From a virus (taxonomy: Duplodnaviria > Caudoviricetes): 30,531 bases of DNA. Position 1 is the stretch's first letter, and each line of letters begins with the position of its first letter. The stretch lies in the IMG/VR virus record IMGVR_UViG_3300030376_001117, positions 1 to 30,531 of that record. One strand, given 5' to 3'. Below are positions 1 to 30,531 of this stretch, piece after piece. The position numbers were made by a program, and so were the translations under genes. The notes under the pieces are model-generated. The model searched no databases. It was not told the origin of the DNA and saw only the letters and a program-made list of their open reading frames with translations.

Positions 1-324
1 GAAGCTATATCTGGCTCAGTACAGAAGAACGGAGGAAATACCTCTGTTGCAACTGCTGTTAAAGTAAACCCTTGTAAATCTCCAGCAGCAGCTCCTGTTA
101 CAATTGTACCCCCAGTAATTTCTGCACCATTATCTCTACCCATTAGTAAACGCTTTGTATTACCAGCACCATCTGGGTACAATTCTACTACATAGTGAGC
201 TCTACCTCTGTTAAGAAGTTTAATCTCCTCTTGTGTAGCTACATCTAAAACTTGAAAAGTTACATTTAAAGTACTTTCGTAAAAAGTAGTACCATTCTCT
301 CTTGATGAGTTTACTACTGTTTCT
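1..324. repeat. Terminal direct repeat, left copy (circular or terminally redundant assembly overlap)
   Basis: 1-324 aligns without gaps to 30208-30531; 10 mismatches counted by eye (63, 93, 102, 111, 150, 152, 153, 156, 165, 324). Confidence 0.97.
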
Positions 325-515
325 AAAGATGATTGCCCACCTTTTACCTCAAACTTAAAAAACTCAGCAGAGTTATCAGTTGGTAAGGTTATAGTACCAC
401 TTGAATCGCCTAAAGCAGCTACAACAGCACTATAATCTAAGATGTAAATATTTTTAATTCCAGCAAAGGCAGTCTTACATCCAACCCCTCTACCTTTTGT
501 TATTGCACAAGCCAT
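1..515 (-). CDS. Putative major tail (tube) protein, 5' part; continues across the overlap to the stop at 30183 (179 aa in total)
   Basis: ATG at 515 reads MACAITKGRGVGCKTAFAGIKNIYILDY...ENGTTFYESTLNVTF...LMGRDNGAEITGGTIVTGAAAGDLQGFTLT; lies directly after the capsid gene; tube function is inferred; missed in full by the ORF track. Confidence 0.7.
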   Translation of the reverse strand, partial: MACAITKGRGVGCKTAFAGIKNIYILDYSAVVAALGDSSGTITLPTDNSAEFFKFEVKGGQSSLETVVNSSRENGTTFYESTLNVTFQVLDVATQEEIKLLNRGRAHYVVELYPDGAGNTKRLLMGRDNGAEITGGTIVTGAAAGDLQGFTLTAVATEVFPPFFCTEPDIA

Positions 516-530
516 ATTTTATAATTTAAT

Positions 531-559
531 AAAAAAGGGTAGGCAGTTTTGCCCACCCT
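531..559 (-). terminator. Rho-independent terminator after the major capsid gene
   Basis: AGGGTGGGCA-AAAC-TGCCTACCCT followed by a T run on the minus strand. Confidence 0.85.
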
Positions 560-583
560 CTTTATGTTAGTTAATTGTTTTTA

Positions 584-1495
584 TTAATCGTAAAGAACTA
601 CGTCAGCACCAACACCGATTTGCACACCAGCAGTATATCGCATAACGATACGCACATTCATACTTCCATCGTTCTCAGCCATATCAATAACTCTTACTTC
701 GTTTCTGTCATCTAATAGACCTGTTCCAAAGAATAAGTTAGATTGTCTTGCAGCCATTGCACAGTTATCTCTTAAACCACTTGTTGGGTATAAATCAACA
801 CCATCAAAAGATACTGACCCTCCTTGATACCACATATGCGATTGTGCATCTACACCAGAGTTAGTAGCAGCAAATCCACCTAAAGCTCTTACGTAAGCCT
901 TAAACATATTTTGAGATATATATATTTTCAAATCCTCAGCTCCATATACTCCACTTGGAATAGCATCAACGATTTTTCCAAGCTCAGTAACAACATTTGC
1001 AGATGTTACAGTAGTTCCTGTTACATCATTTACAGTACCATCAGCTAAAGCTAATGCTCTGAATCCGTCAAAGTTGTCAGCACCACTAGCACCATCCCAA
1101 ATTGAAGTTTCAGTACTAGAAGCAACCTCAGCAGCAACTCTTGAAATTACGAAATCACTAAATAGTGGAGGTAAGTTATCAAATGCAGAATATCCCATTT
1201 GAGCAGCTTCCCAGTCAGAGTGAAGTGTTTTCTTGCAAATGTCAAGGTTTACTTGTAACTCTTTTGGAGTAAGTACCTTTTCTGTTAAAGCCAAACTTGA
1301 AGTAGATGTATCGAAATCACAACTTGCTCCTTTAATTAAGTTTGAGAAAGCTCCTACTTTCATAGCAGCCTTGTATTTGATGTTTGGTAATACTGTAATA
1401 GCACCATCATCTATTGTTTTCGCAGCTAATAAACTTGCAGCTATATATTTGCCGGCAAATTCTCCACTGTACGAACTAGTAATTGTTACACTCAT
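584..1495 (-). CDS. Major capsid protein
   Basis: 303 aa; follows protease and scaffold genes and precedes a terminator; YxGEFAGKYIAAxLL N-terminus resembles capsid proteins of marine Bacteroidota phages. Confidence 0.8.
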   Translation of the reverse strand: MSVTITSSYSGEFAGKYIAASLLAAKTIDDGAITVLPNIKYKAAMKVGAFSNLIKGASCDFDTSTSSLALTEKVLTPKELQVNLDICKKTLHSDWEAAQMGYSAFDNLPPLFSDFVISRVAAEVASSTETSIWDGASGADNFDGFRALALADGTVNDVTGTTVTSANVVTELGKIVDAIPSGVYGAEDLKIYISQNMFKAYVRALGGFAATNSGVDAQSHMWYQGGSVSFDGVDLYPTSGLRDNCAMAARQSNLFFGTGLLDDRNEVRVIDMAENDGSMNVRIVMRYTAGVQIGVGADVVLYD

Positions 1496-1506
1496 TTGTT
1501 TTATTT

Positions 1507-2109
1507 TTAGTTATTAATATTAATTATTCTTTTCATTACTCTATCAGCTATACTTGGCTTTCTGTTTTTACCAAATTTATAGCCATCATTATTTTTTGTA
1601 TTAGCCTCTGGATTTGCCATAATTGGCTCAGCAGCTGGTTTATTAAGTTCCTCTTGTACTTCCTCTGGCACTTCGCTTAACTCTGTTTTTTCGTGTTTAG
1701 CTAGTTCCTCAGTCATTAGGTTTCCTAAATCATCAGCACTCATTTCTTCCTTAGGCTCTAACATAGCTTTGATTTCTTCAATCATTTCTTTTACCTCAGC
1801 TAGTTCTCTTTTAGTAGCATACATTTCTTCTTCTTCGTCTTTTGCTTCTACTTCCTCTTTTTCTTTAGATTTAATTTCAGCAATAACTCCCTCTTCTTCT
1901 ACTACTAACATACGACCATCTTCCATTTCGTATTTACCTACTGGTACAGCTACCTTTTCATCTTCTGTTACGATAAAGATTTCTTTACCAGATTCAAACG
2001 CTTCTGCCTCAAGGACAGTTCCGTTTTCTAACGTCTGTTTTTCTAACTTAACTTCTTCGGATAAGTTTAGAACTTCTTTGATTTTACTAATCATATCATT
2101 TGTATTCAT
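1507..2109 (-). CDS. Putative capsid scaffolding protein
   Basis: 200 aa, very Glu-rich, coiled-coil-like, basic C-terminus; between protease and capsid genes. Confidence 0.65.
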   Translation of the reverse strand: MNTNDMISKIKEVLNLSEEVKLEKQTLENGTVLEAEAFESGKEIFIVTEDEKVAVPVGKYEMEDGRMLVVEEEGVIAEIKSKEKEEVEAKDEEEEMYATKRELAEVKEMIEEIKAMLEPKEEMSADDLGNLMTEELAKHEKTELSEVPEEVQEELNKPAAEPIMANPEANTKNNDGYKFGKNRKPSIADRVMKRIININN

Positions 2110-2140
2110 ATTAATATATAAGTGTTAAAAATTAATTTTG
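2107..2140 (-). promoter_or_regulatory. Putative phage late promoter CAAAA-N14-TTATATATTAAT-ATG
   Basis: One of five copies with identical spacing, each ending at a start codon. Confidence 0.75.
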
Positions 2141-2148
2141 CATTTTTA

Positions 2149-2295
2149 TTATGTTGTTTTTCCTATACCTTGCGCTCTAAGGCTACCATCACAGCATTTA
2201 ACGTTGTAAGTATTATCCTCACATAAACAACCTCTACGTTTACCTCTAGGACTTGTTTTACTTGGTGTTATAAATCTTTTAATTTTCTTTAGCAT
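2149..2295 (-). CDS. Small Cys-rich protein (48 aa), head module
   Basis: MLKKIKRFITPSKTSPRGKRRGCLCEDNTYNVKCCDGSLRAQGIGKTT; TAATG coupling with the upstream stop; below ORF-track cutoff. Confidence 0.75.
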   Translation of the reverse strand: MLKKIKRFITPSKTSPRGKRRGCLCEDNTYNVKCCDGSLRAQGIGKTT

Positions 2296-3902
2296 TATTT
2301 TTTGTCGCTTTTTGGGTGTCCTTTAGGTAAAAGGTCATTATCAGTTTTATACTTTGCATTTTGAGGTCTGCCATTTTTAACTAAATATAAAAAAGCATTT
2401 ACTCTTGCAAACGCCCAAGCCGAAGCTGATTTTATACGAGGACTATGTGAAACGTTGAAAGCTCCTAAACCTCTTTGAAATACAGATTTTAACATTCCTA
2501 CGCTTACACCATAACCAAGTTTTTCTTTGTATCTTTCATTAAAATCATCAGACTTCTTTTTTAAAGTAGCTTCATCAGCTTTAGAAACTTTAGCTCCTCT
2601 ACTTGTTGAGGCATCCCCTTTAGCTGTTCCTTTACCCTTTGGGTTTGGGTTTGGTGTATCGCTCTTTGGTGCTTTTGGACTTTTTTTTATTCCACCCCTT
2701 TCACCTACCTCAGCCATTCTTACACATTTACCATCTTTTTTTTTATAACCTTTAGGGCACTTACCATACATATCTTCCTTAATATGAGTTTCGCAAGGCA
2801 TATACCAAGTCTTGCCCTCAAATTCGTGAGTATGAAAACCTTTACAACCAATATTATTAGCCATTTCTTCGGCTTTTTCCTGTGTTGAGTAAGCAAGTCT
2901 GTCGTCTATAATTGCAAAATCTTGATTAATTACCATAGAGGCTAACTCTATTTCTCCTAATTCTTTTAGTTTGCTCTCTGCCCAACGCTTACCAGCTTTA
3001 CCACCCCATAGTAAATACGAAATAGTGCCACAAGCCTTAGTATCTCCCTCATCGTAGTATTCCTCTGCTCTTGACAAATAAGAGTACATACGCTTTATTG
3101 TTTCTTTACTGATTGCTTTACCTTGTGCTAATTGTTGTGCTCTTACTTTTCCTACTTGTGTCGCACACTTGTTATTAACTTTTTCGTTTAGCTCTAAGCC
3201 TCTCTTTGCATTATTTTTAACACCACTTGGATAATCAGAATAACTTTCTAAAGTTGTCTTTTTACCAGTATTATATCTTTTATCATTTTTAATAATAGCC
3301 TTTACTTGAGCTAATAAATACTCTGCTTCTTGTTGATCTAAGTCTTGTAGTAGTTTATCACTACTAAAATCCTTAATTGCCTCTTTAGGTCGTTCCATTT
3401 TATCAGCGAAGTAACCCTCTATGCTAAACCCTTTTACTTTTCCTGTTTTTACAAACTCTTGCCATATTTGCTCATTGTTTACTTTTACAGCACCTACCCA
3501 AGTACCAACTGGTAAATCCATACCATATTTTACACTTTTATCGTGTACCTTATCTTCTACTATCCAAGATTCTACTAAACTAAGTCCGTTTAACTGATAC
3601 TGGTGTTCTAAGGTACTATTATTCTGTTTGCCTTGCATTAAGTACATTTGTGAGGCTTTTAAGACAGTATCTTTTGAGAAATATATATAGTACTCATCTT
3701 CTCCGTTACGTCTGTATATAGGCTTATTTGGTATAAGCAACGCACCCATTAAAATACGCTTTTCATTATCTACCTCTGCAAGTTTAAACTCTTGTGATTT
3801 AAGAGCAATAAAATCTTCTTCTATTGCTGGGTTTTCTACTACACTTATAGCTTCTATCCCTATTTCTTGTTCTTCGTCTAATATTAGTTCTACTATTCGC
3901 AT
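2295..3902 (-). CDS. XkdF-like putative prohead serine protease with C-terminal accessory domains
   Basis: N-terminal AISVVENPAIE, KRILMGALLIPNKPIYR, HQ..LVESW, GTW, KGFSIEG motifs; followed by several small domains. Confidence 0.75.
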   Translation of the reverse strand: MRIVELILDEEQEIGIEAISVVENPAIEEDFIALKSQEFKLAEVDNEKRILMGALLIPNKPIYRRNGEDEYYIYFSKDTVLKASQMYLMQGKQNNSTLEHQYQLNGLSLVESWIVEDKVHDKSVKYGMDLPVGTWVGAVKVNNEQIWQEFVKTGKVKGFSIEGYFADKMERPKEAIKDFSSDKLLQDLDQQEAEYLLAQVKAIIKNDKRYNTGKKTTLESYSDYPSGVKNNAKRGLELNEKVNNKCATQVGKVRAQQLAQGKAISKETIKRMYSYLSRAEEYYDEGDTKACGTISYLLWGGKAGKRWAESKLKELGEIELASMVINQDFAIIDDRLAYSTQEKAEEMANNIGCKGFHTHEFEGKTWYMPCETHIKEDMYGKCPKGYKKKDGKCVRMAEVGERGGIKKSPKAPKSDTPNPNPKGKGTAKGDASTSRGAKVSKADEATLKKKSDDFNERYKEKLGYGVSVGMLKSVFQRGLGAFNVSHSPRIKSASAWAFARVNAFLYLVKNGRPQNAKYKTDNDLLPKGHPKSDKK

Positions 3903-3933
3903 ATTAATATATAATAGTTTTTAATTTATTTTG
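3900..3933 (-). promoter_or_regulatory. Putative phage late promoter CAAAA-N14-TTATATATTAAT-ATG
   Basis: Repeat motif directly abutting the ATG at 3902. Confidence 0.75.
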
Positions 3934-3936
3934 TAT

Positions 3937-5892
3937 TTATAATGTCGCACCCTCTACTATGTTATTTTCTAAGCTCTGTGCTGTTGTAACATCATTAGCT
4001 ACTACAAATGCTTGTACAGGTTGTTGTATCTGCCCTCCTATTGCGTCAGCTAGTTGGTTAGTATCACTTGCACCTACTATATTAAACTGTGGGGGTTGAG
4101 CTATTGTAACATCTCCACCACCCCCAGCAGCACCTACCCCACCTTTTTCATTAGGGATTTTTACAGAAGCTATTTGTTTTACTTGTTTAAAACCATTTAT
4201 TCCTACTGTAACCATAGCAGCTATTCTAGCAAAAGTGTTTGGTATTGTTTCATCTTTTAATGCTTTATTCATACCTATATAAGTGTCAATAGTTGCAGCA
4301 GCAATTCCCATAGCTTTGGCTTCTGATGTTTGAGCACCCATAACTGATGATAAATCAGATAATATAGAACTTGTAGCTCTTAAAGCAATTTCTTTGGTTT
4401 TTGTTTCTCCTTTTGATATTTTTTCTCTTTTTTTAGCATAAAATTCTTCTATTTCTGTTCTAGCTGCTTCTGAACTTTCTGTATTTTTTACTTTTGACAA
4501 TTCTAAAGCCTCTTGAAAATTCAGTTGTTCTAATTCGGTCATATTAAGTAGCTCGTACTTATTTCGTAACGCAAGTGCCTCCTCTTCTGCCTTTGTAAAA
4601 GCATCTGTTTCTTTTTCTTCTTCTTCCTGTGTTGTACCTGTTAAAGCATCTGCAAATCCTATAAGTTCTGAAAATTCTTCCTCATCAACAAATGCCTGTG
4701 CTTCTTCTGCTATTTGTTTTAATTTTTCTTTGTATGAATCACTAGCTTCTGTTGCTGTTTTTTCAACTTTAGATTTAGATGGTTTTATAAATTCAGTAAA
4801 ATCTAGTCTTTCTGTTTCTTTATCAATGGCTTCTTGAATTTTTGCTCTTCCAGCTATAAATGTTGATAATTCAGATGCGATTTGCTTTTGTCTTAATTTA
4901 GAAGCGTCAATTTGCGTTTGTATTTGCTCCTTTTCTCCTAATGTAAAAAAACCACCTTTATCATCTGTTGATGCCTTTTGTTTAGCAATTAATTCTTGCA
5001 TTACAGCAGCCTCTTCCATCAAAGCTATATTTGTTTTACCAATTACAGTTTGTGCTTCTAACTCATCACTATATAAACGTTCTATGTTTGTTAATATAGA
5101 TTTATTTCTTGCTTGTATTTTAATAGATTCAATTTGTTGATCTATAAATACTAAAGACTCTGCTGTAAGGTTGTTATTTTCATCTAGCTGCAAATTGGAA
5201 TCACCATACTTTTCATTTAGATTTTCAACTACTCTTGCTAAGTCCTCACCTCTTAAAGCTCCAGATTGATATGCTTTTGCTACTGTTTTTAATTCAACGC
5301 TTTGTTTAGCTATGGATTGATTCATAGCCAACATTTCTTTTTCTATATTTTCTCTTGCTTTTTTTGTTTCTTCTGATATACCACCTAAAAATTCTTTTAC
5401 CTTATCAAAATTAGCAACTAATAAACCTACACCAACAACCAGAGCACCTATACCAGTAGCCAACATAGCTCTTTTAAAACCTCCTAATCCTTTTGACGAT
5501 AATGAGATAGCTTCAAAACTATCTTTAAACTTTTGAGCTAAACCACCTGTAAGCTCATTAAGTAATCCCATTGCACCACCATTACTTATTAAATCTTCTG
5601 TAAGATTTGATGTACCTTTACTAAGTTGAGATTGTTGTAGCTTTAGTTTTTTTACAGATAATGTCTGATCTTTTAATGAGTTTTTAACGTGCTTTAATTG
5701 ATCGTTATATTTCTTTTGAGCAGCCAAAGATGATTTGGGTGTATCAGCTAATTGACGTTCTAATTTTTGTTGTTCTTCCCTTAGCTCTATTGTAATTTGC
5801 TCTTGCTCCTCAAGTATGTTATTTAACAAATTTAAGTCTGTAATAGCATCACTTGCATTTACATTAATATCTATTGTTTTTTCTATCGCCAT
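3937..5892 (-). CDS. Putative tail tape measure protein
   Basis: 651 aa, long helical/coiled-coil composition with a hydrophobic Gly/Ala stretch (ATGIGALVVGVGLLVANF). Confidence 0.7.
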   Translation of the reverse strand: MAIEKTIDINVNASDAITDLNLLNNILEEQEQITIELREEQQKLERQLADTPKSSLAAQKKYNDQLKHVKNSLKDQTLSVKKLKLQQSQLSKGTSNLTEDLISNGGAMGLLNELTGGLAQKFKDSFEAISLSSKGLGGFKRAMLATGIGALVVGVGLLVANFDKVKEFLGGISEETKKARENIEKEMLAMNQSIAKQSVELKTVAKAYQSGALRGEDLARVVENLNEKYGDSNLQLDENNNLTAESLVFIDQQIESIKIQARNKSILTNIERLYSDELEAQTVIGKTNIALMEEAAVMQELIAKQKASTDDKGGFFTLGEKEQIQTQIDASKLRQKQIASELSTFIAGRAKIQEAIDKETERLDFTEFIKPSKSKVEKTATEASDSYKEKLKQIAEEAQAFVDEEEFSELIGFADALTGTTQEEEEKETDAFTKAEEEALALRNKYELLNMTELEQLNFQEALELSKVKNTESSEAARTEIEEFYAKKREKISKGETKTKEIALRATSSILSDLSSVMGAQTSEAKAMGIAAATIDTYIGMNKALKDETIPNTFARIAAMVTVGINGFKQVKQIASVKIPNEKGGVGAAGGGGDVTIAQPPQFNIVGASDTNQLADAIGGQIQQPVQAFVVANDVTTAQSLENNIVEGATL

Positions 5893-6023
5893 TTTATCTC
5901 TTGTTTAAGTGCTTTGTAACCCTCTTTTATTGTTGTAGGTAGTTTGTGTTTACCTTGTGCTATACGGATGTTTTCTGTTTCTCCGTCTGCGTGTTTTAAA
6001 AGTTCTAATATATTCTTTATCAT
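5883..6023 (-). CDS. Small hypothetical protein (46 aa), tail module
   Basis: MIKNILELLKHADGETENIRIAQGKHKLPTTIKEGYKALKQEIKWR; TAATG coupling; fills the gap exactly. Confidence 0.7.
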   Translation of the reverse strand: MIKNILELLKHADGETENIRIAQGKHKLPTTIKEGYKALKQEIKWR

Positions 6024-8671
6024 TATTCTAGTATTATGGTGTCTGATGCCTCAGTTATTAGTGTATCTCCATTCTCTGCCAATGCAGTAGGTGCTAGGTC
6101 TGTTGTTGCAAATACTATTCTATCATTAGAAAATACAACACTACTACTAATGGTGTATCTTGTTCTTATAGCAAACTTGTATGTAATATCACTTGATAGA
6201 CCAGTTAAAGTTCTACCACTAATGTCGTTGGCTAGTGTTTCTACAAAAGCATCATCTTTGTAAATGTCGTACCCTGTTATATTATTAGCAACTGGGTCGC
6301 TTAAAGGAGTCCATCCTAAAGTAACAAAGTTAGTACCCTTACCAGCAACAGTAATATTTGCTAGTCTAGGTAAAAGTGCAGATTGATCGTTTTCAACAGA
6401 AGATATATCAGCACTTATGCTGTATAATTCTAAAGAACTTTTGTTAGTTAGTAAATTGCTTTTTATAGAGTTTATTCTATAAGGTTTATTCCCTATAATA
6501 AATGTATCATTTAATTGATATTTTAAAATAATATGTAATGGCAAATAAGCATCTACTTTATTAATTCTAGCTTGTTTTTCAAATACACTTGTTACATAGT
6601 TTAAATAATATTTGGCTAGTAGATTAGTTCCTTTTGGCTCAAGAAAAAACTCATCTTGCTCTATACTAAAATTTAAAGCAGATGATGTGTCGCTAACACC
6701 ACCACTTGATACCCTTACTTGACTAGGTCTGTTGTATTCAGTAATAGTTGCTGGAGAGCCACCATCAGCATTTGCAAAAGTAAAATTTGTACTAGATGTA
6801 TGTCTAGTTATATAAAGTAAAAGTGGTTTTCCTATTGTTGCGTTGAAGTCTTTGTCTAACATAGCACCTTGCCCAATAGTAGTTAAAGCACCATTGTTTT
6901 CATCAGACAATCTTTCATACATTATTTTTTCAAAATCTAATTCTATTTTGTAGTCAGTTCCATCCCCTTGAGGTAATACATAATTAATTCCCCCAAAATT
7001 ATCTGCTTGTAACTCATCTGATTTTTTTACTAAAAAGGTTTCTTTACTTTTAAAATTAAAATCAAAACTCTTATAAGGTAGTACTTTACTTATGGAGTTT
7101 TTAGTTGTATCTACATATTTAGTAATGTCATAAGAAACACCCTCTAAATAATAATCGTTTAAAGGTAGCACTCTTATTTTGTCATCTTCTTTATAGGCTA
7201 CCAAATTAAACATCTTAAATAAGTTTGTTAAGAAGTCTATTGTTTTAATCTTAGGCATTTGTCTGTTAATAATAACAGTGTTAGCTACTGATAAAGTGTC
7301 TAGAGTATATGTTCCTGTATTACTGTTGGCTGTTGTAGATGCAACAATATTAAATGCTGATATGTTAAAAGTGTTAGGAGAAGTTACTTCTATAATTACA
7401 TTAACAGTTCCATTATTAAAATTTACAGGGCGTGAATATGATGTACTGCCAGTAAATTCTTCATTTAATATGTTTTCTTCTGTTGTAAAAAAACCTGTAT
7501 CAAATAATTCTACTGATGGTGTATATACTCTTAAATTAAATTCATCTGTTGCTGATGCTGTTGTTATATTAAATGTAAGTGTAGCAGTTGTACCATTAAG
7601 ACCAATAATATCTGGACTTTGAGCTATTAAAGGACGCATTTCTGTTGTACCACCTTGTAAAGTTAAACCAGAATCAACATCATCTGGAAAATGAAATTTG
7701 GCTTGTAATACATTTAATCCTCCACCCTCTGGTGCATTGCTCATAAAACCCTTTTCTCTGTGCATCCATAAATACAGTCTGTTAAAATCTTCTGTGTTAA
7801 AAAACTCCCCTGTAAAATCTATTTCTGAATATGTAGCTTCAATAGCATCTATAATCTTTCTTACTTTTATAGCTGGTTTTAAATCTCTGTAATTTAAAAA
7901 CTCGCTAGGTGTGGATGAAGATTTATATTGATTATTATTATATCGCATATTTTTAGTATGCGTAATTAAGGGAAAACATACATCTGATAAATTTATAAAC
8001 TTATCTAATACTGTTGTATGATTATATGCAAAATTCAAACTACTTGGGAATATTAAATCTTTAAGTTGTGTTTCTCCAAGTAAGTCTTTCAAATCAATAG
8101 TTTCTCCAAAGAATACAATCTTATATGCGTGTGGTTTATTATTTTTTAAACTAACACTACTTAATCTTATTTTGCCTTTCTTATAATCAGTTCCATTTAG
8201 CTTAATAAGTGCATCTACTTTACGCCTAGCATCAAAACTATCTAATATATCAGAATCTTCATAGTGTCTAAATATCTTAGAATTATGTTTAGAAGCTGGT
8301 ACGTTAAATTGCTGTGAAAAAGGAGTAAATATCTTAGCTACATCTTTTACGTTTTTTATACTATCTGTAATACTTACACTTTCATCTTCAAATAAATCTA
8401 GTCTTTGAAAATCGCTTTTAATTACATATTGATTTCCAGCTGTAAAGAAATTGCTACCATCAGTGGATTCAGATAACACTAAAGTAGTATCATTAGTTAC
8501 AGCAGTAACCTTAGCAGATGTTCCATTTGTTTTATTAAATACGATATATCCTACCTCAACAGTAGATGTAAAACTAGCGTTGGCATCAATTAAATTATTA
8601 GTAGATGTGCTTGTAGCTGATGATGGTTGTATAAAAACGCCATCTCTTATATATAACTCTATTATCTGCAT
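6023..8671 (-). CDS. Large tail tip/hub protein with C-terminal fibronectin type III-like domain
   Basis: 882 aa beta-rich; LDLFEDESVSIT...FSQQFNVPAS N-terminal tail motif; VTLGW..ITGYDIY..LTGLSSDITYKFAIR FN3 pattern near the C-terminus. Confidence 0.65.
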   Translation of the reverse strand: MQIIELYIRDGVFIQPSSATSTSTNNLIDANASFTSTVEVGYIVFNKTNGTSAKVTAVTNDTTLVLSESTDGSNFFTAGNQYVIKSDFQRLDLFEDESVSITDSIKNVKDVAKIFTPFSQQFNVPASKHNSKIFRHYEDSDILDSFDARRKVDALIKLNGTDYKKGKIRLSSVSLKNNKPHAYKIVFFGETIDLKDLLGETQLKDLIFPSSLNFAYNHTTVLDKFINLSDVCFPLITHTKNMRYNNNQYKSSSTPSEFLNYRDLKPAIKVRKIIDAIEATYSEIDFTGEFFNTEDFNRLYLWMHREKGFMSNAPEGGGLNVLQAKFHFPDDVDSGLTLQGGTTEMRPLIAQSPDIIGLNGTTATLTFNITTASATDEFNLRVYTPSVELFDTGFFTTEENILNEEFTGSTSYSRPVNFNNGTVNVIIEVTSPNTFNISAFNIVASTTANSNTGTYTLDTLSVANTVIINRQMPKIKTIDFLTNLFKMFNLVAYKEDDKIRVLPLNDYYLEGVSYDITKYVDTTKNSISKVLPYKSFDFNFKSKETFLVKKSDELQADNFGGINYVLPQGDGTDYKIELDFEKIMYERLSDENNGALTTIGQGAMLDKDFNATIGKPLLLYITRHTSSTNFTFANADGGSPATITEYNRPSQVRVSSGGVSDTSSALNFSIEQDEFFLEPKGTNLLAKYYLNYVTSVFEKQARINKVDAYLPLHIILKYQLNDTFIIGNKPYRINSIKSNLLTNKSSLELYSISADISSVENDQSALLPRLANITVAGKGTNFVTLGWTPLSDPVANNITGYDIYKDDAFVETLANDISGRTLTGLSSDITYKFAIRTRYTISSSVVFSNDRIVFATTDLAPTALAENGDTLITEASDTIILE

Positions 8672-9789
8672 TAGCGTACATTATTTATAGTGTCAAAAGC
8701 AAATTCAACTTCTATTGTATAATTTATAATCTTGTCGTTTAATTGTGTCTTATATGCTAAAGAGCTACTTGTTACTTGTATTGGTAATGTCTGTGAGTTT
8801 ATCTCTATCCAACAATCCTCACTTAATTGCATTTCTTTAAATACATCATTGTAAGCCTCTGGGTAATATCCTGTGTTGAGGGTTAGTTTTTCTTTACCAT
8901 TCTTTGTAAGTGTTTTATCTTGATGGTTGCTTATGCTGTAAGATGCACTACTAATTATGTTACGTTTAAACTTTTCTTTTTTAGTTGTTAAAGTTTCATT
9001 AGTGCGTTTGAAAAACCATATATCTTGTAAGCTACCAAACTTATTAATAAAGGTTACTTTGTATGGTGTAAACTTACATTCGCTTTCATTCTTTACAGTT
9101 AGCTTAGTAACACCACTTGTAGTATCTACATATATTGTGTCAAAGTCAAATAATGTATATTCTTTAGCAAACTCAGATAAACAATCGCTACCCTCAAAAA
9201 TACCTCCACTTTGTATTACTCTATCCTCAAACTGATCTGAGCCATTTATACCATTTGTAACATATTTTATTTGTGTAGTACTGTTTGTGGTTGAACTTAT
9301 AGCTTGTGTGAATACCTCACTTCCGTTTAGCTCATATGTTACTTGTGTAGCTAAAGATGTATCAACAGCTATTGTAGCTGGTGCATCATCTAGCTTAACT
9401 ATTGTAGTATTAGACTGTAATAGTCCTTGATTGTTAGTTGGGTTTACACCATCTTCAAAAAAGCCATAACCATAAAATCCTTTTAGTTGTGTAAAGCTAC
9501 TTGCAGCACCCTCCTCATTTTGGATTGTGTTTGTTGTCCTGTAATCTACCCATTGTATCTCACTTGAATAACCTCCACTAAAGGTATTAGTAAAGTAATC
9601 TCTTACCAGCTCTGCTATTTCAAAAGTACATCTATTTTCTACTGCAAATGATCTAAGTGTATAAGTAGCTGTTGTTGGTCTGTTAGTTGTTTGCGTTCCT
9701 GTGTATATAAACAACTCTAACTTACAGCTTGTTAAATTATTTGCAGTTATTGTTATGTAGTATGGGCTTCTTACGTTTATCTTGCTCAT
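8671..9789 (-). CDS. Putative tail structural protein (distal-tail-like)
   Basis: 372 aa, Thr-rich beta; FINKFG...WFF and LTLNTG motifs; tail module context. Confidence 0.55.
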   Translation of the reverse strand: MSKINVRSPYYITITANNLTSCKLELFIYTGTQTTNRPTTATYTLRSFAVENRCTFEIAELVRDYFTNTFSGGYSSEIQWVDYRTTNTIQNEEGAASSFTQLKGFYGYGFFEDGVNPTNNQGLLQSNTTIVKLDDAPATIAVDTSLATQVTYELNGSEVFTQAISSTTNSTTQIKYVTNGINGSDQFEDRVIQSGGIFEGSDCLSEFAKEYTLFDFDTIYVDTTSGVTKLTVKNESECKFTPYKVTFINKFGSLQDIWFFKRTNETLTTKKEKFKRNIISSASYSISNHQDKTLTKNGKEKLTLNTGYYPEAYNDVFKEMQLSEDCWIEINSQTLPIQVTSSSLAYKTQLNDKIINYTIEVEFAFDTINNVR

Positions 9790-10289
9790 TTGCTTATGTT
9801 TACTTGTATCTGTTTTTCTATTCCTATTGAGTAGGCTTCTACTAATTCATCTGGTAATCTTTTAAATGCTTCTTCAAATGGCTTAGTAAAAAACATACTA
9901 GGTCTTATACCTTTTTTATATATTGATCTAGCTATAAGATATTTTAAACTTTGCCTTTTTGCAAAAGCACCACCTTTACCTCTTGGTGCTATACCTTTGC
10001 GTATTACCCACTTATCGAATGCTCTTGTTGGTGGCATCTTATCTGTGTACTTATAAGGAGTGTTATATTTCTTTTCTTTACCACTTACCCCTTTATCTTG
10101 AAACTTACCATAATCTTCCATCTCAAAACTTAGAGAGGTCTTACCATTGTTTTCTTCAATATTAAAATTTAAACTATCGTATAACTCCCTTGATACATTC
10201 TTACGCTTTTTTGTAAGATTTGTTCTTGCTTGTTGTATAACATACTTAGCAAATTTATTTAGCTCATCTCTTACAAACTTATCTAACAT
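9786..10289 (-). CDS. Putative neck/tail completion protein (HK97 gp10-like)
   Basis: 167 aa, basic; YGKFQDKGV, IARSIYKKGIRPSMFF patterns; context. Confidence 0.5.
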   Translation of the reverse strand: MLDKFVRDELNKFAKYVIQQARTNLTKKRKNVSRELYDSLNFNIEENNGKTSLSFEMEDYGKFQDKGVSGKEKKYNTPYKYTDKMPPTRAFDKWVIRKGIAPRGKGGAFAKRQSLKYLIARSIYKKGIRPSMFFTKPFEEAFKRLPDELVEAYSIGIEKQIQVNISK

Positions 10290-10753
10290 ATAGTAATATC
10301 ATTATGTATTAATATATCCATAGTTGCAGCAAACCCAGCTAATCGATTATCAAACCTTTCATAAAAAGGCTCTAGTGTTGCATCTCCTTGTAATTGGAAT
10401 TTATCACTATATAATGTACCTCTGCGTAATACCATTATTAATTTATTCAATACTGCTAGTTGTGTGTTAAGTACATCTTGCTCATTATTGTTACCTACAA
10501 ATATATCTGTTGTTTCTTTCTTGCTCTCATCTACAACATCCATAGCCATAACAGTAATATTAAAAACTAATACTTGTTCTTGTGTGGTAATGCTATTTAT
10601 TACGATATGCGATAAAGGAAATATGCTTTGCTTAGATAAGTCTATGTCAAATATATCTCCTGTTGTAACTGTGTTTACATTAACATCACTTAATAGTTGT
10701 GTCTTAATTGTTTCTGTTAATTGGTAAAATCCTCTTATCCCTGTTTGGCTCAT
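10283..10753 (-). CDS. Putative tail terminator/completion protein
   Basis: 156 aa; FPLSHI and ERFDNRLAGF motifs; size and context. Confidence 0.5.
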   Translation of the reverse strand: MSQTGIRGFYQLTETIKTQLLSDVNVNTVTTGDIFDIDLSKQSIFPLSHIVINSITTQEQVLVFNITVMAMDVVDESKKETTDIFVGNNNEQDVLNTQLAVLNKLIMVLRRGTLYSDKFQLQGDATLEPFYERFDNRLAGFAATMDILIHNDITIC

Positions 10754-11004
10754 TGAAATTTGTTTTTAATTCTTGCTGCTTCTATATCGTTTTTCTCTTT
10801 TGTATATTCTAAAAAAGTTAGGCATTGATGTACGTTTAGTTTAGTGATATTTTCAAATCTTGTAATATCTCCATCAGCGATCGCATAGAGTGAGTTAAAC
10901 CATCCCCATTTTGCTGTAAAAGAAGATGCTGTGCTAAAGCCTTCTCGTTCTTCTTTTCCAAAGAGTTCAACATAACCATCGATAAGTCTTTGCCTAAATT
11001 GTAA
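10750..11004 (-). CDS. -1 frame extension (84 codons) of the 10836-11495 gene, reached by programmed frameshift; fusion about 248 aa
   Basis: Open -1 frame LQFRQRLIDGYVELFG...AKWGWFNSLYAIADGDITRFENITKLNVHQCLTFLEYTKEK...KFQ with no ATG/GTG/TTG of its own; begins at a T9 run; its TGA overlaps the next gene's ATG (ATGA). Confidence 0.7.
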   Translation of the reverse strand, partial: LQFRQRLIDGYVELFGKEEREGFSTASSFTAKWGWFNSLYAIADGDITRFENITKLNVHQCLTFLEYTKEKNDIEAARIKNKFQ

Positions 11005-11495
11005 AAAAAAACAATAGCACCTAATACTACATCTAAAGGAAATTCTTTAGCAATCTCGCTAGTGTCTGGGTCATAATCTTTTATATTATATCTATTACCT
11101 CTTTTGTATTCTATTGGTCTAAACAACACGTTTAAAGCTCTATGTAAATTATTATTATCGCCTATGAATGTATCTAAGTCCATATACTCCCCAAAGCTCA
11201 TATCGTCTAACTCTGGAATAAAGCCATACTCTACTCCGTTAAGTGTAAACCTTTTTAATAATTGATCATTTGAAGAATCAAACATACTGTTAATAATTCC
11301 ACATATCTCTGCTATGTCTGTTGCTTTCATTCGTCTAACAACATCATCAGAAACATTACAAAATATTTTTACTATCTCTAACTGTATTGAAGAATCGTTT
11401 GTATCTTCTAACTTACTTTCTAACTTTGAAAACTCTTGATATTGTGCAAGGGTTACATCATTTAAAGTTGTTGGTATTTTTAGATTAACTTTCAT
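10836..11495 (-). CDS. Putative tail assembly chaperone (0-frame product, 219 aa)
   Basis: First gene of the tail operon; contains slippery GTT TTT TTT TAC at 11001-11012; chaperone role inferred by analogy to lambda G/GT. Confidence 0.55.
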   Translation of the reverse strand: MKVNLKIPTTLNDVTLAQYQEFSKLESKLEDTNDSSIQLEIVKIFCNVSDDVVRRMKATDIAEICGIINSMFDSSNDQLLKRFTLNGVEYGFIPELDDMSFGEYMDLDTFIGDNNNLHRALNVLFRPIEYKRGNRYNIKDYDPDTSEIAKEFPLDVVLGAIVFFYNLGKDLSMVMLNSLEKKNEKALAQHLLLQQNGDGLTHSMRSLMEILQDLKISLN

Positions 11496-11526
11496 ACTAA
11501 TATATAAACGTTTTTAAATTATTTTA
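11493..11526 (-). promoter_or_regulatory. Putative phage late promoter TAAAA-N14-TTATATATTAGT-ATG
   Basis: Repeat motif abutting the ATG at 11495. Confidence 0.75.
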
Positions 11527-11537
11527 GAACAAGGTAC

Positions 11538-11565
11538 AAAAAAACCCCTACATTTCTGTAAGGGT
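11538..11565 (-). terminator. Rho-independent terminator
   Basis: ACCCTTACA-GAAA-TGTAGGGGT followed by a T run. Confidence 0.85.
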
Positions 11566-11628
11566 GTTATGATGTGCTTACAATTATATAAAAGTTTGCT
11601 TCAAATAACTATTTATTTAATATATTTA

Positions 11629-11982
11629 TTAAGATATAATATTACTTAAATTTTTATCCTTTAAAAGTATATATTCTGCCAGAGCTGACCAACCTATAAC
11701 ATATACGATCATATTAACTAGATTTTCTGCATCTGTGTAGTTTTGACATTCTCCAAAATTATGTCTTTCGTAATCCTGCACATATTCTATGCCCTCAAAA
11801 ATAGTTACGTTGTGTTCTTTCAGCCATTTCTCTGCATTATAATATCCAATTATATAATAATCTTCATTAAATAACTGATGATGTAATTCTGCCTCATCTT
11901 CTTGTAAGTGATTATTTTCATAAATATCTTCTATGTGTTGCACTAGCTCTTCTTGTATTGAATTAATTGACTGTTGTTTCAT
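11629..11982 (-). CDS. Highly acidic 117-aa protein; possible Ocr-like DNA mimic (stand-alone moron-like unit)
   Basis: About 22 D/E versus 6 K/R; flanked by its own promoter-like region and a terminator; function is inference. Confidence 0.45.
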   Translation of the reverse strand: MKQQSINSIQEELVQHIEDIYENNHLQEDEAELHHQLFNEDYYIIGYYNAEKWLKEHNVTIFEGIEYVQDYERHNFGECQNYTDAENLVNMIVYVIGWSALAEYILLKDKNLSNIIS

Positions 11983-12026
11983 TGTTAAAATATTAAATTG
12001 TTAATAATTGTTTTTGTTTTATGTTA

Positions 12027-12061
12027 TAAATATAATAATTTTTAAACAAATTATAAACAAA
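12027..12061 (-). promoter_or_regulatory. Possible host-type early promoter with tandem TTTGTTTA repeats
   Basis: TATATTTA (variant -7 box) at 12027-12034; 19-mer TTTGTTTATAATTTGTTTA identical to 18000-18018; -33 spacing is imperfect (23 nt). Confidence 0.5.
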
Positions 12062-12085
12062 AAATAATAAAAATTTTTGATTAAA

Positions 12086-13249
12086 TTATTGAACTGCATA
12101 TTTACCAAAGTTTGGTCTGCTCAATATTGAATAAGTAGCATATCTGGATGCATCTATAAGGTGGTCATTTTTTTGTACTGGCTTATTTGTTAGTTTACCG
12201 CTTCTGTCCTCTAACCATTTATAATTTCTAAACTCCATTATTAGATTGTTGCTATCACTCGTTAAATGTATCTTAAAACGCTTTAAAAGGTCTATGCCAG
12301 CATTAATACTGTCTCTGCCTTTTAAACTTGGCTGAACATTATGACCCATCCTCCTTAGTTCTGCAATTAAGCGAGGTTCTGCTGCATCAAAATAAATAGT
12401 ATTACGACCTACGCCTACAAGCTTAAAATGGTCGCTTAAATCCCTTGTAGTCATCATTGTTCTATAAAGATGCTCTTTAATATATAAGTTATGTTCTTTT
12501 TTGTAGACTGAAACTAAGGTGCTAGGGTCATTAGTATATCCTGCATCTGCACCATAAGAAATAAACTCTGCATCTTCTGGTATCTTAACACATTCATAGT
12601 AATTAAATATAGTTGCTTTACTTGTACCCTTTTCTCCTAATCCGTATATCTGCCAATACTGCTCATCAGTTTCTTTTAAACGTTCTATTTCTTTTATGAT
12701 TGATTTATCTAAAAAAGGATTATCGTTGTATGTAGTTATGTAAAACTCAACATCATCTCTGGTAAGCACCTTATCGTATATCCAATGGTATTCATCACTT
12801 GGGTTATAATCTAATACTATCTTATCTGTTGTTCTAAATATAAGCTGCTGCCAGTCTTCATACTCTAACTCATTAGCTTCATTAATGAATAATAAATCCC
12901 TTTTACGTCCTCTTATCTTTTGTGGCTGATCTACACTTATAAACTCAACTAAATTGTTGTTAAGAATATACTCGCTTGAAGATTTGTTATGAAGTTCCTC
13001 TCTATAAAAATTATGCTGCTTAAGTATATCTATAAAGTCACGCATAACAGTTGCCCTTACACTAGGAAATGTTTTACGTGCTATTGTTATAGTTTTTTGG
13101 CGTTGCCTTAAACAATAATTAAAAATAAGATAAAGCAAAATATTAAAGGTTTTTCCAGACCTTGTACCACCTTGTTCTACTATTATTTTCTTTTTGCTAT
13201 TTAATAGATGCTTATAAACAACATTAGTTTGTATCTTCGGTCTTATCAA
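12086..13249 (-). CDS. terL: Terminase large subunit (PBSX/SPP1-like family)
   Basis: Walker A QGGTRSGKT, Walker B LFINEANE, DYNP coupling motif, RNase H-like DAGYTNDP and NDHLIDASRYA. Confidence 0.95.
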   Translation of the reverse strand: MIRPKIQTNVVYKHLLNSKKKIIVEQGGTRSGKTFNILLYLIFNYCLRQRQKTITIARKTFPSVRATVMRDFIDILKQHNFYREELHNKSSSEYILNNNLVEFISVDQPQKIRGRKRDLLFINEANELEYEDWQQLIFRTTDKIVLDYNPSDEYHWIYDKVLTRDDVEFYITTYNDNPFLDKSIIKEIERLKETDEQYWQIYGLGEKGTSKATIFNYYECVKIPEDAEFISYGADAGYTNDPSTLVSVYKKEHNLYIKEHLYRTMMTTRDLSDHFKLVGVGRNTIYFDAAEPRLIAELRRMGHNVQPSLKGRDSINAGIDLLKRFKIHLTSDSNNLIMEFRNYKWLEDRSGKLTNKPVQKNDHLIDASRYATYSILSRPNFGKYAVQ

Positions 13250-13580
13250 TTATTTCTATTTGAAAGTTATTAGGCATACCATCAGCGCCTGTAATTTCTT
13301 GTCTTTCAATATAGCCTCTTTTCTTTCCTTTTGTCTTTAAATAGAAAATAGTTGCAGCAGTTGAGTTATCAGATATTTGTTTATGCAATTGACTTTCAGC
13401 AAAATCTAATGCTACATTTTGCAAATCATCTACTTTATTTCTAAAATCCTCATCATTATTGTACCACTCATAATAAGTAGTTCTTCCTACATCTACCCTT
13501 TTACAGGCTGTTGTAACTATACCTAAACTTTTCTCAAGTGCTTCGAGTAATGCCTTTTTATGGTGTTCGGTTTTGTTCAT
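13224..13580 (-). CDS. terS: Terminase small subunit
   Basis: N-terminal HTH (GIVTTACKRVDVGRTTYYEW), ATIFYLKTKGKKRGY; directly upstream of terL. Confidence 0.85.
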   Translation of the reverse strand: MNKTEHHKKALLEALEKSLGIVTTACKRVDVGRTTYYEWYNNDEDFRNKVDDLQNVALDFAESQLHKQISDNSTAATIFYLKTKGKKRGYIERQEITGADGMPNNFQIEIIDKTEDTN

Positions 13581-13593
13581 ATAATTTTATTAG

Positions 13594-13664
13594 AGCGATA
13601 GGGTGGAATTGAACCCCTCTTCCTGACTGGAATGTCAGGCGTGCAACCATTACACTTCTATCGC
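13594..13664 (-). tRNA. Non-canonical tRNA-Gly(UCC)-like RNA
   Basis: GCGATAG AA GTGT AATGGTT GCAC G CCTGA CATTCCAG TCAGG AAG AGGGG TTCAATT CCACC CTATCGC T: perfect 7-bp acceptor stem, U73, D-loop GG, TTC loop; but A8, 8-nt anticodon loop, broken T stem, no encoded CCA. Confidence 0.85.
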
Positions 13665-14234
13665 ATTTTTAGGATATTCTTTTTTTAATTTACTACACGT
13701 TTTTTTTAATTCATTTGTTAAAGGATAAATATACTTATATTTTCCTGATTTTTTTCTTTTAGGTATTTTTCCTCTCAAGCTTTTAGGTATTCTAGATATA
13801 ATTCTTTTGTGTCTCCATTTACCTTTGTAATATATTTCCTCGCCACTTGTTTCAGTTTCATCTATTAATATCCAATTAGTAGCTTGATATATTATACCTT
13901 TATGATTTTGTCCTTTGTCTGCATAACTAAATAATAATTTTACTAGTGGGTAATTTTTTTTAATTAGTCTAATTGCTATTGCCATTGCTTTACTTGTACT
14001 CTCCTGTTTACCATTTAAAGCCATTCTTGTTAATTCTAAAAACTGACCGCCTACTAATCCAAATTTTTTTCCTAGATTATAATTAGCACCTGCTCCAAAT
14101 GTTATACATCCACTCCATTCATTATTTTTATTATAAACATTATAAGCAACTTGAGTTACAGGAATTGCTTTAGCATAATGAAAATTCAAACAAGCATATT
14201 TTATGGCTTTATATGAAGCAGGCTCTAATCTCAT
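13650..14234 (-). CDS. mom: Mom-family GNAT-fold DNA adenine modification enzyme
   Basis: 194 aa with FHY, GCITFG, ELTRM, SYADxxQxHxGxIYQATNW, KYKYIY and terminal YPK motifs characteristic of Mom-like proteins. Confidence 0.8.
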   Translation of the reverse strand: MRLEPASYKAIKYACLNFHYAKAIPVTQVAYNVYNKNNEWSGCITFGAGANYNLGKKFGLVGGQFLELTRMALNGKQESTSKAMAIAIRLIKKNYPLVKLLFSYADKGQNHKGIIYQATNWILIDETETSGEEIYYKGKWRHKRIISRIPKSLRGKIPKRKKSGKYKYIYPLTNELKKTCSKLKKEYPKNAIEV

Positions 14235-14755
14235 TATGATACAGAATAAAAAGAATTTTTATAATTTTTTAATATATATTTAAGTTCGAGTTCTGCACTT
14301 TCTAAATCATCTATATTACTAAAAGTAATTTTAATTGATGGTTTAGAATCTTTTTCATCTCCAATTAAATCTTCAGGACTTGGCATTTCTTCAAACTCTA
14401 AAGGTAAATCCAAACCCCAGGCATCTAACTCATTTACATCCCAACCATTAGCTATCATATCCCAATCCCATTCACCAAATCCAACATTATCTTTTACAAT
14501 AAATTCTCTTTGTTGTTGTTCTGTTAAGTCATCTGCCTTTAATACCCACACTTCTTTAAGTCCAGCTTCTTTACAAGCTTTTAATCTCATATTACCACCA
14601 AGAACTACCATATTATTATTTACAACAATAGGTCTAATTTTAAGCATTTCGGGAAAATCTTTTATACTTTTAACAAGTTTTTTGAATTTATAATCTTTTA
14701 TAAATCTTGGGTTTTTTAAATTTGATTTTATACTATTTATTTTTAATAACTCCAT
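14234..14755 (-). CDS. ParB/Srx N-terminal-domain protein
   Basis: NPRFIK..KLVKSI..RPIVV..VLGGNMRLKAC..IVKDN..GEWD motifs; TAATG-coupled to the Mom-like gene. Confidence 0.85.
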   Translation of the reverse strand: MELLKINSIKSNLKNPRFIKDYKFKKLVKSIKDFPEMLKIRPIVVNNNMVVLGGNMRLKACKEAGLKEVWVLKADDLTEQQQREFIVKDNVGFGEWDWDMIANGWDVNELDAWGLDLPLEFEEMPSPEDLIGDEKDSKPSIKITFSNIDDLESAELELKYILKNYKNSFYSVS

Positions 14756-14786
14756 ATTAATATATAAATTAATTAATTTTTTTTTA
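14753..14786 (-). promoter_or_regulatory. Putative phage late promoter TAAAA-N14-TTATATATTAAT-ATG
   Basis: Repeat motif abutting the ATG at 14755; heads the ParB-Mom-tRNA-terS-terL operon. Confidence 0.75.
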
Positions 14787-15140
14787 GTTCATTAATATTT
14801 CTTCTATCTGTTGTATCTGTTCATCAGTAGCATCAGGTATTTGTCCTAAGACATAAAGTTTAGGATCGCCTATAAGTGCTTTAAAGATAAGTTCTAAATC
14901 TGGATTATAGAAACAATTTTGTTGATAGTTTCTTAAATGATAAAGAATAGTTGAGTGATGAATACTGTAACCACATCTTTTATAATCTCTCATTATTTCT
15001 GTTAATCTCATCTTTTTTACTTTACTCATATAGTGAATAGAAACGCACCTCATCTCTATAACTTCTCTACGTCTTGTTTTTTCAAAGATGTCTATGTTGT
15101 TTAGTGTTAGTATTGTTTCTCTTATTGCTTCTAATTTCAT
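14784..15140 (-). CDS. DnaA C-terminal-like HTH DNA-binding protein
   Basis: TRRREVIEMR...LTEI...HHSTILYHLR resembles DnaA domain IV (R..R.I...DHTTV.H). Confidence 0.55.
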   Translation of the reverse strand: MKLEAIRETILTLNNIDIFEKTRRREVIEMRCVSIHYMSKVKKMRLTEIMRDYKRCGYSIHHSTILYHLRNYQQNCFYNPDLELIFKALIGDPKLYVLGQIPDATDEQIQQIEEILMN

Positions 15141-15262
15141 ACTACTTCTTTTTCTACTTTCTTGTATATAGCGTATCCGTTTTCTTTTAACAGTTGTATA
15201 GCTTCTTCTATTTGTTTCTGCTTTATTCTATATGTGTCAAATATTTCGTTATGTATTACCAT
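15137..15262 (-). CDS. Small hypothetical protein (41 aa)
   Basis: MVIHNEIFDTYRIKQKQIEEAIQLLKENGYAIYKKVEKEVV; ATGA coupling to the next gene. Confidence 0.65.
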   Translation of the reverse strand: MVIHNEIFDTYRIKQKQIEEAIQLLKENGYAIYKKVEKEVV

Positions 15263-15707
15263 TGTTTTTATTGTTATATTTACTTAAGGGTGCTTTACCC
15301 TCTTTTTCTAATTCTTTCTGTAAGTAAGCTAAGGCTCTCCAAGCTACCTTTGCTGAATGTCTTTGCCCATCTGTGTCTATTGTACCAGCCTCTATTAAGT
15401 GCCTTGCTAGTGCATCTAGTTCGTCTGATGATTTAGCTCTATCCCAATGTAAAGGTTTGTCTGGATGGTGTTGTTGATTACCAACCCAAGATACTTTAGC
15501 TACCTCTCTTATTGCATCTGGGAAGTATTTAAGCACTCCACTATATACAGGCATTTGTTTCCTCTCTTGTTTTACCATTTCTTCATATTGGTAAAATTCG
15601 TCTTCGTCATATACCCCAGCTTTCCATTCTTCGCACTCTAACTCTTCTTGTTCGTTAATTATGTATGCTGTTTCAGTTCCACTAATGTAATCAATCTTTT
15701 TATTCAT
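15249..15707 (-). CDS. dATP/dGTP diphosphohydrolase-like protein (DUF5664-type)
   Basis: FPDAIREVAKVSWVGNQQH...W...DALARHL...DTDGQRHSAKVAWRALAYLQ helical NTP-PPase-like pattern. Confidence 0.65.
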   Translation of the reverse strand: MNKKIDYISGTETAYIINEQEELECEEWKAGVYDEDEFYQYEEMVKQERKQMPVYSGVLKYFPDAIREVAKVSWVGNQQHHPDKPLHWDRAKSSDELDALARHLIEAGTIDTDGQRHSAKVAWRALAYLQKELEKEGKAPLSKYNNKNNGNT

Positions 15708-15890
15708 TTATATTTTTTTAGTTGTTGTTCCTGGTACTATCTTAGATCTTATATTTGTTCTGCTAAAGTAATGGGTTTGTACATTTTCATTACAAGATAT
15801 AAACTTAACCTTGTTTTTTGTTTTGCTTATCTCTGATAAGTTTACCCACTTGCCCTTTATCTTTCTCCATATTGATTTTTTTGTTTTCAT
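15708..15890 (-). CDS. Hypothetical basic protein (60 aa)
   Basis: ORF track; abuts the downstream start. Confidence 0.5.
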   Translation of the reverse strand: MKTKKSIWRKIKGKWVNLSEISKTKNKVKFISCNENVQTHYFSRTNIRSKIVPGTTTKKI

Positions 15891-15999
15891 CTTTCTTTTC
15901 TAATTTTATTTTAATAGCTTCTATCTTTACATATAACTGTGCTACTATGTTTTCTAGTCTAAGTATTCTTTGTATCTGTGTGTGTTTTTTTGCTTTCAT
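15805..15999 (-). CDS. Hypothetical coiled-coil protein (64 aa)
   Basis: ORF track; QIQRILRLENIVAQLY helix. Confidence 0.55.
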   Translation of the reverse strand: MKAKKHTQIQRILRLENIVAQLYVKIEAIKIKLEKKDENKKINMEKDKGQVGKLIRDKQNKKQG

Positions 16000-16387
16000 T
16001 TTTTTTATAAATTGCGTTCCATTTTTTATTATGTTTTAACCACATATATCTTCTTGCATCTGCTGGTTTTGGTGTATTGCCCCTTACCTTATAAGTCATT
16101 GTATGCTCATCTATTGGAATAAATTTAACTTTTTTATTATTTTTCTTATTAGATAATATTGATTTTTTTTTATTTATAACTACCCAGTCTATAATTTTAC
16201 CATCACAATTATTTATATCTTTACATAAAATTTCATTATTTTCTATGCTACATTCATAAGCATAATAACTGTTTTTGCAATGCATACAATTAACAACAGT
16301 ATCTTTATCGAAAGTATTTTTTATTGGAGTGTTTTTATTTAGAAATTTTATTTTTTCTTCTATACTCACAACTCCCCAGTTAAGCAA
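15959..16387 (-). CDS. Hypothetical protein with Zn-ribbon-like cysteines; start uncertain
   Basis: CMHC...C...CxxxxxCDGKIIDW. Confidence 0.55.
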   Translation of the reverse strand: MLNWGVVSIEEKIKFLNKNTPIKNTFDKDTVVNCMHCKNSYYAYECSIENNEILCKDINNCDGKIIDWVVINKKKSILSNKKNNKKVKFIPIDEHTMTYKVRGNTPKPADARRYMWLKHNKKWNAIYKKNESKKTHTDTKNT

Positions 16388-17142
16388 TAGTTATCTAAGT
16401 CAGCACCCTCTATAAAGAACTTGTTGTATAAATCAAGTGCTTTCTCTACTTTCTGCTCTCCTCTGTAATAAAATTCCTCAGAGCAGTTAAAGATACCTAT
16501 GTCTAATGATCCTTTATCTAACACCAGAAAATAGAAGTCTTTATAGTCTTTGTTGAATAGATTACAGTATAAGTAGCATTGTACATCATATCCGTACTTG
16601 TTAGCACTCCAGCTAAAGTCTTTTATGTTTGTTGTAGTCTTTAGGTCTACTATTCTATTTGTAGCTAAGACATCTGCTTTACCTCTAAACGGAAAACCTA
16701 AGACATTATCTATTGCTGGTATCTCAAACTCTGCTTTAGTTATTAGTTCCTTTGCGTGTTCGTTACGATAGAACGCATCTACAAGCCTTTCTGCTTCTCC
16801 TCTTTCTTTAGCAGTAAAAGCTGTACCAAACTCTTCCTGTACTTCCTTAAACTTCTTTGTGTTTCTACTTTGTACCTCAACAAATTTTTGTGATGCAAAC
16901 TTCTCTGGCTCAAGGATTGCCCAATGAAATAAAGCACCAGCTCTAAGTGCAGCACTATCTCCACTACCATACTTTAAACTAAACTTATATGTCTTAGGAC
17001 TTGACAGAAGCTGTTTAAGGCTACTACTACTAAGAGCTAGAGTGTTTAGTTCTCCATAGTAAAAGTTATCATCTTCCATACGTTTAAGCAGTTCTGTTTT
17101 GTCGTAGTATTTATTATCTAATAGTTTTATCTTAGATTTCAT
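16366..17142 (-). CDS. RecE/exonuclease VIII-like PD-(D/E)XK nuclease (DUF3799-like)
   Basis: LSSSSLK, GALFH.AILEP, RGKAD, IVDLKTT, YGYDVQ..LY motifs. Confidence 0.8.
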   Translation of the reverse strand: MKSKIKLLDNKYYDKTELLKRMEDDNFYYGELNTLALSSSSLKQLLSSPKTYKFSLKYGSGDSAALRAGALFHWAILEPEKFASQKFVEVQSRNTKKFKEVQEEFGTAFTAKERGEAERLVDAFYRNEHAKELITKAEFEIPAIDNVLGFPFRGKADVLATNRIVDLKTTTNIKDFSWSANKYGYDVQCYLYCNLFNKDYKDFYFLVLDKGSLDIGIFNCSEEFYYRGEQKVEKALDLYNKFFIEGADLDNYCLTGEL

Positions 17143-17386
17143 ATTGTTTTAATTCTTCTTTTAGTTTTAGTATCTCTTTGTTTTTTTCGTTTCTTACTAG
17201 GCTTTCTCTTTTAGTTATTATCTCAACCTCTGTAAGTAATGTATTGGTAAACATACCTATCTCTGTAATAGCTTTTATACAATTACTTATGTCTTTATTG
17301 TTTGGCTTTTGTTTTTGCCATTGTAATAACTTATCTACTAAAAAAGAATACCAAACATTGTAAGATTGTTTTTGTAAAAGATTCAT
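17132..17386 (-). CDS. Hypothetical protein (84 aa; start revised to MNLLQKQ)
   Basis: ATG at 17386 overlaps the upstream TGA (ATGA). Confidence 0.65.
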   Translation of the reverse strand: MNLLQKQSYNVWYSFLVDKLLQWQKQKPNNKDISNCIKAITEIGMFTNTLLTEVEIITKRESLVRNEKNKEILKLKEELKQYEI

Positions 17387-17571
17387 CTTGAAATACCTAA
17401 TATAAATCCTAATACTCCACAACCTAAAAACATAAGGAATAAAATTAATTGCATTATAGTATCTCTATGCCTCATTAATCTACGCTCTTGTTCTTCAAGT
17501 TCTTTTTGTGTGTAAACTTCTATTCTATTTTTTCTTGTTTCGATATGTAGTCCTGTCTTTGTTTTTTTCAT
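17383..17571 (-). CDS. Small membrane protein (62 aa)
   Basis: C-terminal hydrophobic helix IMQLILFLMFLGCGVLGFILGI. Confidence 0.7.
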   Translation of the reverse strand: MKKTKTGLHIETRKNRIEVYTQKELEEQERRLMRHRDTIMQLILFLMFLGCGVLGFILGISR

Positions 17572-17572
17572 T

Positions 17573-17728
17573 TTATTGTATATTGAATATTAAATCTCTT
17601 ATATATTGAGCTCTATCAAGTAGTTTAGTTTCTGTTTCTTTAGGTAATCGTCTTACAAGAATATTAGCACTTAATGTACTTTCTATATCTCTAAGCTCTT
17701 TGCGTAAGTCTGTTAATTGTGTTCTCAT
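17573..17728 (-). CDS. Small hypothetical protein (51 aa)
   Basis: MRTQLTDLRKELRDIESTLSANILVRRLPKETETKLLDRAQYIRDLIFNIQ; A-rich leader. Confidence 0.7.
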   Translation of the reverse strand: MRTQLTDLRKELRDIESTLSANILVRRLPKETETKLLDRAQYIRDLIFNIQ

Positions 17729-17755
17729 TTGTTTTTGTTTAATTGTTTTAATAAC

Positions 17756-17781
17756 AAAAAAACCACCTTAAAAAAGTGGTT
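17756..17781 (-). terminator. Rho-independent terminator (probably leaky)
   Basis: AACCACTT-TTTTA-AGGTGGTT followed by a T run. Confidence 0.7.
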
Positions 17782-17788
17782 AATTATG

Positions 17789-17950
17789 TTATTTATATAT
17801 TTCATTTTGTATATCTTCATAACTAATAAAGTTAGATTTTATATTCTTACAAATATCAATAATATATTGAGTAGCTTCATCTTTTGTGATACCTTCACGA
17901 TTAACAAGGTTATCTATCCAGGCATTTTGAGTATAAGTTAAATAATTCAT
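17789..17950 (-). CDS. Small early protein (53 aa)
   Basis: MNYLTYTQNAWIDNLVNREGITKDEATQYIIDICKNIKSNFISYEDIQNEIYK; between a consensus promoter and a terminator. Confidence 0.7.
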   Translation of the reverse strand: MNYLTYTQNAWIDNLVNREGITKDEATQYIIDICKNIKSNFISYEDIQNEIYK

Positions 17951-17975
17951 TTTGTTTTTGTTTTAAAGTTATATA

Positions 17976-18007
17976 CAAATATATATAAAATAATTGTTAT
18001 AAACAAA
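17976..18007 (-). promoter_or_regulatory. Bacteroidetes primary-sigma promoter (early)
   Basis: TTTG-N20-TATATTTG matches the -33/-7 consensus TTTG/TAnnTTTG. Confidence 0.8.
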
Positions 18008-18029
18008 TTATAAACAAACTTTTTTTACT

Positions 18030-18443
18030 TTACTTCTTAAAATCGTTTAAATTTATTATAGATGCGTGGCTTTCATCTATTAAATAACAAGGCTTAAGAA
18101 GTTTCTTTTTAGTCCATAGTGTAGTGTCTGGACAATACATATCTTGTGGCTCTAAGTCTTTGAGGTTGTTTAACCAAAACATATAATTACCTTTAGGGTC
18201 ATTCACAAAGTATAATGCTATCTTACCAGTTTCTATTAGCTTGTCGTACTTATAAACCTCTAGTAGTTTTTCTTTGTAGTATTTGTTTCTAAACTTCATT
18301 TCAATTACTACCTCAATTCCTTTTGGAGATGTACCTATTGCATCAAAATGCTCAAAACTATCTCCTGTGTGTGTTAAATCCCAGCCATCTAAGTTTAGTA
18401 ACATTATAACAGCCTTTTCCCACTTGTGTATGTTTTTAATCAT
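18030..18443 (-). CDS. PD-(D/E)XK-like nuclease
   Basis: E...FDAIG...VIEMKFR catalytic pattern. Confidence 0.55.
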   Translation of the reverse strand: MIKNIHKWEKAVIMLLNLDGWDLTHTGDSFEHFDAIGTSPKGIEVVIEMKFRNKYYKEKLLEVYKYDKLIETGKIALYFVNDPKGNYMFWLNNLKDLEPQDMYCPDTTLWTKKKLLKPCYLIDESHASIINLNDFKK

Positions 18444-18627
18444 ATATCTTATCTATGTCTGCTATCCATTGTACAAGTCGAGCTGGATTGCAAGAACAAG
18501 GCTCGTTATATTTATGATTATAATATTTAGAATGTAATTCACACAAAAGCTTATATTGATCTTGTGTTAGCTTATGTTTTACATCTGCTTTAAATTGCTT
18601 CCACTTATCTTTATCTATTTGTTCCAT
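18436..18627 (-). CDS. Small hypothetical protein with PCSC motif (63 aa)
   Basis: ORF track; overlapping gene chain. Confidence 0.65.
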   Translation of the reverse strand: MEQIDKDKWKQFKADVKHKLTQDQYKLLCELHSKYYNHKYNEPCSCNPARLVQWIADIDKIYD

Positions 18628-18758
18628 AAGTCTAAATCAATATCGTTCCACTCTTGCCTACGTTTATCACACCCACAATCTTCTCCCCAAATCTTTTTGA
18701 CTATGTAGCGTATGCCTGTGTAATATGTTATGTAATATACTATATCTCCTAATCTCAT
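18615..18758 (-). CDS. Small protein with DCGC motif (47 aa)
   Basis: MRLGDIVYYITYYTGIRYIVKKIWGEDCGCDKRRQEWNDIDLDLWNK; ATGA-coupled to the sigma gene. Confidence 0.7.
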   Translation of the reverse strand: MRLGDIVYYITYYTGIRYIVKKIWGEDCGCDKRRQEWNDIDLDLWNK

Positions 18759-19249
18759 AATTGGTCTTTTATGTGTTTTAATGCGTTCCTATATGTATTA
18801 TATAAACTATAATAACTTATATTAGTTTCTCTGCTTAGTGATGCTACACTTTGACCAGATGCTACTAAAGTAAATACCTTTTGGTCATACCAACGCATAT
18901 TGTTTAGTATTGTATCTATTGCTTCTTTGTTTTTTGCATACTCTGCCTCATCAATGCCTAAAACATTTATTTGTTTTAATTCTGCATCTATGTCCTCTAT
19001 GTATGTTTTTATCATTCGTGCCTCTTTCTTGTGGGTGTTGAGGTATATTCCTCGTAAAACTTTATATACATAATAAGTGTTAATGTCGTTATTGTACCAT
19101 AGGTCTAACCCTTTTTGAACATCACATATGAGCTGAATGTACATTTCTTGTACAATATCCTCAGCATAGCTAGGTTTACAACCAAAACTTTTAACAATGT
19201 TTATCCAAATTTTATGCTTATCGTAAGCAAGTTCTACTAATGATTTCAT
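18755..19249 (-). CDS. ECF-type RNA polymerase sigma factor-like protein
   Basis: Region 2-like AEDIVQEMYI and region 4-like HTH SGQSVASLSRETNISYYSLYNT; 164 aa. Confidence 0.75.
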   Translation of the reverse strand: MKSLVELAYDKHKIWINIVKSFGCKPSYAEDIVQEMYIQLICDVQKGLDLWYNNDINTYYVYKVLRGIYLNTHKKEARMIKTYIEDIDAELKQINVLGIDEAEYAKNKEAIDTILNNMRWYDQKVFTLVASGQSVASLSRETNISYYSLYNTYRNALKHIKDQL

Positions 19250-20100
19250 AGTTTTTTAGGTACAAAGTGTTTTAAGGGGTCGTATATATCTCCTATTATT
19301 TGAGGGTTTCCAAATTCGTTTATAGTAAAGCTGAATGTTTCAAAAGAATACCCCCTTGACCTTTTACACTTAACTGTAATGTTATCTTTGTGTACTGAAT
19401 TTAGTTCTAATTGTATTTGTGTTTCTGTCTTTTTTTCTAAAAAGCTCCCTAAATGCCCTGTTGGCTTTTCACTTCCATAGTTAGAATGTATTACAGTCAT
19501 TATATGACAGTTAAATTTAGCACTCCACTCCATAACTTTTTGCACACATAAATTACTTTCTTCTAAATTATTAACGTCAGAAACAAGGTCAGCTATACCA
19601 TCTATAATAATTAAACCATTTTTATCTTCGTTCTCTTTAAGTATGTGTTCTATGAATTGTATTCTTGTTTTGTAGTTTATTGTTCTAAGTGCATAGGTTT
19701 GATAGCACCCCACCTCTTGCACCCCAGCCATATCTATTACACGCTTAAAAACTCTTTGACTATGCCAATGCCCTTGCTCTGTATCAAAATGTACTAGGCA
19801 CTTTTTATCTCTATGTCCTCTTAAATTACCACCAAAGTTATTACCACCACTTAAATAGACAGATGCTAAAAGAGAAACAAAAAAACTTTTCTTGTTTTTA
19901 GGAGGTGCTTGTACAAAACTAAAATTCCCATAAGTTCCTATGGGTATTGGAAAAGTTAAATCTCCTTTGACTGTTTGTATTGTTTTTTCTCCGTAACTCA
20001 ATGCAGTAGGAGGGTATTCCATAACTTGAGTAGTGTCAATAGTACACTCCTCTTTTATAAGTTCCATTAGCATTTTATGAGTTGTTTCTTCTTCTGTCAT
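19246..20100 (-). CDS. RecA-fold AAA ATPase, putative replicative helicase (AAA_25-like)
   Basis: Variant P-loop APPKNKKS, HFDTEQ, IIIDGIADL, VIH.N, GHLGS motifs. Confidence 0.7.
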   Translation of the reverse strand: MTEEETTHKMLMELIKEECTIDTTQVMEYPPTALSYGEKTIQTVKGDLTFPIPIGTYGNFSFVQAPPKNKKSFFVSLLASVYLSGGNNFGGNLRGHRDKKCLVHFDTEQGHWHSQRVFKRVIDMAGVQEVGCYQTYALRTINYKTRIQFIEHILKENEDKNGLIIIDGIADLVSDVNNLEESNLCVQKVMEWSAKFNCHIMTVIHSNYGSEKPTGHLGSFLEKKTETQIQLELNSVHKDNITVKCKRSRGYSFETFSFTINEFGNPQIIGDIYDPLKHFVPKKL

Positions 20101-20132
20101 TGTAGGTTTTGCTTTGTTTTTGTTAAAGGTAT

Positions 20133-20158
20133 AAAAAAAAGGGGGTAAAAAACCCCCT
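20133..20158 (-). terminator. Rho-independent terminator
   Basis: AGGGGGT-TTTTT-ACCCCCT followed by a T run. Confidence 0.8.
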
Positions 20159-20173
20159 CTTGTAAATTAAAAA

Positions 20174-20476
20174 TTAAAATGGTAGATCAGCTACCTCTTT
20201 TTTCTGTGGCACTTTCTGTACCTCATCTTCTCTTTCAGCTAGGACTATGTTATTATCTGTCCATACTACTTTACCATTAGCAACATACTGACGTTGTTTC
20301 TTAGCCTCTCTTTCTTCTTTTGTTTGATTTACATATACGCTTGTGTTGTTTCCGTATCTTGTTTCATCGTTTACTGCCATTGTTAGGTTTACATAAACGC
20401 TTCCGTTTTTACCAGCTACAAATTTTTCTTTAGGTAGCTTACTAACATCTAAGTTAAAATTAATTATTGCACTCAT
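20174..20476 (-). CDS. Putative single-stranded DNA-binding protein
   Basis: 100 aa beta-rich with an SSB-like C-terminal DLPF tail. Confidence 0.6.
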   Translation of the reverse strand: MSAIINFNLDVSKLPKEKFVAGKNGSVYVNLTMAVNDETRYGNNTSVYVNQTKEEREAKKQRQYVANGKVVWTDNNIVLAEREDEVQKVPQKKEVADLPF

Positions 20477-20482
20477 ATTTAT

Positions 20483-20893
20483 TTATTTAAGGGTTTTATA
20501 TTCTGTTTTAGGTTTTTTAAATGATTCGGATTCATCTTCTCCAAAGACTCCTAATTCATAGAATCCTGTGAGTTTTAATACAGCTCTACTCATAGCTCGT
20601 TTCTCTGCCATCTCAGCAACGTACCAACTATTAGTATTACCATCTTTATAGTTTTCTCCTTTTAATGCACTACCAAAGGTTTCTATGCTTTTACCTCCTT
20701 TACTTGCTAATGCTTTAAATACAGCAAAGTTAGGCTCACACTTAATTACCTCATAGTTTACTTTCATTTGTTCTAAGGCTTGTATCTTATCTATACCTTG
20801 CCTTGTAATTATTGTATAGTGTTGGTGCTTAAAAAAGTCTGATTTGTCTAACTTATACTTGTTGTATAGTTCTTTTAGTTTTTCTTTGTTCAT
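20483..20893 (-). CDS. Putative single-strand annealing/recombination protein
   Basis: EMAEKRAMSRAVLKL..VFGEDE motif, next to the SSB-like gene. Confidence 0.45.
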   Translation of the reverse strand: MNKEKLKELYNKYKLDKSDFFKHQHYTIITRQGIDKIQALEQMKVNYEVIKCEPNFAVFKALASKGGKSIETFGSALKGENYKDGNTNSWYVAEMAEKRAMSRAVLKLTGFYELGVFGEDESESFKKPKTEYKTLK

Positions 20894-21030
20894 TGTTGTT
20901 TGTTTAAAATTTCTACTTCTATTATTGCTTCTAAATATTCTATTCTTTTTGTCATAGCCTCTATTCTAGCATTTAAATAATCTACTGTATCATCAGTAGA
21001 TACTCTTATTATATCTTCTGAATGTGTCAT
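20890..21030 (-). CDS. Small coiled-coil protein (46 aa)
   Basis: MTHSEDIIRVSTDDTVDYLNARIEAMTKRIEYLEAIIEVEILNKQQ; ATGA coupling. Confidence 0.7.
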   Translation of the reverse strand: MTHSEDIIRVSTDDTVDYLNARIEAMTKRIEYLEAIIEVEILNKQQ

Positions 21031-21031
21031 A

Positions 21032-21247
21032 TTATAAATCTTTAAAATAAACAAAAGGATTTATATTGCCAAATAAAAACTGCAAATTTAAAACACTAGA
21101 ATATTTCAAGTCTGCTACATAACATTCTTGTTCTAATGCTTCTACAATCATACTTACTAATTCTGGCTCTGATATATTCTTAATTTGAAGAGCATCTTTG
21201 TAGTGTGGTTTTAGTCTATCATATAGACTTATCATTTTATAATTCAT
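21032..21247 (-). CDS. Early hypothetical protein (71 aa; start revised to MNYKMISLYDRLKP)
   Basis: ATG at 21247 lies downstream of the promoter at 21263-21293; the longer ORF-track start is inside a terminator. Confidence 0.7.
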   Translation of the reverse strand: MNYKMISLYDRLKPHYKDALQIKNISEPELVSMIVEALEQECYVADLKYSSVLNLQFLFGNINPFVYFKDL

Positions 21248-21262
21248 TGTATTTGTTTTAAC

Positions 21263-21293
21263 CAAAGCTACAAATAAATATTTAATAAACAAA
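21263..21293 (-). promoter_or_regulatory. Bacteroidetes primary-sigma promoter (early)
   Basis: TTTG-N19-TAGCTTTG. Confidence 0.8.
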
Positions 21294-21301
21294 ATATAAA
21301 C

Positions 21302-21327
21302 AAAAAAAACCACCAATTAAGGTGGCT
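21302..21327 (-). terminator. Rho-independent terminator
   Basis: AGCCACC-TTAATT-GGTGGTT followed by a T run. Confidence 0.8.
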
Positions 21328-21378
21328 CTTTCTATAGCTGGTTAGCTATTAAACAAAAACAAAGACAATTTATTATCT
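21302..21378 (-). ncRNA. Candidate ~75-nt small RNA
   Basis: TATATTTG -7 box at 21383-21390, no ORF, U-rich tract, ATAGCT-AACC-AGCTAT hairpin, then terminator; 5' end approximate. Confidence 0.4.
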
Positions 21379-21402
21379 TATACAAATATACTAAATACTT
21401 AT

Positions 21403-21807
21403 TTAATTAGGTAGTTTTTCTACTAAAGATTTATACTTATCTATTAGTTCTATTAATTCAAAATCTGCTTGTTTGATCGTCTGTCTAGATTTTTGTAGTA
21501 ACTCGTCTGCCTTATCATACCCAAACTCTTTATTGAGATTTTGTGCAAACACATACTGCTGACCATATCTCATACAATTACATCCGTAACATTGTGGTCT
21601 GCAATTATCTTCTTCCCATCTTAATATTCTAGAAGCTCTACTAATAAAGTGTCCGTTCTGCATACCTTGACCTTTCCAATATGCTTTTTTATTACAAGTA
21701 TAACATTTAACAATACCATCTTTATCAGCATATTTTCTTCTTATATACTCACTAAACACACTATCAAGTTTTTTAATAAGATTTTTTCTAGATGGTTTTT
21801 TTTGCAT
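21403..21807 (-). CDS. NinG/Rap-like recombination endonuclease
   Basis: LDSVFSEYIRR, CYTC, GHFISR, NCRPQCYGCN motifs. Confidence 0.8.
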   Translation of the reverse strand: MQKKPSRKNLIKKLDSVFSEYIRRKYADKDGIVKCYTCNKKAYWKGQGMQNGHFISRASRILRWEEDNCRPQCYGCNCMRYGQQYVFAQNLNKEFGYDKADELLQKSRQTIKQADFELIELIDKYKSLVEKLPN

Positions 21808-21832
21808 TTGAATAGATTTCAGATATCTTATA

Positions 21833-21894
21833 TTTATTTATAACTTTTTTTAGATTTTTATTTATACCAATATCTATCTATTTATTTATACCAA
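21833..21894. repeat. Three TTTATTTATA(A/C)C repeats with a 24-bp period in an AT-rich gap
   Basis: Copies start at 21833, 21857 and 21881; the last two are identical 14-mers TTTATTTATACCAA. Confidence 0.6.
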
Positions 21895-21952
21895 GATATA
21901 TATTTAATAATAAATGGTGTAAAGTTATATATTATATTTTAAATAAAAAAAA

Positions 21953-22411
21953 TTATTTTTTAGATATAGACTTAAACTTCTCAGCACCACGAGAGCCAAA
22001 GTAAGCTACATATACTGTTATAAGAAGTGATTTAAGTAAGTCCACCCAAGCAGCATCAATAGAAAAATCTATTTCAAAACCATCTAATAATATAAATATT
22101 ACTAAAGAACAGGTAAGAAATATAAGTGTCAAGGGTCTTGTGTTTTTTGATAAGTATGAATCTGACTGCATATCTGATTCCCACCTTTTAGTTACTTCTT
22201 GCATCTCTACCATATCTTGTTCTAAGAGTTTTAATGCTTTTTCCTTATCTTCTGGTGGCAATATAACATCTGGCTCTTTTTGTATTAGTCCTTTGACAAC
22301 ACCTAATACACCAGCATCTGGTAGAACATCACCAACTAAACCTACAATACTTGGTACTTTCTCTGCGAGGAATTTTCCTACCTTAGTATCTTTAAATTTT
22401 TTCTTTGGCAT
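21953..22411 (-). CDS. Putative holin
   Basis: RWESDM.SDSYLSKNTRPL followed by two TM helices and AYFGSRGAEK; next to the endolysin candidate. Confidence 0.7.
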   Translation of the reverse strand: MPKKKFKDTKVGKFLAEKVPSIVGLVGDVLPDAGVLGVVKGLIQKEPDVILPPEDKEKALKLLEQDMVEMQEVTKRWESDMQSDSYLSKNTRPLTLIFLTCSLVIFILLDGFEIDFSIDAAWVDLLKSLLITVYVAYFGSRGAEKFKSISKK

Positions 22412-22412
22412 A

Positions 22413-23042
22413 TTATATATTTTTTGAATTGATCAAAGTATAAGTAAAAGAATTACCATAATAACCCCTAGCTTTTCTCATAATCTTCATAAACTCACTC
22501 CAGTCATTATTAGAAGCTATGACTTGACAACCAGCACTCCATTTGTCTATCTGTGATGAGGTCTTACCAGCGTATTTAGTAGCTCTGTGTATGTTTATAC
22601 CAAATAACCCCTCTTGTGTATTGTTTTCGTCTAAGTCATATTTATTGTCCTTGTTGCCATCTCTGTAAACTATAACATCTTTTTGTTGACACAAAGCCTC
22701 GTATTGACCTCTATGTTTTCTTATTTTATGTGAGCCTATATATTGGCCCTCTTTTAAATATGCAACACCCTCTTTTCTCATTATGTTTTCTACCCAGTAT
22801 TTACCAGCATCAGTTGTACAAGCATATCTGTGAAATTGCCATTGATTGTTTTCGTCAATATAGCTTACAGTCATACAATCATCAAACTTGTTTGTAACTG
22901 TAATACCAGTTTCACTATTTCTAACACCTATAATATTTACATTATACAAACCTTTTTTAAAATACTTATAGCCTAATCTTTCAACAGCTTTTTGTATATC
23001 TTCTCTTGTATAACAAACTAAGTTTTTTTGACAGCAACTCAT
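22413..23042 (-). CDS. Putative endolysin, L,D-transpeptidase (YkuD)-like
   Basis: GINIH...WSAGCQV His/Cys motif; next to the holin candidate. Confidence 0.6.
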   Translation of the reverse strand: MSCCQKNLVCYTREDIQKAVERLGYKYFKKGLYNVNIIGVRNSETGITVTNKFDDCMTVSYIDENNQWQFHRYACTTDAGKYWVENIMRKEGVAYLKEGQYIGSHKIRKHRGQYEALCQQKDVIVYRDGNKDNKYDLDENNTQEGLFGINIHRATKYAGKTSSQIDKWSAGCQVIASNNDWSEFMKIMRKARGYYGNSFTYTLINSKNI

Positions 23043-24103
23043 AATCTAATATTTACACCTACTTTAATTGTTTTTAATTCTCTATCCCACCAACGCTGGT
23101 TAGTTAGCTCGGCAAACAACCCAAAAGTTTTTGTTATTCTTAATCCAAAGCTACCACCTAAACTGTAATCTATCCAGTCATCATTACCTACAAAAGTACC
23201 ATAAGCGTATCTTTTATCTCCCTCAACTAATTTATGTTTAGGTAATACATTTCCGTATATGTGCATCCAGAAAGACTTTCTATAATGGTAAAAATCTAAA
23301 CCAACAACAGCAGATACATCTGCAAAACCACCTATAAGAGCCAACTGTTCTCTATTGTATCTGTTTACTAAATTACCATATATACTATTTCTGTAATCTA
23401 GGTCGGAATAAGATATTAAGTTGTCGTTTTGGTCATACCAAAAATACTCAAAGCCTGTTTGTCCATCTGAAAGCTCCCAGTTGTAAGGAATATCGTAGTG
23501 TCCGTAATCATAACTTAAATACCACCAGTTATTATTTTCTAAATATTTTTGTATTGGATTATGCCCATAAGCCTTTTCATAAGTTCTATACACACCACCT
23601 AAGCTAATAGATAGCTTTTTAGATATAGGTAGTCTTAGTCTTACATCTGCACTTTTATAGTTTAGGTCTATAAGTTGGTTTTGGTTTACTTCTCCTTTAG
23701 CTATCCACCACTTCGCTAAGTACCTTATAAAGTACTGTTTGTTCTCAAACTCTCTACCTTGTTGTATTCCTTTTTGATATTCAAATAAATACTCTAGTCC
23801 TTTAACGTTTCCTATGTTAGAGTTTATAGAATTGTTTTGTTCTGAGCCATCATAAAATCTTTCTTTATCCTCATAGCCAAAAAAAGCTAGTTTTCTAAAC
23901 CCTATTGTCCTTATTTCATCTGCTGGGTTTCTGCGTGTGGTTTCTATTAAATCACTGCTTTGTGTTACGTAAAATGTTTTTTGTGGTTGTATAGAGTTTG
24001 TTTGTGTGTATGCAGCATATAAAGTTGAATACTTAAATACTTTTTTTAGTATTTGTGCATTAACATTAATTGCAAAAAATAAAGCTATAAATATAAATCT
24101 CAT
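23039..24103 (-). CDS. Putative outer-membrane beta-barrel protein with signal peptide
   Basis: MRFIFIALFFAINVNA-Q signal peptide; aromatic alternating strands; C-terminal IKVGVNIRL. Confidence 0.55.
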   Translation of the reverse strand: MRFIFIALFFAINVNAQILKKVFKYSTLYAAYTQTNSIQPQKTFYVTQSSDLIETTRRNPADEIRTIGFRKLAFFGYEDKERFYDGSEQNNSINSNIGNVKGLEYLFEYQKGIQQGREFENKQYFIRYLAKWWIAKGEVNQNQLIDLNYKSADVRLRLPISKKLSISLGGVYRTYEKAYGHNPIQKYLENNNWWYLSYDYGHYDIPYNWELSDGQTGFEYFWYDQNDNLISYSDLDYRNSIYGNLVNRYNREQLALIGGFADVSAVVGLDFYHYRKSFWMHIYGNVLPKHKLVEGDKRYAYGTFVGNDDWIDYSLGGSFGLRITKTFGLFAELTNQRWWDRELKTIKVGVNIRL

Positions 24104-24432
24104 TAGAATTGGTTGTTTAGTATGTTGTCTATTTCTTCTTTTATTATGTCGTTTGTGTCCTCTGGTAATTTTAAATTAATACCAGCCTCTATTTTCTTTA
24201 CAAGCTCCCCATCATTATAAATACAAATAGTAGGTATATAAACTATTTTATTTTTGTCAAATATCTTTGAGTGTTTACTCATATAGAATAAATGAGTATT
24301 ATAACTCTTATACGCTTTTAGTGATATTTCACTACTTTTTGTGAACTCAGCACTAAACTGAACTATTGATATACCATCTTTATAATCTTGAGCTTGTAAG
24401 GTTAAACAAAATAAAAAAAATAAATATCTCAT
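24103..24432 (-). CDS. Secreted thioredoxin-fold-like protein lacking CxxC
   Basis: Signal peptide MRYLFFLFCLTLQA-Q; IVQFSAEF and IVYIPTICIYNDGELVKKIE resemble thioredoxin elements. Confidence 0.55.
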   Translation of the reverse strand: MRYLFFLFCLTLQAQDYKDGISIVQFSAEFTKSSEISLKAYKSYNTHLFYMSKHSKIFDKNKIVYIPTICIYNDGELVKKIEAGINLKLPEDTNDIIKEEIDNILNNQF

Positions 24433-24713
24433 TTTTCTTTAGTTATCTCATACAATCTAGTTTCTAACAACTTAAGTGTTTCTTTCATTTCTTTTACATC
24501 TTCCTGAGTTGTCATAATAGTTTTGCGTATTAATTCATCTTTATATCTAAACTCTGTTGATGTTACTTCTGGCTGTGGTTCAGTCATAGCTAAAGCGATA
24601 TCTGATTTTAATGTAAAGTATATTGTAGCTAGACTAACTGTAAAAGAAATAATAATACCTATTGTCTTTAAATCTAAAGTAAGTTTAGTGTTTTCGCTTA
24701 ATTCTGTTGCCAT
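24429..24713 (-). CDS. Single-pass membrane protein with coiled coil (94 aa)
   Basis: TM IGIIISFTVSLATIYFTL; C-terminal heptads. Confidence 0.7.
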   Translation of the reverse strand: MATELSENTKLTLDLKTIGIIISFTVSLATIYFTLKSDIALAMTEPQPEVTSTEFRYKDELIRKTIMTTQEDVKEMKETLKLLETRLYEITKEK

Positions 24714-24811
24714 TACATTTTTAGTTTTTCTAAAAAGCTATTCCACTTTAAAATTAACCATATTTTAAACTCTTCTATTTTATTAGCTAAGTATCTTAAT
24801 CCTTTAATCAT
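24713..24811 (-). CDS. Small amphipathic peptide (32 aa)
   Basis: MIKGLRYLANKIEEFKIWLILKWNSFLEKLKM; TAATG coupling; fills the gap. Confidence 0.6.
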   Translation of the reverse strand: MIKGLRYLANKIEEFKIWLILKWNSFLEKLKM

Positions 24812-24814
24812 ATT

Positions 24815-25099
24815 TTATAATTTATTTGTTTGATAATCTATTCCGAAAAAACTATGTACACCATTACCATCTGTAACTGCAACAGCGTATGACTTCCAAC
24901 CATAAGGGTGATCTTCTATATCTTGCCACATAATATCAGCGTGATATTTATTGCTGAGTACTGCTTCTTGTTTATCGCTTCCCTCTTCTAGTACAATATT
25001 ACCTAATCTAACAATAGCTATATATTTAGCTGTTAAGTTTTCTACCTTAGTGTCAAATTGCTCTTTATCGTTAAACTCGTATTTTGCCCACTTTTCCAT
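24815..25099 (-). CDS. Putative fibre-associated/assembly protein (94 aa)
   Basis: TAATG-coupled to the fibre gene; YHADIMW..HSFFG. Confidence 0.5.
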   Translation of the reverse strand: MEKWAKYEFNDKEQFDTKVENLTAKYIAIVRLGNIVLEEGSDKQEAVLSNKYHADIMWQDIEDHPYGWKSYAVAVTDGNGVHSFFGIDYQTNKL

Positions 25100-25989
25100 T
25101 AAGTCATTATTACTTTTTTTACATTACCATTACTTACTGTGTAGGTTGTTGGTATGCTAGTTATTGTATTAGTTGTATCATTTGAAAATGTTTCTACTAT
25201 TTTTGTAACACCTGTTGGAGTTGTAATACTACAAGTTTCTGCATTTCTAGTTGTAGAACCAGCTGCAATATTAGGTATGTAGCTTGTTACAGTATTGGAC
25301 TGCTCAAATTGTAAACCCCAAATAAACATAGAAGATTCATCTCCTGTGTAACTTGCATCTGATGTACCTTGTTGTAATTGAACAAATACAACCCCAGATG
25401 TAGAACCACTAGCTACTGCTGTAAGACCTATTCTATACCAGCCATTTGGATATGTTTCAAACAACTGAACACTCCCTGTAACTGCTTGTGTATCTAAATT
25501 GAAAGAGCCACTTACACCTAATAAACTTCCAGCGTTGATAAAAACAAATCTACTAGCACTATTTTTTTTAACAAACATACTTAAAGTATAACTACTACTA
25601 CTTATTACTACAAGTGAATTACTTTGAAATTTATGTTTGCCTGTGCTTGTATCTTCTTTAAACTCCATAGCATTATATACTCCAGTTGGAGCTATTGCTT
25701 TGTTATTTGTTAGAGTTGCACCTGTCAAAGTTTTACCAGTAGATAATTCAGAGTATGTGTGTGAATTTGTACTAGCTGATTCTAGTAATAAATTAGGACA
25801 ATCGCTATTTAACCAATTTAATCTCGGTACATTTGTTGCAACTGTTTCTATTAAATTATCCTTATTAACTTTTGTGGCTTCGCCAGTTCTAGCAAATGTA
25901 AAATCTCCACTACCATCATTAGGCAATATAGAAAATACTTTTGCTGTATTATATCCACTAGGTATTAAAGCTAATTTAGGATTGCTCAT
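25099..25989 (-). CDS. Putative spike/fibre protein with carbohydrate-binding-like beta domain
   Basis: DFTFAR..AT.VN..LIE...PRL..LLLE..STN, NGWYRI, IWGLQFEQ..TSYIP motifs; Ser/Thr-rich. Confidence 0.6.
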   Translation of the reverse strand: MSNPKLALIPSGYNTAKVFSILPNDGSGDFTFARTGEATKVNKDNLIETVATNVPRLNWLNSDCPNLLLESASTNSHTYSELSTGKTLTGATLTNNKAIAPTGVYNAMEFKEDTSTGKHKFQSNSLVVISSSSYTLSMFVKKNSASRFVFINAGSLLGVSGSFNLDTQAVTGSVQLFETYPNGWYRIGLTAVASGSTSGVVFVQLQQGTSDASYTGDESSMFIWGLQFEQSNTVTSYIPNIAAGSTTRNAETCSITTPTGVTKIVETFSNDTTNTITSIPTTYTVSNGNVKKVIMT

Positions 25990-26039
25990 CTTTTTTTGGT
26001 AAACTTTAGTTAAGTATTTTTATAATTTGTTATTTGCAT

Positions 26040-27011
26040 TCAAGCGTTTTCTAAAGCTGTTACTTTAGCTGATAAGTCTTGAATTGCTTTAACAAGTACA
26101 GGAATTAATCTTCCGTAAGTTGCTTCAAGCTTTTCAGGATTAGAATTATAAACTAATTGCGTAAACTCATTATCTACTGATTGCAGTTCTTGTGCAATAA
26201 ATCCAATATCTTTTTTACCTTTATTACTACTAAAAAATTCTTCTCCATCTTTGTTTGTTTCTGCTCTGTTATCCCAGACAAATTTTCTTGGTTTTAAAGA
26301 ATCAACAAAATCTAATCCATAAGGTAAATCCTCAATACTTGTTTTATCTCTTTCATCTGATAATGCTGTTATGCTTGTTACTTGACACCTTAAAGCTGAA
26401 ACACTTGAGTTTCCTAAAGTAACCTCATTTGAAGCAGAGGTAGAGCTTTCGATTGCAGAATAACCAACATTTGTAATATTAGAGCCATTACCACTAGATC
26501 GACCAGTTGAACCACCTAAAGAAGTTCTTTGAAATCCACTAACTGTTCCATCGTCGGCTTGATAACCTATTGCAGTATTCTGAGCAGCAAAAGTTTGATT
26601 TTGAGATGATAATGCCTCATAACCTATTGCAGTATTTCTATCTCCACTTGTTTCTGCACCTAAAGCACCATATCCAACAGCTACATTATCATTTCCATCA
26701 AGGTTAGCATCCATAGCAGTTGATCCTATCACTACGTTGTCATTACCAGTAGTTAAAGCATTTGCAGCTCCCTCTCCTAAAACTGTGTTATTTGCTGGGT
26801 TACCACTTAAACCACTTGGAACATTAGAAACATACACCGAAGTACCATCAACTAAACAGTCAGAAAGACCATTTAAATCTGATGCACCACCTCCACCAGT
26901 TAAGTTAGTTGGTGTTATTCTAACATTGTCTGTTCCGTCATAACCTACAACGAAATCAACATCAGACGCTGAGGTTTTTAAATCAAATTCACTAAATTTT
27001 TTATTTGCCAT
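26040..27011 (-). CDS. Tail fibre/spike with beta-helix repeats and C-terminal intramolecular chaperone (peptidase S74-like)
   Basis: NxAxGxxAL repeats; SDERDK.I, LKPRKF.W, GFIAQEL and a terminal coiled coil. Confidence 0.85.
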   Translation of the reverse strand: MANKKFSEFDLKTSASDVDFVVGYDGTDNVRITPTNLTGGGGASDLNGLSDCLVDGTSVYVSNVPSGLSGNPANNTVLGEGAANALTTGNDNVVIGSTAMDANLDGNDNVAVGYGALGAETSGDRNTAIGYEALSSQNQTFAAQNTAIGYQADDGTVSGFQRTSLGGSTGRSSGNGSNITNVGYSAIESSTSASNEVTLGNSSVSALRCQVTSITALSDERDKTSIEDLPYGLDFVDSLKPRKFVWDNRAETNKDGEEFFSSNKGKKDIGFIAQELQSVDNEFTQLVYNSNPEKLEATYGRLIPVLVKAIQDLSAKVTALENA

Positions 27012-27021
27012 TTTATTATTT

Positions 27022-27204
27022 TTATGTTGTATTTAATATTATATATTCGTTTTGTTCTGTTAAAAGGAAATCTCCATTTTCTGCTAATATTTCACTAAAT
27101 TCAGTTGGATCAACAAACTGCTCATATACATTACCCCAGCCTATGGTGTTGTCAATAGCACCTTGACCCCAGTAAGTAGTTTCATAAATTTTACCAAATC
27201 CCAT
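27022..27204 (-). CDS. Small structural/adaptor protein (60 aa)
   Basis: GKIYETTYWG...GWG.VY plus C-terminal LAENGDFLLTE motif shared with the 882-aa tail protein. Confidence 0.65.
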   Translation of the reverse strand: MGFGKIYETTYWGQGAIDNTIGWGNVYEQFVDPTEFSEILAENGDFLLTEQNEYIILNTT

Positions 27205-27336
27205 TTATTTATCTTTATATGTTTTGTAGCATATCGCTACTGCTTGTTCTCTATTGTATTCCTTTTTCATTTCTGCTACACACCGAATCATAAAATCTTT
27301 CTGCTTCTCTTTCGCTTTTGGTTTTGGTATCGGCAT
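27205..27336 (-). CDS. Small phage protein (43 aa)
   Basis: MPIPKPKAKEKQKDFMIRCVAEMKKEYNREQAVAICYKTYKDK; its stop abuts the next ATG. Confidence 0.7.
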   Translation of the reverse strand: MPIPKPKAKEKQKDFMIRCVAEMKKEYNREQAVAICYKTYKDK

Positions 27337-27388
27337 CTATGTAATGTTTTAATTTAATTATGTTTGTTTCTTTTACTTTATATTTCAT
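27251..27388 (-). CDS. Small ORF (45 aa) overlapping the 43-aa gene
   Basis: MKYKVKETNIIKLKHYIDADTK...; ATGA-coupled to the upstream gene. Confidence 0.4.
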   Translation of the reverse strand: MKYKVKETNIIKLKHYIDADTKTKSEREAERFYDSVCSRNEKGIQ

Positions 27389-27885
27389 AAAACCCACCCT
27401 TTAAAGGTTGTATCTGTGTCTGGACTTATGTCCTCATCTGTGTTAGTGTTATACTCTGGAAATAAATCATTGTGAAAACTTAAATAATCTACTAATCTTG
27501 TTGAATAGTAATTTGCGTACTCTCTAGCTTTTGCTACTAAATAATCTACTTCGTTTTTATTAACTGTTTCTGATTGCTCACTTGTACCTTTTAAAACTCC
27601 TTTTCCTGTAATTTTATAAGCTGCAAATGGTATATAATTCATTTGAGCAAACCAAATTAAACAGGGTTGAATATATGAATTTGTTAAAGTCAAATAATTA
27701 CCAGCTAAATTACCAGCAACAATATGACCACTTATTTTGTTGTATAAGTCTGTACCTAATAAATTCTGGATGTCGATTTGTTGAGCCACCTTAATAAATT
27801 GTATAAATTTATCTGTGTCGGTATTTCCGTCAATTATAGAATTTTTTACTAAATCTGTTCTATTTATAAATAATGCTGTCGCCAT
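27385..27885 (-). CDS. Putative head-tail adaptor protein
   Basis: 166 aa helical; AQ..IQ.LLGT.LY; directly after the portal gene. Confidence 0.55.
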   Translation of the reverse strand: MATALFINRTDLVKNSIIDGNTDTDKFIQFIKVAQQIDIQNLLGTDLYNKISGHIVAGNLAGNYLTLTNSYIQPCLIWFAQMNYIPFAAYKITGKGVLKGTSEQSETVNKNEVDYLVAKAREYANYYSTRLVDYLSFHNDLFPEYNTNTDEDISPDTDTTFKGWVL

Positions 27886-27887
27886 AA

Positions 27888-29708
27888 TTAATTCTTAAAT
27901 CCTATTTTATTCCAATATGCAGCTGTATAACCTTTATATGGCATATCTTTAGGTGCAACTGGTACTTTCTGAGCGTTTGCCTCTGGTTTAAAACCTCTTG
28001 ATCTTGCCTCTGTTGTTGTAATTGCATCTCCTAAACCTTTTGCACCATCTTTACGTACATATGTCTTTCTTAACCATTTATGTTGGCATCTCGCACCACC
28101 CTTATATAGCCATATAGAATATGTATCACTACCACCTTTACCAAAACCAGCATTAACTACTTTTGTGTCCATAGAAATAATATCCTCTTTTCTATATACC
28201 TTTTTAGCATCTACCATTTTTTTACAAAACTTTCTTGAGTTTGCACTATATCTTTGTGGGGAGTACATATATCTTACTAAAAATGTATTACCCTCCTCAG
28301 CTTCTTGTTTGCTTTCTCCATCTTGTTCACTTTCTCTAAATGGTGTAGCTTTACCTGTGCTTACAAACTCCCATATCTTAGCAAGTGTGCTTTTTTCTTT
28401 AGGCTTGTTTAAGTCTGTTATTACCTCGTCTAAGCCATCTTCTTCGTCATAGTTTACCTCTCGCTCATCCATAACTTGAAAGTCGCTTAAAAGGTCTGTT
28501 TCGTCTTGCCCCAAGTCAATTAAAGCATCTGCTATTTTAACACCTAAATCTTCTGGTAATTCCTTAGCTAACTTTACTCCTGTTTCTTCTTCTTTTGTTT
28601 CTTCGTCCTCTACGTTTTCTAAGTCTGTAAACTCTAGTGGTTGTAAGGTCTTAAAGTATAGTTTTAAGGCAATATTATTGTAAGCTAGTATATCATCAAA
28701 AGCATCTATCAAAAGGTGCTGAAATGGTCTAATAACTGTGTTATCCATTAATGTACTTGCAGTTTGTAATTCCTCTGCGTTGTTTCCTAATCCTGTACTG
28801 TCCTTAATACCTAAAAGCATAGGACTTACTACCCTGTGAGCTACCATTATCTTTTTACTACTTTCATCTGATAAGAATTGATATTGGTTATGCGCATCAC
28901 TTAATTGTATAGGCTCTATTTGTGCAGCACTCTCGGCATTGTCGTTAAAAGCTAGTATAAATTTACCAGCATTACTACTACCACTAAACTTTTGATATAT
29001 TCTATTCTCTAGCATTTGTCGTTCCTCAGCGTTTGGAGTGCCATTGTTAAAGTTAATTAGCATACTTGGTGCTAAACCATTAAGAATGTTGTTTAAGTGA
29101 TAGTTGCTTATTTCTTCTTCTAGCTCACTATATTGTAAACCACCTTGATAGTCTGGACTACTATAATACTTATATCCAGCTCTGTAAGGTTTAACGTATA
29201 GTATTTCTATGTTTTCTTTAGAAAATCCAAAAGCTGGTATTCTTTTTAGCTCAGTTCTCGAGTTAACCTTTAGCCAGTTATCAGAATAATAGTACGCTTC
29301 AATCTCACCTTTAGAATTGCACTTCTCAGCTCTTAGGTTTTCTACTGGTATGTGTTCTACTTGTGCAATAGTTTTTCTGTCCTTTGAGAAAATTACTTGC
29401 ATAGCACATTGACCCATAAGTTTCAAATCATAGCATAGCTTTCTTACACAATCTTTGTGAAATAAAGTGATCATTTTAGCGTATGCTTCTGGCTTTCTAT
29501 TGCTATCTAAAGCATCTAATCCTTTTCCATAAATCATCTGGCTTACACCATTAATGATAGCGTTGTTTGTTGGACTTCCGTTGTATCGGTCTATTAAGTA
29601 CCCAAAATAATTATTATCACTTCCATAAGCTACCCATTTTTTGTTAGATTTCTCTACAATCTCTGGACTGGTGTAAGTGCTTAAATTAACTATTCTTAAA
29701 TCATTCAT
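27888..29708 (-). CDS. Portal protein with C-terminal MuF-like (minor head) extension
   Basis: YG.DNNY..YLIDRYNGSPTNNAII, NG..PS..I, KF.GS.NAGK, I.VAHRV.SP.L.GI; C-terminal SRKFC...YKGGARCQHKW. Confidence 0.8.
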   Translation of the reverse strand: MNDLRIVNLSTYTSPEIVEKSNKKWVAYGSDNNYFGYLIDRYNGSPTNNAIINGVSQMIYGKGLDALDSNRKPEAYAKMITLFHKDCVRKLCYDLKLMGQCAMQVIFSKDRKTIAQVEHIPVENLRAEKCNSKGEIEAYYYSDNWLKVNSRTELKRIPAFGFSKENIEILYVKPYRAGYKYYSSPDYQGGLQYSELEEEISNYHLNNILNGLAPSMLINFNNGTPNAEERQMLENRIYQKFSGSSNAGKFILAFNDNAESAAQIEPIQLSDAHNQYQFLSDESSKKIMVAHRVVSPMLLGIKDSTGLGNNAEELQTASTLMDNTVIRPFQHLLIDAFDDILAYNNIALKLYFKTLQPLEFTDLENVEDEETKEEETGVKLAKELPEDLGVKIADALIDLGQDETDLLSDFQVMDEREVNYDEEDGLDEVITDLNKPKEKSTLAKIWEFVSTGKATPFRESEQDGESKQEAEEGNTFLVRYMYSPQRYSANSRKFCKKMVDAKKVYRKEDIISMDTKVVNAGFGKGGSDTYSIWLYKGGARCQHKWLRKTYVRKDGAKGLGDAITTTEARSRGFKPEANAQKVPVAPKDMPYKGYTAAYWNKIGFKN

Positions 29709-30055
29709 AATATAATGTAATCGTTATCAAAGCTATCCTCTGTGGTGTATTCTCCACTATTTACAGAATAGTAATCATTGTTAGTTTGGTTTACTGTCTG
29801 GTCTGTACAAAACACTTTGTCTTTGTATATAACAGCAGCACCATTTTTTACTTCTAAGGTATAAAAATCGCCCTCAGTTAAAGTACCAAAAGCAGCAACA
29901 AAAGACATATAATTTCCATCTGTTGACCCTGTTGGTGTAATACTTACATTAGTTCCTGTGCTTTCACTTGTTAGATTTACAGTAATCGCACCATTAATAA
30001 ATTGACGAGGTATAACCTTAAAAGTCTTATCGCCATTAGTTCCTATTAACTTCAT
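29705..30055 (-). CDS. Putative head completion/structural protein (116 aa)
   Basis: Beta-rich; ATGA-coupled to the portal gene; first gene behind a late promoter. Confidence 0.55.
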   Translation of the reverse strand: MKLIGTNGDKTFKVIPRQFINGAITVNLTSESTGTNVSITPTGSTDGNYMSFVAAFGTLTEGDFYTLEVKNGAAVIYKDKVFCTDQTVNQTNNDYYSVNSGEYTTEDSFDNDYIIL

Positions 30056-30086
30056 ACTAATATATAAACAAATATAAAATATTTTG
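30053..30086 (-). promoter_or_regulatory. Putative phage late promoter CAAAA-N14-TTATATATTAGT-ATG
   Basis: Repeat motif abutting the ATG at 30055. Confidence 0.75.
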
Positions 30087-30089
30087 CAT

Positions 30090-30117
30090 AAAAAAAGCCA
30101 CCCCCTTTGAGATGGCT
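30090..30117 (-). terminator. Rho-independent terminator
   Basis: AGCCATCTC-AAAG-GGGGTGGCT followed by a T run. Confidence 0.85.
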
Positions 30118-30182
30118 ATTTCTATTTATGTCGTCAACCAAAACAGACATAGGACAAATATATAAAATATTTTTTAATTATC

Positions 30183-30531
30183 CTAAGCTGGAGTAATTGG
30201 CGTAGCAGAAGCTATATCTGGCTCAGTACAGAAGAACGGAGGAAATACCTCTGTTGCAACTGCTGTTAATGTAAACCCTTGTAAATCTCCAGCAGCAGCA
30301 CCTGTTACGATTGTACCACCAGTAATTTCTGCACCATTATCTCTACCCATTAGTAATCTTTTAGTATTACCTGCACCATCTGGGTACAATTCTACTACAT
30401 AGTGAGCTCTACCTCTGTTAAGAAGTTTAATCTCCTCTTGTGTAGCTACATCTAAAACTTGAAAAGTTACATTTAAAGTACTTTCGTAAAAAGTAGTACC
30501 ATTCTCTCTTGATGAGTTTACTACTGTTTCC
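30183..30531 (-). CDS. 3' part of the putative major tail protein (joins 1-515)
   Basis: Same protein sequence as 1-324, ending ...PDIASATPITPA-TAG. Confidence 0.75.
   Translation of the reverse strand, partial: ETVVNSSRENGTTFYESTLNVTFQVLDVATQEEIKLLNRGRAHYVVELYPDGAGNTKRLLMGRDNGAEITGGTIVTGAAAGDLQGFTLTAVATEVFPPFFCTEPDIASATPITPA
30208..30531. repeat. Terminal direct repeat, right copy
   Basis: Matches 1-324 with 10 substitutions. Confidence 0.97.

What the first reader, a model, noticed from the sequence alone, without database searches (positions are those of the whole stretch)
13594..14755. Mom-like DNA hypermodification gene overlapping its own non-canonical tRNA-Gly: candidate dedicated glycyl-donor system
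Seen: the last codons of the Mom-like ORF (...YPKNAIEV-TAA) form the acceptor stem and D arm of a 71-nt cloverleaf (13594-13664). The RNA keeps G1:C72, C2:G71, G3:C70, discriminator U73 and a UCC triplet. It has A instead of U8, U instead of A21, an 8-nt anticodon loop (CAUUCCAG), and a T stem with A49.C65 and G51.A63 mismatches (or a bulged A). Established: the retained positions are GlyRS identity elements; pairs 49:65, 50:64 and 51:63 set EF-Tu affinity; staphylococci use EF-Tu-avoiding tRNA-Gly species as donors for GNAT-fold Fem transferases; phage Mu Mom is a late GNAT-fold enzyme making N6-carbamoylmethyl-adenine. From memory and to be verified, Mom has been reported to use Gly-tRNA-Gly. 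Inference: the phage co-transcribes a private tRNA that is chargeable but excluded from translation, supplying glycine for anti-restriction adenine modification. The unit sits between a ParB-domain gene and terS/terL under a late promoter, linking modification to packaging. tRNA 5' processing would also cut off the mom stop codon, a possible autoregulatory link.
Basis: partly seen in the sequence, partly recalled or inferred. Interest (0 to 1): 0.92.

Follow-up and report, generated by a model that had tools for sequence, protein, structure and literature searches.

The report
Phage Mom gene with private tRNA
This phage's gene for Mom, an enzyme family that disguises DNA using glycine taken from charged glycine tRNA, ends inside a conserved, oddly built glycine-tRNA look-alike that travels almost only with Mom genes and is likely the enzyme's own glycine carrier, which no experiment has yet tested.

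Summary
Confirmed. ORF 13650-14234 is a Mom protein (Pfam, PHROG, best fold match Mu Mom; R111, S124 and D149 kept, R151 not). A 71-nt tRNA-Gly-like RNA (13594-13664) overlaps its last 15 bases. All 80 related viral mom loci carry the RNA, with strong covariation. Of 104 copies found by DNA pattern with long flanks, 103 lie beside mom; 0 of 51 mom-less sister phages have it. GlyRS marks (G1-C72, C2-G71, G3-C70, U73, C35, C36) are fixed. Decoding marks (U8, U33, N34, loop size) drift, and an A bulges from the EF-Tu-binding T-stem in 80 of 80. A third of copies are antisense, most with their own promoter motif, so the overlap and the proposed autoregulation are not general; no late promoter was found. 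Likely a dedicated glycyl donor (about 0.7); charging, EF-Tu exclusion and transfer are untested. Against: Mu Mom works with host tRNAs, and most distant mom loci lack the RNA. A 2011 paper noted such a pseudo-tRNA in Dehalococcoides mom genes without proposing a function, and this scan noted the pairing before on other DNA.

The parts
13650..14234 (-). mom: Mom-family GNAT-fold DNA adenine modifier, 194 aa
   Evidence: PF25680 E 4.5e-32; phrog_1384; PDB 8bv8 by sequence E 1e-9 and by fold E 7e-13, TM 0.73-0.76; Mu H58, Y59, R111, S124, D149, Y159, W181 align to H19, Y20, R70, S81, D106, Y116, W140; R151 aligns to G108 and W48 to K9
13594..13664 (-). tRNA-Gly-like RNA, 71 nt to U73; C74 at 13593; CCA not encoded
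   Evidence: Rfam RF00005 37.9 bits; family model 86.7 bits, matched by construction; covariation score 0.752 against 0.212 in shuffles
13650..13664 (-). 15-nt overlap: last four mom codons and the stop are tRNA positions 1-15
   Evidence: Sequence; this arrangement holds in 31 of 80 relatives
13627..13634 (-). 8-nt anticodon loop CAUUCCAG with C35, C36 and a C32-G38 pair
   Evidence: 7-nt loops with U33 in only 11 of 35 non-redundant relatives against 12 of 12 host tRNA-Gly
13604..13604 (-). bulged A in a 4-bp T-stem, two pairs from the acceptor stem (51:63 region)
   Evidence: 80 of 80 viral relatives (79 in this exact register), 0 of 12 host tRNA-Gly
14234..14755 (-). ParB_N-domain gene, coupled to the mom start
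   Evidence: PF02195 E 1e-4, below the curated cut-off; PHROG ParB-like; upstream of mom in 67 of 67 relatives with enough flank, 13 too short
13224..13580 (-). terminase small subunit (neighbour), starting 13 nt after the RNA
   Evidence: phrog_4044 E 1e-7
12086..13249 (-). terminase large subunit (neighbour; used as the control anchor)
   Evidence: PF04466, PF17288

Best explanation
The window encodes a Mom-family enzyme and a conserved tRNA-Gly-like RNA that is likely charged with glycine by the host synthetase, predicted to be ignored by EF-Tu and the ribosome, and likely used by Mom as its own glycine donor to modify adenine in phage DNA against restriction. Shown: Mom identity and fold, the RNA's structure, its tie to mom, and the split between fixed GlyRS marks and drifting decoding marks. 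From print: Mu Mom transfers glycine from Gly-tRNA-Gly to N6-adenine. Inferred: release by RNase P and 3' trimming, CCA addition, glycylation, poor EF-Tu binding because of the T-stem bulge, activity of this particular Mom, and preferential use of this RNA.
For: RNA beside mom in 80 of 80 viral relatives. Reverse test on loci with over 700 nt on both sides: 71 of 71 viral and 32 of 33 metagenome RNA copies have mom. Sister phages picked by terL with 2 kb or more upstream: 9 of 11 with mom carry the RNA, 0 of 51 without mom (loci are related, so the Fisher p is not a true probability). 97.3% of cells pair and 17 of 21 pairs show compensatory change. G1-C72, C2-G71, G3-C70, U73, C35 and C36 are kept in 80 of 80 viral, 20 of 20 non-redundant genome and 3 of 3 cultured-phage copies; these include the bacterial GlyRS determinants (PMC9976931). 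C74 is kept in 80 of 80. CCA is encoded in 12 of 23 genome copies but in none of 8 from Bacteroidota, as for host tRNA-Gly genes. U8 is kept in 19 of 35, a decoding-type loop in 11 of 35, and N34 is often A (11 of 20 genome copies); host tRNA-Gly are canonical in 12 of 12. The bulge sits among pairs 49-65, 50-64 and 51-63, which set EF-Tu affinity (PMC3239215). 49 of 66 distinct antisense upstream regions hold TAnnTTTG (shuffle mean 4.9, maximum 11), the Bacteroidetes -7 element (PMC6847099). Identical RNAs sit beside Mom proteins only 33-39% identical. One D-arm-less copy keeps acceptor, CC, bulge and CCA (L320).
Against: Mu Mom works with all three E. coli tRNA-Gly isoacceptors (PMC13219725), and no such RNA lies beside Mu mom, so a private tRNA is not needed for the chemistry. 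Only 23 of 77 mom loci in cell genomes and 3 of 16 cultured-phage loci examined carry it. The three actinophage copies and one genome copy (L318) lack the bulge, and the Appa copy has a strong-binding T-stem and a normal loop. Mu R151, essential there, is not kept in this protein. One full-flank copy has no mom (L400). No paper read measures the effect of a T-stem bulge on EF-Tu ('bulge' has 0 hits in PMC3239215).
Confidence: 0.7

Rival explanations
1. The RNA is a working tRNA-Gly that tops up the general Gly-tRNA pool drained by Mom, and also serves translation.
For: It would explain the tie to mom equally well. 11 of 35 viral copies keep a 7-nt loop with U33, and the Appa copy is near-canonical. 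GGA makes up 166 of 503 Gly codons in 32 window ORFs.
Against: 8-nt loops in 14 of 35, A or G at position 33 in 13 of 35, frequent A34, loss of U8, a fixed T-stem bulge and a D-arm-less copy do not fit ribosomal use; host tRNA-Gly show none of these (12 of 12).
Confidence: 0.1
2. The RNA is an inhibitor or antitoxin: a tRNA mimic that binds Mom and keeps it off host or early phage DNA.
For: Strict linkage to mom and own-promoter antisense copies would suit a restraint. Mom toxicity to the host is recalled, not checked here.
Against: C35 and C36, which GlyRS reads, never vary, and CCA encoding follows host custom; both point to charging. A charged Gly-RNA would be a substrate. Many prophage mom loci lack the RNA.
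Confidence: 0.09
3. The RNA is a decoy or nuclease-resistant backup against host defences that cut or modify tRNA-Gly, so that Mom keeps a donor.
For: The anticodon loop is remodelled while GlyRS marks stay. TacT acetylates Gly-tRNA-Gly through U73 and G71 (PMC9976931).
Against: It does not explain the fixed T-stem bulge. U73 and G71, the TacT determinants, are kept. It partly overlaps the donor model.
Confidence: 0.06
4. The RNA acts in cis: its processing cuts the mom message, removing the stop codon and separating mom from terS.
For: In this window and in 31 of 80 relatives the stop lies inside the sense RNA, so an RNase P cut would leave a non-stop mom message.
Against: 27 of 80 copies are antisense, 21 are read through entirely, two lie 340-410 nt away behind an inserted ORF, and three genome copies lie upstream of mom.
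Confidence: 0.04

Closest known systems
Phage Mu Mom with host Gly-tRNA-Gly (Silva et al. 2026, PMC13219725; PDB 8bv8; PF25680)
   Same: Same family and fold; R111, S124, D149, H58, Y59, Y159 and W181 equivalents kept.
   Different: 24% identity over the fold; R151 and W48 not kept; Mu has com upstream and no tRNA-like RNA beside mom. The paper's main text has no hit for 'tRNA-like', 'phage-encoded tRNA', 'overlap' or 'neighbo'; one supplement was searched and one was unreadable.
76-bp tRNA-Gly-like 'pseudo-tRNA' in the mom homologue of Dehalococcoides ssrA genomic islands (McMurdie et al. 2011, PMC3146451)
   Same: Conserved tRNA-Gly-like fold with a DCC anticodon and a 5-nt loop, with mom and ParB, in 16 modules. 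My model finds such RNAs at the 5' side of mom in Chloroflexota elements (L355, L360, L368).
   Different: There it lies at the 5' end of mom in integrative islands; here at the 3' end in a phage, in either orientation. No function was proposed in the passages and section 11 that I read. I did not compare their sequences directly.
Non-proteogenic tRNA-Gly NP1-NP3 of staphylococci, donors for Fem transferases (PMC7826273, PMC12256121)
   Same: Charged by GlyRS, weak EF-Tu binding through T-stem changes, a 32-38 pair closing a 5-nt loop, TGC in the T-loop of some copies, and a GNAT-type acceptor enzyme.
   Different: Chromosomal, and feeds peptidoglycan. EF-Tu escape there is by pair substitution, not a bulge. 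Their function is shown; this RNA's is not.

Membership tests
Mom (PF25680) | Profile match above the curated cut-off | tested here: met
   111.8 bits against cut-off 27.1
Mom (PF25680) | GNAT fold closest to Mu Mom | tested here: met
   Model pLDDT 86.8; top hits 8bv8_B and 8bv8_A, E 7e-13, next 3e-5
Mom (PF25680) | Catalytic R111, S124 and D149 | tested here: met
   R70, S81, D106, invariant in 20 of 20 aligned proteins
Mom (PF25680) | R151 (essential in Mu) and W48 (dimer contact) | tested here: not met
   G108 and K9; R151 is also missing from nearly all other family members in the tree, with or without the RNA, so it looks Mu-specific
Mom (PF25680) | Makes 6-NcmdA from Gly-tRNA-Gly on dsDNA | not testable with these tools
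   Needs an enzyme assay or virion DNA
Canonical elongator tRNA-Gly | GlyRS marks G1-C72, C2-G71, U73, C35, C36 | tested here: met
   Window and 80 of 80 relatives (determinants)
Canonical elongator tRNA-Gly | U8, 7-nt anticodon loop with U33, unbroken 5-bp T-stem | tested here: not met
   A8, 8-nt loop, 4 bp plus bulged A in the window; hosts meet all in 12 of 12
Non-proteogenic tRNA-Gly (works-like) | Loss of G49-U65 and G51-C63 EF-Tu determinants | tested here: met
   No 49-65 G-U pair, and the 51-63 region is broken by the bulge; most hosts show G49-U65 and G51-C63
Non-proteogenic tRNA-Gly (works-like) | Glycylated, weakly bound by EF-Tu, preferred by the partner transferase | not testable with these tools
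   Bench assays needed
Non-proteogenic tRNA-Gly (membership) | Staphylococcal lineage feeding Fem enzymes | tested here: not met
   Phage-borne and tied to mom; lineage described as staphylococcal only
Integration-site (attP) copy of a host tRNA | Near identity to host tRNA-Gly and an integrase nearby | tested here: not met
   Alignment score 0.47-0.60 per base to 13 host tRNA-Gly from five genomes, true host unknown; no integrase among 35 window ORFs scanned

The most novel reading that the evidence does not exclude
Many phages and integrative elements carry a two-part DNA-hypermodification cassette: a Mom enzyme plus its own non-translating tRNA-Gly cofactor, marked in most clades by a bulged A that excludes EF-Tu. 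It would be a virus-encoded tRNA whose only job is to donate an amino acid to DNA, and it is exchangeable between distant Mom clades.
Probability: 0.6. Interest if true: 0.88.

Novelty: new variant of a known kind. Interest (0 to 1): 0.78.

Why it matters
Phage tRNAs are usually explained as translation aids or as backups against tRNA-cutting defences. This one would serve DNA chemistry instead, and it would answer how Mom competes with EF-Tu for Gly-tRNA. It gives the 2011 Dehalococcoides 'pseudo-tRNA' a testable role. It predicts that many Mom homologues work best with their neighbouring RNA, which matters for activity screens done with the protein alone. It offers a natural single-base T-stem bulge as a candidate EF-Tu anti-determinant. 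Cultured phages (Arthrobacter BarretLemon and Wyborn, Microbacterium Appa group) make a related, unbulged form testable now. ARAGORN at default settings found nothing or an undefined tRNA in most of the 60 loci scanned, so the family is under-annotated.

Tried and rejected
Expression: the one RNA run offered (X1) held a 168-nt contig on mom and nothing on the RNA; uninformative. Late promoter: sigma-70-type sites were at chance level (36 against 37.7), and no TAnnTTTG lies on the minus strand between 11803 and 17983; claim dropped. Mismatch register of the T-stem: rejected. attP remnant: rejected. Reading the loop as CCA (Trp): rejected, because acceptor and discriminator are Gly-type in every copy. 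R151 loss as a marker of RNA use: rejected, since RNA-less homologues lack it too. ParB as partner of the RNA: not supported; ParB is upstream in 3 of 16 RNA-bearing and 34 of 49 RNA-less genome loci. The second-round Mom profile could match peptide encoded by the RNA itself, so I recounted with core-only matches and report those. Rfam at the gathering threshold with fast filters found only 3 of 20 copies. Loci with short flanks (67 RNA copies without a Mom call) were set aside as uninformative, and 9 pattern hits not parsed as tRNA were left out. A family-wide genome search around the Chloroflexota locus was not obtained, so the Dehalococcoides sequences were not compared directly.

Full report
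Observation. The window is a 30.5-kb virus record, 31% G+C, with all genes on the minus strand. ORF 13650-14234 matches Pfam Mom (E 4.5e-32) and PHROG Mom-like. Its AlphaFold model (pLDDT 86.8) is closest to Mu Mom, PDB 8bv8 (E 7e-13; next hit 3e-5). Mu H58, Y59, R111, S124, D149, Y159 and W181 have identical counterparts; R151 and W48 do not. Rfam finds a tRNA at 13594-13664 (37.9 bits) that ARAGORN misses. Its first 15 bases are the last four codons and the stop of mom. A ParB_N gene lies upstream and terS/terL downstream.

Is the RNA real? I took the best 80 of 232 confirmed viral relatives of mom (57-100% identity; redundant, and one is identical to the window). A script requiring GCG...CGC, at least 6 of 7 acceptor pairs and CC in the anticodon region found a copy in 78. 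The covariance model found the other two, 340-410 nt downstream. On 70 non-redundant copies, 97.3% of cells pair, 17 of 21 pairs show compensatory change, and the covariation score is 0.752 against 0.212 shuffled and at most 0.168 slid. The structure was drawn from these sequences, so that control leans in its favour.

Is it tied to mom or just to the terminase region? Three tests. Among loci with over 700 nt on both sides, 71 of 71 and 32 of 33 tRNA-like hits have a Mom domain nearby. 67 short-flank RNA hits without a Mom call and 9 hits not parsed as tRNA were set aside. (b) Among 78 sister loci picked by terL, those with at least 2 kb upstream split into 9 with mom and RNA, 2 with mom only, 0 with RNA only and 51 with neither. 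(c) Identical RNA sequences sit beside Mom proteins only 33-39% identical, and the RNA marks at least two deep Mom clades, with orientation flipping many times on a quick FastTree.

What is kept and what drifts. In the 80 mom-anchored copies, G1-C72, C2-G71, G3-C70, U73, C35, C36 and C74 never change; U73, C74 and the bulge were not required by the finder. These include the bacterial GlyRS determinants (PMC9976931, passages). Among 35 non-redundant copies U8 is kept in 19, the loop has 8 nt in 14, position 33 is A or G in 13, and only 11 have a 7-nt loop with U33. Positions 32 and 38 are complementary in all 35 (C-G in 26), and N34 is A in 11 of 20 genome copies. Twelve distinct host tRNA-Gly from five genomes are canonical throughout. 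Every viral copy has an unpaired A in the T-stem, two pairs from the acceptor stem in 79 of 80, with 4 pairs (27 of 35) or 5 (8 of 35). This lies in the 49-65, 50-64, 51-63 region that sets EF-Tu affinity (PMC3239215, passages); that a bulge blocks EF-Tu is my inference. CCA is encoded in 12 of 23 genome copies (Clostridium, Acidobacteriota, Gemmatimonadota, Chloroflexota, one Woesearchaeota bin) and in none of 8 from Bacteroidota, matching the host tRNA-Gly genes sampled. One copy (L320) has lost the D-arm yet keeps acceptor, CC, bulge and CCA (E 0.002).

It acts as its own RNA. 27 of 80 copies are antisense to mom. 49 of 66 distinct antisense upstream regions contain TAnnTTTG within 40 nt (shuffles: mean 4.9, maximum 11; sense copies 13 of 93), the Bacteroidetes -7 promoter element (PMC6847099, passages). 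This also suggests Bacteroidota hosts for this clade. Among sense copies the stop lies inside the RNA in 31, the ORF runs through it in 21, and it stops before it in 1. The overlap seen here is therefore one layout of several, and autoregulation cannot be the shared purpose. In this window the RNA would come from a long transcript: no terminator-like site lies on the minus strand between 16950 and 11565, and no promoter was identified.

Limits of the link. Only 23 of 77 mom loci from cell genomes carry it within about 2.5 kb. Of 213 cultured-phage records with a Mom match I examined 16 loci: the RNA overlaps the mom end in Arthrobacter phages BarretLemon and Wyborn and lies antisense after mom in Microbacterium phage Appa. 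It is absent near mom in the other 13, including Mu, A511 and phiEf11. Ten Appa-group records annotate tRNA-Gly there. These actinophage copies have no bulge. BarretLemon has the weak A51-U63 pair and no G18G19; Appa looks able to bind EF-Tu. Mu Mom accepts all E. coli tRNA-Gly isoacceptors. The RNA is thus an optional accessory.

Mechanism. Most likely (0.7): the RNA is cut out or separately transcribed, gains CCA, is glycylated by host GlyRS, escapes EF-Tu, and feeds Mom, which glycylates N6-adenine to protect phage DNA from restriction. This parallels staphylococcal non-proteogenic tRNA-Gly, where EF-Tu sequesters normal Gly-tRNA from FmhB (PMC7826273, abstract and introduction). Rivals: general pool top-up (0.10), inhibitor of Mom (0.09), defence-resistant backup (0.06), cis processing (0.04). 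Nothing here shows expression, charging or activity.

What is known. Silva et al. 2026 (PMC13219725; abstract, sections 9, 10, 13, 14 and 38 read; term searches of the main text and one supplement; one scanned supplement unreadable) establish Gly-tRNA-Gly as the donor; in what I read and searched they mention no element-encoded tRNA. McMurdie et al. 2011 (PMC3146451; passages and section 11; supplements not read) describe a conserved tRNA-Gly-like 'pseudo-tRNA' in the mom homologue of 16 Dehalococcoides islands, with no function given in what I read. Seven library searches aimed at Mom plus tRNA found no paper proposing a dedicated donor; subscription journals are largely missing. PMC7824862 (passages) still assumed an acyl-CoA donor; PMC12256121 was seen as passages. 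The 2023 preprint 10.1101/2023.03.24.534169 was seen only as a listing. Earlier notes of this scan report the same pairing on other DNA, mostly at the 5' end of mom; they are unchecked and are not counted as support.

Verdict. Real, conserved and specifically linked to mom; a new variant of a known kind, joining Mom chemistry with a dedicated-donor tRNA. Interest 0.78.

Noticed in passing
L320:1938-2003 (+): D-arm-less version of the RNA right at the mom 3' end, keeping acceptor stem, CC loop, bulged A and encoded CCA.
   Followed up: partly
L110:1564-2977 (-): Two tandem Mom paralogues precede one copy of the RNA.
   Followed up: no
L400:1454-1537 (+): The only full-flank copy without mom within 1.5 kb; it sits just before a terS-like gene and may be a leftover after mom loss.
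   Followed up: partly
L074:1888-2241, L022:989-1339: A similar ORF of about 100 aa is inserted between mom and the antisense RNA in two phages.
   Followed up: no
L355, L360:2421-2493; L368:1880-1952: Chloroflexota elements have the RNA upstream of mom and ParB downstream; L368 has a serine-recombinase-like ORF, resembling Dehalococcoides ssrA islands.
   Followed up: partly
L003, L024, L034, L281, just past the mom stop: Short G+C hairpins lie between the mom stop and the 3' end of antisense RNA copies, possibly two-way terminators.
   Followed up: no
L209-L246 (terL control set): Close sister phages carry a distant Mom clade with an antisense RNA at the same spot, while most have no mom: the cassette swaps in and out upstream of terS.
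   Followed up: partly
window 15249-15707 (-): dATP/dGTP diphosphohydrolase N-terminal domain (PF18909, E 2.7e-10), a family often found with base-modification genes (recalled); 500 nt upstream of parB.
   Followed up: no
window 18755-19249 (-): Weak match to an RNA polymerase sigma factor (phrog_1740, E 5.5e-5); could drive the parB-mom-ter transcript.
   Followed up: no
window 20127-20205 (-): Weak L20_leader and model hit; looks like an intrinsic terminator hairpin, not a family member.
   Followed up: partly
G005 (L306, L327, L343): One Chitinophagaceae genome holds three mom loci, each with a near-identical RNA (ACC triplet, 8-nt loop).
   Followed up: no
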